This document shows, piece after piece, positions 1-57,457 of a stretch of DNA of 57,457 bases (positions are counted from its first letter, which is position 1; every line of letters starts with the position of its first letter). Source of the stretch: Candidatus Nanoarchaeia archaeon. GTDB taxonomy: Archaea; Nanobdellota; Nanobdellia; Woesearchaeales; GW2011-AR9. Below the pieces are notes generated by a model. That model did no database searches, was not told the DNA's origin, and saw nothing but the letters and a program-made list of their open reading frames with translations. Location: contig DATDWB010000048.1 of the NCBI GenBank assembly GCA_035289845.1, positions 1 to 57,457 on the forward strand, read 5' to 3'. Both the position numbers and the translations under genes were made by a program.

Positions 1-140
1 TTGAGCTAAAGCAATTTTTGAAGTTGAAACGCCATTCAAATATTGTTTAACTATCCAAACTCTTTTCTTAAAAGTTAGTTCATACATAGAGCCTCACCAA
101 AGTGAGGCATTATAAGCGAACTAATAACGGGATAGTACAG
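1..140 (-). mobile_element. IS fragment (transposase-start end), truncated by the window edge: imperfect terminal inverted repeat plus the first 29 codons of an HTH-type transposase
   Basis: Minus-strand ATG at 87 reads MYELTFKKRVWIVKQYLNGVSTSKIALAQ in frame to position 1. Bases 116-140 (gcgaactaataacgggatagtacag) are the inverted complement (18/25) of 57318-57342. A 7-bp hairpin gcctcac/gtgaggc lies at 91-107. Confidence 0.6.
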
Positions 141-192
141 AGGTCGCCAAAACCAAAGCTTTTTTAAATCAGCCCTAATTTTGAAACATTAT

Positions 193-267
193 AGCGGGAT
201 AGGGAAGCTAGGAGTACCCGTCGGGCTCATAACCCGAAGATCGGAGGTTCAAATCCTCCTCCCGCTA
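193..267 (+). tRNA. Initiator tRNA-Met (anticodon CAT)
   Basis: Cloverleaf by eye: acceptor AGCGGGA/TCCCGCT with A1:U72; anticodon arm TCGGG-CTCATAA-CCCGA with three G:C pairs closing the loop; T arm GGAGG-TTCAAAT-CCTCC; discriminator A; no encoded CCA. Confidence 0.85.
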
Positions 268-279
268 CTTTTAGTCTTA

Positions 280-302
280 TTTGACCTTTTTGTCCCACTT
301 TT
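280..302 (+). repeat. 23-nt exact repeat tttgacctttttgtcccactttt (copy 1), 13 nt downstream of tRNA-iMet
   Basis: Identical 23-mer at 48216-48238. Both copies are followed about 25-40 nt later by a similar ctaaNttNactttataa segment and then a + strand ORF. Confidence 0.8.
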
Positions 303-373
303 TTTAGAAATGTTTTTATCCTAATTTTACTTTATAAGAGCTGGGATGACAAAAAAGTCTCAGTTTTAAGAAA

Positions 374-667
374 ATGAAGGCAGATGATAAATTAGTGGAG
401 GAAGTTAGCTATAAAATGAGTGAAGGATTACATGAGATGCATAATTTACGGGCATTGCACTGTAAAACTGCAGAGTTATACACCCGCAGTGCAACCTCCC
501 CAGATATGAAAATTCGACCTTACTTCGGTTCCGGATCGATAGACGACCTAGCCATGAAATCTAACTATGGTAAAGTTGGCGCCCCTGCTCAGGACAAATC
601 ATATGAGATAAAGAGCTTATTCAAGCCGTCCCTAGGTTATGGAAACAATGACCCTTTATACCACTAA
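374..667 (+). CDS. Hypothetical protein (97 aa)
   Basis: ORF track only; no recognisable motif. Confidence 0.35.
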   Translation: MKADDKLVEEVSYKMSEGLHEMHNLRALHCKTAELYTRSATSPDMKIRPYFGSGSIDDLAMKSNYGKVGAPAQDKSYEIKSLFKPSLGYGNNDPLYH

Positions 668-903
668 CAACTCCTGCAGTAATTATGCTGTTTGTTCCAG
701 CAGTTATTTTAGTTCCTCAGCTAAACCTAATTGCTGCGGGCGCAGAACTATTGATCCCGGCCGGCAGTGCCCCAGCTGTCCGTTTAGGTAGGAATGGTAT
801 AGTTTTATATAAAGAAATAATAAAATTACATTTATTCTCCAGATGTTATATTCTCCCCTAATTGTAAGCAATTATTATAAACTACTGTCTATTCCTGCGG
901 ATA

Positions 904-2148
904 ATGAAATTTAAAAATAAAGTAACCAGTTTAATATCTGCTCTAACCCTAGGTTTAACCAGCTGCCCAGCAGCCTATGTGAAAACACCAACCGGAATAT
1001 CTGAAGAAGTAGAAGATAATAAGCGAATTCAAAGAGATGACCTGGTTGCTAAAATAGAATCATTCTCTCCCACGATCCATTCTGAATTTGCGGCTGGTAA
1101 AATCAATGCTTTTCATAAAACTGTAGACCATCCACTATTAGATGCTCATTACCTGCCCAAAACAGAATACAATATTCCATCTATAATCATAGAATGCAAA
1201 CCCGACTTCAGCCAATGTGAAAATGAAGGAGTGTATAACTCCCTGGGGCACCATGTCTTTGCCCAAATGTCAGATCTAGAGAAAGATAAATTTAAGCAAG
1301 TAATTGCTAAACGATTAACCCAAGCTGATGCCAAAGATTTCAGCTTAAAATCAACATTTATGCGTAAGGAATTGGATAAAGTAAATCAAATTTTAACTGA
1401 GGGGTACTTAACTAAATTATATTGTGACGGATTGGTTGCTGATACTCTTCATTTCCGGGAGATAACTAAATTATATCTGTCTTTAACTGTTGACTTAAAT
1501 TTATTGCCTGAAGGCAAAAAATTAGCTATACTAGCTAAATCTTTAGACCAGTATTCTAAACAGTTTATTAGTTGCAATCCCGAAAATTTGTTCCAGGCGG
1601 CGGCAAAAGAAAAGGCTTTGGAAACAGAATTTGTAACCACACTTAAAAATATCCAAAAACTATACCTTAATGAAACAATCGAACCAGTGGAAGAATCAAG
1701 TTTTGAAAGCCTAAATTATCCTTTAAAAATAAATAATTTAGATCAAATGAAGCTGGCTAGGGAAGAGTACTTAATTTCAGTTCAAGAAACATTTACTGAA
1801 ATGAGAGCGTCGCTAGGATCGTTGCCTAGCAATCAACTAGCTAAAAAATTAGACCAGGATTTAAATGTAATTGAAACTAAAATTCTTGATTACCATAAAA
1901 TTATAACAGAACTAGCGGCTAATATTGTAAAAAGTGTTAACCATCTTAATTTGACTTTTGACCGCCATAATCAAGCCGAAGAATTATTTTCCGGAGCGGT
2001 TGTTTCCTTATGCACTACCTATAAAGACAACTTCCGCCTTGGTCCACTAAAATTTAAGTTAGATGGATCAATGCTAGGTTTTTTTTCTGAATTCAAATAC
2101 CAGAATGAACTGATTTTCAAAGAAGAAGTGGATAAATATAGGAAATGA
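904..2148 (+). CDS. Hypothetical secreted protein or lipoprotein (414 aa)
   Basis: N-terminal signal-like segment KVTSLISALTLGLTSC with a lipobox-like LTSC; the rest looks helical and shows no known motif. Confidence 0.5.
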   Translation: MKFKNKVTSLISALTLGLTSCPAAYVKTPTGISEEVEDNKRIQRDDLVAKIESFSPTIHSEFAAGKINAFHKTVDHPLLDAHYLPKTEYNIPSIIIECKPDFSQCENEGVYNSLGHHVFAQMSDLEKDKFKQVIAKRLTQADAKDFSLKSTFMRKELDKVNQILTEGYLTKLYCDGLVADTLHFREITKLYLSLTVDLNLLPEGKKLAILAKSLDQYSKQFISCNPENLFQAAAKEKALETEFVTTLKNIQKLYLNETIEPVEESSFESLNYPLKINNLDQMKLAREEYLISVQETFTEMRASLGSLPSNQLAKKLDQDLNVIETKILDYHKIITELAANIVKSVNHLNLTFDRHNQAEELFSGAVVSLCTTYKDNFRLGPLKFKLDGSMLGFFSEFKYQNELIFKEEVDKYRK

Positions 2149-2153
2149 CTAAA

Positions 2154-2984
2154 TTATTTAGACCTGGCTAAGTAAGCATCCACTAATATGTCGCTCAGTG
2201 GCTGTAAAATTAATTGGGCGTTTCGGATAGATTCTTTAATTACTATATCAATAGCAAATTTTTCCGCGTGAGTAGAAGCTTTTATTTTATTATCAACCCG
2301 ACTAAGTTTTTTTTTGGTGGCAATTTCTGGAGTAAGATTTATATCCGAAACTGGCGCCGGAATAAGGCCATCTATGGTAGAAGAAACACCCTCTAATCTT
2401 CGCTGATAAATCTGTTCATAATTCAGGCTGAATAACTCCCAAACTGCCCTAACAGAAGTTGGATTATACACCCCAAAATCAACCGTAGATTTAACTACTC
2501 TATCCAATTGATCCTTCAACGGTTGACGGAATTTAAAGTAATCATGATCCTCTGCTCGGTTAAACCGAGTTATTTCCTTAAAATTTTTTAAAAGTTTAGT
2601 GGCCGCCTCAACTAGGCCAGATCTTAAAGCCTTTTTTTTTAATTCAACCAATTCCATACTACCGGGGGATGAATATACTCTCAGTTGTTGTTTTCTATAG
2701 CCTATTAGCTCACCCGCCGTATTATTAGCTCGCGATAATAAGTTCTGATTAGAGGTACAAAAACTGGCAATTGCACCTACAGCTCTTATTTGCTGAGCCA
2801 AAGCCGATAACTTGTTCGCATTAGCTTGATATTCTTTAGCTATCCAGGGTCTAGAATCCGTTCCCTCCTCAGCCCGGCATTCTCCAGCCACCATCTCTAA
2901 ACAGGCTGGAAAATAATCTAACAATAGGTAACTTGCTTCAGTGTTTGGTGGCAGATTATAGGGGCCGTCCTTATCAAAAATCAT
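2154..2984 (-). CDS. Hypothetical protein (276 aa)
   Basis: Long ORF convergent with 904..2148; no motif recognised. Confidence 0.45.
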   Translation of the reverse strand: MIFDKDGPYNLPPNTEASYLLLDYFPACLEMVAGECRAEEGTDSRPWIAKEYQANANKLSALAQQIRAVGAIASFCTSNQNLLSRANNTAGELIGYRKQQLRVYSSPGSMELVELKKKALRSGLVEAATKLLKNFKEITRFNRAEDHDYFKFRQPLKDQLDRVVKSTVDFGVYNPTSVRAVWELFSLNYEQIYQRRLEGVSSTIDGLIPAPVSDINLTPEIATKKKLSRVDNKIKASTHAEKFAIDIVIKESIRNAQLILQPLSDILVDAYLARSK

Positions 2985-3071
2985 ATTAACTTCAACCCAG
3001 CCCCCATTTATAAATATTTTGGGAATTTTACTACTATTTAGGGTTAAATCTGCGGAGGAATACTCCGCGTT

Positions 3072-3503
3072 TTAAATGTCCAATAATACTTTAGCCTTCC
3101 AACCTCGGGGAGTCTTCTTTACTTCAAATAGGTGCATGGTAACCGCTTTGACATCTACTTTGGGATCATGTTTAGTATGGCTTAACTTCTCGCCGTGGGC
3201 TTGGCAATCCAAAGAGTAAATACCATCTTTCAGCTGTCTTATTTTAAGGTCAAATTTAGTAAAGATCAGCTGCTTTGAATCTTTATAGAAAATTAAGTCA
3301 TCCAAAAAATCAAACAGCAGTCTTTCTATATCCTTATGTTTAATGGCAATATGCTGCTTTACTTTGGGCTTGATCCGGTTAATATCTACTTGTGAATCCG
3401 CAGCAGCTAGGGCGCATTGAATAAATAGATCCTCTAACGTACCTGCTTCGGCTTCAAACAAGACATCTGCCGTATGTTCCAGAAATTTGTAGAAAGGCTG
3501 CAT
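3072..3503 (-). CDS. Archease (RtcB tRNA-ligase activator family)
   Basis: N-terminal YKFLEHTADVLFEAEAGTLEDLF matches the archease signature (F.EHTAD...A.G.....F); size is 143 aa. Confidence 0.85.
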   Translation of the reverse strand: MQPFYKFLEHTADVLFEAEAGTLEDLFIQCALAAADSQVDINRIKPKVKQHIAIKHKDIERLLFDFLDDLIFYKDSKQLIFTKFDLKIRQLKDGIYSLDCQAHGEKLSHTKHDPKVDVKAVTMHLFEVKKTPRGWKAKVLLDI

Positions 3504-3597
3504 ACGGTTAGTATTTAAGACTAAGTTTTTAAGGGTTTTGATTAGTTATATTAGTTATTGATAAAGTTTATAATAATTAACTTTATATTCATTTCTT

Positions 3598-3921
3598 ATG
3601 AGCGATTATACTACTGAGAAAAAACTAATTTTTAAAAATTTTACTTTAGATGATTTAGCCCACCTGCCAGTATTTGAATCCGTGGTAGCTGATTTTCCAG
3701 AGTATCTTCCTCCTACCGAAATTGCATGCATTAATTTAGGTACAAAGATAGTAGTAAGTTTTGTTTTAGGAATATCAAAAATAGACTATGGAAAAATGAT
3801 TCGTCATTCATTGATGATTTCTGAAAGACTAGACCAGGAAACAGAAATGATGCATAGGGATTGGATAAAACACGATGAAATAAGTGACATAACCGGCTAC
3901 CTGCCTCTTAAAAAATTTTGA
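3598..3921 (+). CDS. Hypothetical protein (107 aa)
   Basis: ORF track only. Confidence 0.35.
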   Translation: MSDYTTEKKLIFKNFTLDDLAHLPVFESVVADFPEYLPPTEIACINLGTKIVVSFVLGISKIDYGKMIRHSLMISERLDQETEMMHRDWIKHDEISDITGYLPLKKF

Positions 3922-3932
3922 GTCTAAATAGT

Positions 3933-4850
3933 TTATTTCTTCCTAATAGTATAAAATATCTCGTTGGGAAATTCTAATAACTTATACTCATACCCTAATC
4001 TTTTTACCATCAACTCAATCCATCTTCTACGCGGGTAATTCATTCTCTGCCCGCTCATAGTCAAGGTAGGAAAACTTACCACTACCCATTTACAATCCAG
4101 TGATTTAATCAGCTGTTCCGATTTTTTATGCCCTCGGCCTTGATCTAAAATATCAGTCATTTTGAACAAAAAAACTACCTCCACCTTAGGAAAAGATTTT
4201 TCCTGGGTTATATCCGCCGCTTGGGCTAATCCCCTAATTTTAGATTTTTTTTGTAGAAGAGTAAAAAATTTATTTAACAACTCTACTTCCACATTACTTA
4301 AGTCGTAAGCATAATACTCCATTGAACTTAACCCCATCAATGGAATAGAAAATGGGTTTATTCCACACCCCAAATCTAGAATTTTAAGTGGTTTACCAGA
4401 CATTTCCCATAATTGTCCATATAATTTAGGATAAAAATCTAATCTTTCTTTAGTTGAAGAATGAGCGGATAAAATATTGTTTAATCTTTCAGACTTTTTC
4501 AGCAGAGGTGATTTAAGGTAAGATTCTACCAAGTGGGACAACAAGGGTGATTTTCTTTCCTTCCTGAACAACCCGTAAACCCGCCTCAACCTAGACCGAA
4601 CTTCTTTAACTGTCTGTTTATATACTGCTGAGCGGGGATTAAACAACCCCTGAACCAAATTAGGGTTCTTATCCAGATAGCGTTCTAAAGTCTGCTGCAC
4701 ATAAATTGGATTTACTGAATTAAGCTCCCGCTTTTTTTTAACTGCTAAAATTAGTTCCTTTAATTGACCTGGGTCCAAATTAAATTTATTTGGTTTAAGC
4801 CTGGATTTAAGAATATCAGATTTAGTCCAATTTAATTTTCCCGGCATCAA
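3933..4850 (-). CDS. FmrO/ArmA/Rmt-like SAM-dependent 16S rRNA (guanine1405-N7) methyltransferase homologue
   Basis: Collinear motifs resemble remembered ArmA: HSSTKERL (ArmA HSSTNERV), ILDLGCGINPFS (ILDFGCGFNPLA), YYAYDL (YHAYDI), VVFLFKM (VVFLLKM), VVSFPTLTMSGQ (VISFPIKSLSGK), NEIFYTI (NELVYIT). Confidence 0.65.
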   Translation of the reverse strand: MMPGKLNWTKSDILKSRLKPNKFNLDPGQLKELILAVKKKRELNSVNPIYVQQTLERYLDKNPNLVQGLFNPRSAVYKQTVKEVRSRLRRVYGLFRKERKSPLLSHLVESYLKSPLLKKSERLNNILSAHSSTKERLDFYPKLYGQLWEMSGKPLKILDLGCGINPFSIPLMGLSSMEYYAYDLSNVEVELLNKFFTLLQKKSKIRGLAQAADITQEKSFPKVEVVFLFKMTDILDQGRGHKKSEQLIKSLDCKWVVVSFPTLTMSGQRMNYPRRRWIELMVKRLGYEYKLLEFPNEIFYTIRKK

Positions 4851-4909
4851 CCCAATATTAAAAATGAACTATAAAAACCTTTTTAAAGAGTTAAAAAAAT
4901 AGTACCTAA

Positions 4910-5569
4910 ATGGATAAATGGGGTAAAATTAAAGCTGGAAGCAAAAAAGTATGGCTGTTTATCTGGAAAGGTGATTCTTTTTGGAGCTGGCTGGTAAATG
5001 CAATTATAGCTTTCATAGCTATTCGTTTCCTAGTTTACCCTCTCCTAGGCCTTATTTTGGGAACAGGGCTGCCAATTGTAGCAGTAGTCAGTGAAAGCAT
5101 GGAGCATGGGCTGCACAACCAAAGAATATGCCAGCAGACCATTGAAGAATTTAGAGATTCATTTACCAACTATTGGGATGTCTGTGGTGAATGGTATGAA
5201 GATATAGGGATAACTCAGGAGCAGTTTTCAGCTTTTCCATTTAAAAATGGGTTTAATAAGGGAGATGTAATAATACTTTGGCGAGCAAATGTAAACAACA
5301 TTCAGGTCGGGGACGTACTGGTATTCAAAAGCATCCAAACTCAGCCCATAATTCATCGCGTGGTTAAGATCTTGGAAGAAGAAAATGAAATATTTTACCA
5401 AACTAAAGGCGACCATAACAGTGAAAGTATTAGTGGAACTTATGGAGAAACTAAAATTAGCCAGGGACGAATCCTAGGCCAGGGCGTATTCAGGATACCA
5501 TACCTTGGATGGATAAAAATATTGTTTGTGGATGCGGTCCGGCCTTTGGGTATAGTTATCGACAGCTAG
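4910..5569 (+). CDS. Signal peptidase I, archaeal/Sec11 type (S26B)
   Basis: N-terminal TM segment, then VVSESMEHGL (catalytic Ser box), GDVIILWR, IIHRVV and TKGDHN boxes. Confidence 0.75.
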   Translation: MDKWGKIKAGSKKVWLFIWKGDSFWSWLVNAIIAFIAIRFLVYPLLGLILGTGLPIVAVVSESMEHGLHNQRICQQTIEEFRDSFTNYWDVCGEWYEDIGITQEQFSAFPFKNGFNKGDVIILWRANVNNIQVGDVLVFKSIQTQPIIHRVVKILEEENEIFYQTKGDHNSESISGTYGETKISQGRILGQGVFRIPYLGWIKILFVDAVRPLGIVIDS

Positions 5570-5701
5570 GTTTAAGAACAAATCTCTTAGATGATGGACA
5601 GACCAAAATGACAGATAAGTTAATAAAGAACTAACTGATTTCTTTAGATAAATTCAAGAATAAACTCAGGAAAAAATCAAATTAATATCCAGGTGAAATG
5701 T

Positions 5702-6019
5702 ATGTTCTGTCCCGAATGCGGCTCAATCTTAAGACCAAAGGAAAAGGCTGGTAAAAAAATTCTGTTTTGCAGTTGTGGGTACACTAAATCTCTAGCCAAG
5801 GGAGAAGCATCACCCCAAATTAAAGAAACGGTAGATGCGGCTAAGAAAATAGAAGTTATCGAAAAGTTAGATACTAACCCTAAAATCAGAATTACTTGTG
5901 AAAAGTGCGGCCACGGAGTAGCCTATTATTGGACCCAACAAACTAGAGGAGCAGATGAACCCGAAACTAGATTCTTCAAATGTGAAGAATGCAGCTACAC
6001 CTGGAGAGAATATGCTTAA
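5702..6019 (+). CDS. tfs: Transcription factor S (TFS) / RNA polymerase subunit M-like
   Basis: MFCPECGSIL...CSCGY N-terminal Zn ribbon and C-terminal CEKCGH...YYWTQQTRGADEPETRFFKCEECSYTWREY with the acidic DE loop. AGGTGA lies 5 nt upstream of ATG 5702; the track ORF starts at GTG 5693. Confidence 0.9.
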   Translation: MFCPECGSILRPKEKAGKKILFCSCGYTKSLAKGEASPQIKETVDAAKKIEVIEKLDTNPKIRITCEKCGHGVAYYWTQQTRGADEPETRFFKCEECSYTWREYA

Positions 6020-6530
6020 TCCTCATCGGTTAAATTATTTACTAACTGAAACTCAATCCTTCCAGGAATGGAAATTAAGCCATCCGGAAAGTTATTTGTC
6101 CCATTTCTTCTGCCAAATAAATTCAGAGATAAAAATAGGCGGGGTGGAAGAAATTGGCTACTTTAATCCGGCTTCCCAAAAAATAACCGTTTTCCTAGCT
6201 TTAGAAGAACAAGAATTCAAATTAAAAGATGAAGAAGAAGTATTTAAGAAAGAGTCATCCGAGGTTGAAAAATTAGATTTATCCCAAGCTAAGATAAATT
6301 TTGAGGAAGCTTCTAGGATCTGTTTAGATCGCCTCCCTAAATTTTTCCCCCAGGAAGAACGAGGTGATGGATTTGTGGTCCTGCAGACCTTAAACCGAAA
6401 AGCGCTCTGGAACTTTACTTTTATTAGTAAAAAATTAAAATTTTTAAATTTAAAAATCAATGCTGAGAACGGGCAAATAGAATCTAAGGAATGCTTTTCA
6501 GTAATATCTAATGACAAAAATAACCCCTAA
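6012..6530 (+). CDS. Hypothetical protein (172 aa from ATG 6012)
   Basis: The track ORF 5955..6530 overlaps the TFS 3' end. The internal ATG at 6012 overlaps the TFS stop codon, suggesting coupled translation. Confidence 0.45.
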   Translation: MLNPHRLNYLLTETQSFQEWKLSHPESYLSHFFCQINSEIKIGGVEEIGYFNPASQKITVFLALEEQEFKLKDEEEVFKKESSEVEKLDLSQAKINFEEASRICLDRLPKFFPQEERGDGFVVLQTLNRKALWNFTFISKKLKFLNLKINAENGQIESKECFSVISNDKNNP

Positions 6531-6590
6531 TAAGTCTATGTCATTTACTATTATTACCTCCACCGAGTTAATATATCAATATTATATATA

Positions 6591-6639
6591 ATAGAGAAGT
6601 TTGCGGATAAATAATTTAATTATGCAAACTTCTAAATAG
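6591..6639. repeat. Palindromic repeat, type C (agagaagtttgcggataaataatttaattatgcaaacttct)
   Basis: A near-identical copy lies at 15193-15231. Termini AGAGAAGTTTG/CAAACTTCT are shared with the type B elements. Confidence 0.85.
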
Positions 6640-6646
6640 GATTTTT

Positions 6647-7174
6647 TTACACCAAATTATGCCAATTATCTTTATAATACTTATACCTTAAATCAAATTC
6701 TTCTTTAGGAGTAAGATTAATTCCTAGACTTATCAATTTTGATTTTAGGTCTAACAAATCCTTATCCTGCTCTTCCAGAGTAGACATCTTCTCTAATTCT
6801 AAGATATAACCATAACCTTTAGTTGAATCCAACATGATGGTGATACCATCCCACAAAAAAGTATGGCGCTCTCTAAACCACTTTATAGTAGTTGAATATC
6901 CTAGTGTTTTAAACAATAATTCCAGATTAACAAATTCTTCTTTAGGAAATTTTATCTCTATCTCCTCCCTCTGCTCGGAATGCATCTCCCCTTTCTTCAG
7001 CCAGATTTTAGAATAAAAATTATTTTTCTGAATCCGCAGATCTTGTCCGGCATCTAAGTAATGGGTTTCTTGCTTATCAGTATTAATTAAAGTCCCCTGT
7101 TGAGTGAAAAATTTAATTAATTGAAGATATGTTTCCGGGGATATAAAAGTCCTGATTTCTACTTCAATAGCCAT
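6647..7174 (-). CDS. CYTH-domain protein (CyaB / triphosphate tunnel metalloenzyme family)
   Basis: N-terminal MAIEVEIRTF resembles the ExExK signature; size is 175 aa; alternating charged beta-strand pattern. Confidence 0.55.
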   Translation of the reverse strand: MAIEVEIRTFISPETYLQLIKFFTQQGTLINTDKQETHYLDAGQDLRIQKNNFYSKIWLKKGEMHSEQREEIEIKFPKEEFVNLELLFKTLGYSTTIKWFRERHTFLWDGITIMLDSTKGYGYILELEKMSTLEEQDKDLLDLKSKLISLGINLTPKEEFDLRYKYYKDNWHNLV

Positions 7175-7310
7175 TTTGAATATACTAAAGTTGTGCTCTA
7201 TTTGACGAATATATTTTCGAGGGCAATAGTCTTTATATATTTACCCCTGCCTTGCAAATACAGATAGGTGTTGATAAAAAGAGGTGATAGATACTTTTTA
7301 TTAATTATCC

Positions 7311-7437
7311 TATAGAGAACTTTGCAAAATTAGATGATTTATTAGCAAAGTTCTAAAGAGAAGTTTGAAATAGTCGTAATTTTGACCTTAAACAAACAAT
7401 ATATTAACCAAAATTATTTTTTTTCAAACTTCTCTAT
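7311..7437. repeat. Composite palindromic MITE-like repeat (type A hairpin plus type B element)
   Basis: A: gaactttgc-27 nt-gcaaagttc (7317-7353). B: agagaagtttgaaa...tttcaaacttctct (7357-7435). The same A+B composite lies at 20708-20830, and B occurs inverted at 15113-15190. Confidence 0.85.
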
Positions 7438-7539
7438 AATTAAATTATATGGTCTAATTAGGAGATATATTTTACATTAATTAATGTTAAATAATTAACT
7501 AACTAATAGGATTATAATCTAACCTATTTAGTAAATCCA

Positions 7540-8181
7540 CTAACTAGAATACAGCTTATCAATGTGCAGCTGCACTTGCCTTGATACTTCCTCTTTAGAA
7601 AAAGTGCCATCAATAACTACCACTTTATGTTTTTCTCCAACCAAAGCAATAGCTAACTCATAATTAGCCGCAACTTGTTCTAACCGTTCTTTTTGTTCAA
7701 AATATTCTGGAGAACCGCTGCGGTTACGGCTTATTCTTTCCAAAGCTACCTCCACTGGAACTCGCAGAAAAAAAGTTATATCTGGAGTATGAAAACCATC
7801 ATGCAGCCCTGCCAACTGTTCCATCTGCCCGCCTTGAGCTGATTGATAAGCCAAAGTGGAAAGCATATGCCGGTCAGAGATAACTTGGATTCCATTTTTT
7901 AGATTAGGAACAACTACCTTATCCAAGTGCCATTTCCGATCATTGATAAACAAATTAGCCCAATAATCAAAAGTATGAATTTCCATTTCATGAGGCAATA
8001 ATTCCCTTTTCAAACGCCGCCTAATTTCCAACCCGTAAACAGTATGCGAAGTTGGTTCACGAGTTAGGATGGGAACAAAATGTTTCCCTTTATCGAATAA
8101 ATAAGAAACCAATTCTTTAGCTTGAGTAGTAGTCCCAGCCCCATCCAAGCCTTCAAATACAATAAATTTACCCGCGTACAT
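7540..8181 (-). CDS. tmk: Thymidylate kinase
   Basis: GKFIVFEGLDGAGTTTQAKEL P-loop, DRH and LID-like region. Start moved to ATG 8181, which is preceded by GGTGATAAG; the track ORF extends to 8235. Confidence 0.85.
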   Translation of the reverse strand: MYAGKFIVFEGLDGAGTTTQAKELVSYLFDKGKHFVPILTREPTSHTVYGLEIRRRLKRELLPHEMEIHTFDYWANLFINDRKWHLDKVVVPNLKNGIQVISDRHMLSTLAYQSAQGGQMEQLAGLHDGFHTPDITFFLRVPVEVALERISRNRSGSPEYFEQKERLEQVAANYELAIALVGEKHKVVVIDGTFSKEEVSRQVQLHIDKLYSS

Positions 8182-8364
8182 CTTATCACCTAGATTAGGT
8201 ATTAATAGGGGGTTATTAAATATTTTGAGAATCAAATATTTAGTTCAGAAAACTGTTAACTTCTATACCCATAAAATAGTTCTTTCCTAATATCAGTCAA
8301 TATTCTTAGTAACACTCATTCCGCTACAACAATCCATATAAAACCAAAAAGTCAGGTTAAGGGA

Positions 8365-9372
8365 ATGATTATAGGAGTTACTAGTTTATTGGCTGCAGGC
8401 AAGGATACATTGGCTTCATTGTTAGAAAAACGTAACTTCACCCACGTGTCTTTATCCGATTTTCTTCGAGAGGAATTAAAACTAAGAAATAAAGAACCAA
8501 CCCGAGATAACTTAATTTCCCTAGGCAATGAACTACGGAAAGAATTTGGCCCTTCAATATTAGCTCAACGAGCCTTAGCCAACATTCAAGAAGGAGAAAA
8601 TTATGTATTTACCTCTATCCGCAACCTAGCGGAAGTAGAATTACTGCAGCAGCGGGAGGATTTTATCCTAGTTAACATCATCGCTCCCCTAAATGTGCGG
8701 TTCCAAAGACTGCGTCAAAGAGGAAGGGTTGGCGATCCGCAAACTATAGCTGAATTGAAAGCTAAGGAACAAGAAGAAAGCAGCAGTGAAATCCACAAAC
8801 AACAGCTTTCGGCCGTGGCCAAAAAAGCAAAAGTAACTATCTCCAACGAAAAAACGGTGGAAATCCTGGACAAAAAAATAGAGCAATTTCTTAATGATTG
8901 GATTTATAAGCTCCAGCCCAGCCGGCCTAATTGGGAAATTTATTTTATGAATATTGCTGAGCAGGTCAAGTTGCGTTCCACCTGTATGTCAGCTAAAAAA
9001 GGAGCCATTATTGTCAAAGATAAGATGATAATATCCACCGGGTATAATGGTTCGCCTAAAGGAATCAAGCACTGCACTGAAGGCGGCTGCCAGCGGTGTA
9101 CTTCTAGGCATCTGGGCAGAATAAAATCGGGAGAATATAGCGAACCCTGCATTTGCTGCCATTCCGAAGAAAATGCAATTACCCAGGCCGCGTATAATGG
9201 AACTGCCACTAAAGGCGGGGTTATGTATACCACGTTTACTCCCTGTACGATGTGCGCCAAGATGATCATCAATGCGGGGATTGTAAAAGTTGTAGCCCAG
9301 AATAATTACCCTGATAAAGTCAGCGGAGAGTTGTTTAGAGAAGCCGGGGTAGAGTTTGTTATTTTGAAGTGA
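8365..9372 (+). CDS. Fusion protein: N-terminal P-loop nucleotide-kinase-like domain plus C-terminal dCMP deaminase (ComEB/CDA zinc deaminase)
   Basis: N-terminus IIGVTSLLAAGKDT (degenerate Walker A). C-terminal half carries CCHSEENAI (HxE) and TPCTMCAKMIINAGI (PCxxC) zinc motifs. Confidence 0.75.
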   Translation: MIIGVTSLLAAGKDTLASLLEKRNFTHVSLSDFLREELKLRNKEPTRDNLISLGNELRKEFGPSILAQRALANIQEGENYVFTSIRNLAEVELLQQREDFILVNIIAPLNVRFQRLRQRGRVGDPQTIAELKAKEQEESSSEIHKQQLSAVAKKAKVTISNEKTVEILDKKIEQFLNDWIYKLQPSRPNWEIYFMNIAEQVKLRSTCMSAKKGAIIVKDKMIISTGYNGSPKGIKHCTEGGCQRCTSRHLGRIKSGEYSEPCICCHSEENAITQAAYNGTATKGGVMYTTFTPCTMCAKMIINAGIVKVVAQNNYPDKVSGELFREAGVEFVILK

Positions 9373-9404
9373 ACATTTATAAATAAGGCTATTTCATAAG
9401 TTTT

Positions 9405-10178
9405 ATGGATCAGGATTTGGAACGGTTGTTAATAAATAACTATGACAGGCTTACAGAAGAAAGTGGACTAGAATGTACCGCATTGGTAGTTAAATACGTT
9501 GCAGAGAATTCACCTAGTGCTGTTGCTAATGAGAGTGTGTACACCATAAAGAATGTAACCAAAGTTGGACACCACGTGATGGATAAATATCCCGAGTTAG
9601 TTAACAGAATTGTAGTTAGATTATTTGATTATTGTATGGTTGGAGCTAACAAAGCACGAGAAAAAAGACTAATTGCGATAGCCGCTCATTTTCTGGGTTA
9701 TGGAGCAGATTTTGCCAATAGAATATATAAAGATACTAAAGATTTGAATTGGCTTATTAGGGCTCATGAGAAGAATAAAGAATCAGCGAATTTAACCAAA
9801 AATCTAGATCAAAAATATTCTAGAATAGCCCTCGAAATTGAATCTAAACGTACCATAATGTTATTTGAGATTACCGGAGATATAAAATGGATGATTGAAC
9901 GTTATGAAGCAGATATTCAGTGTGCAAAAATGAGCGATAATAAAAAATATACCTACCATAAACTAAGCTTTGCTGGAGATTCAGCCAATGAAGTTTTTAA
10001 TAAAACTCGTAACAAAATGTGGGCCCAACAGGCCTTAAGCTGTTACGAACTTGCAGTGGATTATTTTAAAAAAAATCCTTATCCAGTGATAGAAAAGTCA
10101 GTGAGAATAATGGAAACAAAAATAAAACAACTTAAATACCTCCTCAAATTACCCCCAACACCTTCTTCCTCCCGGTAG
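9405..10178 (+). CDS. Hypothetical protein (257 aa)
   Basis: ORF track only. The 3' end overlaps the convergent DUF167 gene by about 35 nt. Confidence 0.4.
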   Translation: MDQDLERLLINNYDRLTEESGLECTALVVKYVAENSPSAVANESVYTIKNVTKVGHHVMDKYPELVNRIVVRLFDYCMVGANKAREKRLIAIAAHFLGYGADFANRIYKDTKDLNWLIRAHEKNKESANLTKNLDQKYSRIALEIESKRTIMLFEITGDIKWMIERYEADIQCAKMSDNKKYTYHKLSFAGDSANEVFNKTRNKMWAQQALSCYELAVDYFKKNPYPVIEKSVRIMETKIKQLKYLLKLPPTPSSSR

Positions 10179-10377
10179 CTCCTGAAACAATCTCCACCCT
10201 TAAACCGCATTCCTTCTTTAATAATTTTATAACCGCCAAATTAGCTTTGTTCTTATCCGGGACGGCTTTAACATAAATTTTAATTGCATCCCCACCTAAG
10301 ATTATTTTTTCCTGAGAAGAATGGGGTATAACTTTCACTGAAATATGACCCTGCTTTATGTATTTCTTAATATCCAT
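10144..10377 (-). CDS. DUF167/YggU (UPF0235) family protein
   Basis: Pattern ISVKVIPHSS...IKIYVKAVPDKNKANLAVIKLL...VEIVSGATGRKKVL matches the YggU consensus (PnA...apP.dGkAN...G.tsR.K). Confidence 0.7.
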   Translation of the reverse strand: MDIKKYIKQGHISVKVIPHSSQEKIILGGDAIKIYVKAVPDKNKANLAVIKLLKKECGLRVEIVSGATGRKKVLGVI

Positions 10378-10443
10378 CTTATAGTTTAAATGGATAAGAG
10401 TATATAAGTTTGCCCAAAAACTTTTAAAATAGGTTTACTCCCA

Positions 10444-11139
10444 ATGATGCTGGGGGAAATGGGCAGCATAAAAATAACACTGGAAACTCTGTACGATATC
10501 TTACGTAATGAAAAGAAACGGGAGGAGCTGCAGGAATTAGAAAGCACCTTTTTTATAGACTTAGTCAGCTATCTTAGAGAAAAAAAGTCCCTATTGGAAG
10601 AGAAAGAAAACAACAGCAGCATCTTTGCTGCCGGGGAAAAAGAAAAGTTAGAGTACGAATTGAGAAGTATAAGAAGAATTTTAAAAGAGATTTATGAAAA
10701 ACGAGAGAAGAAAATCATTGATATTGCCCTAAACCGAAGCCGGACGGGATCAGATATAATTGACAGTGGAGCCATGCTACGGGAAGAAAAAGAATTTTAT
10801 GAACGAGTTCTTAAAAGTTTAGATCTGTATCGTAGAGGAGTATTGCACCAATTATTCCTAGCTGAATTGCCTAATGTTTATGGAGAGAAGGTTAGTTTAA
10901 ATTTGCAGGAAGGAAGGATTAAGATGCCTAGTCCGGTTCTGGGGGTTCTGGAAAAAGCAGAAGAAAATACTGCCTTAGATCTTAATCACAAAGTAAAAGT
11001 TCGCTTTACTAATCCGGTGCCCAGTTTTGTGTGGAAAGATATGAAAGTTTATGGTCCGTTTGATAAAGGCGAGGAAACGGACATTTTTCAGGAAGTTGCT
11101 AATTTACTGGTTAGGAAAGGAAGAGCTGAAAAAGTTTAA
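10444..11139 (+). CDS. Possible GINS subunit (Gins51-like)
   Basis: N-terminal LETLYDILRNEKKREELQELESTFFIDLVSYLRE and C-terminal VKVRFTNPVPSFVWKDMKVYGPFDKGEETDIFQEVANLLVRKGRA resemble archaeal Gins51 A and B domains, from memory only. Confidence 0.45.
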   Translation: MMLGEMGSIKITLETLYDILRNEKKREELQELESTFFIDLVSYLREKKSLLEEKENNSSIFAAGEKEKLEYELRSIRRILKEIYEKREKKIIDIALNRSRTGSDIIDSGAMLREEKEFYERVLKSLDLYRRGVLHQLFLAELPNVYGEKVSLNLQEGRIKMPSPVLGVLEKAEENTALDLNHKVKVRFTNPVPSFVWKDMKVYGPFDKGEETDIFQEVANLLVRKGRAEKV

Positions 11140-11164
11140 AAAACAGCTTCAATTCTAATAAGTA

Positions 11165-11821
11165 ATGAAAAAAATACTTACGGCCGATAACAGCGAAACT
11201 TTCCTAAACGAACAACTTAAAGAAACCTATCACTCCCAAACCGGAGCAGTAGAAGAGGCTTTAAAAAAATATGCCGAACCCTGTAAAATTGCGGAAAGGG
11301 CGCGCCAGGGATCAATAAAAATTCTAGACATTTGTTTTGGGATGGGTTACAACTCCGCCATGGCTATTGAGGTAGCGCTGAAAGAAAATCCGCACTGTGA
11401 AATTGAAATTGTAGGTTTAGAATATGATCCAGAGATTATCAGTAAAATTCAGGAAGTCAATCCCCCTATAGGATTTTTTTCTAATTTCAAACAGTTGACC
11501 CCTAAAACTTTATCTTTCAATTATGGAACAGTTAAGGTGCAGGTTATCCTAGGTGACGCTAGAGAAACTATTAAGAAATTACCGCCGGATTATTTTGATA
11601 CCGTATTTTTTGATCCATTTTCCCCCAAAACTTCTCCCGAAATGTGGCAGGTTCCTTTCTTTAAAGAAATTTATCGGGTGATGAATAAAAAAGCAATCCT
11701 ATCTACTTATTCCTGCGCTAGGATGGCTAGGGAGAACATGGCCAGAGCCGGACTGGTATACGATGATGGACCAGCCGTTGGGCGAAGAGGACCGGGGACG
11801 ATTGCTTGGAAGTGGGTGTGA
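11165..11821 (+). CDS. MnmC-like/DUF752 SAM-dependent methyltransferase
   Basis: ILDICFGMGYNS plus FDTVFFDPFSPKTSPEMWQVPFF...ILSTYS...AGL match the MnmC methyltransferase-domain motif D..FLD.F.P..NP.MW. Confidence 0.65.
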   Translation: MKKILTADNSETFLNEQLKETYHSQTGAVEEALKKYAEPCKIAERARQGSIKILDICFGMGYNSAMAIEVALKENPHCEIEIVGLEYDPEIISKIQEVNPPIGFFSNFKQLTPKTLSFNYGTVKVQVILGDARETIKKLPPDYFDTVFFDPFSPKTSPEMWQVPFFKEIYRVMNKKAILSTYSCARMARENMARAGLVYDDGPAVGRRGPGTIAWKWV

Positions 11822-11830
11822 GAACAGTTC

Positions 11831-12439
11831 TCACTTCTTATTTCTTCCTCGTTTCTTCACCGCTTCCAACCGCTGTAGCACTGTTTCAAAACCCATACTT
11901 TCTTCTTCATAGCCTTTCAAGACCGAAGTGAATATTTCCGGATACAACTGATTATGGGTGCTTTCCAACGCCCGATCCAACAGAAACAAGTCCACCGCCT
12001 TGTCCTCAACTTTCTCTGAAAAGAATGACAGCCCAAAATCAATAAAATTAACTTCCCCGGTTTCAGAATGCTTAATTAAATTTGAAGTAGTCAAATCGCC
12101 GTGAATGATGTCCGCTTGATGCAATTGAGCAATTCTATTTCCAATTTCCACTGCCAGCTGCTGAAAATTATTATCTCTTAACAATAGATCCTTTAATTTT
12201 TCTCCCGGCACAAAATCCATGGTTATTGACATCCGTTTATCAGAAAAGTCCCGTAAGTGGGGTGCTGGAAAATTTAGGTAGTCTAGCCTATCCAAAATTT
12301 TAGCTTCCCTTCTAGTCCTAAATTTACGCAAGGATTCATCTAATTGGGGCCAGCGGTAAGCTTTAGACAACCGTTCTTTTATTACTAAACGGTCATCTTG
12401 ATAGATTACTGCTTCCGCACCTTGAGCTAGTTTATTCAT
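11831..12439 (-). CDS. bud32: Bud32/PRPK kinase (KEOPS subunit)
   Basis: GAEAVIY glycine loop, VIKER, IIHGDLTTSNLI catalytic loop, IDFGLS; size is 202 aa. Confidence 0.8.
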   Translation of the reverse strand: MNKLAQGAEAVIYQDDRLVIKERLSKAYRWPQLDESLRKFRTRREAKILDRLDYLNFPAPHLRDFSDKRMSITMDFVPGEKLKDLLLRDNNFQQLAVEIGNRIAQLHQADIIHGDLTTSNLIKHSETGEVNFIDFGLSFFSEKVEDKAVDLFLLDRALESTHNQLYPEIFTSVLKGYEEESMGFETVLQRLEAVKKRGRNKK

Positions 12440-12495
12440 CTAACTTAAGAAACAAATCTATTATAAAAAGTTATGGGAAGAAAAATAAATAACCC

Positions 12496-12837
12496 CTAAA
12501 TCCTTTTCAAAACTGCCTCAATCTTCTGTTTCAACATTGGTTTGGGTGAAAAGCCAACAATTCGGTCAAATTCTTGGCCGTTATGAAATACGATCAAACA
12601 AGGTATTCCACTAACCTCATTCTCTATAGCTTTATCCGGGTAATCTTCAGTAGATATTTTAGCAAATTTTAATTTCCCAGCATATTCCTGACTCAATTCC
12701 TCAAATACCGGAGCCATCATTTTACAGGGTCCGCACCATTCTGCCCAGAAATCAACAATTACGGGAATTTTAGATTGCAATACTTCAGAATCAAAATTTT
12801 GTTCAGTTAATACAGTTGCCATTTTATTTTCCTCCAT
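12496..12837 (-). CDS. trx: Thioredoxin
   Basis: [16 protein letters not shown] active site and GIPCLIVF motif. Confidence 0.9.
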
Positions 12838-12929
12838 TTAACCTAAAACAACAGGTTATTTATTTGTTTTTCTGTATAAAATACTCCATAATAAAAATCT
12901 TTATAAAAACCTCTCTTATCCTTTATTTC

Positions 12930-13187
12930 ATGCCTGATGAAACTAGAACCGAGCTGATAAACATCCTAGATGAATGCGATATCCAAGCTTTTGAACTAAA
13001 TACCAGCAGTAGGACACTGCACATTAAATATAAAGAAGATTTTGACAATTTTTACCCCAAATTAAGTGCTAACCCCAAAGTTAACACCCCAGAGTATGGA
13101 ACACCTTATCATTTTGGCAAGGTCGCTTTTTTTGATTATAAAGGTTGGAGAGTTCAGGGAGGCATAACTATTACCAAGTCTAATTAA
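12930..13187 (+). CDS. Hypothetical protein (85 aa from ATG 12930)
   Basis: The upstream part of track ORF 12816..13187 overlaps the thioredoxin start. An internal ATG follows an AT-rich promoter-like stretch. Confidence 0.35.
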   Translation: MPDETRTELINILDECDIQAFELNTSSRTLHIKYKEDFDNFYPKLSANPKVNTPEYGTPYHFGKVAFFDYKGWRVQGGITITKSN

Positions 13188-13741
13188 ATTGCTCTGCCGA
13201 TCCAGAGAATAATTAATATTCCTGCCGTATGCAGTAAGTAAGCTAAAACTATAAATTTTTTAAGTGAAAGTCCGCGCATTGAAGATAATAAAGTTACCCC
13301 AATCTCCGTAGGCAGGGGGGAAGCAATCAGAAAACCGGCAAAAACAAGGTTAACATATTTACGCAACGATCCAAATAATCTCTTCTCTCTCGACTTAAGG
13401 TATTGGAAGGTCTTTTCCCTCCCTAACTTTTTCAGTTCTAGCTTAAAAGATCTCCTAATCAGTAAAAAAATAACTGTATCGCTAACTAAGGCTCCAAAAC
13501 CCGCCAACAATCCCGCTAGGAGGATATTATATTCATTAGCCAACAGCAATAAAACTGCAGTTGCTGGGGCGGCAGTAAAACCATAAGCATAAAAAAATCC
13601 TCCTAACAGTAGGCCAACATAACCTAAAGATAACAAAAAAGTATTGAATGGAGAATAGGTCTTACCAACATAAAATAGGATTACTGAAAGTATTATTGTA
13701 ATCATCAAAATCGACAGCCGGGGAAATTTTAGTTTAAGCAT
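13184..13741 (-). CDS. Integral membrane protein (about 5 TM; DedA/VTT-like is only a guess)
   Basis: Hydrophobic segments throughout and a basic loop RRSFKLELKKLGREK. Confidence 0.5.
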   Translation of the reverse strand: MLKLKFPRLSILMITIILSVILFYVGKTYSPFNTFLLSLGYVGLLLGGFFYAYGFTAAPATAVLLLLANEYNILLAGLLAGFGALVSDTVIFLLIRRSFKLELKKLGREKTFQYLKSREKRLFGSLRKYVNLVFAGFLIASPLPTEIGVTLLSSMRGLSLKKFIVLAYLLHTAGILIILWIGRAI

Positions 13742-13835
13742 TTAATAATATAACACGAGAATAGTTTATATAAATTTCTTTCGACCAAAGAAAAACATTT
13801 ATATATCTTAAATAGCTTCTTTAATCATTAAAAAA

Positions 13836-14984
13836 ATGGTTAGATGTAAGCTTATTGTCCCGGTTTTATTATTAATTTCGCTATTAGCTCTTCCATCAGT
13901 TTTATCTCAAGAACAATGCCTGTATTATTTCTACGGCCGGGATTGTGAAGAATGCATACCTGCTACTGCTTATCTAACCAATTTGCAAACCAGCAATCTT
14001 GAACTTAAGATAGAACAACTTGAATCCTACCACCACCGTCAAAATGCCCAATTATTGGATAAATATTTCTTAGCCTACCAAGTCCCTGCCGAAAGTCAAG
14101 GTCTGCCAGCCGTGTTCCTGGCCGGAACCTATCTAATAGGTTCTAAACCTATACTAGAACTAACCGAAGGAGTAATTAAAGACAATCCTGAATTACCTTG
14201 TCCAGGACTAGACGCCTTAGAAGCTGTGGGAGTGGTAGGGGAAAGCGGACCAAGTAATGTCCTAGGAACACTTAGCTTGGGAAAAATTATTTCTTCCGCA
14301 CTAAAACATAGTTTTTCTCCGGTCATGCTATCTTTACTGGTGCTGGTACTTTTTTTCCTAACAGCTAAAAAGAACCAAGCAGTTAATCGAGGCATTTATT
14401 TTATTAGTACTATTTTTACAATATACATCTTATTTGGGCTAGGATTGTTTGGATTTATTCTTCCTGCAGATGCTCTTCCGATTATATTTTACAAATTAAT
14501 CGCTATCGTAGTTATCGCTTTCGCCGGCTGGAAAATTATAATCTTCCTCCATCCTAAGATATTTAGTTTAGAACATATCCAGCAAATGGAATCCTTCTTA
14601 GAACGCAACCTAAGCTCAATTCCGGCAGTAATTTTTACCGGCATAATTAGCGCCATTTTGACTCTGGCGGGGTCAAGTGAGATCTTCCTCTTGCTGCGGG
14701 AAATTTATATGGAAGCCCATTTTCGCGGGGCGGTGATATCTTTAAATTTATTTAACCTTATTTTATCAATGTGGCTATTGATAGGTGCGGTAATTATTTA
14801 TTGGTTTATAACAATTAGAGCTGGAAAAAATAAAGTAGAAAATAATAAACAATCTAATAAAAAAGTTAGAACACTTAATCCCCAGCTAGCTGAAAATAAG
14901 AAAGCAGCTTTAACCCCCTCTACTGCTGAAGCTCTTGACCAATTAGAAGAAGCGATGATCCCAACTCCAAAAAAAGAAAACTAA
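13836..14984 (+). CDS. Membrane protein with N-terminal secreted glutaredoxin/thioredoxin-like CxxC domain
   Basis: Signal peptide, YGRDCEEC (CxxC) and LPAVFLAGTYLIG (Grx-like VP.vFi.G motif), then about 6-8 TM segments and a K-rich tail. Confidence 0.5.
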   Translation: MVRCKLIVPVLLLISLLALPSVLSQEQCLYYFYGRDCEECIPATAYLTNLQTSNLELKIEQLESYHHRQNAQLLDKYFLAYQVPAESQGLPAVFLAGTYLIGSKPILELTEGVIKDNPELPCPGLDALEAVGVVGESGPSNVLGTLSLGKIISSALKHSFSPVMLSLLVLVLFFLTAKKNQAVNRGIYFISTIFTIYILFGLGLFGFILPADALPIIFYKLIAIVVIAFAGWKIIIFLHPKIFSLEHIQQMESFLERNLSSIPAVIFTGIISAILTLAGSSEIFLLLREIYMEAHFRGAVISLNLFNLILSMWLLIGAVIIYWFITIRAGKNKVENNKQSNKKVRTLNPQLAENKKAALTPSTAEALDQLEEAMIPTPKKEN

Positions 14985-14986
14985 AA

Positions 14987-15079
14987 ATGGAAACTAAAAA
15001 AACTGTAAACTACAATGTACTTAATTTTATCATTTATGGTATTATCTTAGTACTGGGATTAGTATTATTGTTTGTTTGA
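14987..15079 (+). CDS. Possible 30-aa single-TM micropeptide
   Basis: Read by eye: METKKTVNYNVLNFIIYGIILVLGLVLLFV, starting 3 nt after the upstream stop. No other support. Confidence 0.2.
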   Translation: METKKTVNYNVLNFIIYGIILVLGLVLLFV

Positions 15080-15095
15080 GATTGGTTATATTACT

Positions 15096-15236
15096 TATAG
15101 AGAAGTTTTAATAGAGAAGTTTGAAAAATAGTAATTTTGGTAAATATATCGTTTGTTTAATGCCAAAATTACGTTTATTTCAAATTCTCTTTAGAAGTTT
15201 GCGGATAAATAATTTAATTATGCAAACTTCTCAATA
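15096..15236. repeat. Composite palindromic repeat (partial terminus, inverted type B, type C)
   Basis: The core of 15113-15190 is the reverse complement of the core of 7357-7435 (taattttggtaaatatatcgtttgtttaatgccaaaattacg versus rc of cgtaattttgaccttaaacaaacaatatattaaccaaaatta). 15193-15231 is a type C copy. Confidence 0.85.
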
Positions 15237-15296
15237 GTTTGCCAAAGCCTTCTATACCAAAAATTTATAATCCTAATTATTTATTTAAGGTTAAGT

Positions 15297-15947
15297 ATGC
15301 CTTCCAAAAATATTATTAAAACCATTTTCTCTCTCTTAGAAAAAAAACATCACCTTACCATGTTAGAGGAACTGAAAGATTATACTCCCTTCCAAAAACT
15401 GGTTGCTACCCTGCTCAGCGCCCGAACTAAAGACTCCACTACTATTCCTATTGTAAAAAAATTATTCCAAGATTGTCCCACCCCGGAAAAGATCCTTAAT
15501 CTAGACCTTAAAGTGCTAGAAAAAAGGCTTTACAGCATCGGGTTTTATAAAAATAAAGCTAATCACGTGCAAAAGTTAAGTAAGTTAGTAGTTGAAAAAT
15601 ACCAGGGTAAAGTACCAGAAAATTTTGATGAACTGGTATCACTGCCCGGTGTCGGCCGGAAAACAGCCAATTGTCTGCTAAATTATGCTTTCCACCAGCC
15701 GGCTATTGCGGTTGATACTCACGTTCATCGAATAGCTAACCGTTTAGAATGGGTAAAGACCACTAAACCAGAAGAAACAGAATTTCAACTAAAAAAAATT
15801 ATTCCTAAAGAGTTATGGGTAAAAGTCAATTCCCTGCTTGTCGGACACGGACAAACAATCTGTTCACCCATTAATCCTAAATGTTCGATCTGTCCTATTT
15901 TAAAATATTGTCCGTTTGGCAAGCAAAGAATGGAGAAAAAATCATAA
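15297..15947 (+). CDS. nth: Endonuclease III (HhH-GPD DNA glycosylase with 4Fe-4S cluster)
   Basis: LPGVGRKTANCLL hairpin-helix, VDTHVHR, and C-terminal CSPINPKCSICPILKYC cluster. Confidence 0.9.
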   Translation: MPSKNIIKTIFSLLEKKHHLTMLEELKDYTPFQKLVATLLSARTKDSTTIPIVKKLFQDCPTPEKILNLDLKVLEKRLYSIGFYKNKANHVQKLSKLVVEKYQGKVPENFDELVSLPGVGRKTANCLLNYAFHQPAIAVDTHVHRIANRLEWVKTTKPEETEFQLKKIIPKELWVKVNSLLVGHGQTICSPINPKCSICPILKYCPFGKQRMEKKS

Positions 15948-16544
15948 AAACTTCCGCACCTTCCTTAAATCGCTAGACTTATTTATCTTCAGAGTATTAA
16001 ATCCCAATTTATGCGGGATTAAAATATCCTCTAGGGGATCATCGCCAATCATTAAACATTTTGATGGAACCAATTTTTTTCTGGCTATAAGTTTTGTCCA
16101 ATAGGTTATATCATTCTTCAAGCAACCGGCATCATCCTGAGAAAAAATAAAATCAACCTGCTTAGAGAGCGAATATTTAGTTAAATAGACCAAAATAGTC
16201 TTTCGCATAGAGTTAGAGACAATGCCTATTTTTTTCTTCCGCTTCTTTATTTCTTTAAATATATCTGCCACCTTATCGTGCAGGGGCCATAAAATATTGA
16301 TCTGTTTTCCCAGTACAGTATAATACATTTTTAACAGACCCAACCCCCGGCATAAATCACCGGTATCCCAGCGTCCATATTTATTCTTTTTCAAACCAAG
16401 CTTCTTAGCTTTTAGATCTAATTCTAGAGCAGTAATGTTTAATCTTTTTTTAATTAGGAACAAGATAGGAGAGTAAATCTCTGCATAAATTTTAGTATCA
16501 ATCAGCGTATCATCCAAGTCAAACAAATAGGTACTTATTGACAT
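15942..16544 (-). CDS. HAD-superfamily hydrolase
   Basis: YLFDLDDTLI (DxDxT), VSNS, IGDDPLEDI. Start set at ATG 16544, immediately after the stop of the upstream gene; the track ORF extends to 16595. Confidence 0.75.
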   Translation of the reverse strand: MSISTYLFDLDDTLIDTKIYAEIYSPILFLIKKRLNITALELDLKAKKLGLKKNKYGRWDTGDLCRGLGLLKMYYTVLGKQINILWPLHDKVADIFKEIKKRKKKIGIVSNSMRKTILVYLTKYSLSKQVDFIFSQDDAGCLKNDITYWTKLIARKKLVPSKCLMIGDDPLEDILIPHKLGFNTLKINKSSDLRKVRKFL

Positions 16545-16546
16545 AA

Positions 16547-16789
16547 TCAAAATTTCTCCAACTTGCCCAACTCCACCAAAGCAAAAGTAAACCAAACTAG
16601 ATTTAGGATCATAAATGGCCAGCTGTATAAAGTATAAGCATAATACATCATCAGCCCTGAACCTATTAAATTAAACATATTATATTTGACTGTTCTAGAA
16701 TTCCACGAGCGGGTAAAAATATTTAAGGCAAAGGCTAGAACTAATAAAATCATACCCGCTATCCCAATTAATAAATTAACTCCTACCAT
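16547..16789 (-). CDS. Small membrane protein (80 aa, 3 TM)
   Basis: Three hydrophobic segments; tightly packed upstream of the HAD gene. Confidence 0.45.
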   Translation of the reverse strand: MVGVNLLIGIAGMILLVLAFALNIFTRSWNSRTVKYNMFNLIGSGLMMYYAYTLYSWPFMILNLVWFTFALVELGKLEKF

Positions 16790-16829
16790 ATCTTATCCTC
16801 AGACATTCTTAACCTCTGCATTTAAACTC

Positions 16830-17450
16830 CTACCTCCAACTCTTTTTAATACCATCTCCAGCTTTCTTATCCTTCAGATCTTTTCGAGCTAAATCAATAA
16901 CATTCTGTCCAATCTGCTGGATAAGCTTAGTTTGCTTGCGGGAGATTTTAATTATATCCCCCCAATGCTGGTGATGTGGAAGGCCATTAAAATATTTTTT
17001 TTCCGGTTTAGATAAATATTTGGTTACTATTTCATTTATTTCCAGATAGGTTTTGGAAGCAGTCTTAACTAAACGGGCACAGGATTTAACTTCAGCTATG
17101 GTTTTAGATATATTCAAGGCATCATCAGTTAGAATTTGGGAGGTAATATATCTTGATTTGTTGTTATTTTGCTGCAAATTAGAGAGAGCTAAGCCTCGGA
17201 GATAGGTCACATATAAGTTAATCTTATCCTTAATCGATTGACTCTGCTCCAATTCTTTCAATTGTTTCCAGAACATATCAATTTGAGGGCCTAAATTAGC
17301 CCTTTTTTTAGCTGAAAGCCGTCTTAATGAAGGCAGCTGGGAATTAGTGTTATCCCTTAGTGGCTTAATCCAACACTTTCTAAAAGCTTTAAGAGCATAA
17401 TCCACCCTAGATAGGGTTTCAGCTTCCTCCCGCAGGGCACGCAGATCCAT
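16830..17450 (-). CDS. Hypothetical protein (206 aa)
   Basis: ORF track only; looks helical. Confidence 0.4.
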   Translation of the reverse strand: MDLRALREEAETLSRVDYALKAFRKCWIKPLRDNTNSQLPSLRRLSAKKRANLGPQIDMFWKQLKELEQSQSIKDKINLYVTYLRGLALSNLQQNNNKSRYITSQILTDDALNISKTIAEVKSCARLVKTASKTYLEINEIVTKYLSKPEKKYFNGLPHHQHWGDIIKISRKQTKLIQQIGQNVIDLARKDLKDKKAGDGIKKSWR

Positions 17451-17588
17451 AATTAATATATAAATAAGGAATTTTATAAAGGTTGCGACAGACTATTATA
17501 TTAGGTTAAGGAACCTCCCAAATTAAACAAAACCTTTATAAACACCAAGCCAAAATAAAACCTAAAATAATCAAGATAGGTCCAAATA

Positions 17589-18167
17589 ATGTTCTATAAA
17601 CTAAAAGTTAAGGATTATATCCGAGTTCCGCCCAACATGTTTAGCTTTGGAAAAGAGGAATCGATCCTAAAAAACGTTAAAACCACTTATGAGAACTATG
17701 TTTCCAAAGATTTTGGGTTCGTAATCAATGTGATAACTGTCGGTGAAGTCCAGGAAGGAGTAATCGTGCCTGGGGATGGAGCCGCTTTTTATGAAACTGA
17801 GTTTGAATTACTGACCTATAAACCAGAATTAAATGAAATGGTATTTGGCAAGGTACGGGATATTACTGATTTTGGAGCTTTTATTGATATTGGTGGAGCG
17901 GAGGGTATGGTTCACATATCCCAAAGTATGGACGATTTCGTATCTTTCAGCAAGGATAAGGTTTTATTAGGTAAAAAAACCAACCGAAGTATAAAAGTTG
18001 GCGACCGCTGTAAAACTAGAATTATAGCTGTTAGTTATAAAGATCTAAACAGCCCTAAGATTGGTTTAACCATGCGCCAAGAAGGCCTAGGAAAACTAGA
18101 TTGGTTAGAAGAGCCTTTGCCCCTGGTCCAAACAAATTCCAAAAAAAATAAAGTAGAGTCTGAATAA
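17589..18167 (+). CDS. rpo7: DNA-directed RNA polymerase subunit E' (Rpo7)
   Basis: MFYKLKVKDYIRVPPNMF N-terminus and S1 domain (GKVRDITDFGAFIDIGGAEGMVHIS). Confidence 0.9.
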   Translation: MFYKLKVKDYIRVPPNMFSFGKEESILKNVKTTYENYVSKDFGFVINVITVGEVQEGVIVPGDGAAFYETEFELLTYKPELNEMVFGKVRDITDFGAFIDIGGAEGMVHISQSMDDFVSFSKDKVLLGKKTNRSIKVGDRCKTRIIAVSYKDLNSPKIGLTMRQEGLGKLDWLEEPLPLVQTNSKKNKVESE

Positions 18168-18188
18168 TAACCTTTAACGCTTGATAAA

Positions 18189-18377
18189 ATGTCTAAGAAA
18201 AAAGTTTGCAAAAAATGTAAATTGTTTGTGGAAGGAGACACCTGTCCAATTTGTAAGTCAGCTAACTTTAGCACCAGCTGGCAGGGAAGAGTTTATATAA
18301 CCGATACCGAAAATTCATTAATCGCCAATAAAATGGGACTAAAACTTAAAGGAGAATATGCCATCAAAGTAAGGTAG
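18189..18377 (+). CDS. spt4: Transcription elongation factor Spt4 / RpoE''
   Basis: CKKCKLFVEGDTCPICKS zinc ribbon plus SWQGRVYITD; sits immediately after rpo7, as in the conserved archaeal cluster. Confidence 0.85.
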   Translation: MSKKKVCKKCKLFVEGDTCPICKSANFSTSWQGRVYITDTENSLIANKMGLKLKGEYAIKVR

Positions 18378-18386
18378 GAAAACAAT

Positions 18387-18719
18387 ATGGAATTAACTAT
18401 AACCAGCAAGAAAGTTAACCAATTATTACAACGAACTGAAGTTGAAGGAAAAATAGTTTTCAAATCTGAAACCCCCAGTAATAAGGAAGTTATCGAAAAA
18501 ATAGCTAAAGAGTTTAAAGTTGACAACTTCTTGGTTGTTATGAGAACAATCCAAACTATTTTTGGTCAAAAAACGGCTAGATTCGCAGCCCTAGTCTACA
18601 ACAGTTTAAAAGATAAGACTGGCACCGAACAATTAACCAGTCATCAGAGAAAGAAACTGGAAGAAGAAAAGAAAAAACAAGCTGAAGAAAAAAAGAAAGC
18701 TGCGCAGTCAGATGAATAA
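18387..18719 (+). CDS. rps24e: Ribosomal protein S24e
   Basis: NQLLQRTEVEGKIVF...ETPSNKEV pattern and a K/E-rich tail; position in the rpo7-spt4-S24e-S27ae cluster. Confidence 0.8.
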   Translation: MELTITSKKVNQLLQRTEVEGKIVFKSETPSNKEVIEKIAKEFKVDNFLVVMRTIQTIFGQKTARFAALVYNSLKDKTGTEQLTSHQRKKLEEEKKKQAEEKKKAAQSDE

Positions 18720-18777
18720 AATTAATATAGCACCCTAAACTAAAAAATAAATTTTAAAAAAAATACAGTGAATTATT

Positions 18778-18999
18778 ATGGGAAAAACTAAAGGCGCAAA
18801 AAAAGTCGATAAAGTCAAGAAAGATAAGACTAAGAAAGAAGGCAAAAAATTAAGTGACTTGTATTCTATTTCTGGAAGCAAATTGGAACGTAAAAATAAA
18901 ATCTGCCCTAAATGTGGTCCAGGGATGTTTATGGCAGTACATTCTAACCGTTTAGTATGCGGCAAGTGTAAATATACAGAATACCAAAAGAAAAATTAA
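18778..18999 (+). CDS. rps27ae: Ribosomal protein S27ae
   Basis: CPKCGPGMFMAVHSNRLVCGKCKYTEY zinc ribbon after a K-rich N-terminus. Confidence 0.85.
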   Translation: MGKTKGAKKVDKVKKDKTKKEGKKLSDLYSISGSKLERKNKICPKCGPGMFMAVHSNRLVCGKCKYTEYQKKN

Positions 19000-19000
19000 A

Positions 19001-19312
19001 GTGGGTGTAATGTCTAATAAAACGATTTATGTTTCTAAAGAAATTATAAAAACTACTGCTAATGAAGGGTATGTATTGTTTGTTTACGAAACTATCGGTA
19101 GCGGAGGAAAAAATATCAGTCAAACAACCACCTATATACCTAACCTAGAATATAATCAACTGTTTGCTTGTATCCTAGATTTAAAAAAAAAGCATCCTTC
19201 TATTAACTTAGAAAGTGGTCTTCCCCCTAATTTAAATGGTGATGATTTTTATAGATATAAGTACGGCGGACTAGATCCCTATACCTTAGATCAATTAATT
19301 AATGCTCAATAA
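19001..19312 (+). CDS. Hypothetical protein (103 aa)
   Basis: ORF track only (GTG start; alternative ATG at 19010). Confidence 0.35.
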   Translation: MGVMSNKTIYVSKEIIKTTANEGYVLFVYETIGSGGKNISQTTTYIPNLEYNQLFACILDLKKKHPSINLESGLPPNLNGDDFYRYKYGGLDPYTLDQLINAQ

Positions 19313-19343
19313 AATTCTAGACCACATCCTAAATTATAATCAC

Positions 19344-20573
19344 TTAACCCAAAAATTCAATCCCTAGCTCACTATCCATAGCTTTCTTCTTTTTCTCAAA
19401 ATATTTGTGCCCTTCTCCAAATATTTGATCTGAACTGACCCCAGTTATTATAAGCATAGTCCTAACCGTATTTTCCAAGTCCTTGTAAATCTGCGCTCCC
19501 CAAATTATTTTAGCATTAGAATCTAAGCTTTGAGCAACCCGTTCCACGATTTTTCTGGATTCATCCAAGGTTAAGTTTTCTCCGCCAGAAATATTAATCA
19601 AGGCCCCGGTAGCGGTAGAGATATCTACATCTATTAATGGATTATCTAACGCTTTTTCTACTGAAGCTTCAGCCCTGTTACTGCCTTCGGCCTCTCCTAC
19701 CCCAATCAAAGCTACCCCTCCTTCACTCATTATGGCTTTAACATCTGCAAAATCCAAATTTACCAAACCGGTTTTGGTGACTAATTCCGCAATTCCTTTA
19801 ACTGCATTGGTTAAAATCTCATCCGCCACCTTAAAAGCGGTCTGTAAAGGTAGATTAGGTGCAATCTCTAATAATTTTTCATTGGGAATTACTATTAAGG
19901 TATTAATATTTTGCTCTAACTTTTCCAGCCCAATCATGGCATTCTCAAACCGATGTGATCCTTCCATAGTAAAAGGCATAGTTACAATTCCAATACTTAG
20001 TATGCCCATTTTTTTAGCCAAAGCGGCCACAAAAGGCGCACTGCCAGTTCCAGTTCCCCCACCTAATCCGCAAGTTATAAAAATCATATCTGACCCTTCT
20101 AACAACTTTTTAATTTCGCTTTCACTCTCCCGAGCAGATTCTTCACCTATTTTTGGGTTTGATCCCGCCCCTAATCCATGGGTCAACTGTTTTCCAATCA
20201 ATAATTTTTTATCACAGGTGGTATATAACAAATCTTGGGCATCGGTATTTATAGCAATAGTCTGAATTCCATTGATACCTACTTCAGAAATTCGATTTAT
20301 AGTATTATTCCCAGCTCCCCCGGCTCCAACCACTTTAATCCGTGTCTTTTGACTGGCAATAAGTTGTTCTAGTTCTTCATCCACGCTTCGATTAGGATTA
20401 TTCACATTTCGACTGGAAAAATTATTCCCATAATCATTATCAGAAGAGATAACTTTACTTCGGCTCACATTAGGATTATCTAAATTTGAACTAGAAACTT
20501 GAAAACTGGGATGAGTTTTCTTTCCCGCTTGCTCAGAGTTAAACCTAACCTCTGTAGTATTATTTTCCATCAT
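19344..20573 (-). CDS. ftsZ: Cell division GTPase FtsZ, with about 70 aa of N/S-rich N-terminal extension
   Basis: GAGGAGNNTINR and GLGGGTGTGSAP tubulin signature, NTDAQ, and TMPFTMEG. Confidence 0.95.
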   Translation of the reverse strand: MMENNTTEVRFNSEQAGKKTHPSFQVSSSNLDNPNVSRSKVISSDNDYGNNFSSRNVNNPNRSVDEELEQLIASQKTRIKVVGAGGAGNNTINRISEVGINGIQTIAINTDAQDLLYTTCDKKLLIGKQLTHGLGAGSNPKIGEESARESESEIKKLLEGSDMIFITCGLGGGTGTGSAPFVAALAKKMGILSIGIVTMPFTMEGSHRFENAMIGLEKLEQNINTLIVIPNEKLLEIAPNLPLQTAFKVADEILTNAVKGIAELVTKTGLVNLDFADVKAIMSEGGVALIGVGEAEGSNRAEASVEKALDNPLIDVDISTATGALINISGGENLTLDESRKIVERVAQSLDSNAKIIWGAQIYKDLENTVRTMLIITGVSSDQIFGEGHKYFEKKKKAMDSELGIEFLG

Positions 20574-20707
20574 TCTACCTCGCCCTTTTAATAAAAATAA
20601 TGGTGCAGGATATATAAAGATTATTGCACCCTAAAAGAGAGATAGGTTTAAGAGATAAATTCTCCTAAAGTTAAAATAAGTAAGCTTAGAAGTGAGCTTA
20701 AAATACT

Positions 20708-20830
20708 AAAGAGAACTTTGCAAAATTAGATGATTTATTAGCAAAGTTCTAAAGAGAAGTTTGAATAGTCGTAATTTTGACCTTAAACAAACAATATATT
20801 AACCAAAATTACTTTTTTTCAAACTTATCT
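20708..20830. repeat. Composite palindromic MITE-like repeat (type A plus type B), second copy
   Basis: Near-identical to 7311-7437 with a few substitutions or indels (gaatagtc versus gaaatagtc; caaacttatct versus caaacttctct). Confidence 0.85.
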
Positions 20831-20882
20831 AAAATTTAATCCGAAATTGTATATAGAGAATAAATTATTTATACGGAATAAG

Positions 20883-21563
20883 TTAGTTAGATTTTAGTTC
20901 TGTTTTAGCTGCTTTAAACTCGATTTTTTCTGCCGAAGTCAATTCCAGCAGCTTCTTATCTATCAATTCAATTATCTGCGGTGGAAATTGCACAGGCAGT
21001 TCCACTTCCACTTTCTTTCCCTCAGATGCCGCTATCTTAAATTTATCTTCTGGGATACGGAATGTAGCTGCTAAATAAGCTGCTACCTGTTCTTTTAAAT
21101 CAGTTATTTTACGGATAATTTTAACGGTGTAGATTACTTTTCTACCCGCCAAAGGATGATTAAAATTTACTATAACCCTTCCTCCAGAAATGCTGCTGAC
21201 TATACCCCTCTCTCCATCCACATCAATTTCTAAACCTGGTTGAGGATTTACTTTGTGTTCAATAAATGTTGCCATTGGAACTACCCGCATCTTTTTGATA
21301 TCCCTCTTACCAAAGGCACTTTCTGGAGCCAAGATAATTTCATGCACCATCCCTATTTCTGCTCCGCTTAAGGCACTATCTAATCCGGGCAAAAGTTGTT
21401 TCTCCCCCAAACAAATAATTAGGGGAGAATATTTTATTTTTGCAGAAAAGATGTTGCTTTTTTTAGCTGCCTGCTCTTGGGTGGTATCAAATACTACCCC
21501 ATTTTCTAGCTTCCCAGTATAATCCAGTTCAATAAAATCGTGTAGTTGTGCTTTTTCTGGCAT
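20883..21563 (-). CDS. FKBP-type peptidyl-prolyl cis-trans isomerase (long archaeal SlyD-like type)
   Basis: DFIELDYTGKLENGVVFDTT, an IF-domain-like insert, NHPLAGR; size is 226 aa. Confidence 0.85.
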   Translation of the reverse strand: MPEKAQLHDFIELDYTGKLENGVVFDTTQEQAAKKSNIFSAKIKYSPLIICLGEKQLLPGLDSALSGAEIGMVHEIILAPESAFGKRDIKKMRVVPMATFIEHKVNPQPGLEIDVDGERGIVSSISGGRVIVNFNHPLAGRKVIYTVKIIRKITDLKEQVAAYLAATFRIPEDKFKIAASEGKKVEVELPVQFPPQIIELIDKKLLELTSAEKIEFKAAKTELKSN

Positions 21564-21630
21564 TTTAAAATAAGTTAAGAGGAGTGGTTTATAAGTTTTT
21601 CTTAGGAAAGGACATAATAAAGCAATTCTT

Positions 21631-21699
21631 GGCCGAGGCTATCCCACCGCTCCATGTGGTCGCTACGCAGCAAGCTAATGGGGTATAAAATCATAAATC
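21631..21699. repeat. GC-rich hairpin repeat family, copy a (…cccaccgctc…gctacgcagcaagctaatggggtataaaatcataaat)
   Basis: Shares ggggtataaaatcataaat with 50375-50393, and cccaccg.tc..gctacgc…gcagcaagct…ggggtat with 51678-51720. Confidence 0.7.
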
Positions 21700-22246
21700 A
21701 ATTATCACTCCTTGCTCTATCCTTAACAAATTTAACCACTTTACTGACCACTTCTTCCGGAGTTAAGTTGGTAGTATCAATTACTAAGTCGTACTTAGAC
21801 TTATCATAAGGATTAATAGAATAATACTTTTCATACCGTTCTTGTTCCACCCGTTCCCTTCTTTTCATATCAGCAACCATCTGGTTTAGAGAGGAAGCTG
21901 ATTCTTCTTTTCGGTTATCAGCCAGGATTCGCTGGGCTCGGACTATTGGATCAGCATCAAAAAATATTTTTATAGAATTGGGAATGAAATGAAAACTTAA
22001 GCGGCCATCAATCACAAAATGATCTTTTTCTTTTCCAATTTTTCTCTGCCAATCATCCAGTTCCTGATCAATAGATTTATCAGTTTTAGCTATATCCCCT
22101 AATTCCTGCAGAGAAATTCCCCTATCTAAAGCCATTTGGCGCATATAGCCCCCGGTTGAATAATGAGCCCAATTTAACTTCTGGGCAAGATATTTACCGG
22201 CCGTGCTTTTTCCACTGCCGGGAGTTCCAGATATAGTTATTATCAT
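21698..22246 (-). CDS. cmk: Cytidylate kinase, archaeal type
   Basis: MIITISGTPGSGKSTAGKYLAQKL P-loop, GGYMRQMA; size is 182 aa. Confidence 0.8.
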   Translation of the reverse strand: MIITISGTPGSGKSTAGKYLAQKLNWAHYSTGGYMRQMALDRGISLQELGDIAKTDKSIDQELDDWQRKIGKEKDHFVIDGRLSFHFIPNSIKIFFDADPIVRAQRILADNRKEESASSLNQMVADMKRRERVEQERYEKYYSINPYDKSKYDLVIDTTNLTPEEVVSKVVKFVKDRARSDN

Positions 22247-22363
22247 TTTATTTAAGTAAGGATTATTTTATTGGTATTTGGAGATATTTTAGCTGATTTA
22301 TGGTTAGCATAAAATCCAAAAAGATAACAAATATAAATAGTTTTATCTTTTATAGAAGGGTAG

Positions 22364-23143
22364 ATGTTTAAAAATAAGCCCCAGCTCCAAAAAGAGATTT
22401 CTGAAGCCAATAGTACTAAACGAACTCAAGAAATTTTTGCTGATAGGTTCACCCCTAAAAAAGTTAATTCCAAAAAAGCTAATCCGCCAGCCGCCGCCCA
22501 ATTTAAAGGAAATAATCCCCGCCTTAATCCCTACAAAAAATATTTTAATATCTTTCTAGTAGTAATTGCTGTTGCTTTGGTAGTAGCGTTTGTGATACGG
22601 CCATCCATTATCGGATTTGGGGTTTATCAAGAAACTAAAACTGGCAATTACAGTTTGGATGAATTGGGAAGCAATGTCCAAGAGTTAAAATTTAAATTGG
22701 AGCTGGCGGAAAATAACTTATCCTTGCAATCAAATTATAATTCTAATTTAGAAACTGAGCTTGCCAAAAAAAATCAAGCTTTAACTGAATGTTTAGCTAG
22801 GAAAGGATCTTTGGAAGACTCCCGATCGTTGTATGATCAAAATGTAGAATTATTTAAAGATAAAATCAATTTATTAGAAAATGTGGATAGCGATGAAGTG
22901 GCTGCAATCCAGCACACTTTAGACTTGTGTACTGAAGAGAAAAGCAAGCTTGAAGCCGATAATCTAGGTCAAGAAGAATTCGATAAATTGAAACAAGAAT
23001 ACGAATTGATAGTAAAAAACTCAGCCTTAAACATCTGTTGTAAAAAGAAAATTGACGATCCAGAGATTAATTCATACCGCCTTATTAATAACAAAATTGT
23101 CTGCCAACAAGATGGAGAAGTCAGTTTAAGTTGTTTTGGATGA
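22364..23143 (+). CDS. Single-pass membrane coiled-coil protein with Cys-rich C-terminus
   Basis: TM segment IFLVVIAVALVVAFVI, heptad-like E/K/L-rich region, and C-terminal CCKKK...VCQQDGEVSLSC. Confidence 0.5.
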   Translation: MFKNKPQLQKEISEANSTKRTQEIFADRFTPKKVNSKKANPPAAAQFKGNNPRLNPYKKYFNIFLVVIAVALVVAFVIRPSIIGFGVYQETKTGNYSLDELGSNVQELKFKLELAENNLSLQSNYNSNLETELAKKNQALTECLARKGSLEDSRSLYDQNVELFKDKINLLENVDSDEVAAIQHTLDLCTEEKSKLEADNLGQEEFDKLKQEYELIVKNSALNICCKKKIDDPEINSYRLINNKIVCQQDGEVSLSCFG

Positions 23144-23176
23144 CCTAATATCAACCTTATTGCCTAATTGACATTA

Positions 23177-23881
23177 TCACCTAACCCTAGAATAATCATT
23201 TTTTTTCCATCCTAATTTATCTTTAACTCCCTGCTTAACCCAAAACCAAGCTACTTTCAATAATCCCCACTCATTAAGCCGGCGCATGGAAGTAGTAGTA
23301 TAAGTATCCACATAACAATGATCCCCATAACTCCGCAGCTTATTTAGGAGACCCTTATGTTCCATTACCACCACGGTATGGTCATAGCCATTTACTGCCT
23401 CAAAAAAATTTCTCCGGCAAGCCAACATTCCTCCACAACTATAACTAAACCCCAATTTACGATAAGTGTTCTTAAACCACATTGCAAATTTAAATTTGAA
23501 CCGATCGTCATCCGGTCTAACTTTCGCTGTGGCCGAAGAAAATTCTTCCGTAAAATTTTGATTGATTTTTTGCAAAGAATCTGGTTCCAAAGTGGTATCA
23601 GCATCCAGAAAAATAACTACTTCTCCCTGGGATTTGCTAGCTCCATAGTTCCTAGCCCGGCTTACGTTGGCTGCTTCTAATCTTAAGAGCCTTAGATTAG
23701 GAAAGCCGAAGTCGTTAATTAGATTGGTTACTACCTCCACAGTCTTATCAGTACAGCCATTAGCTACCACAATAACTTCATAATCCTTATAATTCTGGTT
23801 ATTAATACTCTCTAAAGTTTTAGGAAGATAGTTTTCTTCGTTATTAGCAGGAATAACTATAGAAAATTTAGGAGTCATCAA
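23177..23881 (-). CDS. Glycosyltransferase family 2
   Basis: FSIVIPANNEENYLPKTLESI, VIVVANGCTDKT, and FLDADT (DxD). Confidence 0.85.
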   Translation of the reverse strand: MMTPKFSIVIPANNEENYLPKTLESINNQNYKDYEVIVVANGCTDKTVEVVTNLINDFGFPNLRLLRLEAANVSRARNYGASKSQGEVVIFLDADTTLEPDSLQKINQNFTEEFSSATAKVRPDDDRFKFKFAMWFKNTYRKLGFSYSCGGMLACRRNFFEAVNGYDHTVVVMEHKGLLNKLRSYGDHCYVDTYTTTSMRRLNEWGLLKVAWFWVKQGVKDKLGWKKNDYSRVR

Positions 23882-23991
23882 GTATGATGATCAGAAATTA
23901 TTTTAATGGATTGTTGTATTACAAACTAGGTGTTATAAAATGCATAAACTAGATGTGTTATAGAAGGCTAAATAGTCCAAGAACACAAAAT

Positions 23992-25074
23992 CTACAACGT
24001 CAAATAATTTGCTACCCACAACATACCGGAATCACTATGGTAAAATTTGGTCTTGAACGGATTGCCATTAGCGGCAAATACTTCCATAAAATTTTTGTGC
24101 AATAAAATCAACTTGCGGTAACGCTCCTTATAGTACTGAGCCAAGGTCTGGTCTACTTCTTTTACCATCCGTACATATAACGGACCGATATGCATCCAGA
24201 TAGAATCAGATTCATAATTTTTAAGGAACATTTCCTGCCAGATAAACCTAGAATGTTCCCGGTTGGAGGTATATTTTAAAGGAAAGGGCTGATCCAATTC
24301 AGCTTTCTGGATTGATTTAATGGCTAACTGCAGCATTTCCACATCTGTGATTACCCCCAACAGAAAGGGGAATACATTTGCATCCCCCGACACATATCTT
24401 TTTCTCTCTAAATCATCATAAAAATAAGACCCATTCCAAAAATTTTTGGAGATAAGTTCAGGGTAATTATAATTAACAAGGGGATTGTAGAGCTTCATTT
24501 TATCCAAATCAGAAGCCAATAAGGCTACCATACAATTATCATAACAAGAACTCCGGCGCAAAGCAAAATCTTTAATGGAAGAAAAATACTTATCCGATCT
24601 AACTAACCCTGTATTCCGATCCACAATCTCCTCAAAGTAATTCTTAATTTGTAGATTAAGAAAATCCTTAAAATCATAATATGGAAACTTGGCAATTCTA
24701 AGAGCATGTATAAACCAAGGTAAAGAATCTACTGCTTCTACCGGAAAATTGAAAGCCTTTCCGCCGGGAGTTAAGGTAGTAGTAACCTGTTTATATTTCC
24801 TAAATCTATTCATGGCATATCTTAAAGTCTGCTGAACCTCCTTATTATACCCTAATTTTAATAACGATTGTACACACCAGCCAAAATCTCGAGTCCAAAA
24901 CTGAGGAAAATTTGTGGTAGAGGTTTGGAAAAATCGGCCATTCCAACAGTCACGAATTATTTTATGGCCTATTTCTTCCGCCGTTCCAGAATAATGTTTA
25001 GGAAACATCCGGCTCTTCCATCCTGATAGGAAAATTCTTGATCCTTGAGAAATATAATCCATTACCGTAGCCAT
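23992..25074 (-). CDS. Hypothetical protein, possibly an (alpha/alpha)6-barrel glycoside-hydrolase-like fold
   Basis: Only weak cues: FWTRDFGWCVQSLLKLGY resembles the W.RD motif of GDE_C/GH63-type enzymes; Trp/Tyr-rich. Confidence 0.3.
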   Translation of the reverse strand: MATVMDYISQGSRIFLSGWKSRMFPKHYSGTAEEIGHKIIRDCWNGRFFQTSTTNFPQFWTRDFGWCVQSLLKLGYNKEVQQTLRYAMNRFRKYKQVTTTLTPGGKAFNFPVEAVDSLPWFIHALRIAKFPYYDFKDFLNLQIKNYFEEIVDRNTGLVRSDKYFSSIKDFALRRSSCYDNCMVALLASDLDKMKLYNPLVNYNYPELISKNFWNGSYFYDDLERKRYVSGDANVFPFLLGVITDVEMLQLAIKSIQKAELDQPFPLKYTSNREHSRFIWQEMFLKNYESDSIWMHIGPLYVRMVKEVDQTLAQYYKERYRKLILLHKNFMEVFAANGNPFKTKFYHSDSGMLWVANYLTL

Positions 25075-25208
25075 GGAGTCTGATTAAAAGAAGAGATATA
25101 AAAAGATATCGTAGGAGAAGGAGATAATGGTAAGCATCAGAAGTATGACCTATACTAGACAATTACACTTTTGAAGTTAAATATTGTTAAATATAGAAAA
25201 CATATATT

Positions 25209-25805
25209 CTACACATCACAATAATATTGTTTAAGTTCCTTACGCGCCCTATGAACTCTTGATGAAACTGTGCCAATTGGTATCTGCTCCATTTCCGCAA
25301 TATCCTCATAGTTATAACCCTCCATTACTAAGATAATCGCCCTCTTAAAAGGGTTATTATCTGGGAATATCAAATCTAAATCTTTGTATACTTCTTCAGC
25401 TTCCATAGCCAATCCAACTATTTGTTCCGGAGTATAATTATGACAGCCGCCCTGACCAATACGTTCCATCGCCGGAAGTAAATTATTATGATCAAACTTA
25501 GGTTTAGAAATATCTAACGGAGTGTTATTGCTGCCCTGGTTGCTTCTCTTACGCATATAATTTACAGTAGTGTTATGAGCTATGCAATACACCCATTTTC
25601 TAAAATCAGTTCCTGGTTTGAACTGGTCTCTGACTTTAGCCGCAACTTTCTCAAACACATCTTGAGCCAAATCTTCCGCCAGAATAGTGTCGCCTAGCAC
25701 TAAAGTTGAAATATATCGCCTTATCCCAGTAAAGTATTGTTTATATATTTCAGTAAAAGATCTTAATTCTCCTAGATCATTTATTTCTATCTCTAAAGGC
25801 CGCAT
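25209..25805 (-). CDS. Sigma-70 family (ECF-like) RNA polymerase sigma factor homologue, paralogue 1
   Basis: Region 2: AEDLAQDVFEKVAAKV...FRKWVYCIAHNTTVNYMRKRS. Region 4.2 HTH: MEGYNYEDIAEMEQIPIGTVSSRVHRARKELKQ. Confidence 0.8.
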   Translation of the reverse strand: MRPLEIEINDLGELRSFTEIYKQYFTGIRRYISTLVLGDTILAEDLAQDVFEKVAAKVRDQFKPGTDFRKWVYCIAHNTTVNYMRKRSNQGSNNTPLDISKPKFDHNNLLPAMERIGQGGCHNYTPEQIVGLAMEAEEVYKDLDLIFPDNNPFKRAIILVMEGYNYEDIAEMEQIPIGTVSSRVHRARKELKQYYCDV

Positions 25806-25826
25806 CTACCTAAAATTCTTAGACTA

Positions 25827-25835
25827 TTTTATAAA
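25827..25835 (-). promoter_or_regulatory. Archaeal TATA box (TTTATAAAA) about 21 nt upstream of the sigma-like paralogue 1 ATG, suggesting a leaderless transcript
   Basis: The minus strand reads atatttataaaatagtctaagaattttaggtagATG. The spacing puts a TSS at or near the ATG. Confidence 0.5.
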
Positions 25836-25861
25836 TATTGTTAAAAATTAATTATAAATTG

Positions 25862-26551
25862 TTAACTTAATCTAGTTAAATCTATTCCTGAGTCTTTTAT
25901 TATCTTACGCCCCCGATGCAGCCTGAGCAATACAGCATTCCGAGAAATGTTCATCAGTTCAGCAATTTCCTGGCAAGTATAACCCTGCAGCTCTAATTCT
26001 AGAGGTTCAACATAATCTTCCCAAGAACAACTTTTATAGGTACGGTCCTTAAAAATTGAATATATTCTAGAATTAAGCCGCTCTGCTTCCATTTTTTCCC
26101 CAACTAATTCTTCCGGGTTTTGATTATCTCTACTAGAATAACCAAGATTTTCTAAGTCCTGGACAAAATTATAATTATCTTGGATTAAACCGCTGAAGTT
26201 ATAATTTGACCCATTAGCTGTATAGATTGTATCAAAACTAATATTATTATAACCGAGGTTGGATTTTTTACGCATATAAACAATTACTGCGTTCCTAGCA
26301 ATCTTATAGACCCAACCTTTAAAATTTGTTCCAGGGGTGAATTTTTCTTCAGCCTTAGTCAAAACTTTAACAAAAACTTCTTGAGTTAAATCTTCAGCTA
26401 CAGCTTCGTTATCCCAATTAGTTAATCTTAAGATATACTTATTTATATCAGAATAATATTCCCTATAAACTTCTGTAAAAGTTTTTACCGTGCCCAGGTT
26501 ATTTATTTTCAATTCATCTTCTAGGCCCCTAGAGACTAACTTCGTAACCAT
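25862..26551 (-). CDS. Sigma-70 family (ECF-like) RNA polymerase sigma factor homologue, paralogue 2
   Basis: Region 2: AEDLTQEVFVKVLTKA...FKGWVYKIARNAVIVYMRKKS. Region 4.2: LQGYTCQEIAELMNISRNAVLLRLHRGRKIIKD. Start set at ATG 26551 because a TATA box overlaps the track start at 26572. Confidence 0.8.
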   Translation of the reverse strand: MVTKLVSRGLEDELKINNLGTVKTFTEVYREYYSDINKYILRLTNWDNEAVAEDLTQEVFVKVLTKAEEKFTPGTNFKGWVYKIARNAVIVYMRKKSNLGYNNISFDTIYTANGSNYNFSGLIQDNYNFVQDLENLGYSSRDNQNPEELVGEKMEAERLNSRIYSIFKDRTYKSCSWEDYVEPLELELQGYTCQEIAELMNISRNAVLLRLHRGRKIIKDSGIDLTRLS

Positions 26552-26571
26552 AAGCCTAAATTTATAAACCA

Positions 26572-26580
26572 TTTTATAAA
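26572..26580 (-). promoter_or_regulatory. Archaeal TATA box (TTTATAAAA) about 25 nt upstream of ATG 26551 of sigma-like paralogue 2
   Basis: The minus strand reads acatttataaaATGgtttataaatttaggcttATG. The geometry mirrors paralogue 1. Confidence 0.45.
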
Positions 26581-26629
26581 TGTTTGTAAATTAGGAAGGA
26601 AACAGAATCTAGCTATGCTTCAAACAAGT

Positions 26630-27376
26630 CTAATCCTTAACGCCGCTAACCGCCGAACCAAATCCTTCCAATTCAATTCTCTTGGCTAACTCATGTCCAC
26701 CGGTTGCTATGATCCGACCTTGGCTGATAATGCTAACTTGGTCTGGATTTAAATGCTCTAAGAATCTTCCATAATGAGTTATTACTACTACTCCTATTGG
26801 AGAGTTTTTCTTAATCTGTAAAATATTTTCCGCCACCATTTTAATGCCATCTACATCTAATCCAGAATCTGTTTCGTCCAGCAAAGCATATTTGGCTTCC
26901 AATAATAACAATTGCAATATCTCCGATCTCTTTTTCTCTCCCCCAGAGAAACCTTCATTTAAGTAGCGTTTACCGAATGCTGGATCTAACCCTAAGAGGG
27001 CCATCTTTTCTTTCAATAAACTATTAAATTTTATTACCGAAATTTTTTCCCCGCGTAAACTATTCAATGCGCTCCGTAAAAAGTTGCTTATTGTAACCCC
27101 CGAAACAGAAGGTGGATTCTGCAACGATAAAAAAAGTCCAGCTTTGGCCCGCAGTTCAATTTTTTCAGTTGTTATATCTTTCCCATCTAAGATTATTCTC
27201 CCTTGAGTTATCTTGTAGCTGGGATGACCCATTATAGTATTAACCAAAGTTGATTTGCCAGATCCATTAGGGCCCATAAGAACGTGAATTTGACCCGGAT
27301 TAAAAACTAAATTGATACCCTTAATTATTTTGGCACCCTCAACTTCTACATGCAGATCAATTATTTCTAAAGTCAT
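26630..27376 (-). CDS. sufC: Fe-S cluster assembly ATPase SufC
   Basis: GPNGSGKST Walker A, FSGGEKKR signature, ALLDETDSGLD Walker B. Confidence 0.9.
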   Translation of the reverse strand: MTLEIIDLHVEVEGAKIIKGINLVFNPGQIHVLMGPNGSGKSTLVNTIMGHPSYKITQGRIILDGKDITTEKIELRAKAGLFLSLQNPPSVSGVTISNFLRSALNSLRGEKISVIKFNSLLKEKMALLGLDPAFGKRYLNEGFSGGEKKRSEILQLLLLEAKYALLDETDSGLDVDGIKMVAENILQIKKNSPIGVVVITHYGRFLEHLNPDQVSIISQGRIIATGGHELAKRIELEGFGSAVSGVKD

Positions 27377-27377
27377 T

Positions 27378-28985
27378 TTAAATTGTATTCTCCGCTAGCA
27401 TTTTTTGTAAAGTAAATAATGGAAGTAAAGCACATTTTATTCGAGCTGGACTGATGGGTATACCTAACAATTTCAATACTTCCTCGGGAGTAAAATTATT
27501 AATTTCATCTCGACAACGGCCTTTGATCTCGTCCGTGAACAGAGAAGCTGCTGCCTGACTTATAACACATCCCCTGCCGGTGAAAGATATTTCTGAGATT
27601 CGGTCTTCAGCTAAATTCAAATATAAAGTGATTTCATCACCGCACACCGGGTTCAACTCCCGATGAGAAAAAGTATAAATCTCTAATTTACCATTATTAT
27701 GAGGATTTTTATAATGATCCAAAACATTTTCCCGGCAAATTTCTTGCTCTTCAGATAAATCACCGCTTAATTCATAACCTTTAACTGAAGCAGCAACAAT
27801 TTCTTCAATCACTTCAACTAATTTATCTATTTCCTCAGTTGAATTATATAAATAAAATGAAGCCCGGATTGTACCCGATAACCCTAAAGAATTTATCAGC
27901 GGCATAGCGCAATGATACCCGGCTCTAACGGCAATTCCCGCTTGATCTAAACTTTCCGCTAAGTCATGCGGGTGAATAATACCCTTATCACTATTGACCG
28001 TAAAAGAAAAGATTGAACCCCGGTTTACAGCTTCATTAGGACCAATGATATTAACCCCCTTAATTGCGGAAATTTTATCTAGGGCATGGGAAGTTAAATT
28101 GTCCAGGTGCCTTTTAATTTCAGTCATTCCAATTTGCTGTAAATATTTAATTGCTGCGGCTAAACCAATAGCTTGAGCGATTGGCGGAGTTCCTGCTTCA
28201 AATTTATAAGGCAGATCATTCCATTGGGCTGATTCAAAAGTAACTTCCTTAATCATATCTCCCCCCGCCAGGAAAGGTTCCATTCCTGCTAATAGTTCTT
28301 CTCGGCCATACAGTACCCCTATTCCAGTAGGCCCGCCCATCTTGTGCCCGGAGAAAGCCAAAAAATCACAGCCTAATTCTTTAACCTGTAGATTCAAGCT
28401 GGACGCGGTTTGAGCTGCATCCACGATCATCACAGCACCTACTTGATGCGCCAAATAAGCTAACTCCTTAACTGGATTAATAGTACCCAGCACATTAGAC
28501 AGGTGAGTTACTGAAACAATTTTAGTCTTAGAACTAATCATCTGTTTAGCCTCTTCCATATTCAACCGGTAGTCAGCAGTGATGGAGATATATTTTATAG
28601 TCAATCCTTTACGTTTAGCTAATTGCTGCCAAGGAACAATATTGCTGTGATGCTCCATCACCGTAAGTACTATTTCATCCCCCGGCATTAAATTATGACC
28701 TAATGAATAAGCGAGCAAATTCAAACCTTCAGTGGTTCCTTTAGTAAAAATAATTTCGGAGAATTTAGCACCAATGAATTTAGCAACTGTTTCCCTAGCT
28801 TCTTCATAATCTAAGGTAGCTTTTTGAGATAATTGGTAGGTACCTCGATGAACATTAGCATTATTTTTACGGTAAAAATTTTCCAAAGCAGCTAATACAA
28901 CCGCCGGTTTTTGAGTAGTTGAACTACTATCTAAGTAAATTAGATGGGGATGCTGCTGTAATAAAGGATAATCTTGTCGAAGCAT
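27378..28985 (-). CDS. sufS: Cysteine desulfurase SufS fused to a C-terminal SufU/IscU-like scaffold domain
   Basis: SGHKMGGPTGIGVLYG (PLP lysine) and RAGYHCAMP (catalytic Cys loop). The C-terminal ~130 aa carry LDHYKNPHN, NPVCGDEITLYL, GRGCVISQAAAS and ARIKCALLP. Confidence 0.85.
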   Translation of the reverse strand: MLRQDYPLLQQHPHLIYLDSSSTTQKPAVVLAALENFYRKNNANVHRGTYQLSQKATLDYEEARETVAKFIGAKFSEIIFTKGTTEGLNLLAYSLGHNLMPGDEIVLTVMEHHSNIVPWQQLAKRKGLTIKYISITADYRLNMEEAKQMISSKTKIVSVTHLSNVLGTINPVKELAYLAHQVGAVMIVDAAQTASSLNLQVKELGCDFLAFSGHKMGGPTGIGVLYGREELLAGMEPFLAGGDMIKEVTFESAQWNDLPYKFEAGTPPIAQAIGLAAAIKYLQQIGMTEIKRHLDNLTSHALDKISAIKGVNIIGPNEAVNRGSIFSFTVNSDKGIIHPHDLAESLDQAGIAVRAGYHCAMPLINSLGLSGTIRASFYLYNSTEEIDKLVEVIEEIVAASVKGYELSGDLSEEQEICRENVLDHYKNPHNNGKLEIYTFSHRELNPVCGDEITLYLNLAEDRISEISFTGRGCVISQAAASLFTDEIKGRCRDEINNFTPEEVLKLLGIPISPARIKCALLPLFTLQKMLAENTI

Positions 28986-29018
28986 TTTTAGTAGTAACCT
29001 TGTAAATCAATTGACAAA

Positions 29019-30410
29019 TCAACTGACGCTTCCCTCCATTTCTAATTCAATCAACTTGTTTAATTCTACTGCATACTCTAACGGCAGCTCTCTAACAATT
29101 GGTTCAATGAACCCGGATACCACCATCTTAACTGCTTCTTCTTCACTCAACCCCCTGCTTTTAAGATAAAATATGGTCTCTTCACTAATCTTGCCCACCC
29201 TTGCTTCGTGAGCCGCATCCACTTCGTTATTTTCAATTTTTAGGATAGGGATAGTATTAGAAACAGATAAATCATCAATTAATAATCCATCACAGACTAC
29301 GCTGGTAGTGGAATTCTTAGCCCCAGGAGTTATCTGGACTAAACCTCGATAACTAGATATTCCTCCATCTCGGCTTATACTTTTGGAAGTTATGGTTGAG
29401 GAAGTATTGGGGGCCAAATGAATTACTTTTGCTCCTACGTCTTGAATTTGATCTTTGCCGGCAAAAGCAATACTTAAACTGTCCGAACGGGATCTTTCTC
29501 CACGCAAAATTGAACTGGGATATAACATCGTCACTCCGCTGCCCATATTACCCGAAACCCAGATCATAGTCGCATTTTTATCCACAATAGCTCGTTTGGT
29601 GTTTAAATTGTAAACGTTCCGGCTCCAATTTTCTATGCTGGTATAGCGCATCTTAGCATTATCTTTAACAAATATTTCTACACAACCCGCGTGTAGAGAT
29701 TGGGTTGAATAACGTGGTGAACTGCATCCTTCAATATAATGCAGCTCCGCACCCTCATCAATAATAATTAATGTGTGTTCAAATTGCCCTCCTTTTTGAG
29801 CATTCATCCTAAAATAAGCCTGAAGTGGCAGCTCTACTTTAACCCCTTTAGGCACATAAATAAAAGTACCGCCGCTCCATACTGCTCCATGCAGCATAAT
29901 AAATTTATGATCATTTATGGGGATGCAGGAAGTCATAAAATAATTTTTAACTAAATCTGGAAATTTTTGCAGAGCTACATCCATATTTTCAAATATAACT
30001 CCTTGATCCTGTAATTTTTTTTGCAGATTATGGTAGACTATAGAAGAATCATATTGTGCTCCTACCCCGGCTAAAGACTTTTTCTCCGCTTCCGGTATAC
30101 CCAGTTTATCAAACGTGTTCTTTATTTCTGGAGGAACTTTATCCCAATTATCCGTTTCCTGGGCATTGGGATCAGCAAAGTAGATAATGTTATCCAATTC
30201 CAATTTTTTTAAGCTTGGACCCCAATTAGGCAGGGGTGTTTTTAGATACAACTTTAACGCTTCCAATCGTTTAGCCAGCATCCATTCGGGTTCATTCTTG
30301 GTCTTAGAAATTAGCCGGACAATTTCCTCGTTAATACCCGGCTGAGCCATAAATTTTGATTTGTGCTCATCCGCTTGGTCATACAATTCTCGATTGATAG
30401 TAATGCTCAT
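29019..30410 (-). CDS. sufB: Fe-S cluster assembly scaffold SufB
   Basis: Typical SufB length (463 aa) and motifs: HTLIIIDEGAELHYIEGCS, DAAHEARVGKISEE, FYLKSRG. Confidence 0.9.
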   Translation of the reverse strand: MSITINRELYDQADEHKSKFMAQPGINEEIVRLISKTKNEPEWMLAKRLEALKLYLKTPLPNWGPSLKKLELDNIIYFADPNAQETDNWDKVPPEIKNTFDKLGIPEAEKKSLAGVGAQYDSSIVYHNLQKKLQDQGVIFENMDVALQKFPDLVKNYFMTSCIPINDHKFIMLHGAVWSGGTFIYVPKGVKVELPLQAYFRMNAQKGGQFEHTLIIIDEGAELHYIEGCSSPRYSTQSLHAGCVEIFVKDNAKMRYTSIENWSRNVYNLNTKRAIVDKNATMIWVSGNMGSGVTMLYPSSILRGERSRSDSLSIAFAGKDQIQDVGAKVIHLAPNTSSTITSKSISRDGGISSYRGLVQITPGAKNSTTSVVCDGLLIDDLSVSNTIPILKIENNEVDAAHEARVGKISEETIFYLKSRGLSEEEAVKMVVSGFIEPIVRELPLEYAVELNKLIELEMEGSVS

Positions 30411-30793
30411 TTATATCCCCCCGTTAGGCAACCAATCTCTTGTGGTTCACAATGTTCCGGCAGATCCGAAAATTGATGATGTATCTGGCAGAGGACTTTA
30501 GTTTCCCTAAAATGCTGTAATAAACGCTGGGTTTCCCGTAAATAGCTTAATTTATCTTTTAATAGGGAAACCGATTTCCTTATTTCGGCTACTGCCTTTT
30601 CATTAAATTCTATCCTATGCCCCCGTTTATTGCTGGTATATTGAGAGATGGTAGCAGTTTTTATACCTAACAGCTCTGCAATATCTTTTTGTTTCATCCC
30701 TTGCTCTTTTAAGAACAAAGCTATATATCTACGCATAGTAGGAATTAAGTAAAAGGTCTCAATTTCCTGGGGCAATAAGAGCTTGTTAACCAT
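30407..30793 (-). CDS. XRE-type HTH transcriptional regulator with C-terminal Cys/His motif; first gene of the suf operon
   Basis: MKQKDIAELLGIKTATISQYTSNKRG HTH. C-terminal CQIHHQFSDLPEHCEPQEIGC. Overlaps the sufB start by 4 nt. Confidence 0.65.
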   Translation of the reverse strand: MVNKLLLPQEIETFYLIPTMRRYIALFLKEQGMKQKDIAELLGIKTATISQYTSNKRGHRIEFNEKAVAEIRKSVSLLKDKLSYLRETQRLLQHFRETKVLCQIHHQFSDLPEHCEPQEIGCLTGGYK

Positions 30794-30893
30794 AGTTAAC
30801 TAATTTTAGGGTTATTATATAAATATTATGGAAGAAAAGGATAATTTCTTAGCCAGGTTAATTTTAAATAGGACCTAATATAATCTCACCACC

Positions 30894-31172
30894 ATGATCC
30901 TAACCGAAGTGATCGAGAAAGGGACAGATAGATTTGGAATAACCGAAGATGGATTAGCTGTTAGACTAGAACATTTTGCCAAAGGAAAACTAACCGTCTT
31001 TCGAGAGCAAGGCAACCCTTATGCCAACCTTGAATCTAACTGCCGGGAAGGCGTAAATTTTTATTTTCATTTAGGTCTACCGGAAATGGCTGGAAACAAA
31101 ATTATACAGCAATTTGAGATTTACCGCGGCACGCCAGTCTGTTTAAGAAAAACTAGGTTGGAAAGTTATTAA
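30894..31172 (+). CDS. Hypothetical protein (92 aa)
   Basis: ORF track only. Confidence 0.35.
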   Translation: MILTEVIEKGTDRFGITEDGLAVRLEHFAKGKLTVFREQGNPYANLESNCREGVNFYFHLGLPEMAGNKIIQQFEIYRGTPVCLRKTRLESY

Positions 31173-31226
31173 AAATAACCTATTCTGACCAAAAGTTTTA
31201 AAATTATAAAATTTAATCACCCCCTT

Positions 31227-32387
31227 ATGTCTAATCTTGAGCAAGAAATGTTCCGGCGGATGAAGCCCTGGCCGATAACTGCCCAGATTCATTCTCCCAG
31301 TGAATTGATGAATACTACTGAAGTCCACTATTCTTTATTCAGCTTCTTATATCAAAAAACCCAGGAATTGTATCTGCAAATACCTAGACGCAAGAATGGA
31401 CAAGATTCTTTTATTCATCCTTTAAATGTAGTCCTAAATCTTAAACTAGCTAAAGTAAATGATCCCCTTACTATCTGCAGCGGATTGGTCCATGATTATG
31501 TAGAAGAATTAGTAGATATTTATAAAAGAGAGAATAAGCTTACTGAAACAGGTCCCAACATTAAATTATTGGATGAATATGAGCTGAAATTATTTTCTAA
31601 ACTTGCCCAGGAAATAGATTTATTCTGCCGGGAAAATAACCTGCCCTATCCCCAAGAGATTATTGACTTGGTAAAGATCTTAACTCGCCATAAACGGGAT
31701 TTTTATTATCAATCCATTGCTAATATATTCAATACTAAAAATAAAAAAATAAAAGAAAAAGCAATCCAAATAAAATTGGCGGATAGATTGCATAATATTT
31801 TATCTCTGGAATGTTTCAATGAACAGGAAAGAATTTATCAGTGTTTTAAGAATATATTTATCCTAAACAACGTCAAAAAGTATTTATTAAAAGAATATGG
31901 AGTAAAAGTTTTCCAACCGGGGAAAGATAATCCCACTGAACGGCTGTTTAACAAATGTTGTAAAGCTACCTACAGCGCCTTCTTGGATTTATCCAGCCAA
32001 TGCGGAAAAAAAGTTGAACCAGAAGTTAGGGAGATGCTGCAGCTGGCTTTCAAAAAATACGCTTTGGAAATGTCGGGCATGTGGGTAGTTACTAGAGTGG
32101 ATAAAAATGAGGTTCATCCTTTAAGGTTGTTCCAGGGAGTTGTCCGGAAATATGATAAAATCCTGTTCCGTGAATTTGATAAATTTAAAGAGGCGGTGCA
32201 GAGGGATAGAGATTATATCGCTTTATTTTTTGGAGATTATAATTTAAATCTCCAGCAGATTGATAATTTAATTGACTACAAGGATGCTTATGCTATGAAA
32301 GAAGTGGTGGCTTATTTGCTGTATAAGCACGATTATGTAATTGGAAAATTTTTAAGTTCCGATCTTTCAGCTAAGGGAAGGATTTGA
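31227..32387 (+). CDS. RelA/SpoT-type HD-domain protein ((p)ppGpp hydrolase-like) with an uncharacterised C-terminal half
   Basis: FIHPLNVVLNL...LTICSGLVHDYVEE (HD) and IQIKLADRLHNILSLE, matching the KLADRLHNMRT motif of the RelA/SpoT hydrolase domain. Confidence 0.65.
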   Translation: MSNLEQEMFRRMKPWPITAQIHSPSELMNTTEVHYSLFSFLYQKTQELYLQIPRRKNGQDSFIHPLNVVLNLKLAKVNDPLTICSGLVHDYVEELVDIYKRENKLTETGPNIKLLDEYELKLFSKLAQEIDLFCRENNLPYPQEIIDLVKILTRHKRDFYYQSIANIFNTKNKKIKEKAIQIKLADRLHNILSLECFNEQERIYQCFKNIFILNNVKKYLLKEYGVKVFQPGKDNPTERLFNKCCKATYSAFLDLSSQCGKKVEPEVREMLQLAFKKYALEMSGMWVVTRVDKNEVHPLRLFQGVVRKYDKILFREFDKFKEAVQRDRDYIALFFGDYNLNLQQIDNLIDYKDAYAMKEVVAYLLYKHDYVIGKFLSSDLSAKGRI

Positions 32388-32405
32388 GTTTAGTAAAAAA
32401 AAAAA

Positions 32406-33209
32406 TTAAATTAAAAATATCCGCTTATAATTCTCCCAAATTTTATCCGCCGCCTCTTTCTCCGAAATCCCCTTGATTTCCGCAATCTTTTTGATTGATT
32501 CAACAACAAAAGAAGGTTCATTTCTAGTGTCTAAAAAAGGACTTAAATAAGGAGCATCTGTTTCAGTAAGCAGTTGTTTAATATCCACTATTTTCACCAA
32601 AGTCTGAAAACTATGTGATCTCAAAATATTAGGAGGTATAGAAAAAAAATGGCCTAAATCGGCGGCTTTACGAATTAAACTTTTTTTACCAGAAAAACAA
32701 TGGTTGATTACTGGAACATCATGATGTTTAATTTCTTGCTCCAGTATTTCTAGACATTCCTGTTCTGCTTTACGCGAATGAATAACCAGCGGTTTATTTA
32801 TTTTGATGGCAAAACGAATAATTTTACGGAAATTTTCCGCCTGCTGATAATAAGTTTTTTCTTTTTCTGCCCAATGAAAATCCATCCCCACTTCCCCAAT
32901 GGCAATTATGTGCTGTTTATTTTTTTCGATGAATTTAAACTCCGCTTCCAAGTCAATGGGCACAACCTGCCGGGGAAGTCCAATCTCCGCTTCGGCCATC
33001 CCTAAGGCATCGATGGGATAAATACCTAAACTGGCTTTAATCAGGGGGTATTTTTTAGCTAAGGACAGAACTTCTTTGTTGGAAACTGGATTAACTCCTG
33101 ATACTAGCAGCGCTTTACATCCGGCTTTTTTGGCTCTTTCCAGCACCTCATCTAAGTCTGGTTTGAATAGATCGTGGTTCAAATGACAATGGACATCCAC
33201 CAGGTTCAT
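32406..33209 (-). CDS. tatD: TatD-family metal-dependent hydrolase/DNase
   Basis: LVDVHCHLNH, IGEVGMDFHW, VIHSR, ETDAPYL. Confidence 0.85.
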   Translation of the reverse strand: MNLVDVHCHLNHDLFKPDLDEVLERAKKAGCKALLVSGVNPVSNKEVLSLAKKYPLIKASLGIYPIDALGMAEAEIGLPRQVVPIDLEAEFKFIEKNKQHIIAIGEVGMDFHWAEKEKTYYQQAENFRKIIRFAIKINKPLVIHSRKAEQECLEILEQEIKHHDVPVINHCFSGKKSLIRKAADLGHFFSIPPNILRSHSFQTLVKIVDIKQLLTETDAPYLSPFLDTRNEPSFVVESIKKIAEIKGISEKEAADKIWENYKRIFLI

Positions 33210-33496
33210 GGGAAAAGAGGTAAGTATAAAGATTTATAAATTGTATGGAGATGTTTTAAAAAAGAAGCACATTTCTGCTTGAATTATGAAGGAATTAGAT
33301 TTTATTGCTACTTATATGATAGATTCACCCTTCACCAATTCGTACCTTATGATAATCCTCATGGCCTATCCCTGAACGAATCTAAAGGAAAGCTATCCTT
33401 TTAACCCCTGATTTTGTATTCACTACGTAGTTAATAATTACTGAAAGGTTTATAAATTAGGCTTATTTTAAGGTTAAAAAGGCTTAAATAAATACC

Positions 33497-33988
33497 ATGA
33501 GGCAATTTAATACTAGATATGGGACAATAGATATCTCTGAAGGGATACTAGTTGAAGAAGAGGAAAACCTAGGAATAAATTTATTTCCCAAAACTGGCAA
33601 AAGTGGAAGGAGAGCAGAACAAAGAATCAGAGAAAACTATTGGGAAAGAGAGATAGCCTTACTACAGTTATTTAGTTTTTATCTTGAAAGCTCCACTAAT
33701 CATCATCCACGATCACCTCGAATGTTGGATGCTCATGGCGAGGTTATAGCTGGAGTATGGGTTTATTATGATAATACCGAAGCTAGACCAGTGCAAGAGT
33801 GGCTAGATGAACATAAAGAAAATCATGATGCCTTGTATTTGCTGGTCTGCAATGCAAAGGGAAATATCCCCCAGCAGCTGCCAGAATCCTATATAATATT
33901 ACCCCATGAACTAATCAGCCAATACGGACTGCTTACAGAAATAGAAAAATTAACTTCGATTAGAATACCCCAACTAGGGATAAGATAA
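33497..33988 (+). CDS. Hypothetical protein (163 aa); its stop is one nt from the dhs start
   Basis: ORF track. It ends at 33988 and dhs starts at 33990. Confidence 0.45.
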   Translation: MRQFNTRYGTIDISEGILVEEEENLGINLFPKTGKSGRRAEQRIRENYWEREIALLQLFSFYLESSTNHHPRSPRMLDAHGEVIAGVWVYYDNTEARPVQEWLDEHKENHDALYLLVCNAKGNIPQQLPESYIILPHELISQYGLLTEIEKLTSIRIPQLGIR

Positions 33989-33989
33989 A

Positions 33990-34979
33990 ATGAACCCCTA
34001 CAAACATAAACACGCCCAGTACGCACCTAAAGAATGCCTGACTCTAGATGGTCATCCTACTATTAAAGGTTATGACTTCGAACAAGGTTTGGAATTTAAA
34101 CAATTCCTGAAAGCTTTGAACCAAACAGGTTTTCAAGCCACTAATTTAGGAGAGGGAATTGAAATTGTTAAATCGATGCAGCGGGAAAAAGCCACTATCT
34201 TCCTTTCTTTCACTTCCAACCAAATAAGTTCAGGTAATAGAGAAATAATCAAATTTCTGGTTAAGCATAAAAAAGTAGAAGTTATCGTAACTACTGGCGG
34301 AGCAATAGAAGAAGACCTAATGAAATGCCTGAAACCGTTTGTTGTAGGTCAATTTGATGTTCCCGGAAAGATGCTGTTTGAGAACGGAGTAAATAGAATT
34401 GGCAATATTTTTGTCCCCAATGATCGCTATGCTTACCTGGATAAATTCATGCAGAAAATATTCCCTCAAATATATCAACAGCAAAAAGAGGACGGAAAAG
34501 TGTTATGTCCTTACGAACTAAATCGTATTTTAGGAGAAGCCATCAACCATCCCGATTCTTTCCTCTATTGGGCGGCCAAAAATAATATACCAGTATTCTG
34601 CCCCGGTATAATTGATGGTGCGTTGGGCGACTTAATGATGTTTTTTAAACAAAGCCATCCTGATTTTTTACTGGATGTGAGTAAAGAAATGGTAGAAATA
34701 ACCAAAATTGCCTTAAATGCTGAGAAGACGGGAGGAATAATCCTAGGCGGCGGGATAAGCAAACATTTCACCTTGAATGCCAATATTTTACGGGAAGGAT
34801 TTGATTATGCCGTATATATTAATACCGGGCAGGAATTTGATGGTTCAGATTCTGGAGCCCGAGTGGAAGAAGCCATCACCTGGGGGAAAGTTAAAGCCAC
34901 TGCACCTAATGTAAAAATTAATTGTGACGCCACGATTGCCTTTCCCTTATTAGTGGCCGGATGGCTGGTGGGGGAATAA
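33990..34979 (+). CDS. dhs: Deoxyhypusine synthase
   Basis: FTSNQISSGNREIIKFLVKHKKVEVIVTTGGAIEEDLMKC and GGGISKH motifs; size is 329 aa. Confidence 0.9.
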   Translation: MNPYKHKHAQYAPKECLTLDGHPTIKGYDFEQGLEFKQFLKALNQTGFQATNLGEGIEIVKSMQREKATIFLSFTSNQISSGNREIIKFLVKHKKVEVIVTTGGAIEEDLMKCLKPFVVGQFDVPGKMLFENGVNRIGNIFVPNDRYAYLDKFMQKIFPQIYQQQKEDGKVLCPYELNRILGEAINHPDSFLYWAAKNNIPVFCPGIIDGALGDLMMFFKQSHPDFLLDVSKEMVEITKIALNAEKTGGIILGGGISKHFTLNANILREGFDYAVYINTGQEFDGSDSGARVEEAITWGKVKATAPNVKINCDATIAFPLLVAGWLVGE

Positions 34980-34983
34980 TAAA

Positions 34984-35583
34984 ATGAATTATACGCCCTT
35001 GCCGCCAGTAGAGGAAGTTACCCAACACTTTAGTAGATCGTTAGTAGTTGAAGAAAAGTATACTACTCGCGTTTATAAAGTACGATGCGGTTCAGAATTG
35101 TTCGTACTAAAATTTAGTTCTGATCCTATATTTAAACCAAGAATTAGTTTAGAGGGAGAGGCCTTAGAACTAATTAAGGGCCTAAGGACCGTGCCAAAAT
35201 TAATAGATAGATTTGAAGACGGAGAATTAACGGCCATCCTTAAAAGCCATATGGCTGGGGAAGTATTAAAAGAATATAGCTATACTACCAATAATTTTGG
35301 TGATAAATGCATGCTGCCAATCAGGAAAGAAGAAGCATTACAAACAGTAATTACTATTCATGCTCGTGGAGTATCTGCCTTGGATTTACATTGCGGCAAT
35401 GTTCTAATTCATAATGGACAAATAAATTTATTTGATTTTGATTCCTGTATATTAAGTGATAGGACAGCCTCAGAGATTTTTGAAGAAGAAAAAATAGTTG
35501 ATTTTTTAAGATTAAATGAACTATTAAATCAACTGTCAGGATCAAAAAACAAAAGTAATTCTCTCTACAAATATATTATTTAG
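34984..35583 (+). CDS. Minimal protein-kinase-like fold protein (Bud32/RIO/Kdo-kinase-like), paralogue 1
   Basis: FVLKF (beta3 Lys), HARGVSALDLHCGNVLI (catalytic loop D..N), LFDFDS (DFD metal site); size is 199 aa. Confidence 0.6.
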   Translation: MNYTPLPPVEEVTQHFSRSLVVEEKYTTRVYKVRCGSELFVLKFSSDPIFKPRISLEGEALELIKGLRTVPKLIDRFEDGELTAILKSHMAGEVLKEYSYTTNNFGDKCMLPIRKEEALQTVITIHARGVSALDLHCGNVLIHNGQINLFDFDSCILSDRTASEIFEEEKIVDFLRLNELLNQLSGSKNKSNSLYKYII

Positions 35584-35626
35584 GCATATTAAAAAAAACT
35601 TAGCAAGGTGTAAACCAATCTCCACA

Positions 35627-36247
35627 ATGACCCATAATTATCCCCAAAACCCAAATTTAATAGAACTGGCTCAATCCATAGCTGACAAAATAGATCCCGG
35701 ATTAAAAGTGGTAGAACATTATTCTAATACCCAAGCTTATCGAGTTATCAAAGATGATGATACTTATATACTTAAGATAGATAAAGCCGCCAATAGATAT
35801 ATTGATACTGAAATCACCGCATTACGGCGTCTGGCAGACTTACCTAAAATACCCAATCTAATAGATGTTTATATGGATAAATCTGAACAATATAATTGGC
35901 TGCTAAGAGAAAATGTAGAAGGTAAATTATTTGCTGAATATATTAATTGGTTTTATCAGCCAGAGCATGATCCCGTTTTTGTGCAGAAAGATGCTGGAAA
36001 AGAATTCAAAAAATTGGTTAAACAAATCCACCGGCGCGGAGTATGCAGATTAGACCTGCATGTTGACAATGTAATCATTGACCGGGACGGTTATCTCTGT
36101 TTGTTTGATTTCAACAGCAGCTACATTGTTTCTTGGCTCTCGGTATATTTTAGAGCTGATTCTCCTCGGCCTGAGGATCTTAAGGAGATGATGGGTTTTT
36201 TAAAAATGTTAAAAGCTGAGCGGGGGCAAGCCCCCCACAATAGTTAA
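35627..36247 (+). CDS. Minimal protein-kinase-like fold protein, paralogue 2
   Basis: YILKID, HRRGVCRLDLHVDNVII, LFDFNSS; same architecture as 34984..35583. Confidence 0.6.
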   Translation: MTHNYPQNPNLIELAQSIADKIDPGLKVVEHYSNTQAYRVIKDDDTYILKIDKAANRYIDTEITALRRLADLPKIPNLIDVYMDKSEQYNWLLRENVEGKLFAEYINWFYQPEHDPVFVQKDAGKEFKKLVKQIHRRGVCRLDLHVDNVIIDRDGYLCLFDFNSSYIVSWLSVYFRADSPRPEDLKEMMGFLKMLKAERGQAPHNS

Positions 36248-36250
36248 TAA

Positions 36251-36601
36251 TTAAATCCTAGAATTCTTCCACCAATAAATTTCTTCTAATTTTACACTAA
36301 TTTTCTTAAATGATAGATTATAAGTGTCTCCTTCTAAAATATTCTTTGGAGCAAAAGCTTCTACAATTTCTTCAACCGACAATTTGGATAGAGGCCGGTC
36401 AAAAATTACTGCACGGTTATAATAAGCTAGGGGAGGAAAAACAGTATCATCCAGTTGAACAATTAAAGCTTGTGACTCTAAATCAGAACAAGCAAATTTA
36501 AAGCCGTTAAAATATCTTACAACGTGTGAATCTGATGGTATCAAACCTAATTGTACCGCCAAAGACACAGTATAAACCCCTTGTTCAATCATTGTTACCA
36601 C
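36251..36601 (-). CDS. Hypothetical protein (116 aa)
   Basis: ORF track only. Confidence 0.35.
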   Translation of the reverse strand: MVTMIEQGVYTVSLAVQLGLIPSDSHVVRYFNGFKFACSDLESQALIVQLDDTVFPPLAYYNRAVIFDRPLSKLSVEEIVEAFAPKNILEGDTYNLSFKKISVKLEEIYWWKNSRI

Positions 36602-36679
36602 TATTATATTAAAAATTGCAACTATTTTAAATTTTACAATATTAAAAAATCATACAAAAAAAAAGGTAAAAAATGAAAA

Positions 36680-36704
36680 GCCATACATAGGTTGGTACAT
36701 CTTA
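36680..36704. repeat. 23S processing-stem half (3' flank), perfectly complementary to 39782-39806
   Basis: gccatacataggttggtacatctta is the exact reverse complement of taagatgtaccaacctatgtatggc at 39782-39806 (25 bp). Confidence 0.85.
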
Positions 36705-36705
36705 A

Positions 36706-39745
<3,040 letters not shown>

Positions 39746-39781
39746 AGTAACCTCCGTTGAGAACAGAGATTACTATCAACC

Positions 39782-39806
39782 TAAGATGTACCAACCTATG
39801 TATGGC
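39782..39806. repeat. 23S processing-stem half (5' flank)
   Basis: See 36680-36704. Confidence 0.85.
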
Positions 39807-39917
39807 TCATCAATATGAAAACATATCTTACCTTAGCCGCCAAGAACTTACGTTCTTGAAGACTTTTTCCCGTCATTCCACAGAGGACAAACAGGAACAT
39901 TTTTCCACACGGAAAAG

Positions 39918-40032
39918 TGGACCCGTCGGGATTTGAACCCGAGACCCCCTGCTTTCTATGACGTTAACTAATCTTTCACGTTCTTTTTTTAACGCATGCA
40001 AGGCAGGTGCTCTCCCACTGAGCTACGGGCCC
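39918..40032 (-). tRNA. tRNA-Ala (anticodon UGC) with a 43-nt intron at the canonical 37/38 position, in the 16S-23S spacer
   Basis: The reverse complement reads GGGCCCG-TA-GCTC-AGTGGGA-GAGC-A-CCTGC-CTTGCA[43 nt]A-GCAGG-GGGTC-TCGGG-TTCAAAT-CCCGA-CGGGTCC-A. The G3:U70 Ala identity pair is present. Confidence 0.85.
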
Positions 40033-40906
40033 AGTAGAGTTTTTCTAACATTCCTTCTAAAAATGCTGGTTGTTAGTTTTATTCTTGCTGTTTTTCTTAT
40101 ATTCTCTTATCTTCCATTCATCTTTAGGAATAAATTCCCACAGATCCTATGAAAATATGAAAAAAAGGAGGTGATCCAGCCGTAGGTTCCCCTACGGCTA
40201 CCTTGTGACGACTTAACCCACCTCACCAAATCTGGGTTTGATACAACTAAAAGCTGGATCTCACCCAAACCCAACTCGGTTGGTTTGACGGGCGGTGTGT
40301 GCAAAGAGCAGGGACATATTCACCGGACCGTGATGAAGTCCGATTACTAGGAATTCCGTTGTCATGAGGGCGAATTACAGCCATCAATCTAAACTAAGAT
40401 AAGGTTTAGAGGTTTAGCTTCGCCTTTCGGCGTTGCAGCCCATTGTCCTTACCATTGTTGCGCGCGTGTAGCCCAGCAGATTCGGAGCATACAGACCTAC
40501 CGTGGCCCAAACCTTCCTCCCTGTTTCCAGGGCAGTCTCCATAAGGTGCGCAGTCATCCTAAAGGACCTGCTTGCAATTATGGATATGGGTCTCGCTCGT
40601 TACCTCACTTAAGAGGACACCTTACGGCACGAGCTGACGACGGCCATGCACTACCTCTCGGCTCGTTAGGTAAGACCTTTAACCTGACCTTCATTCTGCC
40701 GTCGCTGCTGGTGAGATTCTCTGCGTAGAGTTAGATTAAACCGCACGCCGCACTCCTTGTGGTGCTCTCCCGCCAATTCCTTTAAGTTTCAGCCTTGCGA
40801 CCGTACTTCCCAGGCGGTGAACTTAATACCTTCGCGTCGACACTGCGTATCCACGAAGAATACACAACATCTAGTTCACAGCGTTTACAGCTAGGACTAC
40901 TCGGGT

Positions 40907-41001
40907 CTTTAACTGGGTTAATGTCTTTGATTATTTTTCGATTTTTGTTTAGTATTTTTTTATTGAACAAACCAACAAAAACCATAAGCAAAAACCCCAG
41001 A
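40907..41001 (-). other. 95-nt AT-rich insertion (putative intron or expansion) in the 790 loop (helix 24) of 16S rRNA
   Basis: The RNA sense strand reads GGAUUAGAU[95 nt]ACCCGAGUAGUCC, whereas the universal sequence is GGAUUAGAUACCC.GGUAGUCC. The insert ends can pair (CUGGGGUU / AACCCAG). Confidence 0.75.
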
Positions 41002-41096
41002 ATCTAATCCGGTTTGCTCCCCTAGCTTTCGTCCCTCACCGTCAGACCCGTTCTCGTTAGGCGCCTTCGCCACAGGTGGTCCTCCGGAGATTATAG

Positions 41097-41138
41097 CACT
41101 GTAAAAGTGCCAGACACTTTTAGTATGCCTGACAACAT
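41097..41138 (-). other. About 42-nt insertion in the 690 loop (helix 23) of 16S rRNA
   Basis: The RNA sense strand reads GCGGUAAAAU[~42 nt]CUAUAAUCUCCGGAGGACCACCUGUGGCGAAGGCG, whereas archaeal 16S normally reads GGUGAAAUCCUAUAAUC.... The insert contains a perfect 7-bp hairpin AAAAGUG-UCUGG-CACUUUU. Confidence 0.65.
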
Positions 41139-41911
41139 ATTTTACCGCTCCCTCCGGAATACCCCTAACGCCTCCCGGTCCCTAGACAAACAGTATCTCA
41201 AGCACGCCGTTTTGTTAAGCGCAACGATTTCACCCAAGACTTTTTTATCCGGCTACGAACGCTTTAGGCCCAATAAATGTGATTGCCACTTGTGGCGCAG
41301 GTGTTACCGCGGCGGCTGGCACCCGTCTTACCCACCACTTATTCGCCAAGCTATTTACACTTGACAAAAGCCCATGCAATGCATGAGCACTAGGAGTTCC
41401 CTTATCGCACTTGCGTACATTGTAAAGTTTTCGCGCCTGCTGCACCCCGTAGGGCTAGGGCCAGTGTCTCAGTGCCCTTCTCCGGGCTACCTCTTTCAAG
41501 GCCCGTACTGATCAATGGCTTGGTAGTCCGTTACACTACCAACTACCTAATCAGCCGCCAACTCATCCTTAGGCATTGCTTTTGAGCAAAAGAACATTCC
41601 AGTATAATTTACTTATCCGGATTTAAGCCCAGTTTCCCAGGGTTATTCCGGACCTAAGGGCAGATTATTGACGTGTTACTGAGCATTCAGCCTGTGTCTC
41701 CGAAGAGACCCTCCGACTTGCATGGCTTAATCGAACTCCCATAGCAGCAATCTCCCGCAGGATCAACGGGAATTGTTTAACGATCCTGTATTTGTATGGT
41801 CATAAAGCTGTACTTATTAGAATTTATCGTCCAAAATATTTTTGGATCACCCTATTCACACTCAAGGTTAATTGAGCATACATTTTGTTTATACTTTGAG
41901 AAAGTAAGTTA

Positions 41912-41919
41912 TTTATAAA
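41912..41919 (-). promoter_or_regulatory. Candidate TATA box (TTTATAAA) for the rRNA operon, about 140 nt upstream of the 16S 5' end
   Basis: Palindromic tttataaa in an AT-rich spacer. Other AT-rich candidates exist near 41960-42010, so the assignment is tentative. Confidence 0.25.
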
Positions 41920-42123
41920 GGTTTCTATTAGTTTGAAGTTTAATTAGTTTGACTAGTAGAAAAGTGATTATAAATTATAACATTTAGACATTACATAATT
42001 AAAATAGACGACCACTTTAACTACTTATTCAACAACCAGAGATTGTAAAGATAATCATTAGGATCTCAAAATATATTTCTAAAAACAAGAAAAAGGCTAA
42101 AAAACATCAAAAAGGAAAAAAAC

Positions 42124-42231
42124 CTAGCTAGCTTGAATCTTTCGTCTACGTTTGGCCTTTTTTATTTTCTTACGCTGCCACTTCCAGCGCATTTGGCCTT
42201 TTTTCTTCCAACGTCGCGAGCTTCGTTTCAT
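42124..42231 (-). CDS. rpl41e: Ribosomal protein eL41 (35 aa; below the ORF-track size cutoff)
   Basis: The minus strand reads MKRSSRRWKKKGQMRWKWQRKKIKKAKRRRKIQAS. The MRWKWQRKKIKKAKRRRKI core parallels eukaryotic eL41 [20 protein letters not shown]. Confidence 0.7.
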   Translation of the reverse strand: MKRSSRRWKKKGQMRWKWQRKKIKKAKRRRKIQAS

Positions 42232-42455
42232 ATTTTTCAATGGAGAAGGGAGTATTTTATAAAGGTATCGAAAATTCTGTTGAATTTTTGGGTGTCTAGG
42301 TTAATTGGATTTTTGGGACCTCCCCAAAACTTTGTTTTTGCTAGGTATTGGAGATTAGGTGAATTAACAGAAGACTTAGAAGCCTTTTCCCAAGCAATGC
42401 TAAATAAAAAAATTGGCTACACCATTAAAACAAAATTAGGAAGTAATACTTTACC

Positions 42456-43163
42456 TTAATCACTTCCCTTCTCAAAATTTACCTCGTCATCGATCTCGAA
42501 TGATTCGGCAACTTTACCAAAGCACGGATGAAAGTCTTTTGCACACTCTAGTTTTGGTTTTGGTATGACCCTAATAGCGTTATTTTTATTGACCACAAAG
42601 CGCCAACCACCGGGTGTTTCAGGATGGTCTTTCAGGAAATCATAGAGTTCATATCCTAATTGTTCCATAAGTCCAGCAGAGCGATTTGGATCAAGGTTAA
42701 GATAAAGGTAGAAAGTTTCCTGCACTGACGCTGCTAAAATATAATCCGCGGTGATAACAACAGCAGCAGAAGCGTTTATATTATTTAATCCCTTAGAGTA
42801 ATTCGCCAGTGCCGCATAGATTTGTCTGCCAAATTTTTTTCGCTCATAATCAGGGATTGGTTGACGTTGTGGTTCTGAAGAAGTGTCTGCATCGTGGGCA
42901 TCGAAACCAAAATGTTTCGTCATGTCTTCTAAAAGTGATTCGTGTTGTTGCACATCTTCAACAGAAAATTTTGGTTCTTCTGATTGTACTACCGCTTGAT
43001 GGTATAAATCCATGACTCCTGGACTAGGCAGGTACCAGCTCTCGGCAATCCATTCTAAAAACTGTAGACTATTCATAGAAAAAAATAGATTTTGGGAGAG
43101 ATAATAAGTTTTGTGTTCTGAAAGGCAGTTTTTGAAAGAAAGAGCAATCTTTAAATAAACCAA
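42456..43163 (-). CDS. Hypothetical protein (235 aa; the start may be the internal Met at MNSLQFLEW)
   Basis: ORF track only; acidic central region. Confidence 0.4.
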   Translation of the reverse strand: MVYLKIALSFKNCLSEHKTYYLSQNLFFSMNSLQFLEWIAESWYLPSPGVMDLYHQAVVQSEEPKFSVEDVQQHESLLEDMTKHFGFDAHDADTSSEPQRQPIPDYERKKFGRQIYAALANYSKGLNNINASAAVVITADYILAASVQETFYLYLNLDPNRSAGLMEQLGYELYDFLKDHPETPGGWRFVVNKNNAIRVIPKPKLECAKDFHPCFGKVAESFEIDDEVNFEKGSD

Positions 43164-43178
43164 TTAGGTTCTCAATTT

Positions 43179-44882
43179 ATGGATTTCGACCAATTAATAA
43201 CCCTCTTTGAAAAGCTGGAAAAAACTTCCTCCGGCAACAGTCTGCGGGAAATCCTAGCTGAATTTTGGAAAGAAATCCCAGTCGAGGATATTGCCAAGAT
43301 TTCTTACCTCACTCTAGGACAAATAGCTTCCCAGTATGAAGACGTGGTATTGGGAATGGCCGAAAAAATGGTGGAAAAAGCTATTGCCGCCGCTTCCGGG
43401 ATGGAAGCTGCTAAAGTGCGCCAGATTTTACAGCAAGAAGGCGACATTGGTTTGGCTGCGGAAAAAATATTGCACCAAAAACCCCGCACTTTAATTCCGG
43501 TGGGAAAATTAACTGTCCCAGAACTATTTAACAAATTACATAAAATTGCCGCTATGTCCGGAAGCGGATCTCAAGATCAAAAAATAAATTTGGTAGTCGC
43601 TATGCTGCAAAAATGTTCTCCCACTGGAGCAAAGTATCTTTCCCGGATTGTACTAGGAACGCTGCGCCTAGGAGTAGGAGACATGACTGTATTAGATTCT
43701 TTAGCCCTGGCTTATACTGGAGACAAGAAAAATAAAGTGGAGTTGGAAGCAGCATATAATATCTGCCCCGATGTTGGGGTCATTGCCGAAACAGTTGCTA
43801 GAAAAGGATTGAAAGGATTAGCCAAAATTGAAGTTCACGTCGGCCGTCCAATTAAGATGATGCTGGCCCAAAGGGTAAAGCTATTGGAAGATCTGCCTAA
43901 AAAAATGCCGGGAAAAATTGCCGTCGAAGGAAAATATGATGGAGAGAGAGTTCAGGCGCACAAGGATAAGAAAGGCAAAATTACCCTCTTTTCCCGTCGA
44001 TTAGATGACATCACCCAACAGTTTCCAGACCTAGTCAAGTATCTAGAAAAACAGATCAAAGCTAAGGAATATGTAGTGGAAGGAGAAATTGTAGCAATAG
44101 ACTCTAAAGGTAAATTGCTTCCCTTCCAGACTTTAATGCAGCGGCGGAGGAAGCATGATATTGAAGAGTACATTAAAAAAATTCCAATCCAAATTAAGAT
44201 TTTTGATGCCTTGTACCTTAATGGCAAATCTTTACTAAAACAACCGTATGAAAAACGCTGTGCCCAATTGGAAAAAGTAATGTCTAAAAGCGAGCAGGTA
44301 GTAATGGCTGAGAAAATAGTAACAGACGATATTGAAAAAATCGACCAATTTTTTAAACAGAAATTGAAAGAAGGCGAGGAGGGAATTATTGCTAAATCTT
44401 TAAGCGGCGAATATCAGGCCGGAACTAGAGGCTGGAACTGGATTAAATGGAAAAAAGATTACGCTCAAGAGATGGTAGACACCTTTGATCTGGTAGTTGT
44501 CGGCGCCTATTACGGCCGAGGCCGGCGCAGCGGAACGTATGGCGCTTTGTTATGCGCTGCCTATAATGATATAGAAGATTCCTTTGAAACGGTTTGTAAA
44601 CTTGGTACCGGGATGACTGATGAAATTTTAGAAGAATTGCCCCGCTTGTTGAAGAAGTATAAAGTGGAGAAGAAGCCCGCCCGAGTGAAGGTTAAGAAAG
44701 AAATGGAACCGGAAGTGTGGTTCGAACCTAAAGTGGTGGTGGAAGTATTGGCTGCTGAAATAACCACTAGCCCATTTCATACCTTGGGATTAGCTTTACG
44801 TTTTCCCCGGTTTATTAAATTACGAGAGGACAAGAAAGCGGAGCAGGCTACCACAAGTGAAGAATTCAGGGAGATGAAGTGA
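43179..44882 (+). CDS. lig: ATP-dependent DNA ligase
   Basis: Motif I VEGKYDGERVQAH, EGIIAKS, WIKWKKDY, and the C-terminal OB domain LRFPRFIKLREDK. Confidence 0.95.
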   Translation: MDFDQLITLFEKLEKTSSGNSLREILAEFWKEIPVEDIAKISYLTLGQIASQYEDVVLGMAEKMVEKAIAAASGMEAAKVRQILQQEGDIGLAAEKILHQKPRTLIPVGKLTVPELFNKLHKIAAMSGSGSQDQKINLVVAMLQKCSPTGAKYLSRIVLGTLRLGVGDMTVLDSLALAYTGDKKNKVELEAAYNICPDVGVIAETVARKGLKGLAKIEVHVGRPIKMMLAQRVKLLEDLPKKMPGKIAVEGKYDGERVQAHKDKKGKITLFSRRLDDITQQFPDLVKYLEKQIKAKEYVVEGEIVAIDSKGKLLPFQTLMQRRRKHDIEEYIKKIPIQIKIFDALYLNGKSLLKQPYEKRCAQLEKVMSKSEQVVMAEKIVTDDIEKIDQFFKQKLKEGEEGIIAKSLSGEYQAGTRGWNWIKWKKDYAQEMVDTFDLVVVGAYYGRGRRSGTYGALLCAAYNDIEDSFETVCKLGTGMTDEILEELPRLLKKYKVEKKPARVKVKKEMEPEVWFEPKVVVEVLAAEITTSPFHTLGLALRFPRFIKLREDKKAEQATTSEEFREMK

Positions 44883-44941
44883 TTAATTTTTAAAAAAATG
44901 TTGAAAAATATTCCAAGATAAAATAGTAAATCCAACTAATT

Positions 44942-45256
44942 TTAGTGCACCATCTTAAACCCGCGATAAAAAGCAATAGCCTTAAGGCATATCTCTTTAG
45001 CCTGCTCTAGTTTGGGCTGAAAAACGGCATATAATTCAAGATTGTACTCTCCAACACGGAATTCAAACTTCTCAATAAATTTTAAGGTAGATTCGGAGTT
45101 GGGGAGAAATTTATTTTTAAATTCTAGTCCCACCATTGGATTTTGGTTTAATATTTGCTCAAAAGATTTAGCCAAGCCCAATTCACCCTCCACTCTGCCG
45201 GCAGCCAGTAAAGCCGCCCCATAATCGTCTATTATTTTTTTCTCTGTTCGATCCAT
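44942..45256 (-). CDS. Hypothetical protein (104 aa)
   Basis: ORF track only. Confidence 0.35.
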   Translation of the reverse strand: MDRTEKKIIDDYGAALLAAGRVEGELGLAKSFEQILNQNPMVGLEFKNKFLPNSESTLKFIEKFEFRVGEYNLELYAVFQPKLEQAKEICLKAIAFYRGFKMVH

Positions 45257-45280
45257 TCTTATTTAGGATAAGTGAATAGT

Positions 45281-45880
45281 TTATAATAATTTTTGTTTTG
45301 GACCAATAACTAAACTAACAATTACCCTGTTTTTGGTTCCTGCAAAGTTATTGAGATACTTAACAAATCCTTTTATACCGCTTCGCTTTACGATAGTCAG
45401 GGTATTTGGTTTTAAGGGTATAGGAAAATAATTTCCTTTTCCATCCACATAAATAACTGATCCCCCCCAAGAAGTATCCCAACCCTCAGTGCAATCCAAG
45501 ATCAGGTCATAAGTATTATCCCTGTTTTTAGAATCATTGAGGATAGTATAATCCCGCCCGGAAAAGGAATAAGCTGCTGCCGTAACCGATTTAACCGATT
45601 TTCTCACGACCCCAGAAATGAATTCTAAAATGGATTTAGTGTTGAAGAGTTTAGTTAAAGCCGGAGACTTTCCAACAGAATAAGAATGGGTCAGAGGATT
45701 TTTTTCCGGCTTAAATTTTAATTGGTGTAGTTCTTGTTTAATTTTTGCATAATCCTGCACAGAGAAAAAATCATGCAAGGTAACTTGAAAAAAGGTACTA
45801 CCACTAGAGACCTCAGTTTTAGATTTATCAAACGAAGCCTTTACCAGTTCTAATTTAGACCAATAAGCTTTATTTACCAT
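45281..45880 (-). CDS. OGFOD1/Tpa1/Ofd1 C-terminal (non-catalytic DSBH) domain-like protein
   Basis: RDYTILNDS...DLILDCTEGWDTSWGGSVIYVD...PLKPNTLTIVKRSGIKGFVKYLNN parallels the Ofd1_CTDD pattern (G.YtLl.D...W....GG..Yi...P..N.L.LV.rd....FvkYvn). Confidence 0.55.
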   Translation of the reverse strand: MVNKAYWSKLELVKASFDKSKTEVSSGSTFFQVTLHDFFSVQDYAKIKQELHQLKFKPEKNPLTHSYSVGKSPALTKLFNTKSILEFISGVVRKSVKSVTAAAYSFSGRDYTILNDSKNRDNTYDLILDCTEGWDTSWGGSVIYVDGKGNYFPIPLKPNTLTIVKRSGIKGFVKYLNNFAGTKNRVIVSLVIGPKQKLL

Positions 45881-46433
45881 GAAACCACCCGCTTAAAGCA
45901 ATCCGTAATTTGCCAGTTAATACTTCTTCTACTTCATGAAAAGATTTAGAAGTAACTTTAAAGATAACCAACCGATTAAATTGAGGTTGAATTCTTTCAG
46001 ATACCTCAGTAGGATTATTATTCTTAGAGTTATACAACGCCAATGCTCCACCTTCGGTATTATTTAAGGTGGAAAGATAATAAATAAAAGCCAACTTCCG
46101 TCCCTCCAATTGATCATCATGGGGCAGAAGATGATGGGTATTGCAGTACTTGGTTCCAGAAATATCAACGCTTCCCAATTTAATTCCAGTTCCAGTCACC
46201 GATTCTAATTTTTTAGCAAAAACTGTAGAAAAAAAAGTTACAAATTCCTGAATAACATTATTTTCAGTGGTTTTAAGATCGTTAGTCTGGAAGAAAGTAA
46301 ACAAATCCGAATCCTTAAGATCAAAAATTTCTTTAGAAAGTGCTGTAAGGAGTTGAACTGCTTTTTTTTCCGGCAGAAAATTATCAAACTTCCAATGAGG
46401 AAAGGGTTTACTAAAAAAGACAAACTTATCCAT
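45870..46433 (-). CDS. 2OG-Fe(II) oxygenase, OGFOD1/Tpa1/Ofd1-type prolyl hydroxylase catalytic domain
   Basis: HHLLPHDDQLEGRKLAFIYYLS (HxD), GGALALY, FNRLVIFKVTSKSFHEVEEV (distal His), RIALSGWFHG. Confidence 0.7.
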   Translation of the reverse strand: MDKFVFFSKPFPHWKFDNFLPEKKAVQLLTALSKEIFDLKDSDLFTFFQTNDLKTTENNVIQEFVTFFSTVFAKKLESVTGTGIKLGSVDISGTKYCNTHHLLPHDDQLEGRKLAFIYYLSTLNNTEGGALALYNSKNNNPTEVSERIQPQFNRLVIFKVTSKSFHEVEEVLTGKLRIALSGWFHGK

Positions 46434-46466
46434 AAACTAAGAAAAAGAAAAGGTAATTATAAAGCT

Positions 46467-46775
46467 TTACTTCAACTTTGATTCTAAAGACTCTCTTCGA
46501 TCACTTTTTTCCTTAAAAAAGAAATAGGTGTTAGCACCAATTGGAAATAAGGCATATAACGGATTAAAAGCTGCCGGAGCGATAATAGCCGCTGATTCAA
46601 TAACCATAGAGCTGTAATACAAAACTTTAGCTAAAGTAGATTTTTCGATACCAAAGTCGTACTTTATAGTGCCCCGCATCTGGGAACCAGCGAAGGCTGA
46701 AAACAGAGTATACAATACTGTTCCAACTATTTTTTCAGGTATAGGCGCCTTATCAAAATCAAGATTCTTGGCCAT
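46467..46775 (-). CDS. Small membrane protein (102 aa)
   Basis: Three hydrophobic segments; ORF track. Confidence 0.4.
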   Translation of the reverse strand: MAKNLDFDKAPIPEKIVGTVLYTLFSAFAGSQMRGTIKYDFGIEKSTLAKVLYYSSMVIESAAIIAPAAFNPLYALFPIGANTYFFFKEKSDRRESLESKLK

Positions 46776-46889
46776 GTATAATTGCCTATTTTTACTACTT
46801 AAATAGATTGCTAAACAAATAAAACTACTTAGGTTTTAGTAGTATGCTTATTAGAAGGATTAATAAACCCAAAAAATTTACTTCTGACT

Positions 46890-47513
46890 ATGAATAGGAC
46901 TATAAAACTATTAATGCTCTCCGATATATTCTTAATCACCGGATTCGGACTGATAGATCCAATCTTAGCTATTTTCCTTAAAGAGAACCTGATTGGTGGT
47001 ACTATCTTTGCCGCCGGTATTGCCAGTACTCTTTTTCTAATAACCAAATCCGTAGTTCAGCTTCCTTTTTCCCGCTATGTGGATAAACATGATCATAAAG
47101 TTAGATGGCTAATAGTTGGAACACTGATAATTACCACAATCCCCTTCCTGTACATTTTTTTAAATGACATTAAATATATTTATTTGGTGCAAATACTCCA
47201 TGGTATTGGCAGTGGTTTAGCTTATCCCACCTGGCTGGGATTGTGGAGCACTAACTTAGATCGAAAACATGAAAGTTTTGAATGGAGTTTATATTCCACC
47301 TTATCAGGGATTGGAACTTCTATCACTGGAATTGTAGGAGCAGCAATTGCAGAATACCTGGGCTTTAAATTTACTTTCGCTTTGGTAGGATTCATGTCCT
47401 TACTTGGAAGTTTAATCCTGTTAGGATTAGAGAAGAAAAAAGAGAAGCTCAAAACTACAACCCTTAAACACTACCATACTAAACGTAAGTTAGTAAATCG
47501 AAAGAACCACTAA
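46890..47513 (+). CDS. Half-size MFS-type transporter (6 TM, 207 aa), possibly a truncated gene
   Basis: MFS-like N-terminal half (LSDIFLITGFGLIDPILAIFL..., loop SRYVDKHDHK), ending in a K-rich tail after TM6. Confidence 0.5.
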   Translation: MNRTIKLLMLSDIFLITGFGLIDPILAIFLKENLIGGTIFAAGIASTLFLITKSVVQLPFSRYVDKHDHKVRWLIVGTLIITTIPFLYIFLNDIKYIYLVQILHGIGSGLAYPTWLGLWSTNLDRKHESFEWSLYSTLSGIGTSITGIVGAAIAEYLGFKFTFALVGFMSLLGSLILLGLEKKKEKLKTTTLKHYHTKRKLVNRKNH

Positions 47514-47517
47514 ATCA

Positions 47518-47557
47518 AAAACCCCGCAGCCAGCTGGTGAGGTATAAAATAATAAAT
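47518..47557. repeat. GC-rich hairpin repeat family, copy b (aaaaccccgcagccagctggtgaggtataaaataataaat)
   Basis: Differs from 50354-50393 at about 3 positions. Lies between convergent genes, consistent with a bidirectional terminator-like hairpin. Confidence 0.8.
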
Positions 47558-47565
47558 TAACCGAG

Positions 47566-48105
47566 TTATTTTTTAGGTATTAATTTCAAAATCTCAGCAA
47601 ATTGCTCCGCCTGATAAATAGCATCCTGCAAAGCATTGTGGGGAGGATTACGTTTATCTTCCACGCCTAATTTTCCCAAACTGGCCTGGGGATTACTACT
47701 TAACCCCCGATAAAACGAACCAATATCTTCACCACCAAATCCTAAGGGATTTTTTTCCTGGTAAAAGTTATCAAAATACCACGCGGTGTACATCCCATCA
47801 AATTTTATTGGAAAAGCTGCTTCAACCGGAATACAGCCCCTAGTATTGACCCTTATCCAACTGGCAAAATCAGACATTACATTGGAAGGGGTATCTCCTT
47901 TATCACCCAAAAGGATTAATACTTTACCCGGATTAAAATAAGGTCCTCGAGGATCATATTCTTCACCTGTAACTCCGTTCAGGCAATTTAAACCTAAAGA
48001 TCCTACCCGCATGGCATCCTCGATAAAATAACAACTGACGGGTTTAATTTCCCGGTAGAATTGAATATCAGTATCATCCACTAAACATGCTCCTAGGGAC
48101 AACAT
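47566..48105 (-). CDS. DEDDh 3'-5' exonuclease (DnaQ/RNase T-like). As listed the ORF lacks the Exo I motif, and a frame problem at an A8 run is probable.
   Basis: C-terminal HNALQDAIYQAEQF (Exo III, H.A..DA). In-frame codons upstream of the listed Met encode YISVDIEASGPTPGKFS (Exo I DIE), but the only ATG (48167-48165) is out of frame across A8 (48157-48164). Confidence 0.65.
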   Translation of the reverse strand: MLSLGACLVDDTDIQFYREIKPVSCYFIEDAMRVGSLGLNCLNGVTGEEYDPRGPYFNPGKVLILLGDKGDTPSNVMSDFASWIRVNTRGCIPVEAAFPIKFDGMYTAWYFDNFYQEKNPLGFGGEDIGSFYRGLSSNPQASLGKLGVEDKRNPPHNALQDAIYQAEQFAEILKLIPKK

Positions 48106-48215
48106 GGAAAACTTTCCGGGAGTTGGTCCGGAAGCTTCGATGTCTACGGAGATGTATTTTTTTTCATATAAGAAACATAATATTACTTATTTTTAAATGT
48201 TTTCAATTTTCAAGT

Positions 48216-48238
48216 TTTGACCTTTTTGTCCCACTTTT
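48216..48238 (+). repeat. 23-nt exact repeat tttgacctttttgtcccactttt (copy 2)
   Basis: Identical to 280-302. Confidence 0.8.
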
Positions 48239-48278
48239 ACCCGTTAAATTTAAATTCTAACTTCACTTTATAACTAAA

Positions 48279-49097
48279 ATGTATCAATCCTGTTACACCC
48301 CTGGCCGATCCGGCTCATTAGAATACCTTGCTAGAAATGCGGTAAGTTATTCCCCCGGAATAGAATCAATCAGATTCAGTTATTCTTACCAGTCTAGTTC
48401 CAGCTGCCAGGTTGATTTTTCTAATTTCAGACTTTCCAGTTCTTATAATGGATTAAACAGCACCTCTATCAATAAAGATTCAAACCACCCTAAACCTACA
48501 CCTCCCAGCTATTCCAATCTTTTCCCTACCCATACTGAATATCACTTCCAGCCGGATAATTTCCTTAAACCTGGCTCCAAGAGCAAGTTTGTAGGTCAGG
48601 CAGAAGAAATTAGAGAATTTATTGAAGAAGCTTTCACTAAAATGTTTGATCAGCCATTCCCCTCCAACATTAAAGTTAGTGTTTTAAACAAAGAAAATTT
48701 TAGTCAAATAAGTAACTCCCCGGGTACAATCGGCTTGTCAATCAACCGCGGGCAGCAAGGTCTAATCTCCGAAATATTCGTGCTTAACGATTATTTGGCT
48801 AGGGTTATGCTGACTTTTGGCCACGAATTGGGACATGTCTTAACCCCAACCTTAACTAATCCTAAGGATGAAGAAGCCAAGGCTTACGCTTTTTCCTTAT
48901 TGTGGATGCAAGCAGTTAAAGAAAACAACATTGCTAACCTGGGTTCAGCCATTATATTAGAAAACCCCGCTCTAAACGGACTACATGACGTGGCTTTTTC
49001 TTTCCTTCAACAATCAATTAATGCTGGTAAAGCTGTAGATGAGATTTATGCTGACTTGATAGCTGGATCAATATCAATCAAGAGGGATCTATTTTAG
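48279..49097 (+). CDS. Putative zinc metalloprotease-like protein (HExxH) with a Ser-rich N-terminal region
   Basis: FGHELGHVLTP contains HELGH followed by DEEAKAY. The N-terminal ~90 aa are S/Y/P-rich and low in complexity. Confidence 0.45.
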   Translation: MYQSCYTPGRSGSLEYLARNAVSYSPGIESIRFSYSYQSSSSCQVDFSNFRLSSSYNGLNSTSINKDSNHPKPTPPSYSNLFPTHTEYHFQPDNFLKPGSKSKFVGQAEEIREFIEEAFTKMFDQPFPSNIKVSVLNKENFSQISNSPGTIGLSINRGQQGLISEIFVLNDYLARVMLTFGHELGHVLTPTLTNPKDEEAKAYAFSLLWMQAVKENNIANLGSAIILENPALNGLHDVAFSFLQQSINAGKAVDEIYADLIAGSISIKRDLF

Positions 49098-49674
49098 AAT
49101 CAATACTGGTAATTTTTTTAAGTTTTTGTTCTAAATCTTGTCTCTTTTTCCAAATATATTTACTAAGGGCTAACCTTCTTGCTCCTCGTTCTATCATTTT
49201 AGCCGCTAGACCAATTGCCCCCCCCACAACACCCGCTCCAACTGCCCCTTCCAAGGTAACTGGAAGATCAGACATTAATTTATCAACAGATACCCCCGCC
49301 GCGCCTAGAAGAGCCGAGTATAAAACTTTTGGACTTTTAATTATCTCCAGATAGGTTTCGTCAATTTTAGGTGAATTGCATCTTAACTTTTTTCCATAAA
49401 CATCGATTCCATTTACGTACAAAAAATGAGTTGAAGTTAGATAGCTAGTTTGAGAAGAAGTTAATCCCTTGCCAGCTAACATCTTTTGTAATGAAACAAC
49501 ATCTACCGAATGATCATCGGATTTAATTTTATTTTCCACCCAGTTGCCTAAATTAGATAATTCCTCACTTACTAAATCTAGGTTTTTCTTTTCTGTCCTA
49601 TAACGCCAATAAGTGTAAGCTGCGCCGGCTAACGTCAAGGTTCCTAAAAGACCATACATCTGCTCTCCATCCAT
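49078..49674 (-). CDS. Hypothetical membrane protein (N-terminal TM and C-terminal glycine-zipper segment)
   Basis: YGLLGTLTLAGAAYTYW and GAVGAGVVGGAIGLAA. Confidence 0.4.
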   Translation of the reverse strand: MDGEQMYGLLGTLTLAGAAYTYWRYRTEKKNLDLVSEELSNLGNWVENKIKSDDHSVDVVSLQKMLAGKGLTSSQTSYLTSTHFLYVNGIDVYGKKLRCNSPKIDETYLEIIKSPKVLYSALLGAAGVSVDKLMSDLPVTLEGAVGAGVVGGAIGLAAKMIERGARRLALSKYIWKKRQDLEQKLKKITSIDSKIDPS

Positions 49675-49759
49675 AGTTAAATCTACACCTTTCCCTTTTT
49701 AAATATATTCCACTAATTTAACAATAACTATAAATTTAAGCCTATTTTACCTAAACAAA

Positions 49760-50383
49760 ATGATCAGCCAACTTATTCCTATTTTCGGCTCGCGGACTAA
49801 ATCCCAGGAAATTTTTTTACTTTTAGAAAATTTAAAACCAGTAGTTAGACAGGGTTTTTATCCCTCTGAACTTCCGGCAGTAGAAAAATTTTGTTGGCAG
49901 AATAAACTTCACCTATCCCAATCTAAGTATAAAGTTCTGTTAGCCGATCAAACAGATTATTCCAATAAAGGGATTAAAATTCCAAACAACGATCCCCGCC
50001 AGGGAATGACTTGGACCTACATCTCCAAAGAAGAACCAAAAGTTCTACTCGCCGAATATTATGAGTTGATAAATAACCATCAAGCTTTGGGCCAGATATT
50101 AGGTTATCCCGCCTGCTGTGTTAATTATTTTAAACAACAGTTTAACATCAGCAACACTAATTTGCAGCTCCCCCCATCCAACCCCTGGACCAACCTAACT
50201 TTACGCGATCAAGATTATGTAATTTTATCCCATTTTCCCTGCAGTTCAGATTGCGAAGCTAGCATTGAACTGGCTAAAAAATATTTTTCCTTGCTGGTTA
50301 GAAAAGATAAATCCTGGGCGGAGGAATTATTTAGGAGATTGAATTATAAATCTAAAACCCCGCAGCCAGCTGGCGGGGTATAA
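49760..50383 (+). CDS. Hypothetical Cys-containing protein (207 aa)
   Basis: LGYPACCVNYF and HFPCSSDCEAS motifs. The last ~9 codons (KTPQPAGGV) are encoded by repeat copy c. Confidence 0.45.
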   Translation: MISQLIPIFGSRTKSQEIFLLLENLKPVVRQGFYPSELPAVEKFCWQNKLHLSQSKYKVLLADQTDYSNKGIKIPNNDPRQGMTWTYISKEEPKVLLAEYYELINNHQALGQILGYPACCVNYFKQQFNISNTNLQLPPSNPWTNLTLRDQDYVILSHFPCSSDCEASIELAKKYFSLLVRKDKSWAEELFRRLNYKSKTPQPAGGV

Positions 50384-50393
50384 AATCATAAAT
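50354..50393. repeat. GC-rich hairpin repeat family, copy c (aaaaccccgcagccagctggcggggtataaaatcataaat)
   Basis: See 47518-47557. A degenerate partial copy (gcagagctgcggagtat) follows near 50411-50427. Confidence 0.8.
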
Positions 50394-50725
50394 AAAAAAT
50401 CCCAATCACAGCAGAGCTGCGGAGTATTTAATTAGTTGGAATTTTTTAATCTGCATAAAAAGCATCTGCTTTTTGGCACACAGGAAACTTTGTTTCCTCG
50501 TGTTAACTGTGGTAATCATTAATTAATCGTTGCAGAGCACACAATGAAGCAATGACTTCATTGGTGTCCCGATGAAATCGTTGTTTCATCACGGACAACG
50601 GGGTATCAAACCCAGTTAAGAAATGATAATTAGAAAAAAATCTAAAAATAAGTTTGTAAACAAATCGTCTTTGGTATATATCCATTAAGCGAAAGCTTTA
50701 AAAATATTTTTGCTGAAGCAATTAG

Positions 50726-50956
50726 GTGATGGATGAATACCCAGTTGAAAAAGATGGTGAAAGGTTAGATGGTGAGGAATACTCCACTTCTGAAGAAGGT
50801 TTTATCCAAGGATACCTAAATGAAGAAGATGTCCAGCAATGCGCCGAATGCGACTCCGCTTTGCACAAGGATGAGGTAGTAACCAGAAAAATTCAGGAAG
50901 AAGCCTACAAGTTCTGCTCCAATGATTGTGCAGATGATTTTGAGGATAGTTTTTAA
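50726..50956 (+). CDS. TRASH-domain (C-x2-C-x21-C-x3-C) small acidic protein
   Basis: CAEC-21 residues-CSNDC fits the TRASH metal-binding spacing exactly. Confidence 0.6.
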   Translation: MMDEYPVEKDGERLDGEEYSTSEEGFIQGYLNEEDVQQCAECDSALHKDEVVTRKIQEEAYKFCSNDCADDFEDSF

Positions 50957-51077
50957 ACCCTAATCTAAGACCAAAAGTAGAACCAATCAGACTGACAACC
51001 TAGTTGTATCTATCTGTTGCTATATGAATTATAAAATTAAGGCAGAGCCAAATTTTGGCAAAACTTTTTAAAGCAGA

Positions 51078-51653
51078 ATGTTATTTTGGATAGCTATGAA
51101 AGAGCCGGACCCCGAGAATCCTCACTTAAGCAAGAACGATCAAGAAGTTCTTAAAAACATTATCCAATCTGCCAAACTGCCCGACACGGACATTGCTAAG
51201 AAAATGGGTCTGTCGCCGCAAGCTGTATTCAAGATTCGGCATAAACTGGAAAGCCGGGGGATAATCAAAGGCTACCAGCCAATTCTAGACTTAAAAAAAT
51301 TAGGTATAAAAGTCATGGCCCTGCTGGTGATAAAGCTAACTTCTGAAGTCTGGAATACTTATACCGACCGGGAAATTTCCCAACGAATAAAACAGATACC
51401 TTATGTGATTAATGCCTACCGGGTTCTGGAAGCAGATGCTAGCCACATATTAATTATGGGCTTCCGTGACTTGGAGCAGATGGATATGTATTTGGCTAAA
51501 ATCCAAACTAAATTTTCTCAGGAAGTTATAATTAAGGAAATAATTCCTTTTTCTACCGAAAAGGTAATTTCCGAATCGCCAGTTGGTCTGTTGTATGAGA
51601 TTCTAGATAAAAAAGAATTTCCTCTCGATGAATTTTTTCTTAAAAAGAAATAA
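51078..51653 (+). CDS. Lrp/AsnC-family transcriptional regulator
   Basis: LSKNDQEVLKNIIQSAKLPDTDIAKKMGLSPQAVFKIRHKLESRGIIKGY HTH followed by a RAM-like alpha/beta domain. Confidence 0.7.
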   Translation: MLFWIAMKEPDPENPHLSKNDQEVLKNIIQSAKLPDTDIAKKMGLSPQAVFKIRHKLESRGIIKGYQPILDLKKLGIKVMALLVIKLTSEVWNTYTDREISQRIKQIPYVINAYRVLEADASHILIMGFRDLEQMDMYLAKIQTKFSQEVIIKEIIPFSTEKVISESPVGLLYEILDKKEFPLDEFFLKKK

Positions 51654-51660
51654 ACACAGA

Positions 51661-51810
51661 AATCCTGAAATCGCCTACCCACCGTTCGCTACGCTCACTC
51701 CGCAGCAAGCTGCGGGGTATTTTCGGCGATTTCTAACTCGGATTTCTGGTTATTCCTCGCTGAACCGTTGCAAGCAACGTGGTATTAGACCCAGCGAGTA
51801 ATAAATCAAA
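51661..51810. repeat. Cluster of nested GC-rich hairpins belonging to the ccgcagcaagctgcgg / ggggtat repeat family
   Basis: gaaatcgcc...ccgcagcaagctgcggggtattttcggcgatttc (outer and inner inverted repeats), then ctcgctg...gttgcaagcaac...cagcgag. Confidence 0.65.
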
Positions 51811-51912
51811 AAAGTTTAAATATTAAACCATTATCCACAGATAAGTTAAATTCAACCACCACACTATTTTATACTTAAATAACAAACATGACAACAATTA
51901 AAATAAACTTAT

Positions 51913-52056
51913 ATGGCCAAGAAAAATAATTCTTCCGGTAAGAAATCAAAATCGACTGAAAATGGCTATAATTGTCCAAAGTGCAAAGTTTTCGTTGAAG
52001 AGACCCAATTGGAGGGTCTATCTCTAATCTGTCCTTATTGCGGCAGTATAATGTGA
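51913..52056 (+). CDS. Small zinc-ribbon protein (47 aa; below the ORF-track cutoff)
   Basis: Read by eye: MAKKNNSSGKKSKSTENGYNCPKCKVFVEETQLEGLSLICPYCGSIM, with CPxC...CPxC. Its stop is 10 nt before the next ATG. Confidence 0.5.
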   Translation: MAKKNNSSGKKSKSTENGYNCPKCKVFVEETQLEGLSLICPYCGSIM

Positions 52057-52066
52057 GGTGCATAAA

Positions 52067-52381
52067 ATGAAAATAAATGAAACAAATATTAACGAAGAAA
52101 CTATGATTAAAGACCGTATAACTTTTGGAGACGAGGATGACGAAAATTGGTCCGACGGAGATGATGAGGACGAAGAAGAAGAGTATGAGGACGACGAGGA
52201 TGAGGACGAAGATAACGAGGATGATGATAAAGATGATAGTGATAAGTATGAAGATGAGGTAGAAGACGACTTAGAAGAAGAAGATGATGAGAACCAGGAA
52301 GAAGATGAGGATAAGAAGCCTAAAAAGTCCAAAAAGAAAAATCAAGATGATGATGATGATGACGAATATGATGATGATTAA
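52067..52381 (+). CDS. Extremely acidic D/E-rich protein (104 aa from ATG 52067)
   Basis: GAGGTG lies upstream of ATG 52067. The sequence is dominated by D/E runs, with one basic patch KKPKKSKKK. Confidence 0.5.
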   Translation: MKINETNINEETMIKDRITFGDEDDENWSDGDDEDEEEEYEDDEDEDEDNEDDDKDDSDKYEDEVEDDLEEEDDENQEEDEDKKPKKSKKKNQDDDDDDEYDDD

Positions 52382-52514
52382 AGAGTGATGTTCAAAAAAT
52401 GAGGTGAAAATAAATGGCTAAGAAGAAATCTAAAGCAAGTAAAAAGAAAAAATAAGCTCTTGTGTTTTCACAACTTTACAAAAAAGAGAGGTGATACCTA
52501 GAAGCATTAAAAAA

Positions 52515-52561
52515 GAAGAAGTGATTCTTCGGTTGACGGCCTCAACTAACTAATTTTTTTT
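52515..52561 (+). terminator. Two short hairpins followed by a T8 run, a candidate terminator for the Zn-ribbon/acidic-protein unit
   Basis: gaagaa-gtga-ttcttc and gttga-cggcc-tcaac, then taactaattttttttt. Confidence 0.35.
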
Positions 52562-52653
52562 ATTTATATTTAATTCTAAAAGTTAATGATCACCAAAACA
52601 GTTACTAAATTTTACCCAAACCTTTTAAAAACAAATCCTTATTTAAGCTAAAA

Positions 52654-52914
52654 ATGGAAAGAATAGATCTAAAACTGGTCCAGTTATTACTAGAACAGAA
52701 TATCACCAATGTTGAAATGGACCCTGGAGCTAAACTTTTAATAGTTTATGATCGAAATCAATTAGACCTACTCCATTCCGAGCTGCAAGGAACTGGTCTG
52801 AGCTTAACTACAGAAGGTGTTGCTTCCTTTAAGCATGATGACTGGATTATCGCCAGCGGACCTGCTCAACCTTTTTATAGGAGATATGAACAAAAAATAG
52901 CCCGAGCGTATTAG
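52654..52914 (+). CDS. Hypothetical protein (86 aa)
   Basis: ORF track only. Confidence 0.35.
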   Translation: MERIDLKLVQLLLEQNITNVEMDPGAKLLIVYDRNQLDLLHSELQGTGLSLTTEGVASFKHDDWIIASGPAQPFYRRYEQKIARAY

Positions 52915-52945
52915 TAATTAAGGTAAAAAGCCAGATAGAATCCTA

Positions 52946-55900
52946 CTAAGGCAGCATATTTTTCTCTCTTTGTCTAGCAAACAAGTAAACTGTGAGCAAG
53001 GAAATAATTAGTATTAACATTCCTATAAGTACATACTCCTTAGCCCCTATCGTCCCACCTTCCCCCGAAAGAGAAAATGCCCCCGTAAGCTGGTGATACC
53101 ATGGTTCCTTATTCCCTATTCCATCCCCCGATTCTTGGGGAGGACTTAATACCGCTAAACCTTGAATATTATTTGATTCTTTAACCTGACTCTCAGATCC
53201 ATCTACTTCTTCAGATAATTCAGACTCTAAAATTTCGCTGGACTCTTCTTCCAAAGTGTCAGCCGTGCTTGCACTAACCACGGAAGAACCACTTTCCGAA
53301 CTCCCCCCGCTACTGCTAGAACTACTTCCTCCCCCGTCTGAACCGCCGCCTCCGCCACCACCGCCGGATGAACCTCCTCCCGAAGAACCCCCGCCAGATC
53401 CGCCATCAGAACTTCCAGCTGGTACTGCTAGAGTAGTAAAATTAAATAGACCTTTAGTTGCGCAATTGCCGGCCCTATCACAGGAAGTAATATTATAAAA
53501 ATAAGTAGTATTAGCCGCCAGAGAATTTAAATCTAAACTATGACTGGATATAAACAGGATTTCAGAAACCTGTAATCCTAAAGATAAACCTAAACCATAA
53601 TTAATTTTAGAATCAGCTTGTTCATTGGTAACCCAATTAATCTCCCCGGAATCGACAGTAAGATCCTCAGCACTAACAGCGGAGATTATAGGAGAGGAAC
53701 CATCTACCACTATTGTCCTATTCAGATTTGAGAAAGATTGGTGTCCAACTATATCTTCCGCCATACAATTCCACAAATAACTTCCTTCATTCAAATTTGG
53801 GGTAAAAATAGTTTGATTAACCGTTCCAGTTAAATTCACAGTTTGGTTCAAAACCCAGGAAGAACCTAGGAGATATAACGAAATTGATCTTAAACCTACG
53901 GTATCAGTTGATGAACAACTAAATTCAACCGTGTGATCCGAAGTTTGATAATCGTTAGTAGGAGAAGACAAACTAACCACCGCGGGGTTTTGATCGATCC
54001 AAAAATTAGCGCTGATATAATTAAAAGATCCTTCCTCATTAGCTGCTGCAACTGAAAGAATATATTGGCCATCGGTCAAGTTAGAAATATCCACTGCATC
54101 ACTCCATATATAACCTGGCAGATGGATTGATGATTGCTGCCCGCTTTTGATTATAGCACCAGAAGAGTTAGTGATATTGTAAGAAGAAGAAGATATATTT
54201 TCTGCGCTAATGGAAACATTTAAGTTAAAGATACCCGGAAATTCAGTAAAATAAGTTCCATTTTCGGGGTAAAATATATTAATTTCTGGAACATTTCCGC
54301 TTACCACCACCGTTCTGATAACCGTTGATCCAAAATTATTTACTGAATCGTTCCCATAGACTTTATAACTGTAGGTCCCTGTAGATAAATCCTCCAACAC
54401 ATAATAAAAATTGGTTGAACTAGTGGAAGACATAGTTAAATTAATTACAGTTAAGTTGCTGGAATATAATTCTAATACTGCTGCTGATAAAGGCACATCA
54501 GAAGTTACATTAATCAAAATCGAACTGTTGAATACAACCAGCCCATTTTGAGCGCTGGCGGAAGTAAAGTTAAGATAGGGTTTCAAAGCAGCCGAGATAT
54601 CAATCCGATAAAAGGTAGTTCCAGAATCAGTCACTTCTTCTCCAGTCAACCTAAATTTTTCTTTAATCTGCACTGCCGTAGGAACTAAACCGTAAGCTAA
54701 GTTCCAATACTGCTTAAATAAAGCTGCCGCACCTGAAAAATGAGGTGCAGCCATGGAAGTCCCAGATAAGGAAGCAAAACCGCCATTGTAAGATGAAGTA
54801 ATTCCCGTGCCCGGTGCAAGCAGAGTTAACAAGTTGCCTCGATTATAAATTATTGAATCAGTACCGGTTACTGCCCCTACCGGAACAGAACCGCTTACAC
54901 ACGCGGGGGAAGAAATCCCATCAGTCCAACCGCTGTTTCCACTAGCTACCGCCACCGTTATTCCTAATTCTGCGGCGGTATTAATTGAATCCGCAGAGAA
55001 AAAAGTTTCGGCGCTGCTGTCACAAGCCGTCTGCCAATGGGTACAACTGCCGCCATTACAACCTAAACTTAAACTGATAACTGAAATATTATACCTAATA
55101 CTGTTATTTATACACCAATCTATTCCCGCTGCTAAACCGGAATCTGTTCCACTGCCGGTTGAACTTAATATTTTAACAGCCGCCAATTTTACTTCCGGAG
55201 CAACACCTTGGTAAACTGAATCAGCGGAAGAGATTATTCCGGCTACATGAGTACCATGGCCATTATCATCATAGGGATCACCATCACTGTTATAAAAATC
55301 CCAGCCGCCAATTACTTTGGGGCAGGAATTCCAATCATAAGCCATATTGGTGGTGCCATTTATCACCTGATCAATGTAAATTCCATAATCCGTGGTGTCA
55401 AAATCCGTTTCCCATTCTATATACAAAGTATCGCCTTCCCCAGCCGGCGTCCAAATATCATCCCGAGTACCGGAATAAGAAGCAATCAAATGGTGATCTT
55501 GATCATAGATATGAAGAAAGTCGTAATTACTTTCAATTCTTAATTGTTTAAAATGTAAAGCCAAGGAAGTGTAACCCGGTTTAGTTATAGTCCAATTATA
55601 AAAATGATTATTAGAATAAGGATGCTCCGATTCGATGGGATTAGACAGATTCTCAATTTCTCCAGTTAGAGTAAGTTGAACAATCGAACAATTTCCCAAC
55701 GCCGAATGAGTATAATCTATGCCCGTATCAATAACACATACGGTCTGTCCGGTTCCAGTTATATTTATTCCATTAATCTGAAAATTTTGCACTTCATCAG
55801 CTGAGATCTGAAGAATACTTTCATCTAAATTAACCGCCAGCGGATAATCATACTGGATTGCTTCCACATTAGGGTCGCGCAATAATTTTTTAAGTGAATT

Positions 55901-56269
55901 TTTAGTTATCTTGGCTGAAAAACCATTCAAGGTGTCATAACGATGCCCCAATTGAAACTCTTCCTCCGGTAATCGATTAATAACTCTATCCTGCTGCTGG
56001 TGAATAGCTTCTTTTCTCGATTCTAGATTTTCTTCCAAATATTCATTCCTGCCCCAATATTCAGTTGCAAGATTCGCATTAATAACTGTGGCCTCATCTT
56101 TCAATTTTACTAGAACATTTACTGTTCCCTCCTCATCTAATTGTTCTTTAACCTGTTGATCGACAACTACGGTAGAAGCAGCAGCTAAATTAATGGTTAG
56201 GGCAATACTAAATAGAATAATTATAATTAAACCTGGAGTTGAAGACCAAATTAATCGCTTTGATTTCAT
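52946..56269 (-). CDS. Cell-surface subtilisin-like serine protease (S8), with propeptide, a ~120-aa insert between catalytic Asp and His, Ig/Fn3-like repeats, a Gly/Ser linker and a C-terminal TM anchor
   Basis: Signal/TM at the N-terminus. Catalytic CVIDTGIDYTH (D), NGHGTHVAGI (H), SGTSMAAPHFSG (S). Fn3-like INWVTNEQADSKINYG...NTTYFYNITSCDRAGN. G/S tract. C-terminal LIGMLILIISLLTVYLFARQREK. Confidence 0.85.
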   Translation of the reverse strand: MKSKRLIWSSTPGLIIIILFSIALTINLAAASTVVVDQQVKEQLDEEGTVNVLVKLKDEATVINANLATEYWGRNEYLEENLESRKEAIHQQQDRVINRLPEEEFQLGHRYDTLNGFSAKITKNSLKKLLRDPNVEAIQYDYPLAVNLDESILQISADEVQNFQINGINITGTGQTVCVIDTGIDYTHSALGNCSIVQLTLTGEIENLSNPIESEHPYSNNHFYNWTITKPGYTSLALHFKQLRIESNYDFLHIYDQDHHLIASYSGTRDDIWTPAGEGDTLYIEWETDFDTTDYGIYIDQVINGTTNMAYDWNSCPKVIGGWDFYNSDGDPYDDNGHGTHVAGIISSADSVYQGVAPEVKLAAVKILSSTGSGTDSGLAAGIDWCINNSIRYNISVISLSLGCNGGSCTHWQTACDSSAETFFSADSINTAAELGITVAVASGNSGWTDGISSPACVSGSVPVGAVTGTDSIIYNRGNLLTLLAPGTGITSSYNGGFASLSGTSMAAPHFSGAAALFKQYWNLAYGLVPTAVQIKEKFRLTGEEVTDSGTTFYRIDISAALKPYLNFTSASAQNGLVVFNSSILINVTSDVPLSAAVLELYSSNLTVINLTMSSTSSTNFYYVLEDLSTGTYSYKVYGNDSVNNFGSTVIRTVVVSGNVPEINIFYPENGTYFTEFPGIFNLNVSISAENISSSSYNITNSSGAIIKSGQQSSIHLPGYIWSDAVDISNLTDGQYILSVAAANEEGSFNYISANFWIDQNPAVVSLSSPTNDYQTSDHTVEFSCSSTDTVGLRSISLYLLGSSWVLNQTVNLTGTVNQTIFTPNLNEGSYLWNCMAEDIVGHQSFSNLNRTIVVDGSSPIISAVSAEDLTVDSGEINWVTNEQADSKINYGLGLSLGLQVSEILFISSHSLDLNSLAANTTYFYNITSCDRAGNCATKGLFNFTTLAVPAGSSDGGSGGGSSGGGSSGGGGGGGGSDGGGSSSSSSGGSSESGSSVVSASTADTLEEESSEILESELSEEVDGSESQVKESNNIQGLAVLSPPQESGDGIGNKEPWYHQLTGAFSLSGEGGTIGAKEYVLIGMLILIISLLTVYLFARQREKNMLP

Positions 56270-56321
56270 GTTATCAGATGTTGCTTTATTACTTAATAAG
56301 ATATTATATTATTACTTGATT

Positions 56322-57266
56322 CTAAGTACTAATAGCTATACCCAGATTAGAGTTTGAATTATAAAGGTTGTTGGAATTCATAAGACTAACCCCTAAACCT
56401 TCTCCCACCTTAAATGATAAATCGGATAATACACTGGAAAGAATATCCAGCAAACCTACTGGCCGTTGATAAAGATAGTAGCTAACTTCCTCTAAGGAAT
56501 AAGTTTGCTGCAAATATTTAGTTATTGCATCTTTATCCCCTAAACTATCAACTAATCCTAAATTTAAAGCCTCTACCCCAAGATAAAATTCACCGGTAGC
56601 TAAATTCTGTACTTCTACGATATCCATTTGCCTATTTTCAGCTACCTCCTGAATAAAAAAATCGTGGATTTGATCCAATTTTCCCTGCATTAATTTTTGC
56701 TGAGCAGGATTTAATTTTTGATAAGGTGTTCCCATATCTTTATTTTCGCCGGCAACTAACCGTTCATAACCTACACCATAATCTTCCATCAAACCGCTGA
56801 ATTCCAAATAGGAAGAAATAACCCCTATACTTCCCGTGATAGACATCCGATTAGCCATAACATAGTCTGCTGCGGAGGCAATCCAATATCCACCCGAAGC
56901 ACCCATTTCCCTGATAATAGCCACTACTGGTTTAGAGGTTCGTTTTACTGCCGCCGCAATTTCATCTGAAGCTACCGCTGAACCGCCGGGGGAATTTATT
57001 TCTAATAAAATTACCTTAAACTGCTCATTATTATCTGCATCTTCAATAAATTCAATAATTTCTGAAGAAGATACGGTAGCTGATCCCAACATACTGCCTG
57101 TTTCCGAGCTTATGACTCCTTTAATTTGAATTAGTGCCACGTTGCCGAGATTATATTGAGAAAAAAAAGAAGAAATTATTGGTATAATAACAAAAACTAA
57201 CAGCAAAAAAATACCAATGCCTAAGAAAATAAATCTAGCAATACCTCTATCTTTTCTCTTTTTCAT
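56322..57266 (-). CDS. sppA: Signal peptide peptidase SppA (S49, 36K type)
   Basis: N-terminal TM, EINSPGGSAVASDEIA, MGASGGYWIASAADYV (Ser nucleophile region). Confidence 0.85.
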   Translation of the reverse strand: MKKRKDRGIARFIFLGIGIFLLLVFVIIPIISSFFSQYNLGNVALIQIKGVISSETGSMLGSATVSSSEIIEFIEDADNNEQFKVILLEINSPGGSAVASDEIAAAVKRTSKPVVAIIREMGASGGYWIASAADYVMANRMSITGSIGVISSYLEFSGLMEDYGVGYERLVAGENKDMGTPYQKLNPAQQKLMQGKLDQIHDFFIQEVAENRQMDIVEVQNLATGEFYLGVEALNLGLVDSLGDKDAITKYLQQTYSLEEVSYYLYQRPVGLLDILSSVLSDLSFKVGEGLGVSLMNSNNLYNSNSNLGIAIST

Positions 57267-57317
57267 TAGTTAAAATTAAATTATTGAGGTATATAAATGT
57301 TTTTGAGGTCGCCAAAA

Positions 57318-57457
57318 CTCTATTATCCCGAAACTGGTTCGCATCACGAAACTAATTCGCCCCAAACTTCTTTAGGTGTTTTATAATGAAGGCTCATGTG
57401 AAGCCTAACTTCATTATAATGCTTGATATAATCGCTTAAAGAAGAAAATGTGCCAAT
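57318..57457 (-). mobile_element. IS fragment (transposase-stop end), truncated by the window edge: terminal inverted repeat plus the last 37 codons of an rve/DDE integrase-type transposase
   Basis: The minus strand reads IGTFSSLSDYIKHYNEVRLHMSLHYKTPKEVWGELVS* with its stop at 57344-57346. The YN..R.H.SL.Y.TP.E tail is typical of IS3/IS481-type rve transposases. The IR lies at 57318-57342. Confidence 0.6.

Follow-up and report, generated by a model that had tools for sequence, protein, structure and literature searches.

A tandem pair of ECF-type sigma-70 genes of bacterial affinity behind TATA boxes on an archaeal contig

The 57,457-nucleotide stretch of DNA analysed here (the window) carries two adjacent genes, sigA' and sigB', which we confirm as true sigma-70/ECF-family genes of bacterial affinity. 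Sigma factors are held to be the hallmark initiation factors of bacterial RNA polymerase (RNAP), and archaea use TBP, TFB and TFE. Our preferred explanation, put forward tentatively, is that the two genes form an ECF (group 4) pair that was horizontally acquired, duplicated in place and domesticated, and that their products may serve as regulators within the archaeal cell, with activities set by their own synthesis.

Results

Domain content of the two genes

The coordinates of the genes, their domains and the surrounding features are collected in Table 1. An earlier note on this DNA had described two open reading frames with sigma regions 2 and 4. Pfam and TIGR02937 bear this out and the peptide motifs are found verbatim, although the strand and start details had to be corrected: both genes lie on the minus strand, and sigB' most likely starts at 26551, not at 26572. 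The profile searches that the note had proposed give scores above the curated thresholds in both genes. Sigma70_r2 (PF04542) matches sigA' with 41.0 bits and sigB' with 46.3 bits (cut-off 24), Sigma70_r4_2 (PF08281) with 35.3 and 29.0 bits (cut-off 25.7), and the NCBIfam sigma70-ECF model TIGR02937 with 63.6 and 67.7 bits (cut-off 42.9). Sigma70_r4 is also above its gathering threshold in sigA'. Neither protein has an r1 or r3 Pfam match at E ≤ 1, which would correspond to sigma regions 1.1 and 3, and in both proteins regions 2 and 4 are joined by a short variable linker, as in group 4 (ECF). Region 2 of sigA' contains DLAQDVF (region 2.2) and FKPGTDFRKWVYCIAHN, which covers the specificity loop and the –10 pocket residues W71, I75 and N78. 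In region 4 of sigB' the customary P-x-G-T-V turn has diverged to S-R-N-A-V, as seen in a consensus table.

Table 1. Features of the sigma gene pair and its surroundings (positions in the window)
Feature	Position	Strand	Description	Basis
360-aa protein	23992..25074	(-)	Downstream of the sigma pair; own TATA box 28 nt upstream	
sigA'	25209..25805	(-)	198-aa ECF-type sigma-70 family protein: sigma2, disordered linker, sigma4	ORF, Pfam, TIGR02937, AF2, Foldseek
sigA' region 4 HTH	25227..25343	(-)	Residues 155-193, IPIGTVSSRVHRARKEL	Pfam r4_2 and r4; Foldseek
sigA' region 2	25542..25745	(-)	Residues 21-88	Pfam stretch; SigH alignment; structural superposition
sigA' TATA box	25828..25835	(-)	TTTATAAA, starting 30 nt upstream of ATG	
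sigB'	25862..26551	(-)	229-aa ECF-type sigma-70 family paralogue of sigA'	ORF, Pfam, AF2, public gene call P0083
GGAAT-N17-GTT	25864..25888	(-)	SigR/SigH-type ECF promoter pattern, 59-83 nt upstream of sigA' ATG	
sigB' region 4 HTH	25904..26008	(-)	ISRNAVLLRLHRGRKII	Pfam r4_2; consensus table
sigB' region 2	26261..26467	(-)	DLTQEVF; FTPGTNFKGWVYKIARN	Pfam stretch 36-104 of 236-aa frame; alignment
Second box	26561..26568	(-)	TTTATAAA, 17 nt upstream of the 26551 ATG	
sigB' TATA box	26573..26580	(-)	TTTATAAA, starting 29 nt upstream of ATG at 26551	
HTH_3 protein, sufB, sufS-sufU fusion, sufC	26630..30793	(-)	Upstream same-strand operon; HTH_3 gene 30407-30793	Pfam

Structure models and retained residues

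The AF2 model of sigA' has a pLDDT of 82.5. That of sigB' has a pLDDT of 76.3, with sigma2 (residues 25–98) and sigma4 (146–220) as its confident parts, and the linker is disordered in both models (residues 93–120 and 102–141). The models of both proteins match only bacterial ECF sigma structures, and the best Foldseek matches of the sigA' model are all ECF sigmas. For sigA', Foldseek superposes the modelled sigma2 on region 2 of E. coli sigmaE (PDB 4lup) with an RMSD of 1.1 Å over 74 columns and the modelled sigma4 on region 4 of SigR (PDB 5fgm) with an RMSD of 1.8 Å over 62 columns. An N-terminal β-hairpin in the sigA' model was considered as a special feature and dropped, as it does not recur in the sigB' model (pLDDT < 50) and its region aligns with an ordinary ECF N-terminus, including the G and F consensus columns.

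Region 2.2 is the site of the contacts with the beta' coiled-coil of bacterial RNAP. The residues that touch this coiled-coil are reported to be conserved across bacterial sigmas, and sigA' keeps D45 and Q48 there. It also keeps W71, I75 and N78, which align with W81, I85 and N88 of M. tuberculosis SigH at the –10 pocket and wedge positions; the residue roles in SigH used for reading this alignment are those of Li et al. 2019. The equivalent positions are kept in sigB', and both proteins retain near-invariant residues of bacterial ECF sigmas: D, Q, W, I and N in region 2 and I, V and R in region 4. Compared with the bacterial consensus, the two proteins reach matches of 0.58 and 0.55, towards the lower end of what bacterial sequences show (0.72 ± 0.11).

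Paralogy, relatives and population

The paralogy proposed in the earlier note is evident from the alignment of sigA' and sigB' (37% identity, E 6e-44). The two are mutual best matches with 134 bits, compared to at most 89 bits for anything else, and an exhaustive HMMER search of 1.84 billion representative proteins gives no other relative above about 34% identity. All named relatives in the protein searches are bacterial, and among solved structures M. tuberculosis SigH comes closest (E 4e-17). Outside the source population no close relative was found in protein databases or in metagenome or viral contigs, only bacterial ECFs at 34% identity or below, and a pattern scan of GTDB genomes with narrow patterns likewise gave no close relative. 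Two low-GC metagenome relatives (L017 and L026) were examined for an archaeal setting; both are bacterial, and the sigma gene of L017 has a zf-HC2 anti-sigma gene directly downstream.

The remaining contigs share at least 99.5% identity with the window, and the only change they show in sigA' is A76V; they represent one near-clonal population, so that they have no power for population dN/dS. Read-derived catalogues contain in-frame deletion variants of sigB' (P0084 and P0085), which may reflect either artefacts or a relaxation of selection. Taken together, the mutual best matches, the identity of only 37% and the hallmark residues kept in both copies suggest a long residence with retained constraint, which speaks for the explanation that we prefer.

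Promoters and start codons

Within the window, TTTATA starts 27–33 nt upstream of the start codon in 13 of 51 genes, compared to 1.75 expected (P = 5e-8). The boxes of sigA' and sigB', at 29–30 nt, lie at the modal promoter position, and the sigA' box is preceded by an A-rich BRE-like AACAATA. The archaeal promoter geometry claimed in the earlier note for both genes thus stands for sigA', and for sigB' if translation starts at 26551; it fails for the first in-frame ATG at 26572, an alternative start that would give 236 residues. The start at 26551, as in the public gene call, is the most likely one. The second box upstream of sigB' sits inside GGTTTATAAATTTAGGCTTAT, of which a near-identical copy lies at 33447–33466 on the plus strand.

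The SigR/SigH-type pattern upstream of sigA' is a weak lead that is compatible with chance: GGAAT-N17-19-GTT occurs 11 times in the window compared to 8.55 ± 2.83 expected and is not enriched. The octamer TAGGCTTA beside the TATA boxes was considered as an operator and rejected, as its count equals chance and only its placement is suggestive. No convincing candidate for a shared operator was found in the window, and an Rfam and bacterial promoter/terminator scan of 24.9–26.75 kb gave nothing above shuffled controls.

Gene neighbourhood and the anti-sigma question

The sigma pair lies on the same strand downstream of suf genes, as the earlier note had it, with the order HTH-sufB-sufS/U-sufC identified by Pfam. 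This operon, which has a promoter TATA upstream of the HTH gene only, is the genomic context of the pair. The 360-aa gene occupies the position where bacterial anti-sigma genes sit and was considered as an anti-sigma candidate. Its product has no Pfam match at E ≤ 1, no PDB sequence match with E below 0.05 and no HxxxCxxC motif, and for lack of any anti-sigma signature, family or PDB sequence match it was rejected.

Pfam finds no anti-sigma or zf-HC2 domains among the neighbours, no anti-sigma-like gene is present in the window, and the HxxxCxxC (ZAS) motif is absent from all window open frames of at least 40 aa, in agreement with the note's claim that no anti-sigma gene is adjacent. Its statement that the window encodes parts of archaeal RNAP and no bacterial RNAP also holds: Rpo7, Spt4 and TFS (5702–6019) were identified, and no rpoB or rpoC is found in the window.

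Archaeal host and integrity of the contig

The window carries an archaeal rRNA operon with LSU and SSU rRNA and, in addition to the transcription genes above, those for Gins51, S24e, S27 and deoxyhypusine synthase. The matching contigs come from aquifer metagenome assemblies, as judged from the contig names, and the host probably belongs to a DPANN lineage of such aquifers. That all named homologues are bacterial could suggest that assembly or binning had inserted a piece of bacterial DNA into an archaeal contig. Several observations speak against such an artefact. Archaeal informational genes are found on both sides of the pair, and archaeal genes with archaeal-type promoters flank it directly on both sides. 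The sigma genes share the style of their neighbours, as had been claimed: the tetranucleotide correlation of the sigma segment with the window is 0.893, compared to a chunk mean of 0.874, and the synonymous-codon fit of the two genes is host-like (z +0.56 and +0.44), so that neither composition nor codon usage sets the two genes apart from the remainder of the window. The same gene order is found in at least five assemblies with at least 99.5% identity, which makes a chimera very unlikely, and the junctions are identical in JGI, ENA/MEGAHIT and scaffold assemblies. In a published survey of such genes mis-binning was excluded as well (Castelle et al. 2021, PMC8204110). The artefact explanation is already effectively refuted.

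Comparison with known systems

Sigma-70 genes have been reported in many DPANN genomes, mainly of Woesearchaeota, as protein family fam00359 (Castelle et al. 2021, Front Microbiol, PMC8204110). That survey, besides ruling out mis-binning, found anti-sigma factors absent and the mechanism unclear. Its genes resemble those described here in that a sigma-70 gene lies on an archaeal contig beside archaeal markers, with no anti-sigma gene in our window, and in that they occur together with the archaeal transcription machinery one would expect; an origin in aquifer metagenomes is a further common point of the contigs that match our window. The survey does not describe its genes at sequence level, and the present work adds the tandem arrangement of two paralogues, the corrected start codon and the geometry of the promoters, structural models and an account of which functional residues are retained. 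The earlier note overstated the novelty of the finding, given the published DPANN genes; it was unsure about any experimental characterisation, and none was found in the literature.

M. tuberculosis SigH and Streptomyces SigR (ECF12) share with sigA' and sigB' the two-domain sigma2-linker-sigma4 architecture, the motifs (P/H)GTN(L/F)xxW(L/V)YxIxxN and IPIGTVxSRxHRxR, and the W/I/N residues of the –10 pocket. They are only about 25–30% identical to the archaeal pair, which falls outside ECF12, with 70 bits for sigA' and 58.7 bits for sigB' against the SigH equivalog model TIGR02947 (cut-off 251.55). Unlike the SigH and SigR systems, the window has neither a ZAS anti-sigma gene (RshA/RsrA) nor an HxxxCxxC motif, the host RNAP is archaeal, and the sigB' linker is longer and rich in N and Y.

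Some bacterial ECF sigmas have no anti-sigma factor and are controlled at the level of transcription or in other ways; HrpL-type factors are one type. Another bacterial ECF group of this kind, ECF203 (Casas-Pastor et al. 2021), resembles our pair in that no anti-sigma is co-encoded and regulation presumably works through synthesis. These bacterial groups still work with a bacterial core RNAP, unlike the setting here, and archaea are nowhere mentioned in the ECF reclassification (Casas-Pastor et al. 2021). HTH domains of the sigma region 4 type are found in archaeal cells in Bat HTH_10, Tfx and LuxR solos, which use a sigma4/LuxR-like HTH as a DNA-binding module (PMC5413776). These proteins have no sigma region 2, whereas sigA' and sigB' have the full set of ECF domains, including a region 2 that scores high. 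An ECF sigma fold working without RNAP binding has a precedent in the sigma-like domain of PhyR, an anti-anti-sigma. PhyR has a receiver domain, and its DNA- and RNAP-binding residues are degenerate; in sigA' and sigB' the binding residues are retained, and there is no receiver domain (no Response_reg match).

Discussion

According to the explanation we prefer, a bacterial ECF-type sigma-70 gene would have entered the archaeal lineage by horizontal transfer and been duplicated in place to give the tandem pair, and both copies would have become fully domesticated, with host-typical composition and native TATA promoters. The earlier note had also proposed acquisition followed by tandem duplication, and the bacterial affinity, the tandem duplication and the adaptation to the host in composition and promoters are borne out. 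The two proteins may then be sequence-specific transcription regulators of the archaeon's own genes, with DNA binding through the sigma4 recognition helix, and possibly also the –10 pocket of sigma2, near TBP/TFB-dependent promoters. Their activity would be set by the amount of each protein made from its own promoter. Since the window contains no anti-sigma partner, activity would depend on the synthesis level of each sigma, and this control would be of the kind seen in bacterial ECF groups without anti-sigma factors. Some observations count against this reading. Neither an enriched ECF-type promoter motif nor a convincing shared operator was found in the window, a free ECF sigma without core RNAP is generally a poor DNA binder, and both the low-end consensus match and the deletion variants of sigB' point the same way.

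The retained residues of sigma2 can also be read as a sign of contact with the archaeal transcription machinery. The proteins would then be hybrid initiation factors that assist or redirect promoter opening at a subset of promoters, with sigma2 docked on Rpo1N of archaeal RNAP at the clamp coiled-coil. This element corresponds in structure to the beta' coiled-coil of the bacterial enzyme and is the site that TFE and Spt4/5 use. In such an arrangement sigma2 would capture non-template single-stranded DNA and sigma4 would read upstream duplex DNA. We regard this as unlikely overall, and a still less likely form of it has sigA' and sigB' as true initiation factors of archaeal RNAP, with sigma2 on the Rpo1 clamp coiled-coil, where TFE and Spt5 bind, trapping non-template DNA, and sigma4 on an upstream element. 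Region 2.2 (DLxQ[DE]xF) is kept in both paralogues, as are the W/I/N residues of the –10 pocket and wedge, whose only known roles are in single-stranded DNA capture and melting. The Pfam scores of sigma2 equal or exceed those of sigma4 in both proteins, and this persistence is unexpected if the HTH alone were needed. In addition, according to the literature TFE-beta is absent from DPANN, and the sigma linker and the B-reader of TFIIB take analogous paths into the polymerase cleft. Nevertheless, a contact with archaeal RNAP is purely hypothetical, and the window contains neither Rpo1 nor Rpo2. Disorder is predicted for the linkers, which are also little conserved, and the conserved residues may serve fold stability instead. 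Bacterial and archaeal clamp coiled-coils also have only modest sequence conservation, which counts against a hybrid factor.

Action on a bacterial RNAP, be it that of a host cell or of a bacterial partner, as the earlier note had considered, or a bacterial-type enzyme whose genes lie in another part of the genome, would make use of the same residues, as those for binding bacterial core enzyme and promoters are retained. It is nonetheless very improbable: no hydrophobic signal-like segment is seen at either N-terminus, a secretion-system context is lacking, rpoB and rpoC are missing from the window, and the native promoters on both genes disfavour action on a partner. To our knowledge, no archaeon carries a bacterial RNAP. 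The lack of bacterial RNAP and anti-sigma genes in the window would also fit a reuse of the sigma fold for protein–protein signalling, in the manner of the PhyR sigma-like domain, with for instance the adjacent 360-aa protein as partner. A weak Pfam match to PhyR_sigma2 (E 0.042, below its cut-off) and the uncharacterised gene directly downstream, at the bacterial anti-sigma position, are consistent with this. Residues of the sigma4 recognition helix (SRxHRxR) and of the –10 pocket are retained, however, no receiver or other signalling domain is present in either protein, and the gene downstream is driven by a promoter of its own and lacks the recognisable marks of an anti-sigma, which leaves signalling improbable. 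Somewhat less doubtful, though still unlikely, is that the genes are functionless leftovers of horizontal transfer whose decay is yet to come. They form an orphan pair without close relatives in the databases searched and without cognate machinery in the window, their family-consensus match is at the low end, and P0084 and P0085 carry deletions. On the other hand, both copies have kept intact reading frames and hallmark residues while diverging to 37% identity, the composition is fully ameliorated, a native TATA box is well placed in front of each gene, and small genomes like this one are expected to shed useless genes quickly.

Because sigma genes in these archaea are already in the literature, the value of the locus lies in making the mechanistic question testable rather than in discovery. 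It is a compact test case: the two paralogues have diverged but keep their DNA- and core-binding motifs intact, their promoters are defined, and there is no anti-sigma gene. If the initiation-factor reading were true, a bacterial sigma module would be wired into TBP/TFB-type initiation in a lineage without TFE-beta, a natural hybrid of two transcription-initiation systems. Complete sigma genes that are kept, duplicated and natively driven in archaea would mean that the sigma fold is reusable outside its native enzyme or, alternatively, that a polymerase of archaeal or eukaryotic type can be engaged by an initiation module from bacteria.

Identity and structure of the two sigma factors

The earlier note's observation of two sigma genes in this archaeal contig, here called sigA' and sigB', is real. 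The peptide strings quoted for them occur verbatim in both open reading frames, and both sigma domains read from those strings are found by Pfam: Sigma70_r2 scores 41.0 and 46.3 bits (gathering threshold 24) and the region 4 helix-turn-helix (HTH), Sigma70_r4_2, 35.3 and 29.0 bits (threshold 25.7), with no region 1 or region 3 match even at E ≤ 1. The proteins are paralogous over their whole length, as claimed (37% identity, E = 6e-44). In NCBIfam, the sigma70-ECF superfamily model TIGR02937 gives 63.6 bits for sigA' and 67.7 bits for sigB' (cut-off 42.9), and no equivalog cut-off is reached by either; the best scores are 74–77 bits for the SigM subfamily model (cut-off 148) and 70 bits for SigH_actino (cut-off 252). 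Searched against PDB sequences, a profile of both proteins matches M. tuberculosis SigH best (E = 4e-17); SigE, AlgU, E. coli sigmaE and SigW come next. The AlphaFold models (mean pLDDT 82.5 for sigA', 76.3 for sigB') each comprise two confident helical domains with a disordered linker between them. Foldseek returns 30 PDB matches at E ≤ 0.001, nearly all bacterial ECF sigma factors and the remainder other sigma-family proteins or sigma–RNAP complexes; the modelled sigma2 domain fits E. coli sigmaE region 2 at 1.1 Å over 74 columns, and the sigma4 domain fits SigR region 4 at 1.8 Å over 62 columns.

The columns at least 90% conserved in an alignment of 61 sequences are D45, Q48, W71, I75, N78, L146, I169, T179, V180 and R188 (sigA' numbering). 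sigA' follows the consensus at all but L146, where it has I; sigB' departs at L146 (likewise I) and in the HTH turn, where S-R-N-A replaces P-x-G-T. When the HMMER alignment to SigH is interpreted with SigH–RNAP structures (Li et al. 2019, PMC6411747), both paralogues keep W81, I85 and N88 of the T-10 pocket/wedge along with F72 and T76 of the specificity loop; sigB' shares N77, sigA' has D at that position, and Y90, Y94 and Q98 are not conserved. In region 2.2, sigA' has DLAQDVF and sigB' has DLTQEVF; Li et al. (2019, PMC6411747) describe the residues that touch the beta' coiled-coil as conserved throughout sigma factors. The sigma4 recognition helix retains an S/L-R-x-H-R-x-R pattern. Over 67 columns, sigA' matches the bacterial majority at 58% and sigB' at 55%, and bacterial sequences do so at 72 ± 11% (minimum 52%). 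The pair is divergent yet inside the family range.

Coordinates of features in the window
Feature	Position	Strand	Remark
TFS	5702-6019		QTRGADEP zinc-ribbon motif
Direct repeat	7313-7445, 20708-20840	+	intergenic
RIO/Bud32-like kinase genes	11831-12439	-	
	34984-35583	+	
	35627-36247	+	
Rpo7	17589-18167		family scans / sequence reading
Spt4	18189-18377		family scans / sequence reading
orf360	23992-25074	-	
sigA'	25209-25805	-	ORF, 198 aa
TATA box of sigA'	25835->25828	-	starts at -30
sigB' from first ATG	25862-26572	-	ORF, 236 aa
TATA box of sigB'	26580->26573	-	abuts ATG 26572; starts 29 nt upstream of ATG 26551
TAGGCTTA sites	26548-26568	-	adjoins TATA-like box
	33447-33466	+	adjoins TATA-like box
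	49737-49744	-	adjoins TATA-like box
sufS/U	27378-28985	-	535 aa
HTH_3 gene	30407-30793		heads suf operon
23S rRNA, archaeal	36696-39731		complete; Rfam
Spacer tRNA	39918-40032	-	115 nt
16S rRNA, archaeal	40166-41773		complete; Rfam

Archaeal host and integrity of the contig

The archaeal RNAP-related genes named in the earlier note, Rpo7, Spt4 and TFS, are all identified. Further genes encode Gins51, S24e, S27, deoxyhypusine synthase, ATP-dependent DNA ligase, archease and FtsZ; by protein-family scans and sequence reading, the set from Rpo7 to FtsZ flanks the sigma pair on either side. The 16S gene exceeds the Rfam model by ~130 nt, and the 16S–23S spacer holds a tRNA match that Rfam finds and ARAGORN does not, which suggests an intron-containing tRNA.

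Compositionally the sigma genes are not outliers and share the style of their neighbours, as proposed: GC is 0.374 and 0.336 (gene mean 0.374 ± 0.023), synonymous-codon log-likelihoods under the usage of the other genes lie at z = +0.56 and +0.44, and the tetranucleotide correlation of the sigma segment with the window is 0.893 (1.4-kb chunks, 0.874 ± 0.115). The order sufC–sigB'–sigA'–orf360 (the last encoding a 360-aa protein) recurs in JGI sample 3300002502 (two contigs) and in ENA ERZ28563625, ERZ4903072 and ERZ4903137, on contigs 99.5–100% identical to the window whose names point to aquifer metagenomes. Taken with the literature, this source makes a DPANN host probable. With this gene order recurring across assemblies, a chimeric join at the pair is very unlikely, and the chance that the pair is an assembly artefact is negligible.

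A contig from another sample, L087 (9900-14327, compared with the window from ~50400 onward), shares the window's DNA ligase neighbourhood; beyond the DUF483 gene it carries DUF2238 and Exo_endo_phos where the window has a MarR-like HTH and a 1107-aa subtilase, which indicates strain-level variation in gene content. The window also holds two ~95% identical copies of a ~135-nt direct repeat with internal inverted repeats (GAACTTTGC...GCAAAGTTC; AGAGAAGTTTGAA...TTCAAACTT[A/C]TCT); possible identities are a MITE-like element and a structured non-coding RNA.

Promoters and neighbouring genes

Alignment of the 70 nt upstream of 51 ORFs reveals a recurrent A-rich stretch followed by TTTATA(A/T)A. 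In 13 of the 51 genes TTTATA starts 27–33 nt before the start codon, where its frequency in the remaining upstream sequence predicts 1.75 (Poisson P = 4.6e-8). The earlier note placed each sigma gene behind an archaeal TATA box; the geometry holds for sigA', and for sigB' only from ATG 26551, not from ATG 26572. We take 26551 as the sigB' start because of this 29-nt spacing and because the public gene call, P0083, is a 229-aa product. Judged by box position, both transcripts would fit the archaeal leaderless or very short-leader type. A T5 run comes after the stop codon of sigB', and since sigA', sigB' and orf360 each have their own TATA box, they look like three separate transcription units.

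The octamer TAGGCTTA has three copies in the window (3.9 expected by chance); two of them adjoin TTTATAAA and one adjoins TTTATAG. GGTTTATAAAT(T)TAGGCTTAT is found twice in near-identical form, once in the sigB' start region and once ahead of a 163-aa ORF at 33497, and the TAGGCTTA-containing element may be a promoter-proximal operator. The SigR/SigH-type motif GGAAT-N17-19-GTT is not enriched in the window (11 copies, 8.55 ± 2.83 expected), with one copy 59–83 nt upstream of sigA', and neither an Rfam family nor any unusual signal of a bacterial promoter or terminator turned up within the sigma interval.

The pair does lie downstream of a suf operon, with HTH-sufB-sufS/U-sufC identified upstream of it. 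sufS/U fuses a cysteine desulfurase (SufS, Aminotran_5) to a NifU_N/SufU-type scaffold domain, and the small HTH_3 gene overlaps sufB by 4 nt. This layout looks bacterial-like, and a common foreign origin with the sigma genes might be considered. In agreement with the claim that no anti-sigma gene is adjacent, none of the neighbours carries an anti-sigma domain, and the HxxxCxxC motif occurs in no open frame of at least 40 aa across the window. orf360, in the anti-sigma position directly downstream of sigA', matches nothing in Pfam or among PDB sequences; its motifs FWTRDFGW and GDANVFPFLLG may resemble those of (alpha/alpha)6-barrel glycosidases, and a family-2 glycosyltransferase gene comes next. 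Three small RIO/Bud32-like kinase genes (199–206 aa), two of them adjacent, are also present. Ser/Thr kinases activate some bacterial ECF sigma factors without anti-sigma factors.

Relatives and origin

Word-indexed searches with sigA' and sigB' retrieved only the same population and bacterial ECF sigmas at ~30% identity, among them Acidobacteriota, Thermoanaerobaculia, Negativicutes and Saprospiraceae. When 1.84 billion cluster representatives were searched exhaustively by HMMER with a two-sequence profile, only two clusters fell below 1e-30; both belong to this population, and the next match scores 94 bits. A profile search with AT-rich distant matches returned bacterial names only, including Actinomycetota and Patescibacteria, and no close relative came up when GTDB representative genomes, metagenome contigs and IMG/VR were scanned. 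The low-GC metagenome sigma loci looked at are bacterial; in one, L017, a zf-HC2 anti-sigma gene directly follows the sigma gene, an arrangement that the window pair lacks. Among the proteins retrieved here, sigA' and sigB' are mutual best non-self BLASTP matches (132–134 bits; next best 89 bits, 34% identity). One acquisition followed by tandem duplication within this lineage is the simplest history. Two read-derived catalogue entries, P0084 and P0085, equal sigB' apart from in-frame internal deletions, one losing part of the N/Y-rich linker and the other both regions 2.2–2.4 and the linker. Genuine variation in the population or errors of assembly could account for them.

Discussion

Sigma-70 genes were reported from many DPANN genomes, especially Woesearchaeota, with mis-binning excluded via co-encoded proteins, no anti-sigma factors found and the mechanism stated to be unclear (Castelle et al. 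2021, PMC8204110). Given that report, sigA'/sigB' is a real, well-formed example of a published phenomenon. We found no experimental follow-up of DPANN sigma-70 genes in the literature, and the ECF reclassification (Casas-Pastor et al. 2021) makes no mention of archaea. This analysis adds the anatomy of a highly divergent pair of tandem paralogues, a revised start codon for sigB' and the native promoter geometry, the structural models and retained functional residues, and it shows that the pair forms an orphan lineage in current databases.

This archaeal chromosome carries complete ECF-type sigma genes that could apparently be expressed, and they have duplicated and diverged with both domains and the near-invariant family residues kept. 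We infer that both are functional; that they are non-functional remnants is improbable. Action on a bacterial polymerase is extremely improbable, and the 57,457 nt encode no bacterial RNAP subunit, as the earlier note had it. A PhyR-like protein-binding role is quite improbable. Docking of sigma2 on the clamp coiled-coil of the archaeal polymerase, where TFE and Spt5 bind, is unlikely; in its favour, region 2.2 and the -10 pocket are kept in both copies and would be superfluous for a simple HTH regulator, and TFE-beta is reported absent from DPANN, the presumed lineage group of the host.

On the leading but tentative reading, sigA' and sigB' would be domesticated sequence-specific transcription regulators. 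In archaea, gene-specific control falls mostly to bacterial-type HTH proteins that work next to TBP/TFB-dependent promoters. Sigma4-like HTH modules already serve as regulators in archaea (PMC5413776), and for both reasons the regulator reading is the most economical. The two proteins would act beside TBP/TFB-dependent promoters, and their activity would be governed by their own synthesis, as in the anti-sigma-less bacterial ECF groups (Casas-Pastor et al. 2021).

Follow-up and report, generated by a model that had tools for sequence, protein, structure and literature searches.

Two short inserts in conserved loops of a DPANN archaeal 16S rRNA gene are probably bulge-helix-bulge introns

How can a 16S rRNA gene carry 95 and 41 extra nucleotides in its 790 and 690 loops, whose bases G693–A696 and A790–A794 make contacts with tRNA, with the 50S subunit and with initiation factor IF3? 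The gene in question lies on the minus strand of the stretch of DNA analysed here (57,457 nucleotides, hereafter the window), in an intact operon of the order 16S–tRNA-Ala–23S:

40166..41773, minus strand: 16S rRNA gene (Rfam RF01959, SSU_rRNA_archaea, 1374.8 bits, model positions 1-1478)
39918..40032, minus strand: tRNA-Ala(UGC) in the 16S-23S spacer, 115 nt (Rfam tRNA, 59.1 bits)
36696..39731, minus strand: 23S rRNA gene (Rfam RF02540, 2520.3 bits)

The host, judged by its 16S matches, is an undescribed Woesearchaeales-like DPANN archaeon, because the best of these among GTDB species representatives are Woesearchaeota/Nanoarchaeota MAGs of at most 91.7% identity. The GC content of the whole window is 0.37. 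The genes around the operon encode FtsZ, GINS, an ATP-dependent DNA ligase, deoxyhypusine synthase, an Rpo7-like protein, SufB/SufS and RIO-type kinases (all from Pfam scans), a neighbourhood typical for a small-genome archaeon. Run searches turned up the host genome in DNA runs X25 and X26 (0.98 of words) and gave no RNA run of these samples; X25, a public soil/groundwater metagenome, contains it at ~16.6x, with 0 mismatches over 42400–46400. The 23S rRNA gene has no insertion, and no query-specific gaps when compared with 88 related loci. Many of these 88 loci bear inserts of 255–790 nt at position 1960/1961.

We aligned the region 40780–41260 to the Rfam archaeal SSU covariance model and found two large inserts and no others. 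In the 790 loop, between GGAUUAGAU and CCGAG, the gene has 97 nt against 2 in the model (net +95 nt); in the 690 loop, between GCGGUAAA and UGCUAU, it has 42 nt against 1 (net +41 nt). Joints in contigs skip 40907–41001 exactly, and for the second insert they skip 41 nt, with a 1-nt ambiguity. The two putative introns are:

40907..41001, minus strand: intron 1, 95 nt, 790 loop, helix 24 (covariance-model insert, top BHB, contig joints)
41099..41139, minus strand: intron 2, 41 nt, 690 loop, helix 23 (covariance-model insert, BHB candidate, contig joints)

By our own count in E. coli numbering, we take the insertion sites to be between U793 and A794 for intron 1 and between A696 and U697 for intron 2. 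As a U is common to both of its ends, intron 2 has the alternative coordinates 41098–41138. An initial annotation of this DNA had noticed both insertions, and the archaeal SSU model places both. It had the coordinates of the 95-nt insert exactly, as judged by the covariance-model alignment and the contig joints, while the 690-loop insert, which does exist, had been described as about 42 nt at 41097–41138, 1–2 nt off. Similarly, the gene is 1608 nt long and not 1609, and the 1472 nt expected after removal of both inserts is correct.

The 95-nt insert is AT-rich, as first described: GC is ~0.27 in intron 1 (0.28 in the 97-nt segment), against 0.50 in the whole gene; the 42-nt segment has 0.38. 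Neither insert contains an ORF, in agreement with the initial annotation, and protein cargo was rejected, as every overlapping ORF runs into an exon. The core of a self-splicing ribozyme typically exceeds 200 nt in group I and 400 nt in group II introns. Both classes were rejected, given inserts of only 95 and 41 nt and an Rfam search without an intron family at the gathering threshold anywhere in the window. A permissive Rfam scan of the 95-nt insert returned nothing better than E = 1.1. A C/D-box sRNA within intron 1 was rejected as well, as its motifs are not in the window (by eye) and no Rfam family matches. CUGA and AUGAUA-like motifs were seen, also by eye, in some relatives.

It is hardly credible that the inserts are an artefact of assembly or chimerism, or that the gene is an rRNA pseudogene. 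The score of 1374.8 bits over the full length of the gene and the intact operon argue against a pseudogene. An independent X25 contig of 153 nt spans the 95-nt insert and both of its flanks with one difference, at a depth of 26, similar to the 16.6 of the genome. The 41-nt insert, in contrast, is missing from the Logan contigs of the source DNA runs (X25, X26 and X27), as an artefact might be; our guess is that it was lost from them by bubble-popping against abundant intronless relatives. However, dozens of separately assembled genomes carry homologous inserts at both sites, and for the 41-nt insert an assembly artefact is ruled out by homologues in the same position in 20 assemblies made independently.

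In the archaeal bulge-helix-bulge (BHB) motif, two 3-nt bulges lie on opposite strands with 4 bp between them, and cleavage falls behind the second nucleotide of either bulge. We looked for this geometry in every possible pairing of cut sites around the two loops. At the 790 loop, the highest score in this unbiased scan went to a BHB that combines 4/4 central pairs with 5 bp in helix B and is the sole candidate that restores GGAUUAGAUACCC; its product, GGAUUAGAU^ACCCGAG, is universal sequence. At the 690 loop, just one 41-nt candidate brings back the normal loop; it, too, has 4/4 central pairs, and it gives GCGGUAAAA^UGCUAU. Intronless relatives read GCGGUAAAAUGC at this loop, which is the sequence restored by the predicted cut. 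The two motifs are given below, with the strands of the central helix in square brackets, the bulges in round ones and the predicted cuts marked by a caret, followed by the positions of their parts:

790 loop: ...CGG A [UUAG] (AU^U) CUGGG ... CCCAG [UUAA] (AG^A) C CCG...
690 loop: ...GC G [GUAA] (AA^U) A·GU... ...AC·U [UUAC] (AG^U) GC...

41004..41007, minus strand: exon strand (U788-U789-A790-G791) of the intron 1 central 4-bp helix, pairs with 40909-40912 (UUAA)
41001..41003, minus strand: 5' bulge of intron 1 (A792, U793 and the first intron U), from BHB geometry
40996..41000, minus strand: 5' strand of intron 1 helix B (CUGGG), pairs with 40913-40917 (CCCAG)
40906..40908, minus strand: 3' bulge of intron 1 (A, G and A794), from the BHB scan and junction alignment
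41142..41145, minus strand: exon strand (G691-U692-A693-A694) of the intron 2 central 4-bp helix, pairs with 41101-41104 (UUAC)
41139-41141 (AA^U) and 41098-41100 (AG^U), minus strand: bulges of intron 2
41105..41138, minus strand: stem-loop of intron 2, from the MFE fold, covariation and changes in the related contig L259

The 5' cut of intron 1 is predicted after U793 (41002), and the 3-nt 5' bulge is also present in all archaeal homologues. Helix B of this intron, whose CUGGG/CCCAG end pairing had been spotted at the outset and is real, extends inward as GUUUUUG:CAAAGAC. Beyond the 3' bulge, an A787·C795 mismatch is followed by the native stem (G786:C796, G785:C797, C784:G798), so that the 790 motif is relaxed on its 3' side by a mismatch directly beside the bulge. 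The 690 motif is relaxed on the same side, where G690 is placed opposite the bulge, unless it pairs with U697 and so leaves a 2-nt bulge. Helix B of intron 2 consists of A:U, U·U, G:C and U:A pairs followed by a 9-bp hairpin, GUCAGGCAU/GUGUCUGGC; the U·U is at the second pair of helix B in this copy, and an alternative 6-bp central helix can form. The unconstrained MFE fold of helix 23 with its insert is a coaxial helix-bulge-helix-bulge-helix rod (z-score -3.86), and folds constrained to the BHB in full helix context lie 3.0 (790) and 3.5 (690) kcal/mol above the MFE. Both motifs are thus BHB, near-canonical or relaxed at the 3' side. The initial annotation had been unable to draw such a motif by eye; junction folding and the scan found a near-canonical one at both junctions. 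When the two flanks of the 16S gene were cofolded in search of a BHB in its processing stem, as a positive control from the same genome, no clear stem emerged.

We searched one genome per GTDB species for 790-loop homologues with the pattern GGATTAGAT-N70-100-ACCCNNGTAGTCC, which contains exon bases only; the searches at both sites took in inserts of up to 130 nt. The 790 pattern matched 50 loci, of which ~44 are archaeal, with inserts of 70–100 nt between U793 and A794, from Woese-, Nano-, Micr- and Aenigmarchaeota and a few genomes labelled Thermoplasmata or mislabelled. The six bacterial or artefact matches, N-containing duplications or chance hits, lack helix B. Intron lengths of up to 121 nt were also seen at this site. 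All ~44 archaeal inserts carry a complement of the exon UUAG (CUAA, UUAA, CUGA or AUAA) exactly 2 nt before the 3' junction, together with 3-nt bulges, and their helix B varies by lineage (UCGAG/CUCGA, CUGGG/CCCAG, GACCC/GGGUC, UUAUGAAGAA/UUCUUCAUAA and others).

Covariation was measured in a gap-free junction alignment of 43 distinct sequences. Cells of the alignment were paired in 92.8% of cases, compared with 72.3% in shuffles, and 111 cells were changed on both sides, compared with 27 expected. In helix B, 5/5 pairs change on both sides, with 95.3% of cells paired. The central helix is 99.4% paired, and its intron strand lay outside the search pattern. Sliding the 3' partners by 1–3 columns reduced pairing to 24–53%. 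Within the host clade, the 95-nt intron is clearly homologous: it is 55–75% identical to the others, in lineages whose exons share about 86–91%, and has internal motifs and a second stem in common with them. It has therefore been passed on vertically for some time. The homologue L029 comes from a bin that bears the label of a CPR bacterium.

At the 690 loop, the search pattern was GGTAAAAY and TTACANT with downstream exon bases, and its matches together with loci already collected gave 20 archaeal examples of 36–51 nt. Covariation was found for 7/8 pairs of helix B in these 20 sequences, and helix-B pairing was 6.0/8 in the archaeal examples against 3.24/8 in 75 chance bacterial matches (p = 1e-8). 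The GUAA/UUAC central helix is present in 20/20 homologues, but this invariance is not independent evidence, because the pattern itself imposed GUAA:UUAC. A near-identical 41-nt intron is carried by L259, a JGI contig with a ~91.5% identical 16S and the same flanking stem. Its inner hairpin differs by compensatory changes, from C:G to U:A and from G:C to A:U. These changes and the MFE fold favour the 9-bp stem over the 7-bp hairpin AAAAGUG/CACUUUU that had been reported initially, which exists in the sequence and is probably not the biologically relevant fold.

By site, the hosts thus number ~44 species-level genomes for the 790 loop and 20 for the 690 loop, from the Woese-, Nano-, Micr- and Aenigmarchaeota. 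As can be seen among the closer relatives, presence is patchy. L143, the closest species representative (91.7% identical 16S), has neither intron; L259 has the 690 intron only; L035, L012, L016, L025 and L031 have the 790 intron only; and L029, L032, L033, L258 and L260 have both. This patchiness is intron-like behaviour. The comparison with relatives suggested at the outset therefore finds both sites occupied in many DPANN genomes and both empty in L143. Among species-level genomes with the Woesearchaeota-type CCCGAG stem, 31 have a 790 intron of 70–100 nt and at least 120 do not. The 690 intron occurs in 7/44 genomes with the 790 intron and in 0/113 without it, counts that ignore phylogeny. 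Going by these sequences, the introns are inherited within lineages and gained or lost sporadically, and 696 and 793 appear to be characteristic DPANN intron sites.

The near-canonical BHB motifs, the cuts that restore the consensus and the covariation all support the view, put forward in the initial annotation, that these are introns rather than retained expansions. Both inserts are very probably ORF-less archaeal BHB mini-introns of pre-16S rRNA, and we infer that they are removed from the host's mature rRNA. RNA data bear on this removal. The groundwater metatranscriptomes X16 and X33–X36 were matched to the gene at 90–97% likeness, and X37 only at 99%. In X16 and X33–X36, not a single RNA contig matched the 95-nt intron at 90–97% likeness. 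At a likeness of at least 99%, nearly all exon bins are covered in X33, X34, X35 and X37, with the intron bin at zero. The groundwater metatranscriptomes X33–X37 contain 0.33–0.41 of the 16S words, in contigs that are unitigs of ~40–130 nt, and joints that skip 95 and 41 nt occur in these contigs. These joints are, however, not diagnostic of splicing, because the same joined forms, 790 junctions among them, are also seen in the DNA of intronless relatives.

At the 690 loop, RNA run X16 contains a 60-nt contig (depth 52) identical to the ligated junction of our gene, including the CCGGAG/CUCCGG flanking stem, which is variable between species. The 31-nt core of this ligated junction was found in none of 241 million JGI metagenome contigs and in none of 257 collected loci, and 3/3 JGI contigs with the flanks of the X16 contig have a 41-nt intron. 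The host genome was not detected in the DNA runs paired with X16, so the junction contig would come from another bearer of the same flanks. A similar contrast was seen for L029, whose 690 intron is spanned by a DNA contig in X21 and X22 and by none in RNA run X16. As a sign of splicing this contrast is suggestive only, because the X16 RNA contigs differ from L029 at three positions.

The alternative in which the inserts stay in the mature rRNA, as expansion segments that stick out of the 30S platform at its 690 and 790 loops, is highly improbable. Both inserts do fold into rod-like hairpins stacked on native stems, as expansion segments might. Retention, however, needs neither pairing of the exon loop with the intron 3' end, nor 3-nt bulges spaced by 4 bp, nor cuts that restore the consensus, all of which are conserved across phyla. 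The five metatranscriptomes without a contig over the 95-nt insert (X16, X33–X36, at 90–97% likeness) also speak against it. Moreover, retained inserts would displace or bury the loop bases that contact tRNA, IF3 and the 50S subunit, and close relatives manage without them. Expansion segments sit in peripheral variable helices, whereas the inserts here lie in universally conserved functional loops.

Cleavage at the BHB might also proceed without ligation of the exons, leaving a 16S rRNA in pieces of ~634, 97 and 741 nt that stay associated through base pairs, as is known for bacterial intervening sequences and other fragmented rRNAs. The BHB evidence bears on cleavage alone, ligation being deduced from the general knowledge that archaea encode RtcB, and the short Logan RNA contigs are not assignable to the host; even so, we consider this outcome very unlikely. 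The X16 RNA contig crosses a ligated 690 junction with the exact flanks of our gene, a junction not found in the DNA collections searched. To our knowledge, archaea offer no precedent for a free middle fragment of 97 nt with part of the platform on it, and every archaeal BHB intron of rRNA or tRNA that has been studied is religated (cf. PMC4496867).

How, then, would these BHB mini-introns be spliced? Each is found towards the 3' side of the terminal loop that caps helix 23 or 24, as is the tRNA 37/38 intron in its anticodon loop. GUAA 691–694 and UUAG 788–791 pair with UUAC and UUAA close to the 3' end of the intron. The first bulge is made up of the two exon nucleotides that follow the paired ones and the first intron nucleotide, and the second of the last two intron nucleotides and the first nucleotide of the 3' exon. 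The outer helices are the intron hairpin on one side and the native rRNA stem on the other. EndA (tRNA-splicing endonuclease) would cut after the second nucleotide of each bulge, RtcB ligase would join the exons into normal loops (GCGGUAAAA^UGC and GGAUUAGAU^ACCC), and the intron would be released, probably as a circle. As both loops serve tRNA binding and contacts with the large subunit, the unspliced 30S precursor should be inactive.

The topology is that of the pre-tRNA 37/38 intron: one outer helix is the native stem and the other the intron hairpin, four nucleotides of the loop pair with the 3' end of the intron, and the cuts fall behind the second nucleotide of 3-nt bulges. Presumably, EndA and RtcB process these introns as they do pre-tRNA introns; neither gene was found within the 57-kb window by Pfam scans. 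Unlike the pre-tRNA intron, those described here have an rRNA host and loops of 6 and 9 nt rather than 7, hence the extra G690 or the A787·C795 mismatch beside the 3' bulge.

It is doubtful that the mini-introns are a selected licensing device rather than merely tolerated selfish relics. If they were, the central helices of the BHB would sequester the 690- and 790-loop nucleotides until EndA and RtcB act, and the platform could meanwhile bind neither tRNA nor IF3 nor the 50S subunit; small-subunit maturation would then be coupled to the tRNA-splicing machinery in DPANN. Recurrence across DPANN phyla without a homing-endonuclease ORF, together with the co-occurrence of the two introns and their divergence, is compatible with such a role, and a maturation checkpoint is a modest possibility.

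BHB introns of archaeal 16S rRNA are known in Thermoproteales, Desulfurococcales and Aigarchaeota (Jay and Inskeep 2015, PMC4496867), at 13 catalogued loci: 374, 548, 722, 781, 803, 901, 908, 919, 978, 1093, 1205, 1213 and 1391 (PMC4496867). The two loci described here, 696 and 793, are absent from this catalogue, the one list of archaeal 16S intron sites that we found; the mechanism itself is known. As in the PMC4496867 set, the introns fall at conserved universal-primer positions, have a BHB at the junction, are in many cases ORF-less and are patchy among relatives. The catalogued introns frequently exceed 700 nt and can carry homing-endonuclease genes, whereas those described here have 41 and 95 nt, and differ further in their cold-groundwater DPANN hosts and in their position inside terminal hairpin loops, at 696/793.

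In DPANN rRNA genes, BHB introns have been described alongside group I introns (Nawrocki et al. 2018, PMC6125680), and PMC11270868 is among the works that note introns or insertions in DPANN and CPR rRNA genes. The CPR insertions are bacterial and, unlike those here, are not BHB introns. In the Micrarchaeota, ARM-1 and ARMAN-2 carry ORF-bearing inserts of ~500 nt whose splicing status was stated to be unknown (Sakai et al. 2022, PMC8784108); that of ARM-1 is 522 bp at position 1093, and, according to PMC8784108, reports of 16S insertions had been limited to Cren-, Aig- and Micrarchaeota. We found no description of the 696/793 loci, their BHB structure or their spread in the searchable literature, in which subscription papers are thinly covered; the search took in rRNA introns of Woese-, Pace-, Aenigm- and Nanoarchaeota and the 790 loop.

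Two highly conserved functional loops of the ribosome thus tolerate introns at the gene level, provided that the loop bases can form a BHB, and both sites are clean natural substrates for probing the range of the DPANN splicing endonuclease. Annotation pipelines should be prepared for such introns where they remove or disregard inserts or use 16S for binning. The 95-nt intron splits positions 787–806, where the primers 806R, 785F and 805R of the standard V4 and V3–V4 surveys bind; the initial annotation had pointed to the split 785F/806R site, and the intron does lie inside the primer target. Lineages with this intron would be not amplifiable or mis-sized. 'Intron-containing 16S rRNA genes' have been cited in passing as a cause of primer misses (He et al. 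2021, PMC7906910), and studies of the global distribution of Woesearchaeota rest on 515F/806R amplicons (PMC8421398).

The tRNA-Ala(UGC) gene at 39918–40032 was overlooked by ARAGORN. It is interrupted by an intron of ~42–43 nt after position 37, for which the fold and our reading of the BHB scan give the correct BHB spacing with just 2/4 central pairs. This intron is likely to be a further substrate of the splicing endonuclease within the same operon. DPANN EndA enzymes are reported to have an extra loop, which has been linked to a wide range of substrates and to an abundance of disrupted tRNA genes (PMC5829648, PMC3239211), and such a wide range fits both the relaxed 3' sides of the two 16S motifs and the weak BHB of tRNA-Ala.

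The spacer between the 16S and 23S rRNA genes holds a tRNA gene that was detected with the Rfam tRNA model and not by ARAGORN:

39918-40032, minus strand, tRNA-Ala(UGC), 115 nt, in the 16S-23S spacer (Rfam tRNA)

The gene carries an intron of ~42-43 nt after position 37. At the intron, the spacing of the bulge-helix-bulge (BHB) motif is correct, and only two of the four pairs of the central helix can form (CUUG versus AUAG). The element is a relaxed BHB, for which a broad-specificity endonuclease would be needed.

Over 41100-41134, the 41-nt intron of the 16S 690 loop had no Logan contig coverage in X25, X26 and X27, the DNA sequencing runs that contain the window's genome. Logan contigs of the same runs do contain intronless junctions, which come from relatives of higher abundance. 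The missing intron may reflect a bubble collapsed by the assembler, a warning that contig-level resources can lose short rRNA introns of rare organisms.

The 23S gene of the window (36696-39731, minus strand) has no insert. Insertions of 255-790 nt are found in many related DPANN loci (L008, L017, L023, L103, L130, L176, L196, L206, L226, L230, L231, L244 and L249) at the equivalent of window 23S position 1960/1961. This insertion site is probably LSU/1931, a group I intron site from Nawrocki et al. 2018 (PMC6125680); the correspondence of 1960/1961 to E. coli 1931 is an estimate.

Inserts in 16S genes of other archaea were seen as well. An Asgard locus (L163, Candidatus Thorarchaeota, SHMX01000002.1) has a ~30-nt insert in the 690 loop, reading GGGUGAAAU-UCUCGCCACCUUUUGUGGCGAUAGCACA-UUCUAAUGAUC, which differs from that of the window, and no 790 insert is present in its 16S gene. 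In three relatives, L017, L103 and L004, the BLAST alignment of the 16S gene breaks at further positions, ~852, ~1029 and ~1345 of the window's spliced 16S, so that they bear additional 16S inserts at other loci. Both the 690 and the 790 introns are present in L029 (MGJB01000004.1, 5691 nt), where the 790 intron is 75% identical to the window's. The 16S gene of this contig is archaeal, of the Woesearchaeota type; its bin name is Candidatus Yanofskybacteria, a CPR bacterium, and the contig looks mis-binned. Woesearchaeota-type 16S genes also occur in several loci labelled 'uncultured Methanosarcinales'.

Away from the rRNA genes, a Pfam scan matched two neighbouring ORFs to Sigma70_r2 and Sigma70_r4_2, with E values of 1e-10 to 1e-12 across both:

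25209-25805, minus strand, sigma-factor-like ORF, 198 aa (Sigma70_r2 and Sigma70_r4_2)
25862-26572, minus strand, sigma-factor-like ORF, 236 aa (Sigma70_r2 and Sigma70_r4_2)

Both resemble bacterial ECF-type sigma factors. To our knowledge, archaea work without sigma factors, which makes the pair unexpected here. It may have been acquired horizontally, or it may represent a DNA-binding protein put to a new use. The remainder of the contig around these ORFs is archaeal.

The window also contains an ORF matching a methyltransferase family that, as far as we know, has been described in organisms producing aminoglycosides and among resistance genes:

3933-4850, minus strand, FmrO-type 16S rRNA methyltransferase match (Pfam PF07091, E = 5e-22)

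Such a match is unusual in a DPANN archaeon.
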